A stretch of 62,753 nt of DNA, counting the filler, from Candidatus Woesearchaeota archaeon (GTDB taxonomy: Archaea; Nanobdellota; Nanobdellia; Woesearchaeales; BM511): NCBI GenBank assembly GCA_023266675.1. It is 3 parts of 3 records of this genome, joined end to end, with 100 filler letters (N's around TTAATTAATTAA, not from the genome) between each part and the next. Parts side by side here need not be neighbours in the genome. Positions count along the whole stretch, not along the records: positions 55,373 to 62,753 come from JAHFPP010000062.1; 2 more parts are not named here. One strand, written 5' to 3'. The translations under genes and the position numbers were made by a program. The notes under the pieces were generated by a model, which made no database searches, was not told where the DNA came from, and was given only the letters and a program-made list of their open reading frames with translations. This document shows positions 1 through 62,753 of this stretch, one piece after another. Numbering within the stretch: the stretch's first letter is position 1; every line of letters begins with the position of its first letter.

Positions 1-2
1 AC

Positions 3-506
3 TTTAAATTCTCCAATAATAATGTAAAAGGTGCAGAGAATGATTATACAAAAGCCATAGAAGTTGATCCTAAAAATGCTTTAGCTTATGCTTATAGAGG
101 AGTATTAATATTAACTTCATATCAAAACATGGATAAAGCAAAAGTTGATTTTGAAAAATCTAATGAAGTTAATCCAAATTATATTGCTTATACTTTTCTA
201 GGACAGATATCTATGAATAAAAAAGAGTATGATAAAGCTAAAGAAAGTTTTGATAAGGCAATCGAACTTAATCCAAATTATCTAAATGCAAGACTTTTAA
301 GGGGAGCAACAAGATATGCAACAGGTGATTTTATAGGTTCTTTAGAAGACTATAATCAGGTAATACAATTAGAGCAAAATAATGCATTATATTATACTTA
401 TAGAGGAGATACAAAATTTAAATTAGGGGATTTAAATGGTCAACAAGCAGATTATGCAAAGGCGGAATTACTTAATCCATTTGTTTGGAATTTAAGATCT
501 ACTTAA
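3..506 (+). CDS. Tetratricopeptide-repeat protein, 5'-truncated by the window edge
   Basis: Frame is open from position 3; repeated TPR motifs (YTKAIEVDPKNALAYAYRG, FDKAIELNPNYLNARLLRG, YYTYRGDTKFKLGD). Confidence 0.85.
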   Translation, partial: FKFSNNNVKGAENDYTKAIEVDPKNALAYAYRGVLILTSYQNMDKAKVDFEKSNEVNPNYIAYTFLGQISMNKKEYDKAKESFDKAIELNPNYLNARLLRGATRYATGDFIGSLEDYNQVIQLEQNNALYYTYRGDTKFKLGDLNGQQADYAKAELLNPFVWNLRST

Positions 507-544
507 AATTAATTTAGAAATTATATTTTAATAAAAAAATAAAT

Positions 545-1030
545 TTATTCTTCTTTGGCTTCAGCTTTTTCTTCAGTTGATGATTTTAGGACTTCAAGCT
601 TTCCGCCGGCTTTTTCTATTTTTTCTTTTGCGCCGTTTGACGCGTAGTCTGCTGTTATATTCATTTTTTGTTTTACTACGCCAGTTCCAAGAAGCTTGTT
701 GTATCCTAATTCTTCAAGGTTTACGTTGTATGTTTCTGCTTTCTTGGTTACTAATCCTTGTGAAACGTATGCATCAAGTCTTTCCTGTAAATCCTTAATA
801 TTTATAGCGACTATTTTAAGTGAGCTTTTGCTTGTGAATCCAATTCTTCCTAGGTAGTGTTTTCCTTCTTTTTGGTAGATTGGTTTTTTCTGGTCAGCTC
901 TTTTTCCTGAGCCTGCTCTTCCTCTTCCGCCTCGGTTTCCTGCTCCTTTATGGTGGGATGCTCCTCTTCCGTAGCCGTGCCATCTTAAGCCTCGTGCTCT
1001 TGTATTTTTTTTTCTTTTGTTGACTGTCAT
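545..1030 (-). CDS. rpl15: 50S ribosomal protein uL15
   Basis: RG..WHGYG, GAGNRGGRGRAG, KLLGTG, AKEKIEKAGG; last gene of the spc operon here. Confidence 0.97.
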   Translation of the reverse strand: MTVNKRKKNTRARGLRWHGYGRGASHHKGAGNRGGRGRAGSGKRADQKKPIYQKEGKHYLGRIGFTSKSSLKIVAINIKDLQERLDAYVSQGLVTKKAETYNVNLEELGYNKLLGTGVVKQKMNITADYASNGAKEKIEKAGGKLEVLKSSTEEKAEAKEE

Positions 1031-1034
1031 ATAT

Positions 1035-1397
1035 TTACACCATTTTTTTTATTAATTCGTTTATTTTTTCTTTTCTGTCCCCAAGTGCTCCGCCTTCAAC
1101 GAAGGTTCTTTTTGTGCCTTTTCTTTCAAAGCCTTTTCTTGGTGGTGACAGCCTGTATATCTTCTTTCCTTCTATTTTTCTTTTTTCATTTAGTAATTTT
1201 AATGTTTCGTCATCTATTTCGCCGTATGTTGCAAAGTCTTTTACTTTTACTGCCATACCTTCATTTATTTTTGTTTGAGGCAATACTATACATGAGAATT
1301 TGGTTCTTAGGTTTAGCATGTCAAGGGTATCCCTTATTTCTTTTCCTACTCCTGTTTCTCCTCTTATTCTGATTATTGCCATTAATTTATCTGCCAT
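1035..1397 (-). CDS. rpl30: 50S ribosomal protein uL30 (short form)
   Basis: AIIRIRG, DTLDMLNL, YGEID, RLSPPRKGF, INELIKKM; operon position. Confidence 0.95.
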   Translation of the reverse strand: MADKLMAIIRIRGETGVGKEIRDTLDMLNLRTKFSCIVLPQTKINEGMAVKVKDFATYGEIDDETLKLLNEKRKIEGKKIYRLSPPRKGFERKGTKRTFVEGGALGDRKEKINELIKKMV

Positions 1398-1399
1398 GT

Positions 1400-2185
1400 C
1401 TATGCCTCAGTTTTCTTTTGTTTTCGTCCATCAACTATGCTTAGTTTTGCGTTGTGATGGTCCATTATCTTTGTTGTTGTAAGAGCTTTCAGTGCTTCTT
1501 CTGTTGCTTTGATTAGGTTTATTTTTGATTTTTGCTGTCCAAGTGTTTTTGACCAAACATCTTTTATTCCTGCCATTGTGAGTACTTTTGCTATTTCTCT
1601 GTCTACAACTAAGCCTGTTCCTTTTGGAGCTGGGAATAGTGTTACCTGGCATGAGCCGCATTTTCCGTATACTTTGAAAGGTATTGAGTGCGCTGTTCCG
1701 CATCCGCATTGCCATGAGCCGCATCCTCTTTTGATTTTAAAAACGTTTAATTTTGCTTTTCTTATTGCTTTTTCTCGTGCTGGAACGGTTTCTTTTGCTT
1801 TTCCGTATCCTAGTCCGATTATTCCGTCCTTGTTTCCTACAACGCAAAGTGTTGCGAAGTTTGGCTTGTTTCCTTCTTTTGTTTTCTTTTGGGTTTGACG
1901 GAAGACTCTTCCTTGTCCGCCTCCAAATTTACCTTTTGATTGTCCTATCATTAATAAATCGTTTTCAAGACCTGGCATCAATATATCTACTATTTCCTGT
2001 TCTAATAATGGTGAACCTGTTGAGAGCATATCTTCTATTTCAGTTATTTCTTTTGTTTTTACTTTTTTTCCAATTTCAGTTTTAGGCACCCATGCTATTT
2101 CAGCTATAGTTCTTTCAGCTGCTCTTGCTTCGCCCTGTTCTTTTGTTTCTTTAGGCCTTTCTCTTCTTTGGTTTCTTTGTTTCAT
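1400..2185 (-). CDS. rps5: 30S ribosomal protein uS5
   Basis: WVPKTEIG, VVGNKDGIIGLG, RGCGSWQCGCG, PAPKGTGLV. Confidence 0.97.
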   Translation of the reverse strand: MKQRNQRRERPKETKEQGEARAAERTIAEIAWVPKTEIGKKVKTKEITEIEDMLSTGSPLLEQEIVDILMPGLENDLLMIGQSKGKFGGGQGRVFRQTQKKTKEGNKPNFATLCVVGNKDGIIGLGYGKAKETVPAREKAIRKAKLNVFKIKRGCGSWQCGCGTAHSIPFKVYGKCGSCQVTLFPAPKGTGLVVDREIAKVLTMAGIKDVWSKTLGQQKSKINLIKATEEALKALTTTKIMDHHNAKLSIVDGRKQKKTEA

Positions 2186-2189
2186 TTTT

Positions 2190-2684
2190 TTAGCTCTTGA
2201 TTATTTTTTCTTTGACTGTATTGAAATCTTTTTCAATATCTTTTCCTTGTATATGTTTTCCAAGTATTCTTTCTTTTGCTGGAAGCACTGATTCGTCGTG
2301 AGGTATTTGCATTCCACCGTCAACGCATCCTTTTAATAATGAATATATCCTTGAACCTTTTGTAGGTTTTTGAAGACCAACGTCAAGTATTGCTTCTTTT
2401 TGTTTTGATTTTTTCGAAAGCAGTAATCCTACTAGGTATGATGCCGGAACATTGTTTCTTGAGTTTTTCCATCCAAATTTTTCAAGTTCTTTTGAATGTG
2501 CTTCTGCAACAACTATGTCTCCAGTTGGATTGTATGTTATTATCTGTGCGATTATATTTTTATTGAATTTTCTTACAGTCAACCTTGGTGTTCTTCCTTT
2601 TAAAAGGCCAAGTCTGTTTTTGTAGTCTGTCTTTCCTTCTTTTTTTCGCTTTAAAAGCATAGTTGGTATTTTATGGCTTGGCAT
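2190..2684 (-). CDS. rpl18: 50S ribosomal protein uL18
   Basis: EGKTDYKNRL, RLTVR, NVPASYLVGLL, AILDVGL. Confidence 0.96.
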   Translation of the reverse strand: MPSHKIPTMLLKRKKEGKTDYKNRLGLLKGRTPRLTVRKFNKNIIAQIITYNPTGDIVVAEAHSKELEKFGWKNSRNNVPASYLVGLLLSKKSKQKEAILDVGLQKPTKGSRIYSLLKGCVDGGMQIPHDESVLPAKERILGKHIQGKDIEKDFNTVKEKIIKS

Positions 2685-3126
2685 TTTTTGTCACCATGTT
2701 CTTTTCTGTTATGTAAATCTTAAGGTGTCGTTTATTTCTGAAAAATCCACCTTTTGATTTTAAGTATAATTCTCGAAACACCTGGTTTGTGATTAATCCT
2801 TTTTCTTTTAGTTCAGCTATGAAGCTTCTCATTAGTCTTATTTTGTTTATCCATTCTCTTTTTGAAGGGCTTCTTGCTGTTTTTTTCCCTTTTCGTGATC
2901 CGTGTCCTCTTTGTCTTCCTTTTGTTCTTTGAATATGAGCTTGGCGTGCGCGTCCTCTTGATACTCCTCTTTTTTTGATTTCGGTTATTGCTCCGTCCTC
3001 AATTAGCGCTTTGACATCATATTTTGTTATTGCTTCTTTTATGTCGCTAAGTCTGTCTTCCTGGAATCTTACTCTTTTCTTGGATCCCTTGAATATTTGC
3101 GCTGCGAGTCTTTTTTGTATTCTCAT
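2671..3126 (-). CDS. rpl19e: 50S ribosomal protein eL19
   Basis: QKRLAAQI, GHGSRKGKKTAR, WINKIR, KGGFF. Confidence 0.97.
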   Translation of the reverse strand: MRIQKRLAAQIFKGSKKRVRFQEDRLSDIKEAITKYDVKALIEDGAITEIKKRGVSRGRARQAHIQRTKGRQRGHGSRKGKKTARSPSKREWINKIRLMRSFIAELKEKGLITNQVFRELYLKSKGGFFRNKRHLKIYITEKNMVTKNAKP

Positions 3127-3145
3127 TATTTTGTCACCAAATCAT

Positions 3146-3724
3146 TTAGTCTTTTTGTGTTAGGATTTTGTCTTTTTCTTTTTTATCTTCTTTCTTCTGT
3201 TCGTCTTCGTTTATTTTTTCTTCGACAGTTGATTTCTTTTCATCTTTTTCATGCTTCTTTTCTGCAATCTGTTTTTTCTTGTCTCTAGAGTCTTTTTTGA
3301 TTTGCTGCTGTGTTCTTCTTGCAGAAATTGCATCAAGTCTTTTGCTTATTTTAGTGTCATTTATGTTTGATACTTCTATTTTTAATTTCTTAGCTTCTTC
3401 AATTATCTGTATTTTTTTTCGAAGGCCGATTGTTGCCGCAATTATTGCTTTTTCATTTTTTCCTATTTTTTTAAGATCAGTTATATTTGTTACAAGTATT
3501 CCTGTTTTTCCGTCTCTTTCTACGCCTCGAATTTTGCTTGGTGTTCCATATCCTTTCTTGACTATGGCTCTTTTTCCATGCTCCTGAAGTCGCATCTTGT
3601 TTGTAAGCCCTTTTGGTCGTCTCCAGCCTGTATTTTTTAGCCTTACTTTTGTTAATCCTGAAGTTCTTATGAATTTTGGTGTTTTACGCTTGATTATTAT
3701 TTTTTCTTTTAGCAGTTTGTCCAT
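3146..3724 (-). CDS. rpl32e: 50S ribosomal protein eL32 with Lys/Glu-rich C-terminal tail
   Basis: PKFIR, WRRPKG..NKMR, GYGTP; start placed at ATG 3724 behind an SD-like GTGA. Confidence 0.94.
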   Translation of the reverse strand: MDKLLKEKIIIKRKTPKFIRTSGLTKVRLKNTGWRRPKGLTNKMRLQEHGKRAIVKKGYGTPSKIRGVERDGKTGILVTNITDLKKIGKNEKAIIAATIGLRKKIQIIEEAKKLKIEVSNINDTKISKRLDAISARRTQQQIKKDSRDKKKQIAEKKHEKDEKKSTVEEKINEDEQKKEDKKEKDKILTQKD

Positions 3725-3741
3725 GATTATCACTTTTATTT

Positions 3742-4290
3742 TTATAATAAATCTTTACCGTCTTTTTTTGTTATATAAATTCCGTCCTGAAATATTCTTG
3801 TGTCAAATCCGGGTCTTCTTGTTAGTTTTTCTATTGATGCAGCTGTTTGTCCTGCTGTTTCTTTGTTTACGTGTTCAACAGTTACTTTGTCTCCTTCAAC
3901 TTTTACTGTTACGCCAGGTGTTATTTTTAGTTTTCTTGGGAATTTTTCTCCGATAAAGTTTTTAATTATGAGTTCTCCTGAAACGATGCTTACGTTCATT
4001 GGGAAGTGTCCTGAGCATATTTTTAATTCATATACGTGTCCGTGTTCTGCTCCTTTAACCATATTTTTTATATGCGCAGCGTATGTATTAACTTCTTTTT
4101 TTTCATTCTTTGTTACTTTTTCTGTTGAAAGTATTAATTTACCTTCTTCCTGGTTGAATTTTATTTGAGGGTATCTTATTTCTTTTTTCGCTTCCCCTTT
4201 AGGACCTTTAACTGTTATAATTCTTCCTTCCATTGTAATATGGACTCCTTTTGGGATTTCGATTGTCTCTTCGATTTTCTTGATTTTCAT
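3742..4290 (-). CDS. rpl6: 50S ribosomal protein uL6
   Basis: VKGPKG, HFPMNV, IKNFIGE, GQTAASIE, DTRIFQDGIYIT. Confidence 0.97.
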   Translation of the reverse strand: MKIKKIEETIEIPKGVHITMEGRIITVKGPKGEAKKEIRYPQIKFNQEEGKLILSTEKVTKNEKKEVNTYAAHIKNMVKGAEHGHVYELKICSGHFPMNVSIVSGELIIKNFIGEKFPRKLKITPGVTVKVEGDKVTVEHVNKETAGQTAASIEKLTRRPGFDTRIFQDGIYITKKDGKDLL

Positions 4291-4299
4291 TGTATCCTC

Positions 4300-4692
4300 T
4301 TAGTAACAGTATGCTATTAGTTTTCCGCCTATTCCTTTTTCTTTTGCTGCATCATTTGTCATGAGACCTTTTGATGTTGTAACGAGTAGTATTCCAAATC
4401 CTTTTGCTGGAAGGAATCTTTTTTCAAATTTTTCAAACTCGGTTTTTTTGACTTTATGCCTTGGTTTTATTACTCCGCATTTGTTGATGTTGTTTAAAAG
4501 GTTTAATTTTACTCTGTTTCCTTTTCCGTCATTAATGACTTCGTAGCTTCCAAGGTAGTTATTCTCTTTTAATAAGTCAAGGACTTTGCTTATCATTTTT
4601 GAATTTTTGTTGAGTATTACTTCTTTTCTTCCTATTTTTTCGTAGGATAGGATATGGCTTAACGCGTCTCCTAGTGCATCTGTGAGGACCAT
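4300..4692 (-). CDS. rps8: 30S ribosomal protein uS8
   Basis: INKCGVIKPR, FLPAKGFG, TTSKGLM, GGKLIAYCY. Confidence 0.97.
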   Translation of the reverse strand: MVLTDALGDALSHILSYEKIGRKEVILNKNSKMISKVLDLLKENNYLGSYEVINDGKGNRVKLNLLNNINKCGVIKPRHKVKKTEFEKFEKRFLPAKGFGILLVTTSKGLMTNDAAKEKGIGGKLIAYCY

Positions 4693-4708
4693 TTTGTTTT
4701 GTTCACCT

Positions 4709-4939
4709 TTAATAAAATTTTTTAAAACCCATTTTTACTGCTATTTCTCTAAAGCATTGTCTGCAGACATCGAGTCCGTATTTATCTATGTGCGCTCCGT
4801 TTCTTCCGCATCTTCTGCATTTTTTCTTTGCTTTTCCGCAACTTCTTGTTTTTGGAGTGTTATATTTCTGGAATTTTTTCATTTTTGCAGGTTTCTTTGA
4901 AATCTGCTTTAGGACTTTTTTGTAATCGCTTGTTGTCAT
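4709..4939 (-). CDS. rps14: 30S ribosomal protein uS14 (zinc-binding, N-terminal extension)
   Basis: CRRCG...[19 protein letters not shown]. Confidence 0.96.
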
Positions 4940-5451
4940 TAATCTTCACCTATCTTTACTTCGTAGTTTTCTTTCATGAAATCGATTGCTTCTTGTTTTG
5001 TTATAATGTGGTGTTTTCCTATTGTTTTTGGTTTGACTTTTCTTCTTTTTATGCTGTATCCTGGTCTAGTTAGCGTGATTGTTACTTCAAGGCCCATTAT
5101 TCCTATTTCCGGGTTATATTTTGCTCCAGGTATATCAATATACTCTGGTATTCCAAAAGCTAGGTTTCCTCTGTTGTCAAATTGTGATTCTTTTAGTATG
5201 TTTTCTTTTGCCTTTAGCATTCTTTTTAGCATGCTTGTTGCTTCTTCTCCTCTTAGCGTTAATTTGCATCCTATTGGTAATCCTTGTCTTAGACCCCAGT
5301 TTGGTATTCTCTTTTTTGATATTGTTTGAACTGGCGCTTTTCCGACTAATTCAGTTATTAGTTTTATTCCTTTTTTCAGTTTAGGTTCATCTTTACCTGC
5401 ACCTATGTTTAAGGTGATTTTTTCAACTTTGATTATTTTCATTGGATTCAT
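4939..5451 (-). CDS. rpl5: 50S ribosomal protein uL5
   Basis: [33 protein letters not shown]. Confidence 0.97.
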
Positions 5452-5463
5452 TTTTGTTCACAT

Positions 5464-6153
5464 CTACACTGTAACTGATGGTTTTTTTATGCCTATTGCA
5501 AAAGCGTATCTTTTTTCTGTTTGATGCGTTTTTGATTCATCGTCTATAAAAAATATATTCTTATCTTCGATTTTTTCAATTGTGCCGCATCGTCCGACGT
5601 GTTTTCCGCCGGTTAGTATTATTATTGTTCCTTTTTCAAGGGTTATGTGCTCTTTTACTTCTTGTTTTGGAACGCTTATTATCAATGTGTCACCAGTTTT
5701 GTATTCGTTCTTTTTTAGTAAAATATTTCTTCCGTCTGACAAATTGATTTGTAATCTGTCTTTTCCAATTACAGTTTTATTCTGTATTTTGCATGGTTTG
5801 ATGCTTGTTTCTTTTTTGTCTATTTTTTTTAGTTCAAGCTTTCCATTTTTGTTGATTGTTAGCCTGTAATGTTCATTTATATCATTTATTGACATTACTG
5901 AAAAGAGTCCTAGCGCAACGTGTGGTTCTTTTATTCTTATTCCATCAATTGTTATTTCTTTCTCATTTAGTATCATTCTTACTTCTTTTGATGTCTTGCA
6001 GTATTTTAGGAAATCTTTGAATATTACGTTTAATGGCAGTACGAAATCCATCTTTTGACCTGATGGGTATGGTCGAGTTATGTATACCTCTTCTTTTCTT
6101 TTTATTTTCCATGTTTTTGGTGCTGATAATGATTTTAAGTGGTTCTTTACCAT
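5464..6153 (-). CDS. rps4e: 30S ribosomal protein eS4
   Basis: HLKSLSAPKTW, QINLSDGRN, YKTGDT, TGGKHVG. Confidence 0.96.
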   Translation of the reverse strand: MVKNHLKSLSAPKTWKIKRKEEVYITRPYPSGQKMDFVLPLNVIFKDFLKYCKTSKEVRMILNEKEITIDGIRIKEPHVALGLFSVMSINDINEHYRLTINKNGKLELKKIDKKETSIKPCKIQNKTVIGKDRLQINLSDGRNILLKKNEYKTGDTLIISVPKQEVKEHITLEKGTIIILTGGKHVGRCGTIEKIEDKNIFFIDDESKTHQTEKRYAFAIGIKKPSVTV

Positions 6154-6155
6154 AT

Positions 6156-6548
6156 TTATTTCCCCTGTTCTTTTTTTACTAATTTTTCTTTTCTTCTTTT
6201 GTCATTCAAGTTTAATTCTGTTATCATGACGTTTGATGAATGTATTGGGTACATTGTTTTTGAGCCGTCTTTTTTTGTGTATTCTACTTTTGTTATGAAT
6301 ACTTTGGAATTTTTTGTATCAACCTTTTCAATTGTTCCAATTTTTCCTTTAAATCCGCCTGTCATTATTTTTACTTTGTCGCCTTTTTTTACTCTTATTG
6401 ATCTTTTACCGTGTTTTTCTCTCAGTTCTTTTGAAAGATGTGATTGTGTCATTTTCCTTTTTAGGTGGAGAGGTGCATTTGCCTGATACTTTCTCTGTTT
6501 TCTTGGTTGAGTGCTTGATTTCCACGCTTTGGAGAATTGTTTTTCCAT
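6156..6548 (-). CDS. rpl24: 50S ribosomal protein uL24
   Basis: STQPRKQRK, APLH, VKKGDKVKIMTG, PIHSSNVMI. Confidence 0.97.
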   Translation of the reverse strand: MEKQFSKAWKSSTQPRKQRKYQANAPLHLKRKMTQSHLSKELREKHGKRSIRVKKGDKVKIMTGGFKGKIGTIEKVDTKNSKVFITKVEYTKKDGSKTMYPIHSSNVMITELNLNDKRRKEKLVKKEQGK

Positions 6549-6558
6549 TTTTATTTCC

Positions 6559-6960
6559 TCATACGATTATGCTTGCGACTTTTGCAATTCCAGGCCACCT
6601 TTCTGTAGCTTCTTTTGCTATTGGTCCCTTGAATATTGTTCCTTTTGGGTTTCCTTTGTCGTCTTTTAGTATTACTATTGAATTATCTTCAAATTTGATT
6701 CTCATTCCATTTGGTCGTCTGTATTCTTTTTTCTGTCTTACTATTACTGCAAAAGTAACTTGTTTACGCATGTCTGGTTTTCCTTTTTTGACTACTACCT
6801 GTACAAGGTCGCCAACACCAGCTGCTGGTATTCTTCCTTTTACTGTTTTGTGACCCTTTACAGCTGTTATCTTGATTATTTTAGCGCCTGAGTTATCACA
6901 TGTTTCTATATATGCTCCAACTGGCAGTCCTCGCGTTACTTTTGATTTGTGTGCTTTCAT
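6559..6960 (-). CDS. rpl14: 50S ribosomal protein uL14
   Basis: CDNSGAK, VKKGKP, FEDNS, PKGT..GPIAKE. Confidence 0.98.
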   Translation of the reverse strand: MKAHKSKVTRGLPVGAYIETCDNSGAKIIKITAVKGHKTVKGRIPAAGVGDLVQVVVKKGKPDMRKQVTFAVIVRQKKEYRRPNGMRIKFEDNSIVILKDDKGNPKGTIFKGPIAKEATERWPGIAKVASIIV

Positions 6961-6962
6961 TT

Positions 6963-7292
6963 TTATTTCTCTTTTATTATTTTTTCAATTATGACAAAGT
7001 TTTTTGTTTTTGATATTGGTCGTGATTCCATTATCTTGACTGTGTCTCCTTTTTTTATGTCAAGGCATGATGATGAGTGTGCTTTTACTCTTGTTCTGCT
7101 TTTTTCGTATCTTGCGTATTTGCTTACGAATTTTCTTTTTTCCCATTCAACGTTTGCTGTTTTTTGGAATATGTCTTTTAGTACTTTGCCTGTGAATGTT
7201 CTTCCTCTAAGGCTAATGTTTCCGTGGATCGGGCAATTGTTATCTGTGCAGCTTGTTTGTTCTTTTTCTTTTGTTTTTTTAGTTTCTGCCAT
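6963..7292 (-). CDS. rps17: 30S ribosomal protein uS17
   Basis: CTDNNCPIHG..LRGR, KYARYEK, ESRPISKTK. Confidence 0.97.
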   Translation of the reverse strand: MAETKKTKEKEQTSCTDNNCPIHGNISLRGRTFTGKVLKDIFQKTANVEWEKRKFVSKYARYEKSRTRVKAHSSSCLDIKKGDTVKIMESRPISKTKNFVIIEKIIKEK

Positions 7293-7298
7293 TTTTTT

Positions 7299-7547
7299 TC
7301 ATCTCGTTTTGATCCTGTCTTCAGTTCGTTTGGTTATTTTTTCTCCTTTGATTTGCTTGTTGTCAATTGTTATTTTTGCATTCTTTTTGATTATCGTTTT
7401 TTTGCCTTGTGGCGTTTCGATTTTTAGCGTGTTTTTTGTTTCAAGGATTATTTTTCCTTCAAACGTCTGTTTTTGTACTTGTATTTTTGCTTGTTTTCCG
7501 ATGAAATTGCTTTTGTATGCCTTTTCATCAGTTTTTTTTTCAATCAT
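7299..7547 (-). CDS. rnp1: Ribonuclease P protein component 1 (Rpp29/POP4)
   Basis: FIG, GKIILETKNTL, G..I.KRTEDRIK; conserved position between SUI1 and uS17; start moved to ATG 7547. Confidence 0.88.
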   Translation of the reverse strand: MIEKKTDEKAYKSNFIGKQAKIQVQKQTFEGKIILETKNTLKIETPQGKKTIIKKNAKITIDNKQIKGEKITKRTEDRIKTR

Positions 7548-7555
7548 GAAGTTTT

Positions 7556-7864
7556 TTACTGGACCTCTATGGTTTCCGGTGCAAATCCCATATTGATGAG
7601 CACTTCTTTTGTTCTTTGCTTGTGGTCGCCCTGAAGTTCGATTGTTCCGTCTTTGCAGGTTCCGCCGCACGCAAATTTTTCTTTTAGTTTTTTTGTCAGC
7701 TCTTTAAGGTTTATGTCTTTGTCGTCAACGCCGTCAATTGCTGTATATTTTTTTCCGAATTTCTTTTTTATTATTTTGACAGTAACTTTTAGTCCTTCCT
7801 TTGCTATTGTTTCACATACACAAAGCTCTTTTGGAAGTCCGCAAATTGTACAAATTTCACTCAT
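7556..7864 (-). CDS. sui1: Translation initiation factor aIF1/SUI1
   Basis: CTICGLPKELCVC, LKEKFACGGT, IELQGDH. Confidence 0.96.
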   Translation of the reverse strand: MSEICTICGLPKELCVCETIAKEGLKVTVKIIKKKFGKKYTAIDGVDDKDINLKELTKKLKEKFACGGTCKDGTIELQGDHKQRTKEVLINMGFAPETIEVQ

Positions 7865-8064
7865 TTGTTTTGTTTTTCCTCCTTCTCTTGTAGGACTAAA
7901 TTTATTTTTGCGATTGTTTTTTTGTAATTTCTTACTACTCCAGGTTTCTTTGGTGAAGTTCCTGAAGCTATCTGTGAATTTACCTTGATTAATTCTTTTC
8001 TTGTTTCTTCTTTTTTATCCTTAAGGTCTTCGGCAGACATTGATCGTAATTCTTTTGCTTTCAT
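7861..8064 (-). CDS. rpl29: 50S ribosomal protein uL29
   Basis: MKAKELRSMS, PG....KKTIAKI. Confidence 0.95.
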   Translation of the reverse strand: MKAKELRSMSAEDLKDKKEETRKELIKVNSQIASGTSPKKPGVVRNYKKTIAKINLVLQEKEEKQNK

Positions 8065-8066
8065 TT

Positions 8067-8825
8067 TTATTCAGTTTTTGTCTCTTCTTTTTTTGATTTT
8101 CTAGGTTTTCTTTCTTTTTTTGGCTTGTCTTCTTTGTCTGAAGAGTCTTTTTCTGTTTTTTCTTCAACTGCTTCTTTTAGTTCTTCAAGCGTTTCATCTT
8201 TTTTTGTTTCTTCGACAATGACTACAGGCTCTTTTAACATTTCAATGTGATATGGTAGTTTTGTTGTTGGCGGCATTATTTTTACCTGTATTCCAACTAT
8301 CCCTGATTTTAGTCTTGCTATAGCATAAGCGTGATTGACGCCAGTTACTGCGATGTCTCCGCATTTTTTTAAGTATCCCATGTAAAATCTCCATGTTTTT
8401 GCTCTTGAGCTAGGAATTTTTCCGCTGATTAGTATTTCTATTCCAAGGCCACCAGCGCCTGTAACGTCTGTCATTACCTTGTGTCCAATTCCTTTGAATC
8501 TTTGTGAGCCGAATCTTTCAAGTGCATTTGCGATGTTTTCAGCTACTATCTGTGCATCTAGCGCTTGGTTTTCAACTTCGCTGATTTCAATTTGAGGATT
8601 TTCAAGTTTAAACCTATTTTTTAGGGTTTTTGTAAGCGTTTTGATGTTTGTTCCCTGTCGTCCTATTATAAGTCCGGGCTTTGCTGCAAAAATTATTACT
8701 TTGTCGCCTAATGGCGTTCTTTGTATTTTTGTATGGCTATGACCAACTCTTGATAAGTTTTTTTCAAAATATTCTTGAACTTCAAATTCCTTGATTTTCT
8801 GCGCTATAAATTGTCTTTCAATCAT
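8067..8825 (-). CDS. rps3: 30S ribosomal protein uS3
   Basis: TPLG, KPGLIIGRQG KH motif, GIEILISGK, GIVGIQVKIM. Confidence 0.97.
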   Translation of the reverse strand: MIERQFIAQKIKEFEVQEYFEKNLSRVGHSHTKIQRTPLGDKVIIFAAKPGLIIGRQGTNIKTLTKTLKNRFKLENPQIEISEVENQALDAQIVAENIANALERFGSQRFKGIGHKVMTDVTGAGGLGIEILISGKIPSSRAKTWRFYMGYLKKCGDIAVTGVNHAYAIARLKSGIVGIQVKIMPPTTKLPYHIEMLKEPVVIVEETKKDETLEELKEAVEEKTEKDSSDKEDKPKKERKPRKSKKEETKTE

Positions 8826-9418
8826 TCTTTAGCCTCTTTACTTACTTTAGGTTTTGATTTAGTTTGAGTTTTTTTAGGTTTTTCTTCTGATGCTTCTTCG
8901 GTTTTCTTTTCTGTGTGTTTGTGTTCAACAGGTTTTTCGTGTTTAACGTTTTCAGTTTTTGGAGCGTCTTTTGTTTTCTTTGCTTCTCTTTCACAAAGCA
9001 CGATTTCAACATGTGTTGCTTTGACTTGTCTTCTTGATTGTCGACCGTGGTGCCATTGCATGTTTCCTTTATTTGCTGCCAAATGTTTTATTATCAAGTC
9101 ATTTCCTAAACCCTTGTTTGAAGCGTTTGCTTCTGCAAGTTTTATTAATGTTAATATCTCATTAACTGCTTTTACTGGGTATCTTCCAGGGCCGATTCCT
9201 ACTCTGTGAGCTACAGCTCGATTAAAACTTTTGTATGGAACAGCTCTTTTCATTACCATTACTTCTTCAAGCAGCATTTTTGCTTTCTTTGTTGATTTGA
9301 ATCTGATCATGTTTGATATTTCAGTAGCTATCTTTCTTGATAATGGCGCATTATTTAATCTGGCTTTAGCCATTCTTTTTTCGTCATAATCTTGCATTGA
9401 ATATCCTAGTTGACTCAT
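8822..9418 (-). CDS. rpl22: 50S ribosomal protein uL22
   Basis: AVPYK, GRYPVKA, AEANA..KGL, THVEIVL; charged C-terminal tail. Confidence 0.96.
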   Translation of the reverse strand: MSQLGYSMQDYDEKRMAKARLNNAPLSRKIATEISNMIRFKSTKKAKMLLEEVMVMKRAVPYKSFNRAVAHRVGIGPGRYPVKAVNEILTLIKLAEANASNKGLGNDLIIKHLAANKGNMQWHHGRQSRRQVKATHVEIVLCEREAKKTKDAPKTENVKHEKPVEHKHTEKKTEEASEEKPKKTQTKSKPKVSKEAKE

Positions 9419-9428
9419 TTTAATTTGT

Positions 9429-9812
9429 TCACCTTACTGATGCTGCTGAGCTTGATTTTGTTGCTCCAATTCCAGGGGAGTTGTGTGTTACTCTTTTTCT
9501 TGTTAATGCGAATTCTCCAAGTCTGTGTCCAAGCATATCTTCCTGAATCATTACTGGTACGAATTCTTTTCCTGAATGTACTTTGATTGTCATGCCTACC
9601 ATTTTTGGTATTACAATTACGTCTCTGCAATGTGTTTCGACGTTATTTTTTCCTTTTTCTATTTCTTTCATGAATGCTTTTTGAAGTTCAGTGTATCCTC
9701 TTACTAGAGTTCTTCTTTCTCTTGCAGGAACAAGCTTTGCAAATTCATTTGTTGATAATTCTTTTAATTCGCTAAGTGTTTTTCCTCTGTAAAAAAATTC
9801 TTTTTTAGCCAT
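9429..9812 (-). CDS. rps19: 30S ribosomal protein uS19
   Basis: [29 protein letters not shown]. Confidence 0.97.
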
Positions 9813-9822
9813 TTTAGTTTAC

Positions 9823-10530
9823 CTATTTGTTTTTTCTACCTGTTCTTCTTGGTCTTATCATACCTACATTTCGTCCTGGTGGGGCGTTATGTGGTGCTGG
9901 TTTTGCTTTTGATTTTCTTGATGTTCTCTTGTTACCGAATGGGTGGTCAACTGCGTTTTGAGCTGAACCAGACATTATTGGCCAGAGTTTATTTTTAGCT
10001 TTCATTTTGTGGAATTTTGTTCCTGCTCTCATGATTGGTTTTTCAAGTCTTCCGCCGCCAGCTACTATTCCTATTGTTGCTTTGCAGTTAGGGTGGAATG
10101 ATTTTTGTTTTTTTGACGGTAGCATGATAACTACTTTGTCAGGTGATCGTGATAATACTCTTGCAGCGACTCCGCCTGCTCTTGCGAATTTTCCGCCGTC
10201 GCCAGGTTGGCTTTCTATGTTAAATACCATTGTTCCTTCAGGTATGCTAGCAAGTGGAAGTGTGTTTTGAAGTGATACTTGTGCGCCAATTCCTACTTGT
10301 ATCTGGTCGCCTACTTTTACGTTTTCAGCTGCTATCATTAGTCCTTTAGAATTATCTTCATATTTTATTTCAAGGAGCGGTGCTGAGTGTCCCTGGCATT
10401 TTACTATGTCTGTTATTACTCCAACAATATTTTTATTTGGTACTTTAGCTTCTCCTTTATACCTGAATGATGGTGCTCGGTATGTTGGGCCGCCTTTTCC
10501 TCTTGCTTGTTGGATTAAATTTTTTCCCAT
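9823..10530 (-). CDS. rpl2: 50S ribosomal protein uL2
   Basis: MGKNLIQQARG, IPEGT, PGDGGK, NAVDHPFG. Confidence 0.98.
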   Translation of the reverse strand: MGKNLIQQARGKGGPTYRAPSFRYKGEAKVPNKNIVGVITDIVKCQGHSAPLLEIKYEDNSKGLMIAAENVKVGDQIQVGIGAQVSLQNTLPLASIPEGTMVFNIESQPGDGGKFARAGGVAARVLSRSPDKVVIMLPSKKQKSFHPNCKATIGIVAGGGRLEKPIMRAGTKFHKMKAKNKLWPIMSGSAQNAVDHPFGNKRTSRKSKAKPAPHNAPPGRNVGMIRPRRTGRKNK

Positions 10531-10542
10531 GTTTATTCACTT

Positions 10543-10797
10543 TTACATTAGTCCTAATTGTGTTGCTACATCTATTGCAGGGGTTTCTTCTGAAAATTTT
10601 ACATAAGCTTTTTTCAGTCCCTGAGGTGTTATTTGAGTGTTTATATTTACGACTTTTACTTTGTATGTTTTTTCTATGTCATCTTTTATTTCTTTTTTTG
10701 AGGCTTTTTTTTCTACTATGAATACAAGTTTGTTTTCTGATTCCATCATCCTTATTGATTTTTCTGTTGATAATGGGTATTTTATTACTTCACTCAT
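10543..10797 (-). CDS. rpl23: 50S ribosomal protein uL23
   Basis: PLSTEK, ENKLVFIV, KKAYVK, ATQLG. Confidence 0.97.
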   Translation of the reverse strand: MSEVIKYPLSTEKSIRMMESENKLVFIVEKKASKKEIKDDIEKTYKVKVVNINTQITPQGLKKAYVKFSEETPAIDVATQLGLM

Positions 10798-11630
10798 TTT
10801 TTCTTAGCCTCAATTTTTAATACGTTATTTGTGAATAATTTTTCGTCATGCATTTTTTTTAGTGATGATTCAGTGTATATTGTTAGTCGTCCAGCGATTG
10901 CTCCTGGCGCTAGTAGTTCTGCGTTGATATTTTTTACTTCAACAATATCTACTCCTGCAATATTTTTTGCTGCTTTCATGAGAGGGCACATTTGTGAGAC
11001 AACTAATAGTGGTCCTTTTCTTTTTTTGTATTTTCTTCCTCTCATTTTTCCTTTTCCGGCACGGATTGTTTTTACGCTTGACCTTTCCATTTCTTCAACA
11101 AGTCCAAGTTTTTGAAATAATGACACCACATCTTTTGTTTTTGAAATATCTTCAGCTTTGTTTTCGATTACTAGAGGGTATTCTGTTACTTTATGCCCTC
11201 GTTTTTCAACTAATTCTTTTATGATGCTTGCTGAGAGAGCTGATCGTATTGCTTTTCTTTTTTCTTTCTTGTTTATTTTTTCGTCTTGAACCTTGTATGG
11301 TTTTGGTGGGTGTGCTTGTCGGCCGCCTCTTGTTCCTGGTGCGAGTGCTCCTACCCAGTTCATTCTTGCGCCGTTTCTTGACATTATCTTTCTTGGAACT
11401 CTTGAGATTCCGTGAGAATATGATCCTTTGTAGTCTCTTCTTCTTCTTGATAGTTTTGATACGCTTTGTTTTCCTGCTTCCTCAAATGCTCCGTATGGCT
11501 GCATGTTGTGGCTTTGGATTGCAAGCACTGCTCTTTTTATCAAGTCTAGTCTTATTTCTTCCTTGAATTGTTCTGGAAACGTTATTTCTTTTCCTTCATT
11601 TCCACTGATTGTTCGTATTTTTGTTTTCAT
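10794..11630 (-). CDS. rpl4: 50S ribosomal protein uL4
   Basis: GGRQAHPP, RAGKGKMRGR, LLAPG..GRLT. Confidence 0.97.
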   Translation of the reverse strand: MKTKIRTISGNEGKEITFPEQFKEEIRLDLIKRAVLAIQSHNMQPYGAFEEAGKQSVSKLSRRRRDYKGSYSHGISRVPRKIMSRNGARMNWVGALAPGTRGGRQAHPPKPYKVQDEKINKKEKRKAIRSALSASIIKELVEKRGHKVTEYPLVIENKAEDISKTKDVVSLFQKLGLVEEMERSSVKTIRAGKGKMRGRKYKKRKGPLLVVSQMCPLMKAAKNIAGVDIVEVKNINAELLAPGAIAGRLTIYTESSLKKMHDEKLFTNNVLKIEAKKK

Positions 11631-11644
11631 TTTAATCGTTTAGT

Positions 11645-12619
11645 TTATCTTCCTTGTTTTGAGTCCAAGCTTGTAGCCTGTAATGCTGGTGCTTCAGTTG
11701 GCACGTTTTTTCTTGGTCTTTTTGATTCTGTGAATATTATCATTCTTTTTGATGGTCCCATTACTGAACCTTTTAATAGAATATATGTGTTGTTTACTAG
11801 GCCGTATTGCTTGAATCCGCCTTTTGCGTTTATTTCTTCAGTTTTATCGGATATTTTTATGATTTGTTTGTTTAGTTCTGTTCTTAAGTGGTATCCCATT
11901 TTTCCTGCGTGGGCGACTCTGTACATTACGTGTCCTTGTCCTCTCCATCCGCCTAAGCTTCCCGGGTTTCTGATTGCTTTTTCTGATTTGTGCGATCTTA
12001 TTGCAATTCCAAATCTTTTTACTGGTCCTTGAAAACCTTTTCCTTTTGTTACGCCGTGAACGTCAACCTGTATTCCTTCTTTGAATACATCCTGTAATTT
12101 TACTTCTTTGCCAAAGTGTTCTTTGGCGTATGCTAGTTTTTGCTCTTTTTTTCCGCCTAAAGTTATTTCAAATATCTCTGGTGATTTTTTCCCTATTGAT
12201 GTTTCTTTAGGATAAGTGTGTACTATTAATTTTAAGTCGTCAAATTCTTCAGGCATTTCCTTGTGTGTTTTTTGAAGTGTTGTTCTTCGTGTTAACTCTT
12301 TATCCAATTTATCTGCGTAAACATCGCATATTACCTGTCTTCCTTCATATGCTATTTTATAGAATCTTATTCCCATTACTTTTATTGGAGGGCACTCGAT
12401 AACTGTTACAGGCCATGATAATTCTGAGCCTTTAGTTGGAGAATTTTTTTTATTGTCAATTAGGCTTACGTGTGTCATTCCTACTTTGTATCCTGGGAAA
12501 GTCACGATTTTAGCGTCTTTTTGCAAAGTCGGAGTCCTAAGTCTTGCATACTCTCGCTTTGCTCTGACTCTAGGCCAGAACTGCATGCTTCCGCTTCTTG
12601 GTACTCTTATGTTTGCCAT
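11645..12619 (-). CDS. rpl3: 50S ribosomal protein uL3
   Basis: PRSGS..WPR.RA, GYKVGMTH, TKGKGFQGPVKRFG, GYHLRTE. Confidence 0.98.
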   Translation of the reverse strand: MANIRVPRSGSMQFWPRVRAKREYARLRTPTLQKDAKIVTFPGYKVGMTHVSLIDNKKNSPTKGSELSWPVTVIECPPIKVMGIRFYKIAYEGRQVICDVYADKLDKELTRRTTLQKTHKEMPEEFDDLKLIVHTYPKETSIGKKSPEIFEITLGGKKEQKLAYAKEHFGKEVKLQDVFKEGIQVDVHGVTKGKGFQGPVKRFGIAIRSHKSEKAIRNPGSLGGWRGQGHVMYRVAHAGKMGYHLRTELNKQIIKISDKTEEINAKGGFKQYGLVNNTYILLKGSVMGPSKRMIIFTESKRPRKNVPTEAPALQATSLDSKQGR

Positions 12620-12765
12620 TTTAGATTGGTATTTCTATTTTTTTTCTGTTAATTGTTTTTTTATGCGCCTATCGATGCAATTTACGTAAGAAACGAGTGT
12701 TCGTTGCTTGTAAACCACTTTTCAGGCAGTGTTGCGTCGATAAAAACCCCTGTTTTTACCACGCC
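12620..12765 (-). promoter_or_regulatory. Structured 5' leader of the rpl3 operon (candidate r-leader), with TATA box TTTTTAAA at about 12790-12797
   Basis: Arms 12732-12742 and 12670-12680 pair (UAUCGACGCAA/UUGCAUCGAUA, one mismatch) and enclose CACU/AGUG, UUUAC/GUAAA and AACGA/UCGUU helices. Confidence 0.55.
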
Positions 12766-12854
12766 AGAACAATAAGGAATTTGAATTGATTTAAAAACCT
12801 AACGGTTTTTGAAATACAATTTTTTATATCAGTTCGTTCAATATATAGGTATCT

Positions 12855-14486
12855 TTATTTCTCTTTGACTTCATTATCTGAATTATTTTCTTTATTCTCG
12901 ACAACAACTTTCTCTTTCTTTTCTTTTTTGGCTCTTTCCTTTGGCTTGTTTTGTTTTATCGCCCACTCTTTTTTCTTTGCGTACTGCGCAGGGTTTTTTA
13001 TTTTCTGACACAAGTTGTCGGAGTCCCTAAAGCATATTCCTAAATCTTTGTAGTACATGTTGTTGTCGCAGTTTGGCGGTGGCGCATTCTTTTTATGCTG
13101 TTTTTGGTAGCGCAAATGTCCAAGTATATATTGTTCTCTTATCGGGTCCTTGTTTTTCTTGTTCCACTCTATTATTCTTTTCTCAATCATTTCAGCGTCC
13201 CATCCTACTGACTGCAAAAAGTTTACAAGCGCGAACATGAATCTTTTTTTGCCGTCTTCCATGCCGCTAAGACCTTTTTTTATGCACGGAGGAAACAGTT
13301 CTTCAGGAATTGCTTTTTCTGGCACTTCAAACTCTTTTTTGTTTTCAAGACGTTTTGACTCTTCCTCATCCATTATATATACTGGGTTGTAATCATATGC
13401 TTTCAAAAACAAATCCCTAGCTTCATTAGGTATACACTGCGTTCTGTCAAGAAACCGGAATTTTGACACTTTAACATTCTCGGATTTAGCGTTTTCTTTT
13501 TCAAACAAATCAATTTTTTGAGGGTTAAAGGGAACCGATACAAGACCAGATTTTTCGTGCATTGAAAATTCCATTCTGTAAAGATGTCGTGATGATATGA
13601 GTATTGTGTCTACGTCAACTATTGACAGCGGATTGAATTTGTAATAGGCATTGTTTGAGCCACAGGAGCATAGTGTTTTTTTGTTTTCAATTTTTTGCAT
13701 GAGTGAATTGCATTTGCCGCATTTTCGCATTTCATCTTCAGTTTCCACGCTTTCCCTGTTTTCGCATCGAGTGCAGATGAAATCGGTTTTTTGCGCCTTT
13801 GCTTTTTCCTTGATTTCTTTCTTGCAATTAAGGCAGATTCTTTTTGTAAGTTCTGTTATGTCTTTTCCTGTCAACTCTTTTATTTTTTGGAGTGAAATCA
13901 CTGTTTTTCCGTCAATTATAATGTTTCCCTGAGTGTCGCAGTAGTTGTTTGCAATGTAGTCCACTATATATAGGGCGACTTTTCGCGCAGCGTCAGGGAA
14001 CAGCTTTTCAATTTCGAGTATTTCTCCTTTGATGTTTATTTTTTTAGGAAATGCTTCAAACGGTACTCCAATATGAAAACCCTTGTTTCCTGAGAATTTT
14101 ATCGATACTGATTTATTGACCCCATTATCATTTAGCGCCTTTACCATAAGCTTTGCTGTTGTTTTTGAGAGCTCCCAGTAAGGACAATCAATATCAAGAA
14201 CCAAGTCCCATCCGCGTCTTAGTTCTTCAAGTTCTCTTCGTGAAAGAGATGGCGAAAGCTGCATTGCATTTATCCATAGCTCTTCTGACGCGTGAAAGCT
14301 TGTTGCTCCCTTTTTTACAAATTCTAAAATGTCAGCTGGCGTACTTATCATATCTGGGCGTTTTCCATAGCCATTGTCGCTGTATCTTATGGCAATTTCT
14401 TTATCTAGTGCTCCGTCGCACATTGCTTGCCTTACATCTTCTCTTTTGTAGTGCAAAAGAAGTGAACTTATGCTTAATTCTCCCAT
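12855..14486 (-). CDS. priSL: Fused DNA primase PriS-PriL (DPANN type) with inserted multi-CxxC region
   Basis: PriS motifs WDLVLDID, FSGNKGFH, RHLYR...HEKS; PriL C-terminal domain FPPCI...PPNC...C...C; start placed at ATG 14486. Confidence 0.92.
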   Translation of the reverse strand: MGELSISSLLLHYKREDVRQAMCDGALDKEIAIRYSDNGYGKRPDMISTPADILEFVKKGATSFHASEELWINAMQLSPSLSRRELEELRRGWDLVLDIDCPYWELSKTTAKLMVKALNDNGVNKSVSIKFSGNKGFHIGVPFEAFPKKINIKGEILEIEKLFPDAARKVALYIVDYIANNYCDTQGNIIIDGKTVISLQKIKELTGKDITELTKRICLNCKKEIKEKAKAQKTDFICTRCENRESVETEDEMRKCGKCNSLMQKIENKKTLCSCGSNNAYYKFNPLSIVDVDTILISSRHLYRMEFSMHEKSGLVSVPFNPQKIDLFEKENAKSENVKVSKFRFLDRTQCIPNEARDLFLKAYDYNPVYIMDEEESKRLENKKEFEVPEKAIPEELFPPCIKKGLSGMEDGKKRFMFALVNFLQSVGWDAEMIEKRIIEWNKKNKDPIREQYILGHLRYQKQHKKNAPPPNCDNNMYYKDLGICFRDSDNLCQKIKNPAQYAKKKEWAIKQNKPKERAKKEKKEKVVVENKENNSDNEVKEK

Positions 14487-14560
14487 AAAAAAAGATTTAT
14501 TGCACATTATTTATATTGTTTGCTTAAAATCAAATAAGATTTATTATTTAACGATTTTAA

Positions 14561-14938
14561 TTATTCTAAATATTCATCTATTGATTTATCCATCAAGAAA
14601 ACTTTTCCTTTTCTTACTTCAATTTTGATTTTTCCTACTTCATGAGCTAATAAACCATCAATTTCTGATAAAGGTCTATCGGAATTTGCAGTGCTTTCTA
14701 TAGTCTTTGTTTTTTTTCTACTTACAGATTCTAATACTTCTTCATAAGCTTCATTATGATTTTTGCATATTTGTCTAATTGTGGATAATGAAAGCTGTTC
14801 ATATGTTTCATCTTGAATAAGATAATATAAAGAAAAAGGATTTGATTGAAGTTTAATCTCTCCCATTACTGGAAGGTCAATTTCAGATTCTTTTCCATCA
14901 AATGTGTATTTTAAACTCATACAACTTAAAATATTCAA
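14561..14938 (-). CDS. Hypothetical protein
   Basis: Approx. 120-aa ORF, very AT-rich, no recognisable motif. Confidence 0.55.
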   Translation of the reverse strand: MNILSCMSLKYTFDGKESEIDLPVMGEIKLQSNPFSLYYLIQDETYEQLSLSTIRQICKNHNEAYEEVLESVSRKKTKTIESTANSDRPLSEIDGLLAHEVGKIKIEVRKGKVFLMDKSIDEYLE

Positions 14939-15103
14939 ACTTTATATAAAATTTTAGTTAGCGACAATAGTTTTGTATAAAAAATCTCGTTAACTAAAGT
15001 TTGAAAGACAAACAATTTAATGTATTATTTTTGTCTTTCATTATTTTATGAAAAAGTTTAAATAGTAATGATGCTAAAAATTCTTTAGCGAGGTGCTAAT
15101 TAT

Positions 15104-15379
15104 ATGAGAAATAATAAAAAAGGCGCAGAATTGTCAATGAATGTCATAATAGTCGCAGCAATAGCTTTAATGGTTCTAGTTGTATTAAGCATAATCTTCA
15201 TGGGAAGAGCAGGAAAATTTGCAACAGAGTCAAATTTATGTTCAAACAATGGGGGAGCTTGTGTAAATACAGGAACTTGTACAGGGGCATATCAGAAAGT
15301 AACAACATCAGGTGTATGCTTGGATGCTGCTAAAAAATTGGATACTACAAAAGAATGTTGTATAACTGTAGCGACATAG
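15104..15379 (+). CDS. Type IV pilin-like protein (class III signal peptide, Cys-rich head)
   Basis: KKG|AELSMNVIIVAAIALMVLVVL; six-Cys C-terminus ending in CC; SD GAGGTG. Confidence 0.85.
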   Translation: MRNNKKGAELSMNVIIVAAIALMVLVVLSIIFMGRAGKFATESNLCSNNGGACVNTGTCTGAYQKVTTSGVCLDAAKKLDTTKECCITVAT

Positions 15380-15385
15380 GTTAAC

Positions 15386-15688
15386 ATGATTTTTAACTTT
15401 AAGCGCGGCTCGGAGATGACGTTAAACGTCATCATCGTTGCAGCTATCGCTTTAATTGTTCTAATTGTTTTAATATTCATATTCTCAGGAAAGATAAAAT
15501 TGTTTGGCCAGGGAACAGAAAGTTGCACTAATCAGGGTGGCCAATGCACGTCACCAAATGTTGCCTACACCGTAGGATGCATAGAGGCAGGCTCATGCAA
15601 ATGCCCAGACACAATACAAAACGCTGTAATGATAAGATCACAGGACTGCGAAAAACAGGCAAGAATTTGCTGCAAATCAGTGTTCTAA
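15386..15688 (+). CDS. Type IV pilin-like protein
   Basis: KRG|SEMTLNVIIVAAIALIVLIVL; eight-Cys head. Confidence 0.85.
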   Translation: MIFNFKRGSEMTLNVIIVAAIALIVLIVLIFIFSGKIKLFGQGTESCTNQGGQCTSPNVAYTVGCIEAGSCKCPDTIQNAVMIRSQDCEKQARICCKSVF

Positions 15689-15689
15689 A

Positions 15690-15992
15690 ATGAATCATAC
15701 AAAAAAAGCCCAGTCAATGTCAATGAATGTGATAATAGTTGCAGTGATAGCACTAATAGTACTAGTTGTTTTACTTTATATATTCGGTGACAAAATTAAT
15801 ATCTTCGGAAAAGGAGTGAGTAATTGTAACGGAAGGTGTTCAAACGGAATAATCTCTGATAGTAATTCTGGTTATGAAATATGTAATAATGAGTTTAGGG
15901 ATCAAGGGTATTCTTTTAATCCTGCAGGTGTATGCGGAACAAAAACACAACCACGTGCATGTTGCGTACAGCCACTTGGTCCGCAAACATAA
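15690..15992 (+). CDS. Type IV pilin-like protein
   Basis: KKA|QSMSMNVIIVAVIALIVLVVL; six-Cys head. Confidence 0.85.
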   Translation: MNHTKKAQSMSMNVIIVAVIALIVLVVLLYIFGDKINIFGKGVSNCNGRCSNGIISDSNSGYEICNNEFRDQGYSFNPAGVCGTKTQPRACCVQPLGPQT

Positions 15993-16032
15993 TAGCAACC
16001 TTTAAATAGATAAAACCTCACTAATTCTTAAT

Positions 16033-16191
16033 ATGTTTTTAGACGTTAAAAACTCAAACAAAAGGGGTAAGAAAGGTCAGTATGCTTTAACGCAAAACCT
16101 TGTAATTATAATCATTATACTTATTCTTGTTGGTATGGCATCATTCATAATCTATAAAGCAGTCAGCGGAAAACTGGCGGTGCATCCATGA
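16033..16191 (+). CDS. 52-aa mini-pilin (not in the ORF track)
   Basis: MFLDVKNSNKRGKKG|QYALTQNLVIIIIILILVGMASFIIYKAVSGKLAVHP*; ATGA overlap with the next gene. Confidence 0.8.
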   Translation: MFLDVKNSNKRGKKGQYALTQNLVIIIIILILVGMASFIIYKAVSGKLAVHP

Positions 16192-17306
16192 GAGGAAGAA
16201 AATCTCAGGTATCAAGCACGCTAGTAATAATGATAGCAGGAATGATAGGTTTACTGGTTCTAATAATAGTTACTGGTGGGTTTGCAAAGGTTTTCAAAAC
16301 AATCACGGGAAAAAGCGACTGCCAGATGCAGTTCTTGATATCAAGCTTCACAAAAACAGGCGGCGCACAGACAATTGAGCCTGAATGCGAACCACATTTG
16401 ATAACAGTTACACAGGACACTCTGGATAAAGGAGCGTCTAATGCAAAAAAAGTGTTAACTGAATACCAGAAAAATTTTGATTCTGGAAAATATAAGGGAA
16501 TAGATTCTGCACAACAATATTGGAATGGAAATTTTCAAGGTTATTCTGATCCAAACACTAAAAAATTAAATGAATGGGTAATGGATAAAACAGTTGCAGA
16601 TGAAATGAAATACTGCTGGGATGTAACAGGACGAGGAAATTTGGATTTGTTTAATGATTGGTGGACTTTACTTGATTGTAGAATAGATGGATGTACAAAT
16701 GTTGATGATTCAAAATGTTTTCAGAAATGTACAAAAGAACAAATATATGGAATGTATGGTTTAAATTCAGATGGACAAGCATTAACTGCACTAGGTGCTG
16801 CTGGAATAATTTGGGAATTAACGGGTATTAAAGGTAAAACAATGGTAGCAACAGTGACAGGTTTGCCACTTCTTTATAAAACCGCAACAGGTCAAATGCA
16901 AATTGCACAACCGCCAACTTTTTGTGTTCTTTGTTCAAGAATAAAATTTGATGAAACAGCTAAAACTTCAATAAAAAACCCTTCAGTAACATCGATGAGT
17001 TTATGGCTTGCAAATAATCCGGTAACTGATGTAGGGGACTATTCAAAAGTATCTTACGCTTCATATCTCCAAAATGATGCATATAAAGGTTTATGGGCAT
17101 CTAAAGATTCATATTCTTATGATACAAACCAAGCTTACGCAGTCTTGTATACTCGAATTAACGTTATGAAATCTAAACAATTACTTGGAGATATAGGAAC
17201 TCTTGTAGCAGGTACTAATCCAAACGATTTACCTCAAGCTGTTCAAATGATAAAATTGGTACCTTACCAAAATATTAAAAATGAATGTACTTATTTGGTT
17301 GGTTGA
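16188..17306 (+). CDS. Class III signal-peptide protein (minor pilin/adhesin-like, Cys-rich)
   Basis: RKS|QVSSTLVIMIAGMIGLLVLIIV; ADEMKYCW, CVLCSRI; internal hydrophobic segment. Confidence 0.8.
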   Translation: MRGRKSQVSSTLVIMIAGMIGLLVLIIVTGGFAKVFKTITGKSDCQMQFLISSFTKTGGAQTIEPECEPHLITVTQDTLDKGASNAKKVLTEYQKNFDSGKYKGIDSAQQYWNGNFQGYSDPNTKKLNEWVMDKTVADEMKYCWDVTGRGNLDLFNDWWTLLDCRIDGCTNVDDSKCFQKCTKEQIYGMYGLNSDGQALTALGAAGIIWELTGIKGKTMVATVTGLPLLYKTATGQMQIAQPPTFCVLCSRIKFDETAKTSIKNPSVTSMSLWLANNPVTDVGDYSKVSYASYLQNDAYKGLWASKDSYSYDTNQAYAVLYTRINVMKSKQLLGDIGTLVAGTNPNDLPQAVQMIKLVPYQNIKNECTYLVG

Positions 17307-17310
17307 TAAA

Positions 17311-17463
17311 ATGAGGAAAAATAAAAACGCAGAGATTGGTTGGAGTTTTGTAGTAAAATTAATTCTTGGATTAATGATATTATTGGCTTTGATATTTGTA
17401 GCAGTGAATGCAAAATCAGGATTTTCAAACATGTTTAGTAAATTAGGAAGCTTATTTGGGTAA
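17311..17463 (+). CDS. 50-aa mini-pilin
   Basis: MRKNKNA|EIGWSFVVKLILGLMILLALIFVAV; start moved to ATG 17311. Confidence 0.75.
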   Translation: MRKNKNAEIGWSFVVKLILGLMILLALIFVAVNAKSGFSNMFSKLGSLFG

Positions 17464-17466
17464 GAA

Positions 17467-20466
17467 ATGAAATTAAATAAAAGAGGGTTTTCAGTACTTG
17501 TAGCGATGATACTCGGATTAATTTTAATCCTAATTATGATACCTGTTGTGAAATATGTTAAAGATTCTAGCGACTCAAAATTCTTTCAGGACCAAGGGAT
17601 AAATCCTAAAGATGATTTTATACCATTTAATTATAATTCTAAAATACTTGGAGACGATAAAATTGCATTAGCATCTTTTGATCTTTTAACTGAAGCAATA
17701 AATTCTGTAGCACAAGGAAAAACAGTTGATGCCTCAACAAGTGCAGATTCCGGCGTTTATGTTAGTTTCACAGGAGAATTTGAAGCAGGAGTTAAAGGCG
17801 GGCAAAAACAAAAAGAATTTTGTTCATTCTATCTGACAAAAACAGGTTCACAATCATATAATTGTAAAGATTATTTTGACAATAAACAAAATAATGTAAA
17901 TGATAATCTCAGAGATAAAATACCTTATGATATTAATGGATTGTATACTTTTAATGTTGCTACGGAGAAAGGAGAATGCAAATTTCCTGATGGATATGAG
18001 TATGAGGTATCAGACTTAAAAACTAGAGGAGATATGGATAGTTGCTCAGATGCACCTAATTTTGTAATATGCAACGGCTACAAAGTTTCATATTGTGGAA
18101 AAGCGGCATGGAACATAAAAGTTTATGTTGAAAAAACAAGTGCTGAAAATAATTTTTCAGTAAAAACCTGGGACAGTTCTTTGACAAAAACAGCAAATTT
18201 CATTAAAAAAGGATTAAGCAAAATAGCTATTAATCCTATAAAACCATCAACCGCTTTTTGTGATGGCGGGAAAATTGTTGACTTGGGAAACAATAAATCG
18301 ATGTGTTTAAATTGTGACCCTACAAGAAAAAAATGTGATTTAATCGGATTTGAACTTCCTCAAAAGATAAATCAAACCGGCATTGAAAAATGGCTTCAAG
18401 GATATGGAGACCCAAAATATATTGTATATTATGAAATGTTTCCACAAGGCGAAGAGGATGCTTGGCAGATAAGTAAAGCAACAACTGCGTCAATAGTATT
18501 GACAACGGCATCAGTAACATTAGATATGTTACCTGCTGTCGGAAAATTAATTTCAACATCAACGAAAATGTCAAAATTTTTTGAACCGGTAAATACGTGG
18601 TGGACTAATATTAAAGCAAAAACAGTTGGGAAAGCGAAAGATGCAGTTGTTAATGGAATTAGAACTATTTTAGATAATCCTTCTACTGAAGAAATATTAA
18701 GCAGGGCTATGAAAATTGCAATATCTGATGGGTCTGCAGATGCTATGATATCAGTTAATAAAGGACTAGTCAGTCAAGAAGTCCGTAATTCTCTTAATAG
18801 CGTAAATAGAAATTTAGGTTCTAAATTAACTAAAAATTTTTATGATGATATTTCAAGTGTAAGCAGTAAATATGTTGATAGTACAGGCGAAATTATGGGA
18901 GATTATGCTTTAAAATTTCCTAAAGAGGCATCAGATTTGCTTAGACAAAAATTAAAACAAGATCAAAATTTAATAAAATATTTAGAAAAACAATATGTTA
19001 ACAGTCCAAACAAACAACAATTAATTGATGAAACAATTGAAAAAACTGCAATTAATTTTGAAAAAAACTTTGCAAATGAAGCAAAATTAATTACTAAAGA
19101 GAATTTGGATATTATAAGATTTCAAAAAGGATTGACTTCTCAGGATAGATATTTTGTTGAAACTTTTAAAAATATGTTTCAAGCCCAAAAATCAGGAGGA
19201 AGTATCTTCTATAAACTTGATGAGAAAGCTTTTGATGATATAGCTGTAAAACTTGAAAAAACTTTAAGTTCACCCGATTTTTCTCGTGAGGCTAAACAAG
19301 CCTTATACGAAAGAGCACAAAAAATGGAAGCAAAAATGCTTATAGAAAAAGGAGATGATTTAGCCATAAATAAATTTGCATTTATACTTGATGATGTTGG
19401 AGCAGATATTACTTCTATAGCTCCACAAATAGATGCAGTAGCTGCAAAATATACTACAAAAACAATTTATGGTCAAGTAGTAGATGGAGCATCAGCAACT
19501 GGAACAACCGTGTGGAATAATAAAGGAAGGATGTTTTTTGCCACAGTAATTGCAATGTATGCTGCGCAGATGGACAAAATAAATGAGAAATATACACCTT
19601 CTGGTGTCAATAAACTTTCATTATCCACAGTCTCATTAGCAGAACAAAAAAGATCAAACTCTTTAGATGCGGCTAATGATTATTTTATAAGAATTGATAA
19701 AGGAAGAGGAAGCACTAATACAGACAGGTTCTTTTTAGCATCTCCATGTAAAACAGATTTGGACATTAGAATAGAAAAATGCAGTTGTGCAGTTGATGAT
19801 ACAATAACCAATATTAATGGGCAATGGACAGGATATCTCATTAAGACAAAAACAGGGTATATACCAGTAAAAAATGTAAATCCAAAAAATGGAGATTATT
19901 ACATTTTATCATTTGATAAAACAACTGCAAAAGATACACCCTCATATTCAGTATCAAGTGAGATAACAGGAGGTGTAACTCCTGATGTTTATGATACCTC
20001 AACTTTTGGAAGCAGAGATTATCCTGTGTTAGTCAATAATCCCTCATTAACGCAGTTTGCTGTTAAAGAATGCAACAGCAGGGGATGGTGGAGTAAAAAT
20101 GTATTCAATGGAGATAATGTTAATATTGATACTGGTTGTATAACTATTTCAGAATCATCTAATTCATTGGATGGAAAATACTATAATTACAATAATGAGT
20201 ATAATTTTTGCTATTCGTCAGCAGATTATCAAGAATGGAAAGATATAATATTAACCGCTCAAGTAGGTCTTGCAGTTGGCACAGTTGGTACAGGAGGTAC
20301 AGGAGCAATTATTGCAGGACCATTAAATGTTATGTTAACTTTTGGTGAAATTGCTCTTGATAAATCTTCAAAATGGCCAAATAATATAGACCACAAGAAT
20401 AATTATGTTGCTAAAGATAAATGGGATGATTCATTAAATGTCGCAGGACCTGTAGTCATGCCATAA
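17467..20466 (+). CDS. 999-aa class III signal-peptide protein (giant pilin-like surface protein)
   Basis: KRG|FSVLVAMILGLILILIMIPVV; two Cys-rich regions flanking a Cys-free charged core; Gly-rich hydrophobic segment near the C-terminus. Confidence 0.8.
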   Translation: MKLNKRGFSVLVAMILGLILILIMIPVVKYVKDSSDSKFFQDQGINPKDDFIPFNYNSKILGDDKIALASFDLLTEAINSVAQGKTVDASTSADSGVYVSFTGEFEAGVKGGQKQKEFCSFYLTKTGSQSYNCKDYFDNKQNNVNDNLRDKIPYDINGLYTFNVATEKGECKFPDGYEYEVSDLKTRGDMDSCSDAPNFVICNGYKVSYCGKAAWNIKVYVEKTSAENNFSVKTWDSSLTKTANFIKKGLSKIAINPIKPSTAFCDGGKIVDLGNNKSMCLNCDPTRKKCDLIGFELPQKINQTGIEKWLQGYGDPKYIVYYEMFPQGEEDAWQISKATTASIVLTTASVTLDMLPAVGKLISTSTKMSKFFEPVNTWWTNIKAKTVGKAKDAVVNGIRTILDNPSTEEILSRAMKIAISDGSADAMISVNKGLVSQEVRNSLNSVNRNLGSKLTKNFYDDISSVSSKYVDSTGEIMGDYALKFPKEASDLLRQKLKQDQNLIKYLEKQYVNSPNKQQLIDETIEKTAINFEKNFANEAKLITKENLDIIRFQKGLTSQDRYFVETFKNMFQAQKSGGSIFYKLDEKAFDDIAVKLEKTLSSPDFSREAKQALYERAQKMEAKMLIEKGDDLAINKFAFILDDVGADITSIAPQIDAVAAKYTTKTIYGQVVDGASATGTTVWNNKGRMFFATVIAMYAAQMDKINEKYTPSGVNKLSLSTVSLAEQKRSNSLDAANDYFIRIDKGRGSTNTDRFFLASPCKTDLDIRIEKCSCAVDDTITNINGQWTGYLIKTKTGYIPVKNVNPKNGDYYILSFDKTTAKDTPSYSVSSEITGGVTPDVYDTSTFGSRDYPVLVNNPSLTQFAVKECNSRGWWSKNVFNGDNVNIDTGCITISESSNSLDGKYYNYNNEYNFCYSSADYQEWKDIILTAQVGLAVGTVGTGGTGAIIAGPLNVMLTFGEIALDKSSKWPNNIDHKNNYVAKDKWDDSLNVAGPVVMP

Positions 20467-20482
20467 TAATCAGGGGTATAAA

Positions 20483-21301
20483 TTGGAAAAACAACTTTCA
20501 GAATATATTAAACAACAGTTAAAACAAAAACAAAAACCAAAAGAGATAGTATCCTCCCTAATGAAAAATGGATATGATGAAAAAGAAGCTAAACATAAAG
20601 TGCATTTTATAATAATTTTAAAATATCTTAAACTACTAGGAATCATACTCTTTTCAATTGTAATTCTTAGTTTTTTATTTATTTGGTTATATTTTACATT
20701 AACTGAAAAAACAATTCCTGTTAAAGAAATGTACCCTTCTAAACCAGAAAGCTGGATTGTAAAAACTGAAAATAATCAAAGTTTAGTTGATGTATCATCA
20801 ATAACTAAAGGTAACTCTTATTTTGAAGGTTTAAAACAAGTATACACAATTCCGTTTACAGATTTAACAACAATTTTTGAGGTTAATGGTTATTACAAAG
20901 GTACATATTTTTATGACTCTTATAATAAGGGAAACAAAGATTTAATGAGAATAACAAGCTCAATGAATCCAAGTGATGGGGTTATTGAAGGGTTCATTGT
21001 TGAAAGAATTAATGATTATAAAATAAATAATGTAACAGCTTTTATTTTTGTTGATTCTGATTGGAAAAATGCAATGCCAAATACGAAAATTTTCTATGGT
21101 TCAAAATATCAATATACTTCCGATTTTAAATTTAATGAGATAAGTCCCGGAATTTATATGACACAGATATATGACGATCCAAACAGACATTTTGAGAATT
21201 TCAGCATAAGTTATGGAGGAATAGCTGTTGGAGATTTGACAAAAGAGGATATATTAAATAATAATATCATCAATAAAACTTTTATAAGACTTTATTCATA
21301 A
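20483..21301 (+). CDS. Single-pass membrane protein of unknown function
   Basis: Short basic/helical N-terminus, one TM segment, C-terminal soluble domain. Confidence 0.7.
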   Translation: MEKQLSEYIKQQLKQKQKPKEIVSSLMKNGYDEKEAKHKVHFIIILKYLKLLGIILFSIVILSFLFIWLYFTLTEKTIPVKEMYPSKPESWIVKTENNQSLVDVSSITKGNSYFEGLKQVYTIPFTDLTTIFEVNGYYKGTYFYDSYNKGNKDLMRITSSMNPSDGVIEGFIVERINDYKINNVTAFIFVDSDWKNAMPNTKIFYGSKYQYTSDFKFNEISPGIYMTQIYDDPNRHFENFSISYGGIAVGDLTKEDILNNNIINKTFIRLYS

Positions 21302-21347
21302 AGTGCATCCAACAGCTTTAAATAGGAGAAGCGACACAAGATTTATT

Positions 21348-21719
21348 ATGAATAAGAAAGCAGATATGTCAATAAATACAATTGTTGCAGCAGCTCTTGC
21401 ATTGATACTTCTGATAATACTAATCTTTGTATTCAAAGGTCAGATAGGTAACCTTGCAAAAGGGTTTACTACAACAGGAGATGAAGCAAAACTTGGAGCT
21501 ACTCAAACGAAATGCAGGGCAATGTTTACTGATAGAGCTTGTGAATCTGATTTAAGTAAGTTTCCAGAATATACTAAAACAGGTTCTGCTTTACCAAAAC
21601 CTTGTAAAAAATATAAACCTGACCCAGTGACTAAAAAAGATAGTCAAGAATGTCTAGATGTAGGTTGGATTGATTGTGGAAATTCCGATTGTTATGAAAT
21701 AGTTAAAAAATCAACTTAA
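21348..21719 (+). CDS. Type IV pilin-like protein
   Basis: KKA|DMSINTIVAAALALILLIILIFVF; six-Cys head; start moved to ATG 21348. Confidence 0.85.
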   Translation: MNKKADMSINTIVAAALALILLIILIFVFKGQIGNLAKGFTTTGDEAKLGATQTKCRAMFTDRACESDLSKFPEYTKTGSALPKPCKKYKPDPVTKKDSQECLDVGWIDCGNSDCYEIVKKST

Positions 21720-21853
21720 TTTCTTCTAAATTATATTAAATCACAATGTTTATTTCTTTTTTATTCTGATTTCTATTTTAAAATAGGAAACTAATCATGA
21801 AAATTAAGGTTATTTCCTATAGTTTTTTATACACCTAATTCAATCTGTACTGT

Positions 21854-23356
21854 ATGAGGATAAAAGGTTATCATTTATGGCTTTTAGCGATATTCCTAGT
21901 AGTCTTTGCTTCAAGGATGTATATTTCTTCACAGACTGATTTATTCTCTGACGATAATTCATATTTCACTTTAAGGCAGGTTGAACATATTGTTGATACT
22001 GGAAAGCCTTTGATATATGATGACTTGAGCTATGGAGGTAGAACACTTATTTTTTCGCCATTTTATTTTTATCTTCTTTCAGCGGCATATATAATCAATC
22101 ATAAGATTATAATGCTTAAAATATTTGTTAATTTGCTTGCAACACTTCTTGTTTTGGCAAGCTTTTTGATAGCTGACGAAGTCACCAAAAGCAAAAAGAT
22201 AGCGCTTGTAACAGCGTTTCTCTCAGGATTTATACCTGTGTATTTTCAGGAAACCGTAAACTCTCTATCCATTTATTCCTTAATTGTCCCATTGACATTC
22301 TTTTCAATATATTACCTAATGATGCTAAATAAGGATAAGAAATACAGCACGCATTTTCTTGTTTTATTGACGTTTCTTATAATCTCTTCGCCTACTTCAA
22401 TAATATTTGTTCTTGGAATACTTTTTTTTATAATTCTTGCAAAACTTGAAAAAATAGAACTTAACAAGGCAAACATTGAGATACTTATAGTTTCAATATT
22501 TTTCTATCTATGGCTTAATTTTATATTGTTCAAAAAAGCGATACTGTTTCATGGGCCGTCAATAATATGGCAGAATATTCCAAAAATATACCTGACTCAA
22601 TACTTTTCTGAAATTAACATATTGCAATCCGTATACCTGATAGGGGTGCTTCCTTTTGTTTTAGGTATATATTCTGCGTACATCTATGTCACACGCCAGA
22701 ATTCACTGCAAATTTACATAATAATCGGGGCATCATCATCATTGTTTCTTCTTTTATGGTTTAAACTGATACCTTTTAAGACTGGGCTTATATTTCTTGG
22801 AGCGTTTCTTGTGATACTGCTTTCACAGTACCTAAAACTGTTCTTTGATTATATTCTGCAGACAAAATTTTCAAAGTTTTCAGCATTCGCTTTTATACTA
22901 TTTATCATAATGATACTTTTATCATCAGTGTTGCCAAGTGTTGTTTTAGGATATCAAAAAATAAGTAATATACCCGAAAAAGAAACACTTGACGCATATT
23001 CATGGATTTCAAAAAACATAAACAGTACAAATACTGTTTTGGCGTTACAGGATGAAGGGCATGCACTCTCCTATTTTGGAAATGTAAAAACAGTAGCTGA
23101 CGACAATTTCATATTTGTAAAAAATATTGATCAGCATATCTATGACGTTGACAGAATATACCTTACAAGGTTTAGCGATGAATCACTTGAAATCATCCAC
23201 AAATATTATATTGATTATATTCTCATTGACAAAAAAGTAAAATTAAAATATAATTTAACTGATGTATTCTATTCAACTGATGAATGTTTTTCTCTGGTAT
23301 ATCATACCAAAGATGTAAAAATCTATAAAATATTATGCGAAGAGGAAGCAATATGA
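21854..23356 (+). CDS. GT-C fold multipass membrane protein (AglB/STT3-like glycosyltransferase)
   Basis: DDNSYFTLRQVEHI after TM1, many TM segments, C-terminal domain WI..N...VLALQDEGHALSYFGNVKTVADD...YYIDYILI. Confidence 0.65.
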   Translation: MRIKGYHLWLLAIFLVVFASRMYISSQTDLFSDDNSYFTLRQVEHIVDTGKPLIYDDLSYGGRTLIFSPFYFYLLSAAYIINHKIIMLKIFVNLLATLLVLASFLIADEVTKSKKIALVTAFLSGFIPVYFQETVNSLSIYSLIVPLTFFSIYYLMMLNKDKKYSTHFLVLLTFLIISSPTSIIFVLGILFFIILAKLEKIELNKANIEILIVSIFFYLWLNFILFKKAILFHGPSIIWQNIPKIYLTQYFSEINILQSVYLIGVLPFVLGIYSAYIYVTRQNSLQIYIIIGASSSLFLLLWFKLIPFKTGLIFLGAFLVILLSQYLKLFFDYILQTKFSKFSAFAFILFIIMILLSSVLPSVVLGYQKISNIPEKETLDAYSWISKNINSTNTVLALQDEGHALSYFGNVKTVADDNFIFVKNIDQHIYDVDRIYLTRFSDESLEIIHKYYIDYILIDKKVKLKYNLTDVFYSTDECFSLVYHTKDVKIYKILCEEEAI

Positions 23357-24795
23357 AAAAGATATTCGAACTTAATAAAAAAGCATCAATAGCAATTCTT
23401 CTCATGATATTTCTGGTTACATTTTCATTTCTTGGTGTTGCAAGATATCAAAAAAACAGTGCTTTAATTGGAGATGAATCATATTATCACCTAAGACTCT
23501 CTGAAAACATTGAAAAAAACGGATTTGAAAAAAATGGATTATCAGACAATGATTTATCATTGATTTTAGGACAGAAATATTATTTTAATCTAATTGATTT
23601 TGTTTTATCGCTTGTAAAACACAAGATTATATTCATGATAACAATTCCGCTTCTGCTTGGATTAGCCTCATTAATATTTTTTTATCTGGCACTTTCAAGG
23701 ATAGGTATAGAAAATAACCAGGTATTTTTTTCGTCAATACTCCTTATTTTGTCACCGCCTTTTATATACATATTTTCATCATATACTGTCTATCCTTTTC
23801 TTGTTTTTTTTAACATCCTTTTCCTGTTTTTATATTTAAACAACATGAAAAAGCTCTCTTTTCTGGCTATAATCCCAACATTATTTATAAGTCTCCCATC
23901 AGTATTTTTGACGTCTTTGATACTATTTTTTATCTATATATTCAATAAAAAGGACAAGCGTGAGATACTGATATCATCTTCATTATTAATATTAACCTCA
24001 TTAATAATATATTTCACCTTCTATTTTCCAAATTTTATTCCAAACAAGCTTTTTTTCTTTCACAGAAACATTTTTTCAAGAATAATATCTGACCTTGGAG
24101 CTAGCATAGGAATCAGCATATTTCATTTGGTTCTTGCATTTATCGGGCTTCTTGTAATAAAGACAAAAGAGAAAAGATTTCCAAATTACTTAATTCTTCT
24201 TTTCGCATTGATACTTTCAATATTTTTTAATCTTATAATGATATTTTTCAACTTCTTTGTGTGTTTTCTCGCATCATATTCATTATCGGAGATTTATCAT
24301 AAAAAATGGGAGATAGATGTACTAAAAAATATTACATTAATACTCATAATTTACGGTCTTTTATTTTCAAGTTTTTCTTTTCAGACAAGGTTAATCAGTT
24401 CAAGTCCTACAATTGAGGAAATAAACGCGCTAGCATTCTTAAAGGATAACCCATCTGGAGTTGTTTTTTCGCACTTCTCAAACGGCTATCAGATAGAGTA
24501 TTTTTCAGAGAAAAGCGCAATGATAGACCAAAGAATCTACACATTAAATAACGGCAAAGAATTATTGAATGATTCAAACACGATATTCTTTTCAAGAAAC
24601 ATTCAAACTACAAAGAAGCTGCTTGAGAAAAACAATATCTCTTATATTTTTATAAACAAGGAAATGAAAGACGGGCTTATATGGGACAAGCGAAATCAGG
24701 GGCTTCTTTTCCTTCTTGACAAATCTACAGATTTTAAAAATATATATGACAAAGATGAAGTGGAAATATGGCAAGTTTTATCATCAAAAAATTGA
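23353..24795 (+). CDS. GT-C fold multipass membrane protein (AglB/STT3-like), paralogue of the upstream gene
   Basis: GDESYYHLRLSENI; VFSHFSNGYQIEYFSEKSAMID...NISYIFI; ATGA overlap gives start 23353. Confidence 0.65.
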   Translation: MKKIFELNKKASIAILLMIFLVTFSFLGVARYQKNSALIGDESYYHLRLSENIEKNGFEKNGLSDNDLSLILGQKYYFNLIDFVLSLVKHKIIFMITIPLLLGLASLIFFYLALSRIGIENNQVFFSSILLILSPPFIYIFSSYTVYPFLVFFNILFLFLYLNNMKKLSFLAIIPTLFISLPSVFLTSLILFFIYIFNKKDKREILISSSLLILTSLIIYFTFYFPNFIPNKLFFFHRNIFSRIISDLGASIGISIFHLVLAFIGLLVIKTKEKRFPNYLILLFALILSIFFNLIMIFFNFFVCFLASYSLSEIYHKKWEIDVLKNITLILIIYGLLFSSFSFQTRLISSSPTIEEINALAFLKDNPSGVVFSHFSNGYQIEYFSEKSAMIDQRIYTLNNGKELLNDSNTIFFSRNIQTTKKLLEKNNISYIFINKEMKDGLIWDKRNQGLLFLLDKSTDFKNIYDKDEVEIWQVLSSKN

Positions 24796-24948
24796 ATTCT
24801 TCAATATTCTAGAATCATCCATATTTGGATGGATTTTAAAGGATTTTCCGCAATAAACACACCTTTTGACTTTATCAGTTAATATCTCTCCTTTAGGATT
24901 GCATTTCTGGTCATGATTGCATTTTGGGCACTTTACTGTTAGTATCAT
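24784..24948 (-). CDS. 54-aa zinc-ribbon protein (not in the ORF track)
   Basis: MILTVKCPKCNHDQKCNPKGEILTDKVKRCVYCGKSFKIHPNMDDSRILKNSIF*; upstream GAAGGT SD. Confidence 0.75.
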   Translation of the reverse strand: MILTVKCPKCNHDQKCNPKGEILTDKVKRCVYCGKSFKIHPNMDDSRILKNSIF

Positions 24949-24970
24949 ATTATTACCTTCTAAATAAACG

Positions 24971-25083
24971 CGCCGCGGCTGAGAGTTTCACTCAGGCACT
25001 AAGGTGCGTGCGATTTGAACTCAGAAGGCTTGGAAGCCAGCGATGTATCAGACCGCCGCGCTACCAGATTGCGCGACCGCGGC
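24971..25083 (-). tRNA. tRNA with GAT (Ile) anticodon but Ser-like body (long variable arm, G73); 29-nt intron at position 59/60 (24985-25013); CCA not encoded
   Basis: GCCGCGG TC GCGC AATCTGGTA GCGC G GCGGT CTGATAC ATCGC TGGCTTCCAAGCCTT CTGAG TTCAAA[intron]T CTCAG CCGCGGC G; upstream TATATAAA. Confidence 0.9.
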
Positions 25084-25139
25084 ATAACTTCGACACAAAT
25101 TTTATATATCACAACTATCTACTATTATTTGTATCAGAT

Positions 25140-25424
25140 CGCTGTGTTACCGGTTGTGTGACCGGTTTTCTTTTATTTTTTTAAATAAGAATTTGTTTAT
25201 ATATCTCACGCGTTCATGTCCAGTGGGTTTTCTACTATTTTTATGACGACAAAGAGATGTCCAGTGACCCGCAATAAAACATGGTTTTCTGTGCACAGAA
25301 AATGCGTTTTTACATTTTCTTGTGTTTTAATAAAGGTCAAACAAAACAGTTAGGACTATTTATCGTCGATAAATAGTCCTTATTTTCGGTGTAAACGGAC
25401 GAAATCGTTTGTCCAGTGGGTTTT
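25140..25424. repeat. Non-coding repeat/palindrome cluster, candidate replication origin
   Basis: TGTCCAGTGGGTTTT at 25217 and 25410, TGTCCAGTG at 25258; palindromes at 25285-25302 and 25352-25380. Confidence 0.5.
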
Positions 25425-27068
25425 TTATCTTTGATAAATATCTAAATCTCTTTTGTCAAAAGCGCTTAATCTTTCAGCATGGTTAATTCCATACCCATTC
25501 ATAAGAAGAGTTGATATTGTTTCTGAAACTCTGCCTTCTAAAATCCTTTCTTGTCTTTTACCTGTTTCTATTGCAAAAGCTTCATATTCTGGAGAGTAAT
25601 CTTTTTCTGTGCTTTCAATAAGAGTTAGAAGATTGTTGTATCCTTCAATCATGCCTCTTACATTCAAAAAAGATCTATTATATCCTTCATTGTCTCCACG
25701 CATTTGCACAAGTCTGGATTCTTTCTTCATTACAGCTAAAACTTTTTCTGCGTTTACTGTTATTCTTCCTTTTTCTGATGAAGGATAAAAGAATGAGAAA
25801 TTAGGTGCATTTTTAAGATTCATATCAAAAAATGGGAAAAATTCTTCAACTAAAGATAAAGCCAAAATTTGCCTATCCTCCAATCGTTTGCCATATTCAC
25901 TCTTATTCTTTAACAAAAGGTCTGCATAGCTTTCAATAGCGGAAAGATGACTAAAGAAATCTTCCTTTGAAATTATCCCAGCTTCATGTATGCAATGAAT
26001 CAATGGTCGTGAGTATAATGTGTCGTAAATAAATTTTTCATAAGGCATTATTCTTGCAAGCTCAAGCTCAGTTTTTGAGACCTCGTGAACTTCTACGCTT
26101 TGAAATGGCACTTTAAAATTTATTTTTCCTTTGGAAATGGAGATGGGGAATGCATAAGACAAGTCATCAACAAGGGCGACATCTCCTGTTCTTAAATCCA
26201 TGGATATATTATGAGGATGAAACTCTCCGCTAAATCCGTTCATTCCAAAATCAACCGAATACTTTTTATTAAAATAAGACTTAGGGATATCATGCGCAGT
26301 AAGTATTGCAGTGTCATCTCTCCCTTGAAAAAAGTTTAGTTGATTAAGAATACTGCCAACAGATGAGAATATGTATTCCATATACTCTTTCGGGCTAATT
26401 TCTTTAACATCTGCAAGCTCCTTCATCAGCTGAGGAGTCAAAAATGATAACCTTATCGCTTCTGTTTTTTGCTCTGTAATGCTTATTGAGAAAGGTGTAT
26501 GTGCAGGAATTACAAGCTTTTCTTCATTTGAATCTATACCATAAAATTGTTCTGGAGCATTTGACATGAATTCTAAGAAGGCAACAGGAGTGTTGTGAAA
26601 AGGAATTCCATTATCCATAAGGTGACTATGAAGCGAAAGTGACCGTCCTATCTCTGACTCCAATACCGCAGGTGGCATTGAAGGAAGAGTCGGCGCATAT
26701 GAAGTGAACGTTGTTAGACTTCTGCTTGGCGGATGCCTTGGTGAGAATGTCCTTAAAATATAGGTTTTATCATCTATCCTTGCTTCAAAGCGGCGATATG
26801 AAAAAGGAGATGGAATAAAAGTTATTCGTTTATCGCTCTTTGTGTTTCTTATTACATATCTTGGAGTTGTCTTATAATATCTCCATATTGCTTCGTTAGC
26901 AACATCTGTGCTGAATGCAGGGGAATACAATTCTAAAATAGGATTAATTTCTGTTCTAAGGTGGGTTATATCTCTAAGAAGCTCAACGCTGCCGTTAACA
27001 ATTTCTTCCAAAAGTATTTTTGAAGAGTCGTCTTTAGAAAAATTATTTGTAAGGATGGAGACCGTCAT
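25425..27068 (-). CDS. Hypothetical protein, possible atypical kinase-like fold
   Basis: 547-aa ORF; LESEIGRSL..H..L...GIP and GEFHPHNI...VDD motifs. Confidence 0.55.
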   Translation of the reverse strand: MTVSILTNNFSKDDSSKILLEEIVNGSVELLRDITHLRTEINPILELYSPAFSTDVANEAIWRYYKTTPRYVIRNTKSDKRITFIPSPFSYRRFEARIDDKTYILRTFSPRHPPSRSLTTFTSYAPTLPSMPPAVLESEIGRSLSLHSHLMDNGIPFHNTPVAFLEFMSNAPEQFYGIDSNEEKLVIPAHTPFSISITEQKTEAIRLSFLTPQLMKELADVKEISPKEYMEYIFSSVGSILNQLNFFQGRDDTAILTAHDIPKSYFNKKYSVDFGMNGFSGEFHPHNISMDLRTGDVALVDDLSYAFPISISKGKINFKVPFQSVEVHEVSKTELELARIMPYEKFIYDTLYSRPLIHCIHEAGIISKEDFFSHLSAIESYADLLLKNKSEYGKRLEDRQILALSLVEEFFPFFDMNLKNAPNFSFFYPSSEKGRITVNAEKVLAVMKKESRLVQMRGDNEGYNRSFLNVRGMIEGYNNLLTLIESTEKDYSPEYEAFAIETGKRQERILEGRVSETISTLLMNGYGINHAERLSAFDKRDLDIYQR

Positions 27069-27255
27069 ATTTGCCTTTTACTCCATCACCACTCATACTA
27101 CTTAACAATAAATCTCTGTAAGGTACATTTTTAGGAATAACAGGTGCATCAATACTTCCAACTACAGCATCAATAGAGGTAAACTTAGGTATTGGAGTTT
27201 CTGAGTTGTCATCAAAGAATCTTCCTTGCTTAATAAATCGATTTCCACTGACCAT
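27043..27255 (-). CDS. Small hypothetical protein
   Basis: 70-aa ORF preceded by a TTTATAAA TATA box; overlaps the start of the next gene. Confidence 0.45.
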   Translation of the reverse strand: MVSGNRFIKQGRFFDDNSETPIPKFTSIDAVVGSIDAPVIPKNVPYRDLLLSSMSGDGVKGKYDGLHPYK

Positions 27256-27308
27256 TTTATTACTACTAATTCATCAAAGTTTATAAATATTGTGCAATTT
27301 TCTTGATT

Positions 27309-27878
27309 ATGTCACTCTTTAGAATAGTAACAGATAGGATTGAGAAAGATTATGCAGACAAAATAATCTGTGATGTAACTTCTGTTTTTCAAGATATACA
27401 CATATTTGATACAATATCTGATGATAGAATAAAAAATTTGGAGCAATCAATATCGAACGGAAAAGAAAATGGAATTCCTAAGGAAGAACTGTTAAAATAT
27501 CTTCACAATAACTACTTCAATTCTGTTTTATGCCTTACAAGCTCAGCAGTAATTGATGAAAATAAAGCATTTATTCGCGGTTATTCTGAGCAATCAACTT
27601 TCAGAAATCATGGTCATATATTTGTTTCAGCATACCTTTCGGAATTTAAAGATGAAGATGGTCATTTATTGCATAAACTTGTTTCAAAGGTTGCAGTGCA
27701 TGAATTAGGGCATTATTTTGGGCTTGATGACCATAATGTGCAAGACGGAATAATATACACGCCGCAAACATGCATCATGACTCAGTCAGAAATTACTAAA
27801 CCATTAGCTGAGAGAAAAAAAGAGCTTGAAATCAGAGGAACAAGTTTTTGCGATTATTGCATTGAAAGATTATATTAA
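27309..27878 (+). CDS. Archaemetzincin-like zinc metalloprotease (M54)
   Basis: KVAVHELGHYFGLDDH...CIM...FCDYC. Confidence 0.82.
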   Translation: MSLFRIVTDRIEKDYADKIICDVTSVFQDIHIFDTISDDRIKNLEQSISNGKENGIPKEELLKYLHNNYFNSVLCLTSSAVIDENKAFIRGYSEQSTFRNHGHIFVSAYLSEFKDEDGHLLHKLVSKVAVHELGHYFGLDDHNVQDGIIYTPQTCIMTQSEITKPLAERKKELEIRGTSFCDYCIERLY

Positions 27879-27994
27879 CATATTTTATTTTTTTAATTAC
27901 ATTTTCTGACGACATATTAATTTCTATCAAAAAGTATAAAAAGAGCTGATATTCCTTTGATTTAACCAATGATTATTGGTCGGGGATACAGTAA

Positions 27995-28227
27995 ATGCTA
28001 AAAACCAAGTTCATCGTCATTACTGGCGGAGTCTTATCAGGACTTGGAAAAGGAGTCGTAACTGCGTCAATCGGCAGAATTCTAAAAGCGCAAGGGTACA
28101 AGGTTACTGCAATAAAAATTGACCCATATCTTAATTTTGACGCAGGAACAATGCGTCCAACTGAGCACGGTGAAGTTTTTGTTACTAATGACGGCGGCGA
28201 AACTGATCAGGATCTTGGAAACTATGA
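27995..28227 (+). CDS. pyrG: CTP synthase, N-terminal fragment cut by the contig end
   Basis: [50 protein letters not shown]. Confidence 0.97.
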
Positions 28228-28327
28228 NNNNNNNNNNNNNNNNNNNNNNNNNNNNNNNNNNNNNNNNNNNNTTAATTAATTAANNNNNNNNNNNNNNNNN
28301 NNNNNNNNNNNNNNNNNNNNNNNNNNN
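28228..28327. other. Artificial contig linker
   Basis: 44 N + TTAATTAATTAA + 44 N; stops in all six frames. Confidence 0.95.
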
Positions 28328-28328
28328 T

Positions 28329-28643
28329 GAAGACTTATCTTATTTTATTACTTCTATCATTACAGGATTATCTGTTTCGTTTTTTATTATTTTATGGACA
28401 ACTAATTATGTATTTAATAATACTCTTCTTAAGAAAATATTATTATCTCTAGATCTTGTGATTTGTTCTATTTTCATTTATTTATTAATCTATCTTACTT
28501 ATTCAAGAAGATGTATCAAATTTATAGTGGATTATACACATAAACTAATAGTAAAAACTGGATGGAGATTATTTATGGTCTTATTTTTAATTTTAATAAT
28601 CCTTTACAATCTTTATCTAATCTATCTAATCTTTTTTGTATAA
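28329..28643 (+). CDS. Membrane protein, C-terminal fragment
   Basis: Frame open from the gap; three hydrophobic segments. Confidence 0.55.
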   Translation, partial: EDLSYFITSIITGLSVSFFIILWTTNYVFNNTLLKKILLSLDLVICSIFIYLLIYLTYSRRCIKFIVDYTHKLIVKTGWRLFMVLFLILIILYNLYLIYLIFFV

Positions 28644-28692
28644 CACTTCCTTTAAACCAAATGTTTTTAAATAAAGTGTGCATTTTAATTGC

Positions 28693-29832
28693 ATGGATGA
28701 TGCGATAGAGTTTCATAGAAAGCATAAAGGAAAGTTTGCGATAGCATCAAAGGTTCCTCTAAAAAACAAGGAAGACTTGTCTTTGGCATACACGCCTGGC
28801 GTTGCAAAAGTTTCTATGGCAGTTTCTAAAGACAATTCTTTAGCTTACAGCTTAACTTCAAAAGGCAACATGGTTGCTGTCGTTTCTGACGGCACAGCAG
28901 TTCTTGGGCTTGGCGACATTGGTCCTTACGGCGCAATGCCTGTCATGGAAGGAAAAGCGATACTATTCAAGCACTTTGGAAACATTGACGCTGTGCCAAT
29001 ATGCCTGAACACTAAAGACGTTGATAAAATCGTTGAGACAGTTAAAATGATTGCGCCAACGTTTGGCGGCATAAACCTTGAAGACATATCCGCGCCAAGA
29101 TGCTTTGAAGTTGAAGAAAGATTAAAGCGCGAACTTGACATACCTGTCTTTCACGATGACCAGCATGGAACAGCAATAGTTGTTGTTGCTGCGATAATAA
29201 ACGCTTTAAAGATTGTCAAAAAGGACATAAATGACGTTACTGTAGTGATTAGCGGCGCAGGCGCTGCAGGTATTGCAACAGCAAAACTTCTTGGCGTAGC
29301 AGGTGTTGAAAAACTTTTTTTAGTGGATTCAAAAGGTATCACATCACGCTCAAGAACTGACTTAAACAAATACAAAAAAGAACTCTCAGACAAATTTAAC
29401 ATGGAAAAACAAGGCTCATTAAAAGATGCATTAAAAGATGCAGACATATTCATCGGAGTGTCAGTTGCAGGCGCATTAAAACAGGATATGATAAAAGGCA
29501 TGGCACGCGACCCTATAATAATCGCCATGGCAAACCCAGTGCCTGAAATAATGCCTGATGAAGCTTACGCAGCAGGCGCTGCAATTGTAGCAACAGGTAG
29601 AAGTGATTTTCCAAACCAGGTAAATAATTTACTCGCATTTCCAGGAATATTTCGAGGCGCGTTTGATTGCGGCGCAAAACAGATAACTGAGGAGATGAAA
29701 ATTGCATCAGCTCACGCACTAGCCGCATTAATTAAGCACCCAACAAAAGACAAGATACTCCCAACACCATTTGATGAAGGAGTTGTTGAAGCGGTATCCA
29801 CAGCAGTAAAACTCGTACATAAAATATTCTAG
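28693..29832 (+). CDS. mae: NAD(P)-dependent malic enzyme
   Basis: LSLAYTPGVA, DGTAVLGLG, MEGKA, INLEDI, FHDDQHGTA, GAGAAG, NQVNN. Confidence 0.96.
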   Translation: MDDAIEFHRKHKGKFAIASKVPLKNKEDLSLAYTPGVAKVSMAVSKDNSLAYSLTSKGNMVAVVSDGTAVLGLGDIGPYGAMPVMEGKAILFKHFGNIDAVPICLNTKDVDKIVETVKMIAPTFGGINLEDISAPRCFEVEERLKRELDIPVFHDDQHGTAIVVVAAIINALKIVKKDINDVTVVISGAGAAGIATAKLLGVAGVEKLFLVDSKGITSRSRTDLNKYKKELSDKFNMEKQGSLKDALKDADIFIGVSVAGALKQDMIKGMARDPIIIAMANPVPEIMPDEAYAAGAAIVATGRSDFPNQVNNLLAFPGIFRGAFDCGAKQITEEMKIASAHALAALIKHPTKDKILPTPFDEGVVEAVSTAVKLVHKIF

Positions 29833-29928
29833 ATTTCCTTATTCTAACTACAGTTCTCTCATTCAACTTAAACATCCAATTAATAAATACTTTTTAAATT
29901 ACAATTCCTCAGTCTCGAGGTGTTATCA

Positions 29929-30957
29929 ATGGCAGGAAAGGATGAACTAATTATAACAAGAACTTTTAATGCATCAAAAAAAGATTTATTCAATGCATGG
30001 ACAAATCCTGACTTACTTAAAAAATGGTGGGGACCAGAGGGATTTAGCTGCCCAGTTGCAAGAATCGATTTAAAAGTCGGCGGAAAATACGTCTACTGCA
30101 TGCGTGGCGAAATCGGAGACTTTAAAGGAAAGGATTTTTGGAGCGGCGGCGAATACAAAAAAATTGACGCGCCAAACAAACTGATTATCTCAGATTATTT
30201 CTGCGACAAAAACGGCAACAAGACAGACCCGACAGCGCATGGCCTTGACAAGAATTTTCCAAAGGAGTCCTTAGTTACAATAACCTTCACAGAAAAAAAC
30301 GGTAAAACAACACTTAAAACTTCTTACAAGCTTCCAAAATCAAAAGCAGCGCGAGAATCAATTAAAAAAAGCAGAATGGATGAAGGATGGAACTCAAGCC
30401 TAAACAAGCTTCAAAAATTAGTTGAGAATAAAACTAAAAATTTCAAAATGAAAGAGTTTGTCATTAAACGAACATTCAACACTGACAAGAAAACTCTTTG
30501 GCAGGCTTTCACAAATGAAAAATATATGAGGCAATGGTGGGGTCCAAAAGAAGTTGACGTAATTCATTCTGAAATGAATCTTAAAGTTGGCGGAAAATAT
30601 CATTACTGCATGCAAAATTATAATGGAGAACGAAACTGGGGAAGAATGGTCTTTAAGGAAATCTGCAAGCCAGACAAACTTGTTTTCATAAACTCTTTCT
30701 CAAACGAGAAAGGAGAATTGACGAGGGCGCCGTTTCCAGGTCCATGGCCTTTAGAGATGTTGACTACGATGACATTCACAGAGAAAAACGGAAAAACAAC
30801 AGTAAACATTTCATGGATTCCAATTAACAACACAAAAGAAGAATACAATGTTTTTGACAAAGGACGTGACGGAATGGTAACAGGATGGACTGGTTCGCTT
30901 GACAGACTTGATAAATGCATTAAAAACTTTCAGAAGAAAAGAGGAGATAGATGTTAA
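29929..30957 (+). CDS. Tandem double SRPBCC/AHSA1-domain protein
   Basis: Two repeats of R.FN....W.A.T......WWGP...DL.VGGKY.YCM...GW..SL..L. Confidence 0.9.
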   Translation: MAGKDELIITRTFNASKKDLFNAWTNPDLLKKWWGPEGFSCPVARIDLKVGGKYVYCMRGEIGDFKGKDFWSGGEYKKIDAPNKLIISDYFCDKNGNKTDPTAHGLDKNFPKESLVTITFTEKNGKTTLKTSYKLPKSKAARESIKKSRMDEGWNSSLNKLQKLVENKTKNFKMKEFVIKRTFNTDKKTLWQAFTNEKYMRQWWGPKEVDVIHSEMNLKVGGKYHYCMQNYNGERNWGRMVFKEICKPDKLVFINSFSNEKGELTRAPFPGPWPLEMLTTMTFTEKNGKTTVNISWIPINNTKEEYNVFDKGRDGMVTGWTGSLDRLDKCIKNFQKKRGDRC

Positions 30958-30958
30958 A

Positions 30959-31390
30959 ATGAAAAAACTAAATGTGTACCTAAACTTCAACGGAAACACT
31001 GAGGATGTGTTTAATTTCTACAAATCAGCTTTTAAAGGAAAATTTATTATTATTCAAAGATTCAAGGACATGCCTGACGGCAACAATTTTCCAAAAAAAG
31101 ACCAAAACAAAATAATGCACGTGTCGCTTCAGATAAATAAAGATATTATCCTAATGGCTTCTGACGCGCTTGAATCACAGGGACAAAAAGTGGTTCAGGG
31201 AAACAACTTTTACATTCAGATTGAGCCTGAAAGCAAGAAGGAGACAGACAAATTGTACGAGTCACTTTCAACTGGCGGAAAAATAGAGATGAAGCTTCAG
31301 GATGCATTTTGGGGAGCATACTCATGCATGTTTAAAGACAAGTTTGGAACAGGATGGATGATTAACTACACTTATCCAAAAAAGAAATGA
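30959..31390 (+). CDS. VOC/PhnB-family protein
   Basis: YLNFNG, IMH..L, ASD, GNN, FWG..DKFG..WMI. Confidence 0.9.
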   Translation: MKKLNVYLNFNGNTEDVFNFYKSAFKGKFIIIQRFKDMPDGNNFPKKDQNKIMHVSLQINKDIILMASDALESQGQKVVQGNNFYIQIEPESKKETDKLYESLSTGGKIEMKLQDAFWGAYSCMFKDKFGTGWMINYTYPKKK

Positions 31391-31402
31391 GGAGGAGATA
31401 CA

Positions 31403-31834
31403 ATGGCAATACTTAATCAGATGATACGGTTTGACGGCAAAACAGAGGAGGCATTTGATTTTTATAAATTGGCTTTTGGAACAAAATTAACTTCAATTAT
31501 GCGATGGAAAGAAATGCCAGGAAACAATAAACTTTCAAAGAAAGATGGAGATAAAATAATGCATATAGCGCTTCCAGTCGGAGAATTCTCACTTATGGGG
31601 TCTGATGTTATAGGGGAGTATAAGAAAAAATTCAATGAAGGAAACAATTTCTCAATAGTAATCCAGGCAAAAAGCAAAGAAGAGGCAAACTCGCTTTACA
31701 AAAAACTTTCCAATGGTGGAAAAATATTCATGCCACTGTCCGACTCTTTCTGGGGTTCGTATTACGCGCAGTTCCACGACAAATTCGGAATAGAATGGAT
31801 GATAAATTACACTTACCCAAAAAAACAGAAGTGA
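31403..31834 (+). CDS. VOC/PhnB-family protein (paralogue)
   Basis: IMHIAL, GSD, GNNFSI, FWGSYY...DKFGIEWMI. Confidence 0.9.
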   Translation: MAILNQMIRFDGKTEEAFDFYKLAFGTKLTSIMRWKEMPGNNKLSKKDGDKIMHIALPVGEFSLMGSDVIGEYKKKFNEGNNFSIVIQAKSKEEANSLYKKLSNGGKIFMPLSDSFWGSYYAQFHDKFGIEWMINYTYPKKQK

Positions 31835-31839
31835 GACAA

Positions 31840-32331
31840 ATGATAAAGCAAAAAATAACAAATTGCTTGTGGTTTGACAGCGAAGCGCTTGAAGCTGCAA
31901 AATATTATGTTTCAATTTTTAAGAATTCAAAAATACTGCAGATTACGCATTACGATGAGGCATCATCAAAAGTTTCAGGACAGAAAAAAGGAAGTATATT
32001 AACTGTTTTATTCATTTTAGACGGACAAAAGTTCATGGCATTAAATGGCGGACCAATCTTTAAATTCAACGAAGCAATGTCATTAATGGTTGACTGCAAA
32101 GATCAGAAAGAAGTTGATTATTACTGGAAAAAACTTTCCAGCGGCGGAGAAGTCGTAGAATGCGGATGGCTAAAAGACAAGTATGGCGTCTCATGGCAGG
32201 TTGTGCCAACTGAATTAAACAAACTGATTAGTTCAAAAAACAAAGTCAAGTCAGAACGCGCAATGCAGGCAATGATTAAAATGAAAAAGCTTGATATAAA
32301 CATTATAAAAAAAGCGTATAATCAGAAATGA
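31840..32331 (+). CDS. VOC-family protein (3-demethylubiquinone-9 methyltransferase-like/PhnB)
   Basis: QKIT.CLWF, ALNGGP.FKFNEA, CGWLKDKYGVSWQVVP. Confidence 0.92.
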   Translation: MIKQKITNCLWFDSEALEAAKYYVSIFKNSKILQITHYDEASSKVSGQKKGSILTVLFILDGQKFMALNGGPIFKFNEAMSLMVDCKDQKEVDYYWKKLSSGGEVVECGWLKDKYGVSWQVVPTELNKLISSKNKVKSERAMQAMIKMKKLDINIIKKAYNQK

Positions 32332-33574
32332 TTATTCAAATTTGTATCCTTCTGGAACAATTGTTATCTTATTTTTGAAGTCAACTCTGAAACCTCTTTT
32401 GTTATCATGCTCTAAATCCCGCCCTATACTAGTTCCTGCAGGAATTATTACTCCTTTATCAACAATGGTCCTGTACAGGTTAGCGCCTTTTCCGACATAA
32501 TTGTTTCCCATAAGAATAGTATCAGTTATATCTGCGCCATCAATTATTGAATTATATGAAAGTATTGAACCATTTACATTCCCTGAATAAATAACTGTTC
32601 CGTTTGCTGAAACAGAATTACGTGGGTTACCATCCAAATTTTTTGCAGGAGTTGAAACTTCCATATAAGTATGAATTGGCCAATTAGGATGGTGCGCGTT
32701 AGGTATCTCTCTTGGAAGCGCAACTTCCATACTCGTGTTGAAAAATTCAATTGGTGAGCCAACATCTCTCCAATAAGGTTCAGTTTTTCTTTCTTCTCCA
32801 TCAATTCGGTTATCTCTAAAATTATAAACAAATACTCTTCTGTTATTTCTTAGCATGCTTGGGATTATGTCAAAACCAAAATCATTTTTTGAGAATGTTT
32901 CTGGGCTTTCTTTCACGAGGGGACCATCAGTTGTAAATTCTCTTTTCCCGTCTAAAACAAGTTCTTCAAGCAAAGAGCGAGGGTTGAATGCATAGTTTCC
33001 CATGGATGCAAGACAATATCCTTCCATTCCGGGGATTTGTTTTGGGTGTTCTGGTTTTTCTTCAAAACCTTTTAATCTCCAATCTTTATCAACTTCAAGG
33101 TATCCCTGAAATAGTCATGTCAGCATTATTATCCCTATGAAACTGATTCATCTCTCTTACATCCATTATATATATGTGGTCAGCGCCAAATACGTTGACA
33201 ATAGAAGGATTCCCATATCCAATATCATCCATATTCTGAAATATTGCATTTGCTGTTCCTCTATACCATCCTTCTTCTTCCTTGCTTCCAAGGGTGGCAG
33301 CGCGAATGTTAAATGAGTCATTCTGACCAAATCCGACACGCGGGTACCATCCTTCACTTATATGCTTGATAAGCGAATCTGATCTATATTGCGTTAAAAT
33401 TAGAACTCTTTTTGAACCTGCTTGGGAGTTATATATGTTGCTAAGCACATAATCAATTACTCTGTGTGTTCCTCCAAACGGAACTGCAGGCTTAGCTCTT
33501 CGAGTAGTCAATGGGCGCAGTCTTTTTCCTTCTCCGCCTCCAAGCACATATACTAATTCATTTAATTTAGGCAT
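32332..33574 (-). pseudogene. glgC: Glucose-1-phosphate adenylyltransferase, frameshifted by an internal deletion near 33100
   Basis: GGGEGKRL.PLT..RAKPAVPFGG, WYRGTA, DHIY.MD in frame 1; FEEKP, ASMGNY, YWRDVG and beta-helix in frame 2. Confidence 0.88.
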
Positions 33575-33687
33575 AAACCATAGAATCTCTTTATTATTTA
33601 TAAATTTTTCTTATAGTACCACTATATAATAGTTAAAACTAATTAAATTTATAAATCAAACATGATTTCCTATGAGATTGAGAAACA

Positions 33688-34602
33688 ATGGCAGAATTAA
33701 CTGAGTTAATTGAGAAAACCGATTTAGCAATACCATCACTAGACAGCATTCTTCCAAATAGATGGGACCCATACAGTAATGACCAACATGATGAGATAAA
33801 TGAATCTCTGGCACAGCTTAATCTTCCTAATTATCATCAAATGTCTGCGCAGGATAAGATTACACTTGTTGATGTAACAAATCAAGTCAGGGTAAATAGA
33901 CAACAAAGGTTAGAGAATGCAAGAAAGATACTCGGCGTTGACAATCAGACATTAACTCTTATTGCAGAAGAAATTGAAGCACTTCATGGAAAAAGATTCA
34001 GCGAATATTACCTTCGTATAAACGGATATGCTCCTGTGGTATCATTTTTAACAAAACTTTTTGGAGAGGATATGCGCAGTAGAAATATTGTAGAGATAGG
34101 GACAGGCAATGACGGCATTGCAATGCTTGGATACTTCTCAAGAAAAGGAGCCAGATGCTATGGCTTGGACTCTGAATCAACTCCAAAAGACGAAAAACTG
34201 AAAGAACACAACGTTCAATTCATTAAAGACAGATGGGAAAACATTGCATTGCATTTTGAACCTTTAAGTGTTGACGCAATATACCTTCAGTATATGCATC
34301 CAAATCCAGATATAGACAGTCCTTTATTTAATAATGAAGCATACACTAATCAAGGAGTTGATGGAATGCGCAAAAGAATAGAGGAAAAACAGTGGGATTT
34401 CCAGAAACACGTTGCAAAAGAGATGCATAAAATTTTAAAACCAAATGGCGTTTTCGCGTTAAGAGAATTAGATCAATTTTTAGAAGAACGCAGTGAGTTC
34501 ATTGCATATGAAACTTGCTTCACACAAAACGGATTCACGCTTCATAAACCAAAGCTTGAGAAATTCGGACGATATCTGCATATATTCCAGAAAACAAATT
34601 AA
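33688..34602 (+). CDS. Class I SAM-dependent methyltransferase-like protein
   Basis: IVEIGTG, YGLD, SVDAIY, HKILKPNG. Confidence 0.8.
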   Translation: MAELTELIEKTDLAIPSLDSILPNRWDPYSNDQHDEINESLAQLNLPNYHQMSAQDKITLVDVTNQVRVNRQQRLENARKILGVDNQTLTLIAEEIEALHGKRFSEYYLRINGYAPVVSFLTKLFGEDMRSRNIVEIGTGNDGIAMLGYFSRKGARCYGLDSESTPKDEKLKEHNVQFIKDRWENIALHFEPLSVDAIYLQYMHPNPDIDSPLFNNEAYTNQGVDGMRKRIEEKQWDFQKHVAKEMHKILKPNGVFALRELDQFLEERSEFIAYETCFTQNGFTLHKPKLEKFGRYLHIFQKTN

Positions 34603-34634
34603 TATTCTCTCTAGTTGGATATATAGAAAATTCA

Positions 34635-35486
34635 TTAATTATTCTCTCTAAACATTGCTATCTCTTTTACTGCAGTAAGATAATGTTTTGAATTATTATA
34701 CCTCAATATCGCTTTATCATGATTATTACTAAATCCTCTTTTGCTTAGATAGTATGCTGAAGAAAATATTGCATCTCTCATATTAAATGGGTGTGATTTT
34801 GTAACGTCGCCAGCTTCCCCGACAAATTCTCTGTTAAGTGACCACGGCAAAAATTGACTAAAACCAGTTGCGCCTGCATACGAGCCTTTAAGCGAGAATA
34901 TTGGAATCTTTGTTCTTTTAGAGTAATCTATCAATTCAGCTAAATGGTCCAAGGCAAACTTTCTTTTTTTCTCAACAAAGACATAAGTAGATGCGAGCGC
35001 ATTCACTGTTTTATATCTCCCTAAATTATTTCCAAATTTTGTTTCTATACCAATAATACCAGTTATATACTCTTTGTTAACCTTATGTCTTTTTTCTGCC
35101 ATCTCAAGCGCTTCCTTATGCTCTTCCATGAATCTTTGTTTTAATTCAAAAATTTCATTAATGCCAAGAACACGCTTATAATCATCATAATTTCTAATCA
35201 CAAATTTTTCTTTGCCGTCTGCTTTGCATCCATTCCAATTATACATCACACCTTTCTCTATCTTAAACTCTGCGTCATTAAATATTGAATCAATTGTTTT
35301 GCTGTCAAACTTTCTGGATAATTCTCTTCTTAATTCAGAAACTTTCTTCTCTTCCTTAACTTCAATCTTCTCAGTTATGCATCCTTTATTATTTGTCACT
35401 GCATTTGTTCTTTGCTCTGCATAAACATCACTAATTGGAGAGAGAAGCATTGCTATAACAGCAGATGTTGTTATTGTTCTTTTCAT
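34635..35486 (-). CDS. mltB: Secreted lytic murein transglycosylase B-like protein (SLT_2/GH103)
   Basis: Signal peptide; GIIGIETKFG (catalytic Glu), GSYAGA.G.SQFLP, DAI.S.AYYL, AILRYN.S..Y..AV. Confidence 0.9.
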   Translation of the reverse strand: MKRTITTSAVIAMLLSPISDVYAEQRTNAVTNNKGCITEKIEVKEEKKVSELRRELSRKFDSKTIDSIFNDAEFKIEKGVMYNWNGCKADGKEKFVIRNYDDYKRVLGINEIFELKQRFMEEHKEALEMAEKRHKVNKEYITGIIGIETKFGNNLGRYKTVNALASTYVFVEKKRKFALDHLAELIDYSKRTKIPIFSLKGSYAGATGFSQFLPWSLNREFVGEAGDVTKSHPFNMRDAIFSSAYYLSKRGFSNNHDKAILRYNNSKHYLTAVKEIAMFRENN

Positions 35487-35528
35487 AATATACCAAGAAT
35501 AAAAAACTTATTTATAAATTGCATAGAC

Positions 35529-36278
35529 TTAATTGATATCTCTGGTTTGTTTCCAAAGCCGCGGTATGACATATTCAGAAAGCTGTTTTAGATTAATTAT
35601 GTCCTCTTCGTTGTACTGCACCAGTAAATCAAGGTATTTTTTCTCGCCAGTCGCTCTGTATTGACGCCAAAGCATAACTGCATCTTCGCCAGTCACTCCC
35701 TGCACTTCGTCAGCTCTTTTGATTCCGATCTCATGCTCAATCTTTTTTAGTCCACCGGAGAGTCCAATCTTTTTTGCTGCAAAACGAAGGTCTATATGCG
35801 GTACATTGAAGTCAATGTTAAACTGCCGCCGAATAACAGGCAAATCAAATGATGCACCGTTAAATGTTATTAGCATTTTATATTTTGAAAGCTCGTCCTC
35901 AATTTTATCCTTGAAAAGCGATTGTCCTTTAACAAAAGTTTTTGTGTCGTGCCCGTCATAGAGTCCAAGAACTGTGATGTCACCATAGTATCCTGTTGTT
36001 TCAATATCCAAAAAACAGACGTCGTTCTTGAATTGATTATATAATCTCCACGTTTCGCCTGTAGGAAAAACTTCCTTGAAAAACTTCTCATTATCATCAA
36101 TAAGATGTTTTTTAGCATCATTAATTAGCCGGTCGTAAGAAGGCTTTTTAGCTTCAGTAACTCCTTTAATCTGCTCAGTTTTTAAAAAATCATCCCAGCT
36201 GTGAACATTCTGCGACCAAATGATTTTCTCCTTCTTTGGAGTTATCCTTGGAAGAAAAATAAAAGAGTTTTGTATCAT
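35529..36278 (-). CDS. YprB/RNase_H_2-family exonuclease
   Basis: FLDIETTG, TFNGASFDLP, GGLK.IE, YNEED. Confidence 0.9.
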   Translation of the reverse strand: MIQNSFIFLPRITPKKEKIIWSQNVHSWDDFLKTEQIKGVTEAKKPSYDRLINDAKKHLIDDNEKFFKEVFPTGETWRLYNQFKNDVCFLDIETTGYYGDITVLGLYDGHDTKTFVKGQSLFKDKIEDELSKYKMLITFNGASFDLPVIRRQFNIDFNVPHIDLRFAAKKIGLSGGLKKIEHEIGIKRADEVQGVTGEDAVMLWRQYRATGEKKYLDLLVQYNEEDIINLKQLSEYVIPRLWKQTRDIN

Positions 36279-36345
36279 GAAAACGCTAAACAATAATCTG
36301 TTTAAATAGTTTCGGAATTTTAAATAACCAAACTTAATGAATTCA

Positions 36346-36792
36346 TTAATTTATATCTTTATAAACAGGTGTTTCTTTGTCTTTTTGAAAATTAATTCCA
36401 AATCTTACTTTCAGATAAAATTCTTGAAGTCCGTTCACCTGTTTATAACCAAGATGTTCCCAGAACGCTGAATTTTCATTATTATTTATTATAATCTTTT
36501 GTATTCCTAATTCTTCACAAATTGTTTCTCGTAATTCAATTAATTTTCTTCCAAGCCCTTTGCCGCGATGTTCATCATCAACTTTTAAATCACCATTATA
36601 AGACAGTCTATTTGGTATGTCTAAAAGAAAACGGTATTTACCATATTCTACAGAACCAAGATGAGATAATACTCCAAAAACATTTGACCCAGCATGATTA
36701 AATTCGAGAGCAAACCATCTTGATTCATCAAATTCAGGTATTACTGCGGCAGCATGTTTTCTAATAAGTGCATCAATATATTTTGTATTCAT
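36346..36792 (-). CDS. GNAT-family acetyltransferase
   Basis: VDDEHRGKGLGRKLI, N.AFWEHLGY. Confidence 0.85.
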   Translation of the reverse strand: MNTKYIDALIRKHAAAVIPEFDESRWFALEFNHAGSNVFGVLSHLGSVEYGKYRFLLDIPNRLSYNGDLKVDDEHRGKGLGRKLIELRETICEELGIQKIIINNNENSAFWEHLGYKQVNGLQEFYLKVRFGINFQKDKETPVYKDIN

Positions 36793-36859
36793 CTTATTTG
36801 GATAATCTTATAATTTATAAATCTTATCTTTGTAACTATTATTAAGTAACTACATAACT

Positions 36860-37082
36860 CTATTCAAACGGATTAAACTTTTGTTTCAGAAGATTTTCTA
36901 TCGGTAAAAGTAGCGACGTTGGTAGTAAGTTTCATTTAAACCATTTCACTGTTCACATTCATCTGGCTCTATAATCTTGACTTTCCCAGAATCATAATCT
37001 GCAATAATAAAGAGAGCGATGTAATGCTTTTCTCTTTTTTTGGCGTTATCCTTGGTAGGAAAATAAAAGAGTTTTGAATCAT
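36860..37082 (-). pseudogene. Chimeric pseudogene: YprB N-terminus joined to a NUDIX C-terminus
   Basis: MIQNSFIFLPRITPKKEK, then in another frame KHYIALFIIADYDSGKVKIIEPDECEQ, frameshift, KWFK*NLLPTSLLLPIENLLKQKFNPFE*. Confidence 0.85.
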
Positions 37083-37225
37083 GATTTTATCAATTAATCA
37101 CTGTTTTAAATAGTTTGGGAAAAATAGGAACTAACTTAAAAATAAGTTATATAATAAAAACTATATTCTCTAATACTTCTATTAAAGAATAGTCTTATAT
37201 AGGAATAGGGCTTATTACTCATTAA

Positions 37226-37789
37226 ATGGAAAAAGCAGACCCAAAACTCCCAAAGCTAACTGAAAATGACAAAGAAGTGCTTAGGCAGATTATAGATCAT
37301 TCTAAAATTCCAGACAGCAAAATTGCAGAAGAAATTGGAATCTCCCCTCAGGCAGTCTTTAAGATACGAAACAAGCTTGAAGAATTAGGAATAATAAAAG
37401 GATATACTCCTGTAATCGATTTTAAGAAAGTCGGCATTAATGTTTTAGCGCTGCTTGTTCTTCGTTTTAAGTCAGGTGTATGGGACAGGTATTCCGATGA
37501 TTTTGTTTCTGAACGTATAACAAAAATTCCTTATATCATCGCAGCTTACAGAGTCGCTGACGCGAGAGCATCACATATACTCTTAATTGGGTTTAGAAAT
37601 ACTGCGCAAAAAGAGCAGTACCTTGCACAGATCCAAACTAAATACCAGAATGATATTGAGATAAAAGATGCATACACATTCTCAGTTGATAAAATAATCA
37701 CTCAAAATCCAATAGGGTTATTGAACGAAATAATCGACAAAAACGATTTTTCTAAATATGAATTATTCCCTGTGGACAAGAAAAAATAG
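37226..37789 (+). CDS. Lrp/AsnC-family transcriptional regulator
   Basis: LTENDKEVL..IAEEIGISPQAV..IRNKLEELGIIKGY.PVID. Confidence 0.9.
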   Translation: MEKADPKLPKLTENDKEVLRQIIDHSKIPDSKIAEEIGISPQAVFKIRNKLEELGIIKGYTPVIDFKKVGINVLALLVLRFKSGVWDRYSDDFVSERITKIPYIIAAYRVADARASHILLIGFRNTAQKEQYLAQIQTKYQNDIEIKDAYTFSVDKIITQNPIGLLNEIIDKNDFSKYELFPVDKKK

Positions 37790-37892
37790 TTCCAAGTAAA
37801 TTACTTCTTATTTTATAATGCAACAACTTAGCCACTAATTTTTATTTTATCCATACACCTTTATATACTAAAAAAGCATATTAACCCATAAG

Positions 37893-38453
37893 ATGGAAAA
37901 AGCGGACCCTGATTTTCCAAAGCTGACAGAGCATGATAAGGAAGTTCTAAAGGAGATTATACATCATGCTAAAATTCCTGACAGTAAAATAGCCGAAGAT
38001 ATTGGAATTTCCCCTCAGGCAGTCTTTAAGATACGAAACAAGCTTGAAGAACTGGGGATAATCAAAGGATACACGCCAGTAATCGATTTTAAGAAGATAG
38101 GCATCAATGTCTTGGTTCTTATCATCCTCCGCCTTAAATCTTCAGTCTGGGATAAATACACCAATGATGAAGTCTCTGAAAATATCTCTAAAATTCCTCA
38201 CATCATCTCGGCATATAGAGTTGCTAATGCGCAGGCATCGCATGTGCTTCTAATGGGCTTTCGGGATATTTCACAAAAGGAGACTTATCTTTCCAAGATT
38301 CAAACAAAATATGCAAACGAGATAGAAGTCAATGCAGTGCACACGTTCTCTGTTGATAACATAATAACCCAGAATTCAATCAGACTATTAAATGAGATGT
38401 TGGATAAGAAAGATTTTTCTGAATACGAATTATTCCCAACTAAAAAGAAATAA
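37893..38453 (+). CDS. Lrp/AsnC-family transcriptional regulator (tandem paralogue)
   Basis: Same HTH motif; colinear with the upstream gene. Confidence 0.9.
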   Translation: MEKADPDFPKLTEHDKEVLKEIIHHAKIPDSKIAEDIGISPQAVFKIRNKLEELGIIKGYTPVIDFKKIGINVLVLIILRLKSSVWDKYTNDEVSENISKIPHIISAYRVANAQASHVLLMGFRDISQKETYLSKIQTKYANEIEVNAVHTFSVDNIITQNSIRLLNEMLDKKDFSEYELFPTKKK

Positions 38454-38696
38454 TAATTATCTGACAATCTCTTAAATATATTTTTCTAGAATACTTTTTT
38501 TTGTGCATAACAAATTAAACAATTTTGCTTCTAAAAATTTCGATAATGCATAATCCATTATTATCATTAATTCACCATTTATATTTTTCACGAGAATAAA
38601 ACCTAAATTTCTCAATTAAAACATAAAAACTGGTTGTGATTCCCAACCAAGTGTTATTATAGCTGGTTGCCTTAACGATACTAGAAGGGTAAACTA

Positions 38697-38861
38697 ATGA
38701 AAAACGTAAAAGGGATTAATAAAAAGGGAAAAAGCAACGCATCTGCCGGTACAAAATCTGTCATTATTTGCAGACATTGCAAAAAACGGATAGACAAAGT
38801 GAAGATGGTAGGACTTTCATTGATATGCCCATCATGCAGAAAGCCGCAAAACGGCAGTTGA
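38697..38861 (+). CDS. 54-aa zinc-finger protein (not in the ORF track)
   Basis: MKNVKGINKKGKSNASAGTKSVIICRHCKKRIDKVKMVGLSLICPSCRKPQNGS*; SD GAAGGGT. Confidence 0.7.
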   Translation: MKNVKGINKKGKSNASAGTKSVIICRHCKKRIDKVKMVGLSLICPSCRKPQNGS

Positions 38862-38987
38862 ACTTGAAAACAAAAACAGGATGCAATAATTTACCATTTT
38901 AACTTAAACATTGTTTGTTAACTAATAACGAGGTAACTTACAAATCAAGTGTTATAATTATAAACCTAAACTAGGGGGAAAACGAAA

Positions 38988-41624
38988 ATGAAACAAAAAA
39001 CAAATTTTAAAAAATTATTATCAAATCTATCTATCTATCTAATCTTAATGGTGTCAATTATGTTTAGCGCACACGCATACACATCACCTGCAACTATTAA
39101 TCTTCTGACAGCAGCGGATTATGTCATATTAACAAAAACAGGAGTCACAAATGTACACACCTCCGCAATCACAGGAGATGTTGGTTCAAGCCCAATCACT
39201 GCTGCTTCAATGGACAACGTGTTTTGCTCGGAAATAACCGGAACAATATATGGCGCTAACGCAGCATATACGGGAAGCGGAGACGTAACCTGTTTTGCAG
39301 GAACACCATCCGATAATACTTTGGTGGCTAACGCAGTTCTTGATATGGGAACTGCATACGGTGATGCAACATCACGAGCACCTGACGCAACTGAACTAGG
39401 CGCAGGAGACCTTAGTGGATTAACACTCGCTCCGGGAGTATATAAGTGGAGTACAGATGTTGTTATAAATACTGACGTCACGCTTAACGGAAGCAATACA
39501 AGCGTATGGATCTTTCAAATATCAGGAGATTTAACTGTTGCTGCTGGTGCAAACGTACCTGCAGGAATAAAAGTACTGCTTATAGGAGGAGCGCTTCCAC
39601 AAAACATTTTCTGGCAGGTTGGCGCATCAAACTTTGGAGCAACACTTGGAACCTACTCAACATTTAATGGAAACATTTTAAGCGCAAAGCAGGTCAGGAT
39701 AAACACTGGCGCAATATTAAATGGACGAGCGCTTGCAGACACCCAAGTTACATTACAGTCTAATACCATAACAATACCTACAACTGGCGGCGGTGGTGGC
39801 GGCGGTTCAACAAACTCAACAATAACATTAGCAACACCAGGAAATAATACTTTTAAAAATAATATTACACCAACATTCATATTCAAATATATTGGTAACA
39901 CAACAGCCTCGTGCACTTTGTTTGTTGATAGTGTAGGTAAAGGAATAAATGCATCAACGGTTAATAATACAAATACAGCAATCGTTGCAAACAGTTCATT
40001 AACTCAAGGAAATCACAATTGGAATGTAAACTGCACAGATTCTTCCGGAAACGTTGGTTCATCAATAAGATTAGTCAAAATTGACACAACATCTCCGGTA
40101 GTGAATTTAATAAGTCCAACCAATAACACTTTTAGCGCATCTATATTTACTTTTAATTACACTGATGCCTTAAGTTCAACATCATCATGCACATTATATG
40201 TTGGCGGAGTATCTAAAGGAACAAATGGTTCAGTTGCCAACAACACAAACACAGCCATCACTGCAAACTCTTCATTAACTCAAGGAAGCAACAGTTGGTA
40301 CGTAAACTGCACTGACCTTGCAGGCAATATCGGAAATTCAAGCAGCAGAATCGTTTTAACAGATTCAATTTATCCAACATCATTAATCAACAATGTTAAT
40401 GGTGTGCTTAATGGAATTGGCACAACTAATGAAACTTTGACAATAAATTTCACTGCAAATGACACAAACATGGTAAATTGGACGTTATCAGTCTATAATT
40501 CAACATGGGGTTTATTGCAGAATTGGTCAGCAAATACAAATAATCTTTCTGCATTCAACGTATATACAGCAACTTCAAACGGCACATATTACATAAACTT
40601 GACTGTCAGAGATAATGCTACCAACATAAACACCACTTCATTTACTGTGTATGTCGATCAGTCAGTGCCAATCATAACGACATTTACACTTTCAGATTCA
40701 AGTGTTTATATTGGACAGACAATAACATGGTCATGCTTGGCAACGGATAGTTATACTGTTGTGACAACTGATGTAACTGGGCTAGATACCTCATCGGCAG
40801 GAACAAGAACAGCAACATGCATAGCAACAGACGGCGCCGGAAACACAGCATCTGCAACAGCATCATATACTGTCTCTCATAGGGCAACAGGCGGCGGAAG
40901 CGGAAGCGGCGGAAGCAGCAGTGCAACATCTGACAATTCGCAGTCATCAAGCCTTTCAACAATGATAGAAGGAAAAACAAATGTAGAATTCAATAAAGCA
41001 ACATTGCCAGTAACAGGAGTTGATATTGAAACAAGTGAAAAAGCATCAAACGTGAAAATAACAGAAACAATGCTTAGTACAAAACCATCTGATACTCCTG
41101 CTCCACAGGCTGAATACATCTACTATTATATTCAGATTGACCACACAAACCTTAACAACTCAATAATAAGCTCTGTAAAAATTAGGTTTAAAGTAGCTAA
41201 ATCCTGGATTGAAAGCAATAGTATTCAGTTAAGCCAGATAAGGCTTTATAGATACAACCAAGGATGGGAAACACTTAACACAACAATGTTATCAAATGAC
41301 TTAACCTATTATTATTTTGAGGCAACAAGTCCCGGGTTATCACTTTTTGCAATAGGATCTGAGAACGCAGCTGTAACGCCACCTGTAGTAACTCCGGCTG
41401 TAACACCTCCTGTAGTAACTCCGGCTGTAACACCTCCTGTAGTAACTCCGGCTGTAACACCTCCTGTAGTAGTACCGCAAGTCACAGGCAACGCAGCAAG
41501 TGAAAGCTGGTTTAAAACTTCATGTGGACTGGTTTTGGCATTGTTTGTTATCATCGGACTTTTGATTGGAGGATACTTTATGTTTAGAGAGCCAAAAAAC
41601 AAGAATCGGAGACATAGAGATTAA
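38988..41624 (+). CDS. Cell-surface ice-binding protein: DUF3494 + Ig-like repeats + PGF-pre-PGF domain + C-terminal TM anchor
   Basis: ILTKTGVT, ITGDVG.SP, TLAPGVYKW, WIFQI, NIFWQVG, GRALA.TQVTL; EATSPGLSLFAIG; many N-x-S/T sequons. Confidence 0.9.
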   Translation: MKQKTNFKKLLSNLSIYLILMVSIMFSAHAYTSPATINLLTAADYVILTKTGVTNVHTSAITGDVGSSPITAASMDNVFCSEITGTIYGANAAYTGSGDVTCFAGTPSDNTLVANAVLDMGTAYGDATSRAPDATELGAGDLSGLTLAPGVYKWSTDVVINTDVTLNGSNTSVWIFQISGDLTVAAGANVPAGIKVLLIGGALPQNIFWQVGASNFGATLGTYSTFNGNILSAKQVRINTGAILNGRALADTQVTLQSNTITIPTTGGGGGGGSTNSTITLATPGNNTFKNNITPTFIFKYIGNTTASCTLFVDSVGKGINASTVNNTNTAIVANSSLTQGNHNWNVNCTDSSGNVGSSIRLVKIDTTSPVVNLISPTNNTFSASIFTFNYTDALSSTSSCTLYVGGVSKGTNGSVANNTNTAITANSSLTQGSNSWYVNCTDLAGNIGNSSSRIVLTDSIYPTSLINNVNGVLNGIGTTNETLTINFTANDTNMVNWTLSVYNSTWGLLQNWSANTNNLSAFNVYTATSNGTYYINLTVRDNATNINTTSFTVYVDQSVPIITTFTLSDSSVYIGQTITWSCLATDSYTVVTTDVTGLDTSSAGTRTATCIATDGAGNTASATASYTVSHRATGGGSGSGGSSSATSDNSQSSSLSTMIEGKTNVEFNKATLPVTGVDIETSEKASNVKITETMLSTKPSDTPAPQAEYIYYYIQIDHTNLNNSIISSVKIRFKVAKSWIESNSIQLSQIRLYRYNQGWETLNTTMLSNDLTYYYFEATSPGLSLFAIGSENAAVTPPVVTPAVTPPVVTPAVTPPVVTPAVTPPVVVPQVTGNAASESWFKTSCGLVLALFVIIGLLIGGYFMFREPKNKNRRHRD
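41370..41477 (+). repeat. 4 x 27-bp coding tandem repeat (AVTPPVVTP linker)
   Basis: GCTGTAACACCTCCTGTAGTAACTCCG repeated four times with minor variation. Confidence 0.95.
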
Positions 41625-41776
41625 ACGATTATCATAACCTTTTTTATTTTTTAATTTAGGTTAGACTAAACAGTAAACTAAGTATCAATTCAACCAAAAC
41701 GAATTCTTGTTTGATACAGACTATTTAATACAGAATACATTAATCAAAATAAATAAAATATATAAGGTGAACAAAA

Positions 41777-43354
41777 ATGAAAGGAAAAAAATTATTAAAT
41801 ATTGTTTTATACACGCTTGTAATTGTGTCATTATTATCTGTAAGCATATTCAGCGCTTACGCAGCGCAGTCAGCAGTTAATCTAGGAACTGCAGGAAATT
41901 TTGTTATCCTATCAAAAACAGGAGTATCAACAACAGGCACAACAGCTATAACAGGAGATATTGGTGTAAGTCCGATTGACGGCACTGCAATCACAGGCTT
42001 TGGACTGATAATGGATGCAACAAACGAATTCTCAACATCATCACTTGTAACTGGAAAGCTTTACGCAGCAGATTACACGCCACCAACTCCGGCTAAAATG
42101 ACGACAGCTGTGAGCGACATGGAAACAGCATACACTGATGCAGCTGGGCGAACAGAAACAAGCATAGTCACAGAGCTAGGCGCAGGCGACATCAGCGGCA
42201 TGACAATTGCACCAGGCCTTTACAAATGGGGTACAGGAGTTCTAATTTCAACAGATATAACACTTGAAGGAGATTCAAACGCAATATGGATTTTCCAGAT
42301 ATCAGGCGACCTTACTGTGGCGTCAGGGGCGAAAATAATCTTAAAAGGCGGAGCGCAGGCTAAGAACATATTCTGGCAGGTAGGCGGAGGAGTTGGCGTA
42401 GAAATAGGAACAACAGCGCACATAGAAGGAAACATCATAGCTCAAAAAGCAATTCACCTTCGAACTGGTGCCACATTAAACGGACGCGCACTTTCCCAAA
42501 CAGCAGTAACATTGGATGCTAATGAAATATCATTATCCGCATCATCAACAGCTACTGAAACATCAACATCTGGCACAACAGGAACATCATCAAATAATAA
42601 TCAAGCCAACACAAATTCAAATAGCGGCACAAGCAGTGGCACTAGCAGTGTGTGCAGAGCAGCTTTTGAGTGTAATGACTGGTCAACATGTAATGCTGAA
42701 AAAAAGCAGACAAGAATATGTGTAGACAAAAATAACTGCGGAAGTAAAGATAATACTGAAACAAGAACTTGCACATATATTCTCAAATCAGAAAATAATT
42801 CAGATAAAGAATATTTGACCGATGAAAAAAATAAATCAAGTGAAGGAATCGGCCAGGAGCTCAATAATCAGATTAGCGAGCGAAAAGAAGAAATCAAGTC
42901 AGGCGAGTATACATCACCTATGGGTCAAATGATGGGAGTTAGAGAATTATCCAAAAACCTAAAAGAGTTAAGGGTCAATAATATCAATGCTCAAACTAGT
43001 TTAAGCATAATCGCCGAAACTGATAAAGACGGAAAAACAAGATTCAAAACAAAATTGACAAACGGCACAGAAATAGAAATAAAAATTATGCCTAACATGG
43101 CTTCACAAAAAGCGCTTGAGCAGCTAATGGTCAAAGTGTGTTCGTCTGACAATAACTGCACAATCCAGCTAAAAAAAGTTGGAAATGGAGCCTCTGAAAA
43201 GATTCAATACGAAATACAATTGGAAAGGCATTCAAAACTTTTAGGGATGTTCTCCAAAAAGATGCATGTCAGCGCAAATGTCGATGCACAAACAGGCGCA
43301 GCAACAATGCATAAACCATGGTGGTCATTCATGGCATCTGAAAAATTAGAATAA
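41777..43354 (+). CDS. Secreted ice-binding protein: DUF3494 + Ser/Thr linker + Cys-rich module + C-terminal domain
   Basis: AVNLGTAGNFVILSKTG, TGDIGVSP, YAADY..PTP..MTTAVSDM.TAY.DAAGR, PGLYKW, NIFWQV, GRALSQTAVTLD. Confidence 0.93.
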   Translation: MKGKKLLNIVLYTLVIVSLLSVSIFSAYAAQSAVNLGTAGNFVILSKTGVSTTGTTAITGDIGVSPIDGTAITGFGLIMDATNEFSTSSLVTGKLYAADYTPPTPAKMTTAVSDMETAYTDAAGRTETSIVTELGAGDISGMTIAPGLYKWGTGVLISTDITLEGDSNAIWIFQISGDLTVASGAKIILKGGAQAKNIFWQVGGGVGVEIGTTAHIEGNIIAQKAIHLRTGATLNGRALSQTAVTLDANEISLSASSTATETSTSGTTGTSSNNNQANTNSNSGTSSGTSSVCRAAFECNDWSTCNAEKKQTRICVDKNNCGSKDNTETRTCTYILKSENNSDKEYLTDEKNKSSEGIGQELNNQISERKEEIKSGEYTSPMGQMMGVRELSKNLKELRVNNINAQTSLSIIAETDKDGKTRFKTKLTNGTEIEIKIMPNMASQKALEQLMVKVCSSDNNCTIQLKKVGNGASEKIQYEIQLERHSKLLGMFSKKMHVSANVDAQTGAATMHKPWWSFMASEKLE

Positions 43355-43430
43355 TTTTTTATTTTTTTAAACTTTAATTTAATATCAAAATTTAATATAA
43401 ACTATTTATATTTTAGTCGGGGGTAAAAAC

Positions 43431-43683
43431 ATGGATACAACTAGATTAATCCATTTTATTTTATACGATAAACTTGCAAAGAAACTTTTGATTTTTGTTG
43501 ATTTTAATAATTATGCAGACAATGAGTATACTGCAGAACAAACAGTTGGGGGAAAGGAAATTGGAACAAACACTATTCAAGAAAGCAAATACAACAGTGG
43601 GATACCACGACATGTTATGGGAGCTTAATAAAATGTGTCCGTGCGGATCAGGAAAAGATTTCAGATACTGCTGCGAAACATAA
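43431..43683 (+). CDS. SEC-C motif protein, probably frameshifted
   Basis: SD-led ATG at 43431; CPCGSGKDFRYCC lies in a different frame. Confidence 0.5.
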
Positions 43684-43842
43684 ATTACATTAACTTTTTT
43701 TAACTTTTTTTTAATTTAATTAAAAACAAACGGCAAAAGAGGAATAAAATGATATATGATTATATTGACGATGAAGACGATACTCCAACAAGTCGAATCC
43801 TGTCATGGATATCAAAAATAAAGAATCATGAGAAACTAAAAA

Positions 43843-44799
43843 GTGGAAGAAATGATAAAAAAACAAATACATAAAAAAATTGCAGAGTCACTGTTAATCG
43901 GGGGACTACTTCTAACCGGTGCAGGATGCAGTACAACCCCGTATATAACAACGGCGACATCCACGCAAACTTCTCAGCCTCAATACAAAGCTCAATATTT
44001 AGATGAAACAAGCATCTCTACTTCAAGTGATGATACTCCGGAAAATTTGCTTATAGTATTGTCTCCTCACTTTGATGATGCTGTGCTCTCACTTGGAGGG
44101 TACATCTCTGATTTTCAAGGTCCTAAATTCGTTGTTACTTTCTTTTCTTCAGTGCCTGACTCACTTGATGGCTTAACAAAATGGGATGACATGTCAGGGT
44201 TTGACAAAAGCTCTGACTCAAGAAAGATAAGGGAAAAAGAGAATACCAACTCGCTACAGTCACTTGGGGCAAAAATCATCAACAAGAGTTACATAGACAA
44301 CCAGTATGAAATGCGTTCAGAGCTTGACAAAACCGTTCTTGTATCATCAATAACTGATGACATAAAACAGATTATCAACTCACGAGCCAATTATAACTTA
44401 ACTGTCATTGGCCCAGCATACTTTGGAGAGGAAAATACACATGCTGACCATTTATTGGTTTCAAAATCATTGATGCAGGTTGCAAAAGATAAAACCTATT
44501 CAAACACTCGCTTCTACTTTTACGAGGATGAACCATACACGCAGAAAAAGTTTGCTGGCGAAGAAATAACGCTTGATAAAATGCTTACAGATTTTTATCC
44601 TGGCCTTCAATTGACTAAAAGAGAAGTTCCGATATCAAAATATGGATTTGATTCAAAAATAAAGGGAATTGAATTATACAAATCACAAGAGCACGCTTTT
44701 CATGTAAAAATGGAGAACATAATTCAGGAAGTAACTGATTACGCAATGAGTAGGTGCATAGACATCAAGCCGTGCGAAGTCATTTATGAAATAAAATAA
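43843..44799 (+). CDS. PIG-L/LmbE-family deacetylase with lipoprotein-like signal
   Basis: LSPHFDDAVLSLGG, R..E, HADH, YED.PY, Y.SQ; LLTGAGC lipobox-like. Confidence 0.88.
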   Translation: MEEMIKKQIHKKIAESLLIGGLLLTGAGCSTTPYITTATSTQTSQPQYKAQYLDETSISTSSDDTPENLLIVLSPHFDDAVLSLGGYISDFQGPKFVVTFFSSVPDSLDGLTKWDDMSGFDKSSDSRKIREKENTNSLQSLGAKIINKSYIDNQYEMRSELDKTVLVSSITDDIKQIINSRANYNLTVIGPAYFGEENTHADHLLVSKSLMQVAKDKTYSNTRFYFYEDEPYTQKKFAGEEITLDKMLTDFYPGLQLTKREVPISKYGFDSKIKGIELYKSQEHAFHVKMENIIQEVTDYAMSRCIDIKPCEVIYEIK

Positions 44800-44849
44800 A
44801 TTATGAAATAAACTAAATTTAGAAAAATAAGTCTTGGAGGACAATAAAA

Positions 44850-45071
44850 ATGAAATCAAAAACAATAAAAGGCATTGAACAGGATATCAATACAACAAAG
44901 AAACAGGTTAAGTCTGAATTTATCAAAGCAAAAGCAAAAATCGTGGAAGCACAAAAACATGCAGAAGACTACATTGCAAAAAATCCAAAGAAAGCAACAG
45001 CTATGGCAGTAGGACTTGGAGTGGCAGTAGGCGCAGCAGTAACAGCATATTTTATGAAAGCAAAAAAATGA
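44850..45071 (+). CDS. ElaB/YqjD (DUF883)-like tail-anchored protein
   Basis: Helical N-terminus, YIAKNPKKATAMAVGLGVAVG C-terminal anchor. Confidence 0.7.
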   Translation: MKSKTIKGIEQDINTTKKQVKSEFIKAKAKIVEAQKHAEDYIAKNPKKATAMAVGLGVAVGAAVTAYFMKAKK

Positions 45072-45110
45072 ACTCAAACGTGCATAATATGATTATACGG
45101 AGCGACTAAA

Positions 45111-45299
45111 ATGAACAAAAAAGGACTAGGAGGTTGGCTGCTTTTAGCAATAATTTTTTTAGCAGTGGCTTTAATCTCAGGGATACTTGGCTTTGGGATT
45201 ATTTCAGGGTTTTCGTTCACACTGGCAAGATGGATGGCAATGATATTCGTAATATTATTTGTAATTTCAGTTATAGCCCACGTAATCAAAGAAGCTTAA
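45111..45299 (+). CDS. DUF1328/UPF0391 small membrane protein
   Basis: IIFLAVALISGILGFG.I......LA....IFVILFVIS. Confidence 0.8.
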   Translation: MNKKGLGGWLLLAIIFLAVALISGILGFGIISGFSFTLARWMAMIFVILFVISVIAHVIKEA

Positions 45300-45352
45300 A
45301 CTTTTTTATTTTTTTAAATTTTAATTTTATGAATCAATTCGGAGCGTAAAAA

Positions 45353-45598
45353 ATGTCAAACAAAACCAACAAAAATCTGATTATGATAATAATAGCTGTT
45401 GCAGTCGTCCTTGTTGTCTCTGGATTTTTCGGATTTGGATACAGAATGATGGGCGGGTATAATAACTACGGAATTATTGGAGGATTTGGCTACGGATTCA
45501 TGCTGATTAATTGGATATTCAGCATTTTGGTAATCTGCCTTGTAATTGCAGGGATTTACTGGCTTATTCAGCACACAAAAAAATACAAACTTAACTAA
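45353..45598 (+). CDS. Small two-TM protein with Gly/Met-rich loop
   Basis: GFGYRMMGGY...GFGYGFM between hydrophobic segments. Confidence 0.7.
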   Translation: MSNKTNKNLIMIIIAVAVVLVVSGFFGFGYRMMGGYNNYGIIGGFGYGFMLINWIFSILVICLVIAGIYWLIQHTKKYKLN

Positions 45599-45693
45599 GC
45601 AATCAGCTAATCAATAATTTGAATAATACTTTGAAAATAATTTGAAGACAAAATTCAAAACAGGATTATGAAAATACAATAAAAGGATACACA

Positions 45694-45798
45694 ATGAAAA
45701 AAATAATTAACAAAAACGGAGGATTGTTCTCGTTTATAGGCATGGTAGTTGTAATAATAATCCTCATCGCATTGTATCTGAAATTTTTTAAAAATTAA
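45694..45798 (+). CDS. 34-aa single-TM peptide (not in the ORF track)
   Basis: MKKIINKNGGLFSFIGMVVVIIILIALYLKFFKN*; SD AAGGA. Confidence 0.55.
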   Translation: MKKIINKNGGLFSFIGMVVVIIILIALYLKFFKN

Positions 45799-45834
45799 CT
45801 TAATAATTTAATATTATGAACTAGGTGTTAACAA

Positions 45835-46341
45835 ATGGAAACTGAAAAATCAAAAGAAGAAAAATTGGAAGAAATAAGGGAGTGCATAAACCAAAAAGAC
45901 AGCCTGTACTCTGTGCACAAAAAAGATGCTATGCGTTTTGCAGAAGAAAGCAAAAAAGAAGGGAAGGGCACAATCCCTATAATGACTTACGGGGATTACA
46001 TCATCTGCCTGAAAGCAGAGTGCCTGGATATACCAAATATACCATTATCCAATTTTAATTATACTTCAGGCACATTTGAGAAAAAGTGGGGGCCAGACCA
46101 TAAAACGATTGTTCTCACGCCAAACCATTCAAGCATAAGAAAAGTCGAGATAGAAATTCAAGGTATAGACATTCACAATATGAAACTTCTGCCTGATAAA
46201 ACCGGCGACGTAATTGAAGACACTGCAAAAATCAAGATAACACGGCATTACAGGTTTTCTGAAGGAAACCTTGAAAATAAAGAAGACAATCTTCTGGCGT
46301 CACCCGGCGAGAAAAAAGCAGAATTCGTGACTGGATTATGA
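45835..46341 (+). CDS. Hypothetical protein
   Basis: 168-aa ORF with SD AGGTG; overlaps the next gene. Confidence 0.65.
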   Translation: METEKSKEEKLEEIRECINQKDSLYSVHKKDAMRFAEESKKEGKGTIPIMTYGDYIICLKAECLDIPNIPLSNFNYTSGTFEKKWGPDHKTIVLTPNHSSIRKVEIEIQGIDIHNMKLLPDKTGDVIEDTAKIKITRHYRFSEGNLENKEDNLLASPGEKKAEFVTGL

Positions 46342-46697
46342 GTGTAAAAATGGCAAAAAACAAAAAAGAAGAAAAACGAGGTTTTATGGACATACTAAAA
46401 GAAGGAATAGTATCTGTTTTTCAGATTATATCCTCCGGCGTATTGCCTTCAATCACAGAAGGCGCTGAAAATATTCTGAACAAGGTTGATGACAGAATAC
46501 TCATAATGGAAAAAAGGATTCTCAAAAAAATATCTACTTTTTTAATAATCGGGTTTGGATGCGTATTCCTTATATTTGCGCTGCTCTTTTTTTTAAAAGA
46601 ATATCTGGGATGGAATAACTCTGCAGCATTTTTTGCAATAGGCATAACTGTTTTTGTGATTGGTCTTTTATTAAAACTTAAGGAATCTAAAAGGTGA
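46338..46697 (+). CDS. YqjE/Phage_holin_3_6-like membrane protein
   Basis: Amphipathic N-terminal helix followed by two TM segments with LGW....F. Confidence 0.55.
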   Translation: MSVKMAKNKKEEKRGFMDILKEGIVSVFQIISSGVLPSITEGAENILNKVDDRILIMEKRILKKISTFLIIGFGCVFLIFALLFFLKEYLGWNNSAAFFAIGITVFVIGLLLKLKESKR

Positions 46698-46701
46698 AAA
46701 A

Positions 46702-47022
46702 ATGGTAACTAAAACAAAGATGACCTCAATGAAACTTAAAAAAGAATTTACAAAAAAAGAAGCAGAACTAATAGGCATCAAACTTGGAATAAAATGGGAC
46801 AAATTTAATGTTGAACAATATAGAATGGGCATAAATGTTGAATTAGAACATGGAAAAAGAAACATAGTTGCAAATATTTCAAATGATGACCCTATAATTA
46901 CAGGAAAAATTGCTTTAGCGCATCTAAAGGAATTTCCGGATTACTATGACCGCTTAAAAAAGATGGAGAAAGAAGCAGATAAATTCTGGGGTAAAAAAAG
47001 AAAAAATGGGTTAAATGCCTAA
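46702..47022 (+). CDS. DUF5661-like protein
   Basis: G..VELEHG...DDP...KIALAHLKEFPDYY.RL.KME. Confidence 0.8.
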   Translation: MVTKTKMTSMKLKKEFTKKEAELIGIKLGIKWDKFNVEQYRMGINVELEHGKRNIVANISNDDPIITGKIALAHLKEFPDYYDRLKKMEKEADKFWGKKRKNGLNA

Positions 47023-47039
47023 TACTTGGAGTGAATTAA

Positions 47040-47345
47040 ATGAAAATAATAAAAACCAGTTTAATCATAATTGCTTTGCTCTCTGTAATGATATTTATCA
47101 CTGGATGTACAATAGCTTCAATAAAAGATGTGAAAAATCCAGACTACGTTGGGAAAAAAATAACCGTGTCAGGAACTGTTCAGGATACAATAAAAGTAGG
47201 CGAAATTTCAGGCTATACAATTAAAGACAAAACAGACACAATTAAGGTTTCTTCACAGAGTCTGCCAGCTGAAGGAAGCAACATTAGTGTTACAGGCATA
47301 TTAATCAAAGATACAATTTTTGGGTATTATATCAAAGCAGATTAG
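47040..47345 (+). CDS. OB-fold lipoprotein
   Basis: FITGC lipobox; NPDYVGKKITVSGTV, G..ISVTG. Confidence 0.7.
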   Translation: MKIIKTSLIIIALLSVMIFITGCTIASIKDVKNPDYVGKKITVSGTVQDTIKVGEISGYTIKDKTDTIKVSSQSLPAEGSNISVTGILIKDTIFGYYIKAD

Positions 47346-47351
47346 ATTACA

Positions 47352-48419
47352 ATGAGAAATCATCACGAATATCAAAAGTTAGTGCCATTCATACTATTTG
47401 TGTTAGCATTGCTTCTGCTTTTTAAGCTTATACAGCCGATGATAACAATACTATTAAGCAGCATCCTCATTGCATATATCTCCTTTCCGATATACAAGCG
47501 AATTCTTAAAAAGATTCCTAACAACTTCATTTCAATCATTCTGGCTTTGCTAATTGTTTTCATTATTATCATGATTCCATTCATTTTTCTGGGGTTTGAG
47601 ATAACACAGCAAGGATACTACTTTTTCAATTCGCTTTCTGACAAGATTCAGAAGGGAGCAATATTTGGATATGGTTGTACAAGCGCAGATTCAAAGCTTT
47701 GTGAGCTTCTTAACCAGTTTGAAAGTTTCAGCAAGGAAAGACTGACGTCGTTTGGGTTTGACAAGCAGCTGCAAAAATACCTGCCGATTGTTGAAGGTGA
47801 GTTAACCGGTTTTATCCTAAGCATTCCATTTATACTGGCTGAAGCATTCATTACTTTTGTAATAGCGTACTTCATAATAAAAGACAGGGAGTCTATAATA
47901 AAAAAATCCATTGATTTGATTCCAATGAGAAAAAAAACAATAAACCGTATGATAAAAGAATTTGACGATATAACCCATACAGTTATTTACGCGCAGTTAT
48001 TTGTTGCTGTGATTCAGGGATTTGTGGCAACGCTTGGGTTTTATCTGTTTGGTGTTCCGCTTCCTGTTATACTTGGTATAATGGTTGCATTCTGTACTTT
48101 AATTCCAACAGCCGGAACAGCGATTATATGGATACCTGCAACATTATATCTTTTGCTTGGAGGATATTACAATCATGACACATGGTTATTATGGAGAGGA
48201 ATAGGGTTATTTCTATACAGTTTTTTCATAATAAACCTCATAGACAATTTACTTCTGGCAAAAATAGTGCAAAAAAAAGCCAAGGTAAGCCAGATTCTAG
48301 TTATTATCGGAGTTATATGCGGCGCTGCAATGTTTGGTGTTGTAGGCATATTTATCGGGCCAATACTCCTCCCATTACTCTTAACTTATTTTGAGACTTT
48401 CAAAGAGAGATTTGTCTAA
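47352..48419 (+). CDS. AI-2E (PerM/YhhT)-family transporter
   Basis: AQL.VA.IQG, LIP..GT...WIP, IDN, G...FG..GIFIGP. Confidence 0.92.
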   Translation: MRNHHEYQKLVPFILFVLALLLLFKLIQPMITILLSSILIAYISFPIYKRILKKIPNNFISIILALLIVFIIIMIPFIFLGFEITQQGYYFFNSLSDKIQKGAIFGYGCTSADSKLCELLNQFESFSKERLTSFGFDKQLQKYLPIVEGELTGFILSIPFILAEAFITFVIAYFIIKDRESIIKKSIDLIPMRKKTINRMIKEFDDITHTVIYAQLFVAVIQGFVATLGFYLFGVPLPVILGIMVAFCTLIPTAGTAIIWIPATLYLLLGGYYNHDTWLLWRGIGLFLYSFFIINLIDNLLLAKIVQKKAKVSQILVIIGVICGAAMFGVVGIFIGPILLPLLLTYFETFKERFV

Positions 48420-49015
48420 TGGCGAATTTCACGATAATGAATAAATTAGGTGCAGTAAACAATATTTTAGCGTACGGATTTTTAATAATACCAACATACT
48501 TATTAGTGTTTACAAAGTCAAATCCGTGGATGGTTGTGCCTTTATATCTTGTTTTTATTCTCTATCTATCACTCAAACATGTTGATAAAATAAAAAAAAT
48601 TAAGATCCCGGATTATATCTATTTCTTTGGAATTTTTTTTGTTTACATGAATATCATCGGAGAGTTTTTTCTTAGACTATATTACACCGTTCCATATTAT
48701 GACAAATTTCTGCATCTGATAGTTCCTATCTATCTTGTGTTTGTTGCCAAATTATTCATTAAAAAAGAAACAAAATCCAATATGTTTTTGATGATACTAC
48801 TCGCATTTACTGTTTGTATTTTATGGGAAATTTTTGAATACTTCATAGACTCTGTTTCAGGAACAACCGTAATGCGCGGGGTTTTCATAAATATAAAAGA
48901 AATGACAGGCGGGTCAAATGATACAGTCCAAGACTTATTATTTTCTATAATTGGAAGCATCATCGGCGGCATAACTGTTCTATACTTAAATTATCAGAAC
49001 TTTAAAAAAAGATGA
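48419..49015 (+). CDS. Multipass membrane protein (DUF2238-like)
   Basis: YDKFLH, WEIFEY, DT..DL....IG. Confidence 0.7.
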   Translation: MANFTIMNKLGAVNNILAYGFLIIPTYLLVFTKSNPWMVVPLYLVFILYLSLKHVDKIKKIKIPDYIYFFGIFFVYMNIIGEFFLRLYYTVPYYDKFLHLIVPIYLVFVAKLFIKKETKSNMFLMILLAFTVCILWEIFEYFIDSVSGTTVMRGVFINIKEMTGGSNDTVQDLLFSIIGSIIGGITVLYLNYQNFKKR

Positions 49016-49090
49016 AGTTATAATCTCTAAAACGAGGTATATAAACTATAAATCTGAAACCTTTAATTTATGGCAACTGATGTCTTTTAC

Positions 49091-50554
49091 TCATTCAAAC
49101 TTATATATCTCTATGTCGCCAATTTTATATGATGCTGTCAATTTTTTTCTGTTATTAATATATTTAAACAGAGACTCATTGGGCATTGTGGTATACATCC
49201 ATGACCTGTCGCTAATTAGCCATACATTCTTGTCAAGATAATCACTAAGTGCGTTTTTCCCGCTGTTTGAAGTCAATTTTGAGTTATCGCTGCAGCATGT
49301 AGCTTCCCAATCCAAAGACAATATCTCATGTCTGTTAAAATTGCATGTTGGTATATCACTCTCTTTAAAACAGTCAATATCATAATAATATGTAAACGGC
49401 TGCTGATGATAAAATGGATCAATAAATATTGTTTCGTTTTCTTTCACATTCTCCTTAACATAAATGGAGACATCGCGCCAATCATCCTTATCCATTCTCT
49501 CAAGCTGTGTAAAAACTGAGTTGAGCGATGATATTATCAAAATTGCGATTAATATATAACTAAACGTCTTATTTTTTTCGGCAATTTTATCAATGAAAAC
49601 TGAAAACAACATCAAAATTGCAGGAAGAGTGAACAATAAGTATCTCGTATTATAAACCGAAGAGAACATGGAGGAATATGCAATAACTATTGCAAACGGA
49701 ACAAGTATCCAAATTCCAAGAAGAATGATGTTTTCTTTGGATTTTGCTTCAAATTTCTTTCTCTGAATTATTACAACCAAAACAAAGATGAATATTAATA
49801 AGTTTAAAGTGTTTCCAAAAAACTCTACAAATGTTTTAATGACTATTCCAGGATTTGGTTTTGGTATCCACATTACACTTAACGTGCGGTTTACCTGCTT
49901 GATAAGTGTTGGAATCCATGGCGTAAAAAGCATAAATAGTGCGAGTTGGCATAAAAACCATTTTAACAGTTTCTTAATTTTAAATCTGTAAAAATACAAT
50001 ACATACATATTTTGTGCAATTATAACTAAAAATGAAAACAGATGAGTGTAAATTAGTAGCAAACTAAAAAACAGATAAAAAAGCAGGTTTTTATTGTCCT
50101 TCTTCTCAATGTACTCTATAAAAAAGTAAAAGGAAACAAGCACAAGCAAAACAAACAAGCTGTAGAGTCTTGCTTCCTGAGAATAATACGTCATTATTGG
50201 CGAAACAGCCGTCAAAGCCAAAGAAATCAAAGCTATCTTCTCACAAAACAATTTTCTGGCAAGAAGATAAACCATAAAAAGCGACAATACTCCAAACATC
50301 AAAGATAGGCTTCTGCTTGATAGCTCGGTTATCCCAAAAAGTTTCACCCAAAAATGAAGAAGCACAGTATATAATGGCAGATGGATGTCACTTTTAACCA
50401 TCTCAATTGCTGTGCTGTAATTCTCCTGCGCCTGCTTAATGCTTACAGCCTCATCAAGCCAATAAGATTCGGATGTAATCCCAATTAATCTAATAATAAG
50501 CGCAATTGATAATAATATCAGTACTATTATAGGAATGTGTTTTTTTAAATCCAT
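49091..50554 (-). CDS. GT-C glycosyltransferase (PMT/ArnT-like)
   Basis: SYWLDEA, H.PLY..LLH.W..LFG..E...R.LS, YSQEAR.Y, RYL. Confidence 0.88.
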   Translation of the reverse strand: MDLKKHIPIIVLILLSIALIIRLIGITSESYWLDEAVSIKQAQENYSTAIEMVKSDIHLPLYTVLLHFWVKLFGITELSSRSLSLMFGVLSLFMVYLLARKLFCEKIALISLALTAVSPIMTYYSQEARLYSLFVLLVLVSFYFFIEYIEKKDNKNLLFYLFFSLLLIYTHLFSFLVIIAQNMYVLYFYRFKIKKLLKWFLCQLALFMLFTPWIPTLIKQVNRTLSVMWIPKPNPGIVIKTFVEFFGNTLNLLIFIFVLVVIIQRKKFEAKSKENIILLGIWILVPFAIVIAYSSMFSSVYNTRYLLFTLPAILMLFSVFIDKIAEKNKTFSYILIAILIISSLNSVFTQLERMDKDDWRDVSIYVKENVKENETIFIDPFYHQQPFTYYYDIDCFKESDIPTCNFNRHEILSLDWEATCCSDNSKLTSNSGKNALSDYLDKNVWLISDRSWMYTTMPNESLFKYINNRKKLTASYKIGDIEIYKFE

Positions 50555-50717
50555 ATATCATAATAAAAGCGCGCTTCTTATATTAATGTTTCCTAATATT
50601 ATCACATGTTTATCGTGTTATTAATTTATATATTAAAAAATAGAATGCGCAAACTTATATTACAAATTTAATAAAAAACATAACCAAATAAACTCGTTGT
50701 TTTAACATTGCTTCAAT

Positions 50718-51125
50718 TTATATAAACGGATTAAATTCTTGCTTTAGAAGATTTTGTATCGGTAAAAATAGCGGTATGGGTAGCAAGTCCCAGCTGAACC
50801 ATTCCCATGTTTCCCATTTGTCAGGCTCCATAACTTGAACTTCTCCAGAGTCATAGTCTGCAACCACAAACAAAGTGATATAATGTTTCTTCTCTTTTTC
50901 AAAGACATCATTTGTGTAAGGTCCAATTCTTAGGTTTTTAATTTTAATTCCTGTTTCTTCAAGTGTTTCGCGAACTGCACAATCATTAACTTTCTCACCA
51001 AACTCTAGGTGTCCGCCGGGAAAACTCCACGCACAGTCACCGTGCGCATTTTTTCTTTTGCCTAGAAGAACTTTATTATCTTTTATCACAATCACGCCAA
51101 CGCCAACTTTGGGTCTTTCATCCAT
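50718..51125 (-). CDS. NUDIX hydrolase (NUDT15/MTH2-like)
   Basis: PGGHLEFGE....A.RE..EETG Nudix box; HYITLF, EPDK. Confidence 0.93.
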   Translation of the reverse strand: MDERPKVGVGVIVIKDNKVLLGKRKNAHGDCAWSFPGGHLEFGEKVNDCAVRETLEETGIKIKNLRIGPYTNDVFEKEKKHYITLFVVADYDSGEVQVMEPDKWETWEWFSWDLLPIPLFLPIQNLLKQEFNPFI

Positions 51126-51171
51126 AATTTTAGAATTATCAATTCTTATTTAAATCTCTTTTCATTAAAAA

Positions 51172-51303
51172 GCGTTATTGAAAAGTTATCCTACTCCATC
51201 TCGTTCGCTTAAAACTGCTCACTCGATTCCGTCTGGCCATGCCTACATTTGCTACGCAAATTCCGGCATTTGTAGGCACAGACGATTAACTTTTCAATAA
51301 CGC
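51172..51303. mobile_element. 132-bp MITE/REP-like element with 17-bp terminal inverted repeats
   Basis: GCGTTATTGAAAAGTTA ... TAACTTTTCAATAACGC; nested internal inverted repeats. Confidence 0.65.
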
Positions 51304-51317
51304 CAATTAAAACTTTA

Positions 51318-51923
51318 CTAATCAACTTTAACAGAAAATCCTTTCAGCCTTTCTATTAATTGCGCCTTATTTAGATATAATATTCCTTTGATTCCGACTC
51401 TCTTTGCGCCATCAACATACTGTATCTTGTCATCAATAAAAATTGTCTGCTCAGGTTTTGTGCCAAGTTTCTCAAGAGCGATTCTGTATATCTTTTCTTC
51501 AGGTTTTATTGTTTTTTCATGGCAGGAAAAAACTGTTGCGTCAAAATATTTCTCATATCCATTATCAATAAAATATTCCATCGAAGGAATCTCTGTGTTT
51601 GAGAGAAATCCTATTTTATAGCCTTTTTTTCTTAATGTTTTGGCAAGCTCAAAAATCTCTTTTCTGTCTGTAAAAACTTTCCCAACTCCCTCTTTCCACA
51701 ATGATTTAGTTTCAGGAGTTTTCACCTTCATTTCATCGCAGATTTTCTTCCACATAATATTCTCTTCTATTAGTCCTTTTTGAAAATCATTCTCATATTT
51801 AGAGCCAACATTTTTCATAAGCCAAAGATCAACATTCAGTTCTTTTGCGCAGTATTTCATCATTTCTTCTGCAGGATTATCAATGAGAACTCCACCCCAG
51901 TCGAATATTATCGCTTTAATCAT
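51318..51923 (-). CDS. HAD-family hydrolase
   Basis: IIFDWGGVL, LSNT, KP...IY, FIDD; start at ATG 51923. Confidence 0.92.
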   Translation of the reverse strand: MIKAIIFDWGGVLIDNPAEEMMKYCAKELNVDLWLMKNVGSKYENDFQKGLIEENIMWKKICDEMKVKTPETKSLWKEGVGKVFTDRKEIFELAKTLRKKGYKIGFLSNTEIPSMEYFIDNGYEKYFDATVFSCHEKTIKPEEKIYRIALEKLGTKPEQTIFIDDKIQYVDGAKRVGIKGILYLNKAQLIERLKGFSVKVD

Positions 51924-52026
51924 ATTATCTTTGAATTTAAGCTTCTTATTTAAACTTTTTGTTTCATCATTAATCAGTAGTGTCAAACCATAAAATTTAT
52001 ATACTCTACACTCTTTATGGCTTAAC

Positions 52027-52923
52027 ATGGCATCAATACATGTTGAAGGCGAAACATTTGAAACATTATTTGTTCCGCTAAATGAACAAGAAAAACCTGG
52101 TGTAGATTTATCTCTCTCATTTTATGAAGTTCCTGACGCACTTGAAGAAAAATTAAGCAAGAGAGAAGAAGAGTTATGGAAACTAAAACTAACTGAAGCA
52201 AAAGTTAAAGGCATTAATTTAACAAATGGGAATCAATACGGATTTATTCCAACGGTTTTCTCTTATACTCTAATTATGAATAGAAACCTAGTTCTTCAAT
52301 TATCAAAAACAAGATACTCCCGTATTGAACTTGCAAAAGAAGAAAATAGTAAAAATATCTCAAATGTTCTTGCACTTTCAGAAATAATAGAAGGATCAGA
52401 CGGTTATTTGTTTGTTCAACGAGGGAATAAAGTTGCATATTATAATAATTCTGGTCAGCTGCACGCACTCGTTGCAGGAAATTATCCACAAAATATCGAT
52501 TTTTTATCGCCAAACAATATGTCAATTGATAAGTGGTTAACTGAACAGCAAAAAACAGAGCACTGTATTGATAAAACTGAGATTACTGACAGATTATTCC
52601 TCGGAGTTGTCTTAGACAAAAAATGCGGATACAAACCTGACATAGTTTACACTGCAAAAACTCCATTAAATAAGCAGGAGCTAAGTAAAAGAAACGCAAT
52701 TGATGCATGGGAGAAAAAAGGAGTGATTGAAACTCCTTCAACAGAAAAAGAATTAAGAACTCTTATTTTAGAGCATTCAGAATTAAAACAGCATGTCCCT
52801 CCAGGGTATGCGGGTGCAATTCTCGAACTTGCAAAAGCATTTGGACTGCAAGCGCTTGACAGGCTTAATTATGAAGGTAAAAAAGGAAGTGCACCATTGA
52901 TTGAGTATTCTGTTATTAGATAA
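52027..52923 (+). CDS. Hypothetical protein, possible degenerate NUDIX-like fold
   Basis: I.GSDG...QRG.KV...G segment; no canonical Nudix box. Confidence 0.55.
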   Translation: MASIHVEGETFETLFVPLNEQEKPGVDLSLSFYEVPDALEEKLSKREEELWKLKLTEAKVKGINLTNGNQYGFIPTVFSYTLIMNRNLVLQLSKTRYSRIELAKEENSKNISNVLALSEIIEGSDGYLFVQRGNKVAYYNNSGQLHALVAGNYPQNIDFLSPNNMSIDKWLTEQQKTEHCIDKTEITDRLFLGVVLDKKCGYKPDIVYTAKTPLNKQELSKRNAIDAWEKKGVIETPSTEKELRTLILEHSELKQHVPPGYAGAILELAKAFGLQALDRLNYEGKKGSAPLIEYSVIR

Positions 52924-52966
52924 TAATAATCTTAATACTATCTCTTTAAAATTAAATATGCCTCTC

Positions 52967-53713
52967 TCAGGCTTCAATCTTTGAGAAGAAATATGCGCCG
53001 ATGCTTAAGAATAATACTGCAACTCCTGACAACACAACCGCATCAAAAATAAGCCCAAAATGCAGGTTGCCAGTCATTGCGCCGCGTAGTGCATCAACGC
53101 CGTAGCTAAGCGGATTTATCGATGATAAAACTGTTATGAATTTAGGCACTCCCTGCAAAGGAAATAGTGCGCCAGACAAGAAGAAGAGTGGCATAATCAG
53201 GAAATTTATTATTAGCTGAAACGCATGCATATCCTCAAGCTGCGAGGCAATAGCTGTGCCTAGAGCAGTGAATATTATGGCAATAAGCGCCATGAAAAAA
53301 ATTGACAATATAACTGATTCAATGCTTTTTGGTCGAAATCCGATTATCATTGACAGTAATAAAACTATGAGTCCTTGAAACGTCGCAACAGTTGCGCCGC
53401 CAAGAGTTCGCCCAAGCATTATCTTAAAACGTGAAACAGGCGCGACAAGCGTTTCTTTTAAGAATCCAAACTGCCTGTCCCAAATAACTTCGATGCCCAT
53501 AAATGTGGACGAAAAAAGCACGCTCATAGCAATAATTCCTGGAACAAGGAAGTCAATGTAGTTTCCACCACTTGCTTTGTTATATATTGGTCCAAAACCA
53601 AAGCCAAACGCAACTAAAAACAAGAGAGGCTGCGCTAAGGACGCTATCATTCTAACTTTTGAACGGTAATACCTTTTCAGCTGCCTTTCCCACAAAACGT
53701 AAATTGTTTTCAT
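52967..53713 (-). CDS. ABC-2 type exporter permease
   Basis: DRQFGFLKE.LVAPVSR, PLFFLSGALFP, NPLSYGVDALR. Confidence 0.95.
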   Translation of the reverse strand: MKTIYVLWERQLKRYYRSKVRMIASLAQPLLFLVAFGFGFGPIYNKASGGNYIDFLVPGIIAMSVLFSSTFMGIEVIWDRQFGFLKETLVAPVSRFKIMLGRTLGGATVATFQGLIVLLLSMIIGFRPKSIESVILSIFFMALIAIIFTALGTAIASQLEDMHAFQLIINFLIMPLFFLSGALFPLQGVPKFITVLSSINPLSYGVDALRGAMTGNLHFGLIFDAVVLSGVAVLFLSIGAYFFSKIEA

Positions 53714-54525
53714 TTGTGCCCCCTAAACATTTTTCGGCTGTTTCTTAATGAATCCATTGCAGTTGCATGCTCTTCCCTGATATCGCGGCCAGTAAGTTTT
53801 ATGAAAGCGTCTTCAAGTGACTCAGTTTTTGTCTGTTTCATAAGGTCCTTTGGTGTTCCTTTTGAGATTATTTTTCCATGGTCAATAATGCATATCTGGT
53901 CGGCGACTTTTTCGGCCTCTTCCATGTAATGCGTTGTGAAAAAAACAGTAACGCCCTCAGTTTTGTTCAACTCTTTTATGTGGTCCCAAATGTGATTTCG
54001 TGTCTGTGGGTCAAGGCCAATTGTCGGCTCGTCAAGAAACAGAATCTTTGGGTGGTGAAGAAGTCCTCTTGCAATTTCAAGGCGCCGCTTCATACCACCT
54101 GAAAAAGTTTTCACAAAATCTTTTTTTCGGTCGTACAATTCGACGAGTGTCAACAGTTTTTTAATCCTTTCTTCTCTTAATTCTTTAGGCACGCGATAAA
54201 GCACTCCGTGAAGCTCCATGTTTTCGTACGCCGTGAGTTCTTCGTCTAAACTTTGGTCCTGAAACACTATCCCAAAAATCTTTCGCACATCATCAGCGTG
54301 AACTTGCGGATTCTTTCCATCCATCATAATTTCTCCGCTTGTTGGACTCAGAAGCGTTGTAAGCATCTTAATCGTTGTCGATTTTCCTGCGCCGTTTGGT
54401 CCTAGAAACCCAAATATTTTTCCGCGCTCAACAAAGAATGAAACATCATCAACAGCAGTGTTATCTTTGAATTTCTTTGTCAAATTAGTTACACTGATAA
54501 TGTGGTTTTTACTCTCTTTTTCCAT
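53710..54525 (-). CDS. ABC exporter ATP-binding subunit (DrrA-like)
   Basis: GPNGAGKST, FSGGM, LFLDEPT, THYMEEA. Confidence 0.96.
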   Translation of the reverse strand: MEKESKNHIISVTNLTKKFKDNTAVDDVSFFVERGKIFGFLGPNGAGKSTTIKMLTTLLSPTSGEIMMDGKNPQVHADDVRKIFGIVFQDQSLDEELTAYENMELHGVLYRVPKELREERIKKLLTLVELYDRKKDFVKTFSGGMKRRLEIARGLLHHPKILFLDEPTIGLDPQTRNHIWDHIKELNKTEGVTVFFTTHYMEEAEKVADQICIIDHGKIISKGTPKDLMKQTKTESLEDAFIKLTGRDIREEHATAMDSLRNSRKMFRGHK

Positions 54526-54757
54526 ATTTTATCTTATTAAAACATCTCGTCTTATAAAGATTTGTTTTAATTGATATGTGGTCATATAATATCTTTGTGT
54601 AACGTGTTCTCAAAAAATATTCCTGAAACTTTTACTTATCTAAACCGCGAGCAGGACCTCGGCGAAGAGGGTCTAAAAAAATCCAAAGAAAGCTATCGGC
54701 CAATTAAGATGGTTGAGAAAGTACGGATAACTAATTAGGTTATAACTAACTTGATTT

Positions 54758-55272
54758 TTAGAACTTAATCTTTTTTATCTCATTAAAATCTGTTATTGCA
54801 TCTTTATATTTTAACTTCAGTTTATCAATTACTTCTTTGTCGGCAATATCTGATTTTGAGATATAAATTATCACTGGCTTGTCAAGCTTTTTTGTTCTTT
54901 CAAGAAGCTGCACCTGGTCATCAATTGAGTATTCTAATGTTGGGTCAAAGACATAGATTATTTTGTCTGCAGCGTATTTCATAACGAGATGCGCGGCTTT
55001 TTCAATGTAATTCATCTTGTCAAACCTGTTAAGCGTGCCTGGCGTGTCTATGCACTGGACTTTGTCATATTTTTGCTCAAGGTATCCAACATTAAGTCCT
55101 TTTGTTGTGAATGGATAATTGCTTATTTCAGGCTTTGAAGTAGTCAGTTTTGCGAGCAGCGTTGATTTGCCGACATTTGGCAATCCTGCAATTGCAACAG
55201 TTGGAATTCCAGTTTTTATTGCAGGAAAATTCTTCATAGTTTTTCTGGCATTTTCAAGATATTCAAGCTCTT
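54758..55272 (-). CDS. NOG1/Obg-family GTPase, 5'-truncated by the contig end
   Basis: GLPNVGKS, YPFTT, DTPG, SKSD. Confidence 0.9.
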
Positions 55273-55372
55273 NNNNNNNNNNNNNNNNNNNNNNNNNNNN
55301 NNNNNNNNNNNNNNNNTTAATTAATTAANNNNNNNNNNNNNNNNNNNNNNNNNNNNNNNNNNNNNNNNNNNN
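55273..55372. other. Artificial contig linker
   Basis: 44 N + TTAATTAATTAA + 44 N. Confidence 0.95.
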
Positions 55373-55937
55373 GGTTCATTGTGCCTATGAAGATGAAGTT
55401 TGCTTCAAAATCAAAATCATAAGAACCTATCGTCGCTTTCTTTTCCTGTAAAACCTGCAAAAGCGCGTTTTGGAGTTTTTCAGGGCACCTGTTTACTTCG
55501 TCAAAGAATAGTATTCCATTGTTAGCCTTGAAAATTTTCCCAGGAGTAAATGCTTCAATTGACATTGGGCCAAATTCAAGCGCTTTTATTGGGTCAATAT
55601 CACCGATGAGGTCTTCAGCTGTCAGGTCTGGTGAGCCCTGTACTCTGACAAACAAATCTCCGCCTTTGACTTTTTTTGTTTTTGGCTTCTTTGTTTTGCA
55701 CTTAGGGCAAACTGGGGCGTCAGGTAGGCAGTTGAATTCGCAATCATTAACTATCCTTTCAGGCAGTATTCTTGCAATGTTTTTTGCAAGAGTAGTCTTT
55801 CCGATTCCCGGCGGACCCACAATTATCATGTTTCTTTCAGACAAAAGGACGCTTTTAATTTGCTTTTTAATGTCGTCCTGTCCAAGAATATCGTTGAACT
55901 CTTCTTTTAATATTGCTTTTAGTAAATCGTCTTGCAT
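55373..55937 (-). CDS. AAA+ ATPase (MoxR/ChlI-like), 3'-truncated
   Basis: GPPGIGKT, VQGSPDLT.EDL.G, FDEVNR...QNALL. Confidence 0.88.
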
Positions 55938-55988
55938 AGAACAAAAAGAAAACTTCTGTTCATTTATAAGATTATTGTTTTCTGACGA

Positions 55989-56552
55989 TTACTTTTTATT
56001 AAAATATTTTGTAACAGCCATCCCGACTCCATATCCAATAAGCGCGCCAAAAGCCACGTCGGAGAAATAATGGTATGAGAAGTAGAGTCTTGAAAAAATT
56101 ATCAATAGCGCAATTGCTAGCCAAACAATTTTTAGTTTTCTAAACTCTTCGTCAATGACTGCAAGCACCGCAAATGAAAGCGCTGCGTGTGCAGACGGAA
56201 AAGAATAATCGGCAAAGTGAAAAACTGTGTACATTTCGCCAAGCATTCGAGGGCGCTGCACTATGAATTTGAGTATATATACTATAACAAACGTTGCTAC
56301 AAATGAAACCCAAAGCGGGAGTATTCCTTCTTTTTTATTTTTTGAATAAAGATAAACTGACACCATTGTCAAAAGCGGTAAAAACAGCGCAAGATTGTAA
56401 GAAAATACTGCCAATATATAATCAAGAAAAACGTTTCTTATAATATAGACACCCTCTACTATGTAGCTGTCAATAAAAAAGCTTATTAGGCATAGAAAAA
56501 TCAAAACTGCTAAAATTACCTTCTCTTCCTTATCAAAGCTTATCTTTTTCAT
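55989..56552 (-). CDS. PAP2-family membrane phosphatase
   Basis: K......RP, SFPSAH, SRLY...HY.SDV. Confidence 0.93.
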   Translation of the reverse strand: MKKISFDKEEKVILAVLIFLCLISFFIDSYIVEGVYIIRNVFLDYILAVFSYNLALFLPLLTMVSVYLYSKNKKEGILPLWVSFVATFVIVYILKFIVQRPRMLGEMYTVFHFADYSFPSAHAALSFAVLAVIDEEFRKLKIVWLAIALLIIFSRLYFSYHYFSDVAFGALIGYGVGMAVTKYFNKK

Positions 56553-57799
56553 ATTATCTTTATTCTGTCTGCTTTATCCTTAATAAAATCTTCCTTGATT
56601 AATGACGCTACAAGCGATTTTGGAGTTGTAAATTTTCTTTTCACATTCGCGTAAAGCCTATTGTTTTTTTCAAAGTAATCCTTATTTTTCTTCTTGAAAT
56701 CTTCGCAGCTTTTCTTTTTCATTAGCGGCGGGCCTTCTCTCACAAAAGTTTCTGAAAGCGTTTTCTCGTTAACTAAAAAATACATCTGCGATTTTCTTTT
56801 CCTGTCCCATTTCCAGTCAGTCTCAGAAATGCTAAAACCGAAAAGCGTAAGCTGTTTTTTCACATGTTCAAATATCTTTAGAAGTTTTGCGCCGACAATA
56901 TCACGTTTTCCGCTGCACGCGTCAATCTCTAGCGCAATAAANNNNNNNNNNTATTTTTTCCCAAAATTCTTTTTTATCTTTTCAATATCAAATTCACTTA
57001 CTTCAAAAAATTTCTTTGATGGATTTGCTAAAAACATTTTTGAGGCGTTTACAAAAACATTGAATTTTTCCTCGCTGATTGCTGCAGCGGCGTTTCTCTG
57101 TGGTTGCACTGGGTCAACAATTATGAGCGGACCAAAAGTCTTCGACTGGTCTATGTTCTTTATCGGTGTTTTCCAGTGGTGTTCAATGTCAATAACCACT
57201 TTTGGAGTCCACTTGCTTGCGGCTTTTAATAGTTTCAAAAATCCGCCATAATATATAATCAATATATCCATAGTGTGACCTGAAAACCCCTGAATATAAC
57301 TCTCGGCGCCATAAATCTTTTGTGCTTTGCAGAATCTTTTTGCAAGCCTTATATCATCGCGAAGCTTATTATTAAGTTTTTTATTCACCCATATAACGTG
57401 GTGAGGGCTCATGTCAGTAACGTTCTCAATCTCATCTGGTGACTTTACAAACAGCGTTGGTATAATCTCATAATCAATCTCTCCTTTTTTTATCTGAAAA
57501 TAATCCCGCGAACCATGAACAGTTATTGGCTTAAGGCTTTTCAATGCATCTCCTAGTATGTTTGAAATGTTTTCTTTTTTGTACTTATAATCAAATATCA
57601 CAAAAAGGTCAACGTCATGGTCGTCTTTTAGAAATGTGCCTTTTGCTGTTGAGCCGCCTTTGACGCACTTCGCTTTGATTTTAGCTTTTTTTAAAATAGA
57701 ATTAATATTGGTTATAAATCTGTCAACTTCTATTAGCGAAAGGTCATCAGGTCTTATCTCCTTTTTTACTTTCTTAAGTATTTCATCCAATTTTCCCAT
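56549..57799 (-). CDS. cca: CCA-adding enzyme (archaeal class I); 10-N gap at 56942-56951
   Basis: GGSTAKGTFL...DVDLF, YGAE....GFSG, DPV...RN.AAA. Confidence 0.95.
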   Translation of the reverse strand: MGKLDEILKKVKKEIRPDDLSLIEVDRFITNINSILKKAKIKAKCVKGGSTAKGTFLKDDHDVDLFVIFDYKYKKENISNILGDALKSLKPITVHGSRDYFQIKKGEIDYEIIPTLFVKSPDEIENVTDMSPHHVIWVNKKLNNKLRDDIRLAKRFCKAQKIYGAESYIQGFSGHTMDILIIYYGGFLKLLKAASKWTPKVVIDIEHHWKTPIKNIDQSKTFGPLIIVDPVQPQRNAAAAISEEKFNVFVNASKMFLANPSKKFFEVSEFDIEKIKKNFGKKXXXXFIALEIDACSGKRDIVGAKLLKIFEHVKKQLTLFGFSISETDWKWDRKRKSQMYFLVNEKTLSETFVREGPPLMKKKSCEDFKKKNKDYFEKNNRLYANVKRKFTTPKSLVASLIKEDFIKDKADRIKII

Positions 57800-57916
57800 G
57801 GAGGGCAATAATAAAACATCATATATAAATAGTGCGGTTAGTTTGGTTTTATAAAACAACTTTTGGTTCTACAAAAATAGAAAGTGGCTTTGGTTAAAAG
57901 AAAAATTAGGTTATTC

Positions 57917-58360
57917 TTACTGCTTTCCGAAGCTTAATTCTCTACTCTGTCTAGTGTGTGCTATTCCAGCGTTGTAGTCATCTCCTATTCTTAATCTGCC
58001 ATCCTCATTTAAAGTTGGAAAGAAATGTGGGTTATAAAATGGTCGAATATTATCATTGTCATAAAGAACACTCCCATCTTTTGTAATAATAGACATAATT
58101 GCATCAGGTGAACTAAGAAATGGAATTCCAATTGTACTTTTCATAATTTTTCTTCCCTTAAAAACATCACTGTCTTGCATCTCTTCAGGAACTTTTTCCA
58201 AATATGTTACAACAACACTAGAATAGGGTGTTACTTCTTTTAGTTTTCCTCTAATTAATCTTTGCTGATTCATTTGATCAACATAAGTAACACTTACGAT
58301 TTCTCCAAGATGTTTTGGAAGTTTTACCATTGATTCAATTCTTTCAGTTTGATTCATCAT
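57917..58360 (-). CDS. Hypothetical protein
   Basis: 147-aa ORF with an upstream TTTATAAA box. Confidence 0.6.
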   Translation of the reverse strand: MMNQTERIESMVKLPKHLGEIVSVTYVDQMNQQRLIRGKLKEVTPYSSVVVTYLEKVPEEMQDSDVFKGRKIMKSTIGIPFLSSPDAIMSIITKDGSVLYDNDNIRPFYNPHFFPTLNEDGRLRIGDDYNAGIAHTRQSRELSFGKQ

Positions 58361-58705
58361 TTTAATTGCCTATAAACATAGTATAAATTAATACTTTATA
58401 AACTTTTCTTTTTGTAATCACTATTAAGTACTAATTAATAACTAAGAACACCAAATTAACCCCCTTACAGTTGTTTGACTCAAATTCATTGCTTATCTTA
58501 TAATTGGACCTTTCTGTAAAGAACTTATATAATTGATTATCTTGCATAATTTTACTACTCAGTTAATGGCACAATTTAACACGTGGTTACTTATTCCAAA
58601 ACATTTTTAAATACTATTGACGAAGGAAAGAGTGCCAAAAATCGTTAGATTTTTAAATAGGTGCAATTTTCTAGAGCATATCACAATAATAAGGGTGAAT
58701 AATCT

Positions 58706-59128
58706 ATGTCAGAAGAAATGGGAAATGTTAAACTTGCAAGCGTTGGCGGCATGAAGAAAGGAAACTACATCATAATCGAAGGCGTTGCAAGCACAGTTGT
58801 TGATACTCAAACATCAAGGCCTGGAAAACACGGTCACGCAAAAGTAAGATTATCCGCAGTAGGACTAATCGACGGCAAAAAAAGAATAGTTGTAATGCCA
58901 GGGCACGACAACGTTGAAGTTCCAATCATTGAAAAAAAGACAGCGCAGGTTCTATCAATAACTGGCGACATGGCAAACGTCATGGACTCAGAGTCATACG
59001 AAACATTCGATATGAAAATACCTGACGAAATGAAAGAAGAAGTCAAGGAAGGTGTATCAATACTTTACTGGACAATCCTAAATGACAAAGTCATGAAACA
59101 GGTAAAATCAGCTGACGCTCAGCAATAA
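58706..59128 (+). CDS. eif5a: Translation factor aIF5A
   Basis: SRPGKHGHAK hypusine motif, VPIIEK..AQV, MD.E.YETF. Confidence 0.97.
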   Translation: MSEEMGNVKLASVGGMKKGNYIIIEGVASTVVDTQTSRPGKHGHAKVRLSAVGLIDGKKRIVVMPGHDNVEVPIIEKKTAQVLSITGDMANVMDSESYETFDMKIPDEMKEEVKEGVSILYWTILNDKVMKQVKSADAQQ

Positions 59129-59170
59129 TAATAATAATAATAAAAATAAACATAACAAAGGTGAACAAAT

Positions 59171-59332
59171 TTGTCAAAATTCCCAGAAACCGAAGCACGA
59201 AAATTCAAAAACATGTTTGTATGCAGACGATGCAAAACAAAAATAAGAGCTCACAACATGAAAGTGCTTGCAGGAAAGATCAAGTGCAGAAATTGCAATT
59301 CAAAAACATTAAGGCCTGTAAGGAAGAAATGA
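59171..59332 (+). CDS. rpl40e: 50S ribosomal protein eL40 (TTG start; not in the ORF track)
   Basis: MSKFPETEARKFKNMFVCRRCKTKIRAHNMKVLAGKIKCRNCNSKTLRPVRKK*; SD AGGTGA. Confidence 0.92.
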   Translation: MSKFPETEARKFKNMFVCRRCKTKIRAHNMKVLAGKIKCRNCNSKTLRPVRKK

Positions 59333-59339
59333 ACTTAAA

Positions 59340-60539
59340 ATGGGTTTTCTAAACTCTTTTCTTAACTTTTTTATTGAAAACAAGTGGATACTATTATTCT
59401 ATTTAGCAATATTCCTAATAGTTTATACAAACAGAAAAAAGTTTGAGATACAGGCTAAAGTAATAGCACTTTACAGAACAAAGTTTGGTGTAAACGCGAT
59501 ACACAAGTTTGCTAAAAATCACTCAGAATTTATAAAAATAATGGGATACATTGGTATAGGTGTAGGCTTTATAGGGTTGATTACCATCTCAGGAATGATG
59601 TTAAAAGCTCTTTGGGATTTATTCTTTATTCCACATGCTCCTGCAGCTGTATCATTAATTATACCTGGCGTTAAAATACCAGGTTCGTCAATCTTTGTGC
59701 CATTCTGGTACGGAATAATTGCGCTGTTCTTTGTTGTGCTGATACACGAGTTCTCCCACGGAATAGTTGCAGCATCGCACGGACTTAAAATAAAACACAC
59801 AGGAATAGTTTTCTTTGGACCAATCATCGGCGCATTTGTTGAGCCTGATGAAAAGGAAATAAAAAAACAAAGCGATGTAGTTCAATATTCAATATTTGCA
59901 GCAGGGCCGTTTTCAAACGTTATACTTGCAGGAATAGCAATTGCACTAATGGTTTTTGTCTTTGCACCAATACATAGCTCACTCACAGACGAAGTAGGAG
60001 TAAGCTTTAGCGCAATTCAAAACAACACGCCTGCAGAAAAATCAGGGTTATACTATAATATGACACTAATAAAAGCTGATGACACCAAAATAAAAGGATT
60101 ATCAGAATTTGAGAGTTTTCTAACCTATGTAAAGCCAAACCAGACAATAACCATTTATTCAGATAAAAATGAAAACTTTACGATTGTAACAACAACTCAT
60201 CCTGACAATCCAAAAAAAGGATACCTTGGAGTAATCGGCGCTCATAGTGTAACCAAACTTAAAAATGACGCAGCAGTCTTTAAATTTGCAGATTCATCAA
60301 CAATCATAATATCAACACTTCTACTCTGGATTTACATACTAAGCCTTGGGATTGGTCTTGCAAATCTTTTGCCACTAGGACCTGTTGATGGAGGACGAAT
60401 ACTTCAGACAGCGCTTCACAAAACAACAGGCACAGAGAAGAAAGGCAATGTCATATGGCATAAAGTCACATTATTAACAATATTAGTCCTTTTGATATTA
60501 TTACTTATGCCAATATTCAGAAGCGTAATAAAATTCTAA
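59340..60539 (+). CDS. Site-2 protease (M50) with PDZ-like domain
   Basis: HEFSH, GAFVEP, AGP.SN, NLLP..P.DGG. Confidence 0.94.
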   Translation: MGFLNSFLNFFIENKWILLFYLAIFLIVYTNRKKFEIQAKVIALYRTKFGVNAIHKFAKNHSEFIKIMGYIGIGVGFIGLITISGMMLKALWDLFFIPHAPAAVSLIIPGVKIPGSSIFVPFWYGIIALFFVVLIHEFSHGIVAASHGLKIKHTGIVFFGPIIGAFVEPDEKEIKKQSDVVQYSIFAAGPFSNVILAGIAIALMVFVFAPIHSSLTDEVGVSFSAIQNNTPAEKSGLYYNMTLIKADDTKIKGLSEFESFLTYVKPNQTITIYSDKNENFTIVTTTHPDNPKKGYLGVIGAHSVTKLKNDAAVFKFADSSTIIISTLLLWIYILSLGIGLANLLPLGPVDGGRILQTALHKTTGTEKKGNVIWHKVTLLTILVLLILLLMPIFRSVIKF

Positions 60540-60576
60540 AGGTAATTTTAAATACCTTATACTCTTTCTTAATATT

Positions 60577-61269
60577 ATGATAACAGTAGTTCTCGTCGAA
60601 CCTGAAAATGAGGGAAACATTGGCGCGGTTTCGCGCGCAATGGCAAACTTTGACTTAGAAAACCTGGTTATAATCAAGCCTAAGTGCAATCATCTTTCGC
60701 AAGATGCCCGCCGCCGCTCTGTTCACGCGACAAAAATTCTTGAAGATGCAAAAATCGTAAAAAGCTTTGTAACACTAAAAAAGTTTGATTATGTCGTTGG
60801 CACAACATCCCAGATGGGAACAGACTATAATATCACACGCTCACCTCTTCTTCCACACGAGTTTGCAGAGAAGATTCCAAAAAATAGCAGCGTCGCGCTG
60901 GTTCTTGGGCGCGAGTCGCATGGACTCTCAAACAAGGAGCTTGAACTGTGTGACTTTGTTGTTACAATTCCATCATCAAAAAAATATCATTCAATAAATT
61001 TGTCTCACGCGGCAATAATCCTGTTTTATGAATTGTATAAAGTGCATGGTGACAATAAGATAACAAGCCACATTCCGTCGGCCACAAAAAAAGAGAAAGA
61101 AGTGATTATAGGTGCCTTTAGTAGTATTCTTGACAGCATCGAGTTCTCAACAAAGGAAAAAAAGCAGACTCAAAAAATCGTCTGGAAAAAACTATTTAGT
61201 AAAGCAATGCTCACAAAAAGAGAAGCATTCGCAGTGATTGGGCTTTTAAAGAAAATAGCTAAAAAGTAA
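60577..61269 (+). CDS. trmJ: tRNA C32/U32 2'-O-methyltransferase TrmJ (SPOUT)
   Basis: VVLVEP...GNIGAVSRAM.NF, GRE..GLSN.EL..CD, SINLSHA. Confidence 0.92.
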   Translation: MITVVLVEPENEGNIGAVSRAMANFDLENLVIIKPKCNHLSQDARRRSVHATKILEDAKIVKSFVTLKKFDYVVGTTSQMGTDYNITRSPLLPHEFAEKIPKNSSVALVLGRESHGLSNKELELCDFVVTIPSSKKYHSINLSHAAIILFYELYKVHGDNKITSHIPSATKKEKEVIIGAFSSILDSIEFSTKEKKQTQKIVWKKLFSKAMLTKREAFAVIGLLKKIAKK

Positions 61270-61550
61270 GCTGGTGTGCGGACACGTCACCTCTTTTTTG
61301 ATATGCAAAGATCCTGTCACCAATCCTTAACTAAAACTTTGTTGTGAGCCAAAGCTTTAATGCAAAAGCCTCTTCCGCCGTACTAGTCAAAGATGCATCA
61401 AAATACCGTTTCTCACACCGATATTGTGCCGTAATTGACCTTAGCATGGTTAAAGACAGTTGCATGGTCGATGCTTTCACAGGAGTAGATGCAAACAGCG
61501 TATGCCCTACACCCCCCAGCACTCTTTACAAAACCACAAAGATTTACTCA
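61270..61550 (-). ncRNA. Unassigned structured non-coding RNA
   Basis: Long-range pairing with many G-U pairs on the minus strand; BRE/TATA AAAGGTATTTATATA at about 61590-61576. Confidence 0.65.
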
Positions 61551-61671
61551 AGAGCAAACATCTTTTGGTTAAATATATATAAATACCTTTGCATAAAAAA
61601 GTATTTCTCTTCAAGCCACAACTCGTTAGTGTAAGGCAAACTTAATATACAACCAAACCTAAAAACCTGTT

Positions 61672-62211
61672 ATGGACGACATAGTAAAGACTGACATCTT
61701 AAAAGTTCTAAATTCAGCATCTATGATGATAGAGAAAGGTGACACAATGGGGTTAAAGGAGCTTTCAAACCACACAATCCACAACGCATCAATCTTCCAG
61801 GATGAAGACTCAGTAACAATCGCTGTCATAATATATACGCTCGCCAAGATCTTTGAGCGAGAAAACCGCTGCGAGATGTCAATTGTTCCAATAATCAACA
61901 GTGCAAAGAAAAATCTTTTTGAAAACAACCTTGAATCATATAAATTGAACTTGACAAAAATTTACACTCACATAAAAAACCATGATTCAAAAAATAAGCT
62001 TTACATCCAGGAAGTCATACAGCAGGCAGGAGTTAAGAAGAGCTCAAAAATCTATGACCACGGAGTATCTTTAGGACAGGCTGCAAGTATTCTTGGTGTT
62101 TCGCAATGGGAACTTATGGAATATATTGGAAACACGAGCATCACTGACAATTTTGAGCCTGACAACTTAAAAAAACGGCTGTCAACGGCAAGAAAACTTT
62201 TTGGAGGATAA
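61672..62211 (+). CDS. Hypothetical protein with C-terminal UPF0175-like HTH
   Basis: G.SLGQAASILGVSQWEL. Confidence 0.7.
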   Translation: MDDIVKTDILKVLNSASMMIEKGDTMGLKELSNHTIHNASIFQDEDSVTIAVIIYTLAKIFERENRCEMSIVPIINSAKKNLFENNLESYKLNLTKIYTHIKNHDSKNKLYIQEVIQQAGVKKSSKIYDHGVSLGQAASILGVSQWELMEYIGNTSITDNFEPDNLKKRLSTARKLFGG

Positions 62212-62218
62212 ACTTAAT

Positions 62219-62404
62219 ATGGAAAACAAGTCATTTGAAGTCAAATTTGTTCTTGACAAAAACAATAACATTCAGACGCAGATAAGCAACAAGGGAGTTT
62301 CCCCAACAGAAGCTATCGGGCTTCTTGAGATGGTAAAAGACCAGATGATGGATAATCTTCGTAAAGGAAGAAAGAACATGTTTGATATTAAGGGAGACTT
62401 ATGA
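62219..62404 (+). CDS. Small hypothetical protein
   Basis: 61 aa, SD GGAGG upstream; EAIGLLEMVK. Confidence 0.65.
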   Translation: MENKSFEVKFVLDKNNNIQTQISNKGVSPTEAIGLLEMVKDQMMDNLRKGRKNMFDIKGDL

Positions 62405-62485
62405 AATCCGACCTTTTACAAAAAGCTCGACCAAAACACGGCGGGTTGTAAATGCAACCCACCTAATATAAAAAAAGGATAAAAA

Positions 62486-62753
62486 ATGAAATCAATAATT
62501 TTTGACACTGGACCGATAATCAGCCTTGCAACAAACAACCTGCTCTCAGTATTCAAAAAGTTAAAGGAGTCATTTAACGGAGAGTTTTACATAACAACTG
62601 CTGTCAAGAAGGAAGTAATTGAACGCCCGCTTGATTCAAAACGATACAAGTTTGAGGCGCTTCAGGTGTTAAAACAGTATCAGGACGGCGTTTTCAAATT
62701 ATACGACGCAACTCAGCTGAAAGAGAAAACAGAAAAACTGATGTTTCTTGCAA
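62486..62753 (+). CDS. PIN-domain protein, 3'-truncated by the window edge
   Basis: MKSIIFDTGPIISL...YITTAVKKEV. Confidence 0.8.
   Translation, partial: MKSIIFDTGPIISLATNNLLSVFKKLKESFNGEFYITTAVKKEVIERPLDSKRYKFEALQVLKQYQDGVFKLYDATQLKEKTEKLMFLA

Follow-up and report, generated by a model that had tools for sequence, protein, structure and literature searches.

The RNA Locus and Its Neighboring Genes

Within the window, by which we mean the whole 62,753-nt stretch of DNA analyzed here, joined from three parts of a Candidatus Woesearchaeota genome (GCA_023266675.1), an RNA gene lies on contig C37 of that genome between a gene of the TrmJ family and an ORF for a 179-aa protein (Table 1). The source assembly, termed G000, comprises 83 contigs totalling 1.22 Mb, at 95.9% completeness. 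The RNA is compared below with its homologue in G001, a genome of the same family and a different genus; G002 and G003 are further genomes of that family. The TrmJ-family gene is not linked to the RNA, because G001 has a different ORF downstream of its RNA. On the other side, a 183-aa ORF of G001 that is 61% identical to the 179-aa neighbor holds the same divergent position relative to the RNA, and beyond it lie the same 67-73-aa ORF and the same next ORF as in G000. Of 401 genomes of the order, 253 encode this neighbor protein, almost always without the RNA, and the RNA is therefore independent of that gene cluster. Homologues of the protein, some of them 68-81% identical to it, are labelled Candidatus Woesearchaeota or Nanoarchaeota in their sources, which places the organism among the Woesearchaeales (DPANN archaea). 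Contig C37 also carries one further gene with a Peptidase_M50 domain, and genes that resemble, as judged by eye, those for eIF5A and a small ribosomal protein. In blastn the 316-nt region around the RNA found only itself in G000, with no second copy there, and the template RNA of a diversity-generating retroelement was rejected as an identity since G000 has no variable-repeat copy and no reverse transcriptase is encoded among the neighbors.

An earlier note on this DNA, made from the sequence alone, had described a promoter-driven RNA of about 250-280 nt at 61270..61550. Its placement stands, whereas the RNA is slightly longer, about 295 nt at about 61555-61261 in G000, and about 355 nt in G001. 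The BRE/TATA that the note had read upstream was also borne out, with the TATA box and a presumed BRE occurring in G001 too, where the promoter is nearly identical (TTTTTTA..AAAGTATTTATAT). In G000 the TATA box TTTATATA stands 21 nt ahead of GCUCUUGAG, a spacing that the 5S rRNA gene of G000 shares. Because the TATA-to-start spacing matches both the 5S rRNA and the RNase P RNA genes of G000, the start of the RNA is placed near 61553-61556. Oligo-U termination is established for archaeal transcription, and the G001 RNA has U8 at its 3′ end. The GC content of 0.41-0.44 is slightly above that of the surroundings.

Table 1. Coordinates of the RNA gene, its parts and its neighbors (positions of the window).
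Feature	Position	Strand	Basis or remark
RNA gene, about 295 nt	61261..61555	-	Ends approximate; RNA-library contigs, TATA spacing and U5 run
TATA box TTTATATA	61576..61583	-	Read in the sequence; kept in G001 within AAAGTATTTATAT
Purine-rich BRE-like stretch CAAAGG	61586..61591	-	CAAAAAG at the same place in G001; BRE label presumed
5′ stem-loop CUCUU/AAGAG enclosing AAAUC/GGUUU	61522..61554	-	G000 folds
Invariant 5′ block UUUGUAAAGAGUGCUGGGGGGUGUAGGGCA, including the G run	61503..61532	-	No differences in X3, X5 and X6 contigs; GGGGGGTGT kept in G001
Variable region, hairpin of varying length (GCAU-CGACC-AUGC)	61455..61502	-	Contigs of relatives
Conserved core, 143 nt: long arm with internal loops and short hairpin	61325..61467	-	Model R1 and G000/G001 alignment
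UGUGAG, end loop of the long arm, proposed kissing partner	61412..61417	-	Complementary to 61343-61348
CUCACA, loop of the short hairpin, proposed kissing partner	61343..61348	-	Complementary to 61412-61417
U5 run, probable terminator	61261..61265	-	After the last helix; overlaps the last codons of the trmJ-like gene
TrmJ-family methyltransferase gene	60577..61269	+	Convergent with the RNA; TIGR00050, 199.5 bits
Divergent neighbor ORF, 179-aa uncharacterized protein	61672..62211	+	Sole neighbor conserved alongside the RNA

Presence in RNA Libraries and Variation among Relatives

The stretch 60900-62100 (1201 nt) was compared with sequencing runs, namely the RNA runs X2, X5 and X6 and the DNA run X3. 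A single DNA run contains 90% of the words sampled from this stretch, and several RNA libraries contain small shares; small shares of sampled words are likewise found in runs X4, X7, X8 and X9. X2, an RNA library from the study behind the best-matching DNA run, gave two contigs at least 99% alike on 61298-61477. The contigs from X5 (sediment) and X6 (freshwater), which are RNA libraries made in different studies, are 80-99% alike and lie on 61276-61546. The RNA contigs from these three studies are confined to 61276-61546 of the 1201 nt, and the depth in the three RNA runs is 0 in all bins of 60900-61268 and 61556-62100; coverage in the DNA run X3 runs on to 61599. Two X5 contigs enter sequencing adapter 10 and 17 nt past 61535 and 61532, respectively, junctions that point to a 5′ end of these relatives' RNA near 61545-61549. 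As the contigs carry no strand, level or true-end information, the result is an element-restricted presence in RNA libraries and not a mapped transcript. Metatranscriptome coverage, which had been proposed earlier as a check of transcription, thus came out in favor of it: libraries of three studies cover the element and leave the flanking genes uncovered. The best reading is a separately transcribed, stable and abundant RNA, given its own strong promoter of the stable-RNA type, its oligo-U end and its presence in RNA libraries without its neighbors.

Contigs of the RNA and DNA runs also reveal how the RNA varies among uncultured relatives. No differences are listed in 61402-61437 or 61486-61546, and invariant blocks span 30-44 nt. 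In the variable region 61455-61502 there are indels, and the loop of the CGACC hairpin carries an insertion of 17 nt; some contigs skip 48-54 nt, and it is here that G001 has 38 nt extra. Outside the variable region, single-base variants were found at 13 places (61310-61459). Those at 61320, 61336, 61384 and 61456 swap G-U and Watson-Crick pairs with the pair kept, and those at 61310, 61331, 61401 and 61459 fall in unpaired parts, the strand around 61401 being paired in core helix 4 and looped in the G000 fold. The variant at 61338 disrupts one pair of the short hairpin; further variants, at 61438, 61440 and 61457, carry no pairing verdict.

Secondary Structure and Covariation with a Second Genus

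The sequence, the strand and the helices named in the earlier note are all present, and most of these helices (GCUGG/CCAGC, GUGU/GCAC, GGGCAU/GUGUCC, UCCUGU/ACAGGA, GGUCAA/UUGACU, AUAUCG/CGGUAU and UAAAGCUUUG/CAAAGUUUUA) are retained in the minimum-free-energy fold of G000 with pair probabilities of 0.86-0.99. Two had to be given up: UCUUUAAC/GUUAAGGA and GCGGAAG/CUUUUGC cannot form in G001 and are excluded by the covarying helix of AUGCAA/UUGCAU and GUCUUU/AGAGGC. The G000 RNA folds at -87 kcal/mol, where dinucleotide shuffles give -78.1 +/- 5.2 (z -1.72; 14 of 200 shuffles equally stable), and the two rod strands give a similar picture there (z -1.67; 14 of 200 as good). Since the G000 energy lies within chance, the case rests on the comparison with G001 and on the RNA libraries.

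A covariance model of the 143-nt core alone (R1; 61467-61325), built from the single G000 sequence, was searched with laxer filters in three genomes of the family and matched over its whole length at G001:C102:4174-4314 (38.9 bits, E 3.2e-7). In the resulting core alignment 93.4% of 91 cells pair and 12 of the 47 pairs change on both sides and remain paired, figures obtained from two sequences fitted to the structure of the model, which favors pairing. When the 3′ partners were slid by 1-3 columns as controls, 37-50% of the cells paired and 0-4 pairs were changed on both sides. The covariation is concentrated in AUGCAA/UUGCAU (AGCAG/CUGCU in G001), GUCUUU/AGAGGC and the end hairpin AUAUCG/CGGUAU (UAUGAAG/CUUCGUA in G001), the first two forming a helix with two-sided changes in 5 of 12 pairs. 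G001 does not retain part of helix 3 (UGCU/AGUA), a helix in which 4 of 12 pairs include an unpaired cell. Nine G-U cells of the alignment would be A-C mismatches on the opposite strand, which upholds the earlier use of G-U pairs to fix the strand.

The long rod lies outside the modelled core, and here G001 is the more telling genome: the whole RNA folds at -112.1 kcal/mol (z -4.0 vs 100 mononucleotide shuffles), and pairing of its rod strands yields -20.8 kcal/mol, compared with -3.5 +/- 2.7 when the 3′ strand is shuffled, none of 200 shuffles being as good. RNAalifold recovered few helices from a plain MAFFT alignment of both full RNAs, because that alignment is out of structural register. 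It retains both stems of the 5′ stem-loop, with one pair changed on both sides; in G001 these are UACUCUUUA/UAAAGGGUG around AACUGC/GCAGUU. In both genomes the G run could alternatively pair locally, its partner being CUCCU in G000 or CCUCU in G001.

The end loops of the two apical arms are complementary to each other. G001, with CGUGAG and CUCACG, keeps all 6 pairs (12 of 12 cells), one of the six being changed on both sides from U-A to C-G. In the shuffle control 257 of 500 reach the observed value, which makes the control uninformative with two sequences. The apical loops can kiss over 6 bp, a prediction that we regard as a lead rather than a result. No K-turn, sarcin-ricin motif, Sm site or tRNA-like end was found by eye to be conserved in both genomes. 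The RNA is non-coding, in that two ORFs inside it have no Pfam match and the indels between G000 and G001 (38 nt and others) are not in threes and do not keep a frame.

Distribution of the RNA

Searches for further copies were made at several scales. In blastn of the RNA region against 60 relatives the only match was one of 26 nt in G036, in a frame that by eye resembles an ABC-type ATPase gene. Exact words of the invariant blocks occur at 0 loci in genome contigs (24-mer and 21-mer), viral contigs and metagenome contigs (22-mer; JGI). An 18-mer occurs at 16 metagenome loci, which were set aside as chance matches of a G-rich word because R1 scores at most 10.9 bits there (E 0.5). R1 had no match in 150 further genomes sampled evenly from the order, and over 29 loci around homologues of the neighbor gene it recovered G001 alone; the candidates L076 (17.9 bits, E 0.015) and L067 (14.6 bits, E 0.12) were rejected for missing most of the core or for a distance of over 1 kb to the gene. 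R2, a second model based on both cores, found G000 alone among 151 genomes of the order and 151 of the phylum, and nothing in G002, G003, G150 or G179, the last being the genome of L067. The spacer upstream of the neighbor gene is at most 75 nt in G002 and G003.

Among 401 genomes of the order, a gapped pattern combining three conserved words was matched in two, G000 and G001. The 401-genome tallies are samples, so that the RNA is to be called not found in those searched rather than absent, and they include, as tallies only, the unpublished genomes G245, G184, G209, G134, G123, G337, G303, G370, G374, G114 and G274. So far, the RNA has been observed only in a sub-lineage of one Woesearchaeales family, plus the uncultured relatives in RNA libraries.

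Known RNA Families and the SRP Question

That the RNA shows no recognizable family signature, as first noticed by reading, is confirmed by Rfam: there are 0 matches at the gathering score on the window, and noise alone appears at E<=10 on both homologues, with 7 rows on G000 61100-61750 (best E 0.86) and 1 row on G001 (E 9), none of them SRP or RNase P. Weak snoRNA rows on G000 are far under their gathering scores. Single families were also rejected one by one. The RNase P RNA model (RF00373, gathering 84 bits) has no match on the window, where the earlier note had reported the conserved RNase P motifs (the P4 and CR-I/CR-V words) as absent from the RNA, and the genuine RNase P RNA, whose presence elsewhere the earlier note had wanted checked, lies at G000:C47:763-1083 (150.8 bits). 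The 5S rRNA model (RF00001) has no match on the window either; a normal 5S is found in all four genomes of the family, in G000 at C70:10064-10181. By eye, a box C/D guide RNA was dismissed since the UGAUGC of G000 is not kept in G001 and no CUGA is present, and an H/ACA guide RNA since the ACA near the 3′ end in G000 is CAC in G001. No description of such an RNA was found in the literature, as judged from listings and abstracts. The RNA is accordingly rated, on present sequence comparisons, as a probable new class with a narrow known distribution.

The SRP RNA calls for closer comparison. The Archaea_SRP model (RF01857, gathering 96.5 bits) has no match on the window; with the limit relaxed to E<=10 it still matches neither 61100-61750 nor the homologue in G001, and it yields 0 candidates in the whole G000 genome. 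A nhmmer profile of 33 relatives' SRP RNAs with all filters off gave a genome best of E 3.6 and nothing on the candidate even at E<=100. The words of helix 8 are bound by the M domain of SRP54, and a regular expression for this motif (GNAR-type loop; GUCAGG...GGAA...AGCAGC), written from the relatives' sequences and the known motif, matches 32 of the 33 relatives' SRP RNAs and neither of the two new RNAs, in agreement with the reported absence of the motif. The 5′ UGUAA once taken as an SRP-like sign is not conserved, being AAUAA in G001. As for a canonical SRP RNA elsewhere, the answer is divided: G001 has one at C56:1936-2258 (99.7 bits), coexisting with the new RNA at C102:4174-4314, and none was found in G000, an assembly also without 23S rRNA. 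The G001 SRP RNA appears native from its score, from the ORFs of its contig, which are 60-78% identical to G000 proteins, and from a 12-mer found in the three family members alone (3 of 33 sequences). Among G000 and 60 relatives, 55 of 61 genomes have an SRP RNA match at E<=0.01, including all three other genomes of the family, and 50 of 61 one above the family cut-off. The SRP54 protein encoded in G000 has a normal M domain (105.5 bits), and the site beside a large protein where G002 and G003 hold their SRP RNA has none in G000. With 23S rRNA missing and 21 tRNAs alone seen, the missing SRP RNA of G000 is most simply an assembly gap. SRP19, sought with its Pfam model, was found neither in G000 nor in 5 relatives that have an SRP RNA, and is uninformative.

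Proposed Function and Alternative Explanations

The presence in RNA libraries, the covariation of the core between two genomes and the lack of an Rfam family favor, of the two identities proposed earlier, a new ncRNA class over a highly divergent SRP RNA; the latter is contradicted by the absence of any model or profile match and of the helix-8 signature, and by G001 carrying both RNAs. We consider it probable that this is a structured ncRNA of a new family that acts in trans, most likely as the scaffold of a ribonucleoprotein. The parts of this reading differ in strength: that the RNA is structured and belongs to an undescribed family is, on its own, well founded and highly likely, whereas the protein-binding scaffold on its own is a tentative suggestion, short of an even chance, drawn from the shape, the abundance and the conserved loops. 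In the proposed architecture, a 5′ stem-loop would lead into a long irregular rod joining the 5′ and 3′ parts, topped by an apical two-arm domain whose end loops would form a compact knob through 6 bp of mutual pairing. Among the internal loops, the invariant purine-rich ones (GGGGGGUGU, CUUUAAC with GRCGGAARAGG, and CAAUUACGGC) may be protein- or ligand-binding surfaces, the variable hairpin may be a tolerated expansion site, and the RNA would act in trans as scaffold of a lineage-specific ribonucleoprotein. It coexists with SRP RNA in G001, RNase P RNA in G000 and 5S rRNA in both, and its occurrence in 2 of 401 genomes, a narrow range, speaks against a core role in the cell. A more specific version, doubtful to our mind, is that the RNA is a subunit of a new Woesearchaeal RNP or ribozyme, a large and highly expressed RNA machine of recent origin in genome-reduced DPANN archaea, and it might even partly replace SRP RNA in the G000 lineage.

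Two of the alternatives tie the RNA to SRP. It could be the SRP (7S) RNA of G000, diverged past recognition and bound by SRP54 in place of the canonical RNA, which would account for a normal SRP54 in a genome with no detectable SRP RNA (Rfam 0; nhmmer best E 3.6) and for the site left empty relative to G002 and G003. The size, rod shape and two-arm apex are SRP-like, and CUCCUGUGAA in G000 and CUCUAUGUAAC in G001, which follow a possible G-run helix, are similar to the Alu-domain word CUCCUGUAAC of relatives. These words, however, sit in the most variable part of the RNA and compete with the rod pairing, the helix-8 signature is lacking in both new RNAs, and the G000 assembly misses RNA genes anyway. 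A canonical SRP RNA is kept in 55 of 61 genomes and coexists with the new RNA in G001, where the SRP RNA lies on a contig whose ORFs match G000 proteins and carries a 12-mer shared with G002 and G003 only, so that we hold this explanation to be very improbable. Only a little less improbable is an origin by old duplication of SRP RNA, the copy having retained an Alu-like 5′ part (G-run helix, UGUNA turn and the hairpin after it) but no S domain, and acting on the ribosome without SRP54. Here it speaks in favor that RNAalifold pairs the G run with CUCCU (G000) or CCUCU (G001) before GUGAAA and AUGUAAC, that the G-run context GGUGCGGGGGGUGUUUAGGC of G001 is similar to GGUCGGGGGGUUAGCC of its own SRP RNA, and that the Alu domain of SRP likewise folds by loop-loop pairing of neighboring hairpins. 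On the other hand, neither the order-specific SRP profile (E<=100) nor Rfam gives any significant similarity, the bases concerned are used in the rod in the energy-favored fold (UCCUGU/ACAGGA, probability 0.98), whose strands pair far beyond chance in G001, the region is variable among relatives, and the proposed kissing loops are in the apical core rather than the 5′ part.

Further alternatives leave SRP aside. A catalytic or ligand-sensing RNA without a dedicated protein, which we think unlikely, would fit the compact fold with its probable loop-loop tertiary contact and the invariant stretches of 30-44 nt in relatives, longer than helices need, and large orphan RNAs of such a type have repeatedly proved to be ribozymes or riboswitch-like. 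Yet no Rfam ribozyme or riboswitch matches, and neither a cleavage site nor circular end-to-end joints are apparent in the contigs. With a promoter and terminator to itself and no gene downstream of it in G000, the RNA is not a cis regulator. The high abundance and rod shape would also suit a decoy or sponge with a regulatory role, tying up a factor or nucleic acid by means of, for instance, a Shine-Dalgarno-like GGUG 3′ strand, and AGAGGUGA (G000) and UGGGUGG (G001) are conserved in position; the GGUG words are nevertheless paired in the predicted folds and the resemblance covers 4-7 bases with no identified target, and we give this idea a low probability. A non-functional chance fold in a long spacer, seen through read-through or noise transcription, is hardly credible: the G000 folding energy within chance and the narrow distribution would allow it, but RNA-library coverage from three studies is confined to the element, promoter, terminator and synteny are kept in a different genus, 12 pairs changed on both sides are still paired, and blocks of 30-44 nt are invariant while the flanks are wholly unrecovered.

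Significance and Comparison with Known RNAs

Few large, abundant and highly structured RNAs are known, nearly all with fundamental roles (rRNA, RNase P, SRP, tmRNA), and of the non-coding RNAs of DPANN archaea, with their small streamlined genomes, hardly any have been described. An RNA of about 300 nt that a streamlined genome keeps, with strong transcription and conserved blocks of 30-44 nt, ought to do something useful for the cell, and its sequence, ends, fold and predicted tertiary contact offer a concrete handle on it. Its existence also points to the invention of structured RNAs in these lineages over short evolutionary times. For annotation, the new RNA in G000 should not carry the label of SRP RNA.

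The archaeal SRP RNA (RF01857) is nonetheless its closest likeness in form: both measure about 300 nt, join their ends in a long irregular rod, carry two contacting apical hairpins (the contact being predicted here), and share high abundance, a promoter of the stable-RNA type and an oligo-U end. They differ in having no sequence or covariance-model similarity, in the helix-8 SRP54-binding signature that the new RNA lacks and in the order of the long and short apical arms, which is reversed; moreover, both coexist in G001. With the archaeal RNase P RNA (RF00373) the new RNA shares a similar size, abundance and long-range pairing of its ends, but it has no match to that model and G000 has a separate, genuine RNase P RNA. 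Base pairing between the loops of neighboring hairpins, which produces a compact knob, is known from loops L2/L1.2 of the SRP Alu domain and from the D-loop/T-loop elbow of tRNA. The new RNA, in which no T-loop or clear Alu consensus is seen, would differ in using a candidate 6-bp Watson-Crick kissing helix between loops of 10-12 nt, with a single compensatory change. In kind, it may be compared with OLE, raiA, ROOL and GOLLD, orphan large structured ncRNAs of bacteria that combine a complex conserved fold with high expression and a lineage-restricted occurrence. The new RNA matches none of their Rfam models, and whereas they are bacterial, it belongs to DPANN archaea and has a far narrower distribution so far.

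SRP components of the assembly and its relatives

A search of the whole assembly found no canonical SRP RNA, despite SRP54 being encoded there. In two genomes of the same family (G002 and G003), the SRP RNA gene adjoins a large protein, and this synteny points to one site in the present genome, contig C52 positions 11494-11860, which likewise adjoins the large protein. This site holds no SRP RNA and is occupied by what appears, as judged by eye, to be a small minus-strand ORF. 23S rRNA was also not found in the assembly, and only 21 tRNAs were detected in it by ARAGORN.

The SRP RNA of G001, a same-family genome of another genus that also carries a homologue of the new RNA, is unusually long (Table). 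An insertion of about 50 nt lies immediately ahead of the helix-8 words, and its score of 99.7 bits is the lowest above the cut-off among the family members. The Pfam SRP19 model matched neither the present assembly nor any of five relatives with canonical SRP RNA (G001, G002, G003, G010 and G019). SRP19 may either have been lost in this order or have diverged past detection.

Sediment RNA contigs

Some abundant contigs of the sediment RNA library X5 have only a 40-50-nt block in common with the new RNA, followed by unlike sequence (window positions 61428 and 61455). In total, a fraction of 0.91 of the X5 sequence compared with the new RNA continues into unlike sequence. These contigs may represent more distant relatives of the new RNA, or they may be chimeric.

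Gene cluster beside the new RNA

The window consists of contigs C34, C36 and C37 joined with 186 N in between and is not a single contig. The new RNA lies beside a three-gene cluster that is conserved across the order (Table), encoding a 179-aa protein with a weakly UPF0175-like C-terminus, present in 253 of 401 genomes, a protein of about 70 aa, and a protein of about 233 aa with the N-terminal start MKSIIFDTGPIISL. None of the three falls clearly into a Pfam or NCBIfam family; homologues are labelled “Csm2” in one JGI record and “transcriptional regulator” in another.

Table. Locations of the G001 SRP RNA gene and the three-gene cluster
Feature	Location	Strand	Length
SRP RNA of G001	L034 (locus from G001 contig C56) 1936-2258	minus	323 nt (usually about 272 nt)
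Three-gene cluster	window 61672-62752		
Three-gene cluster, relatives	L055 3-1264; L058-L061
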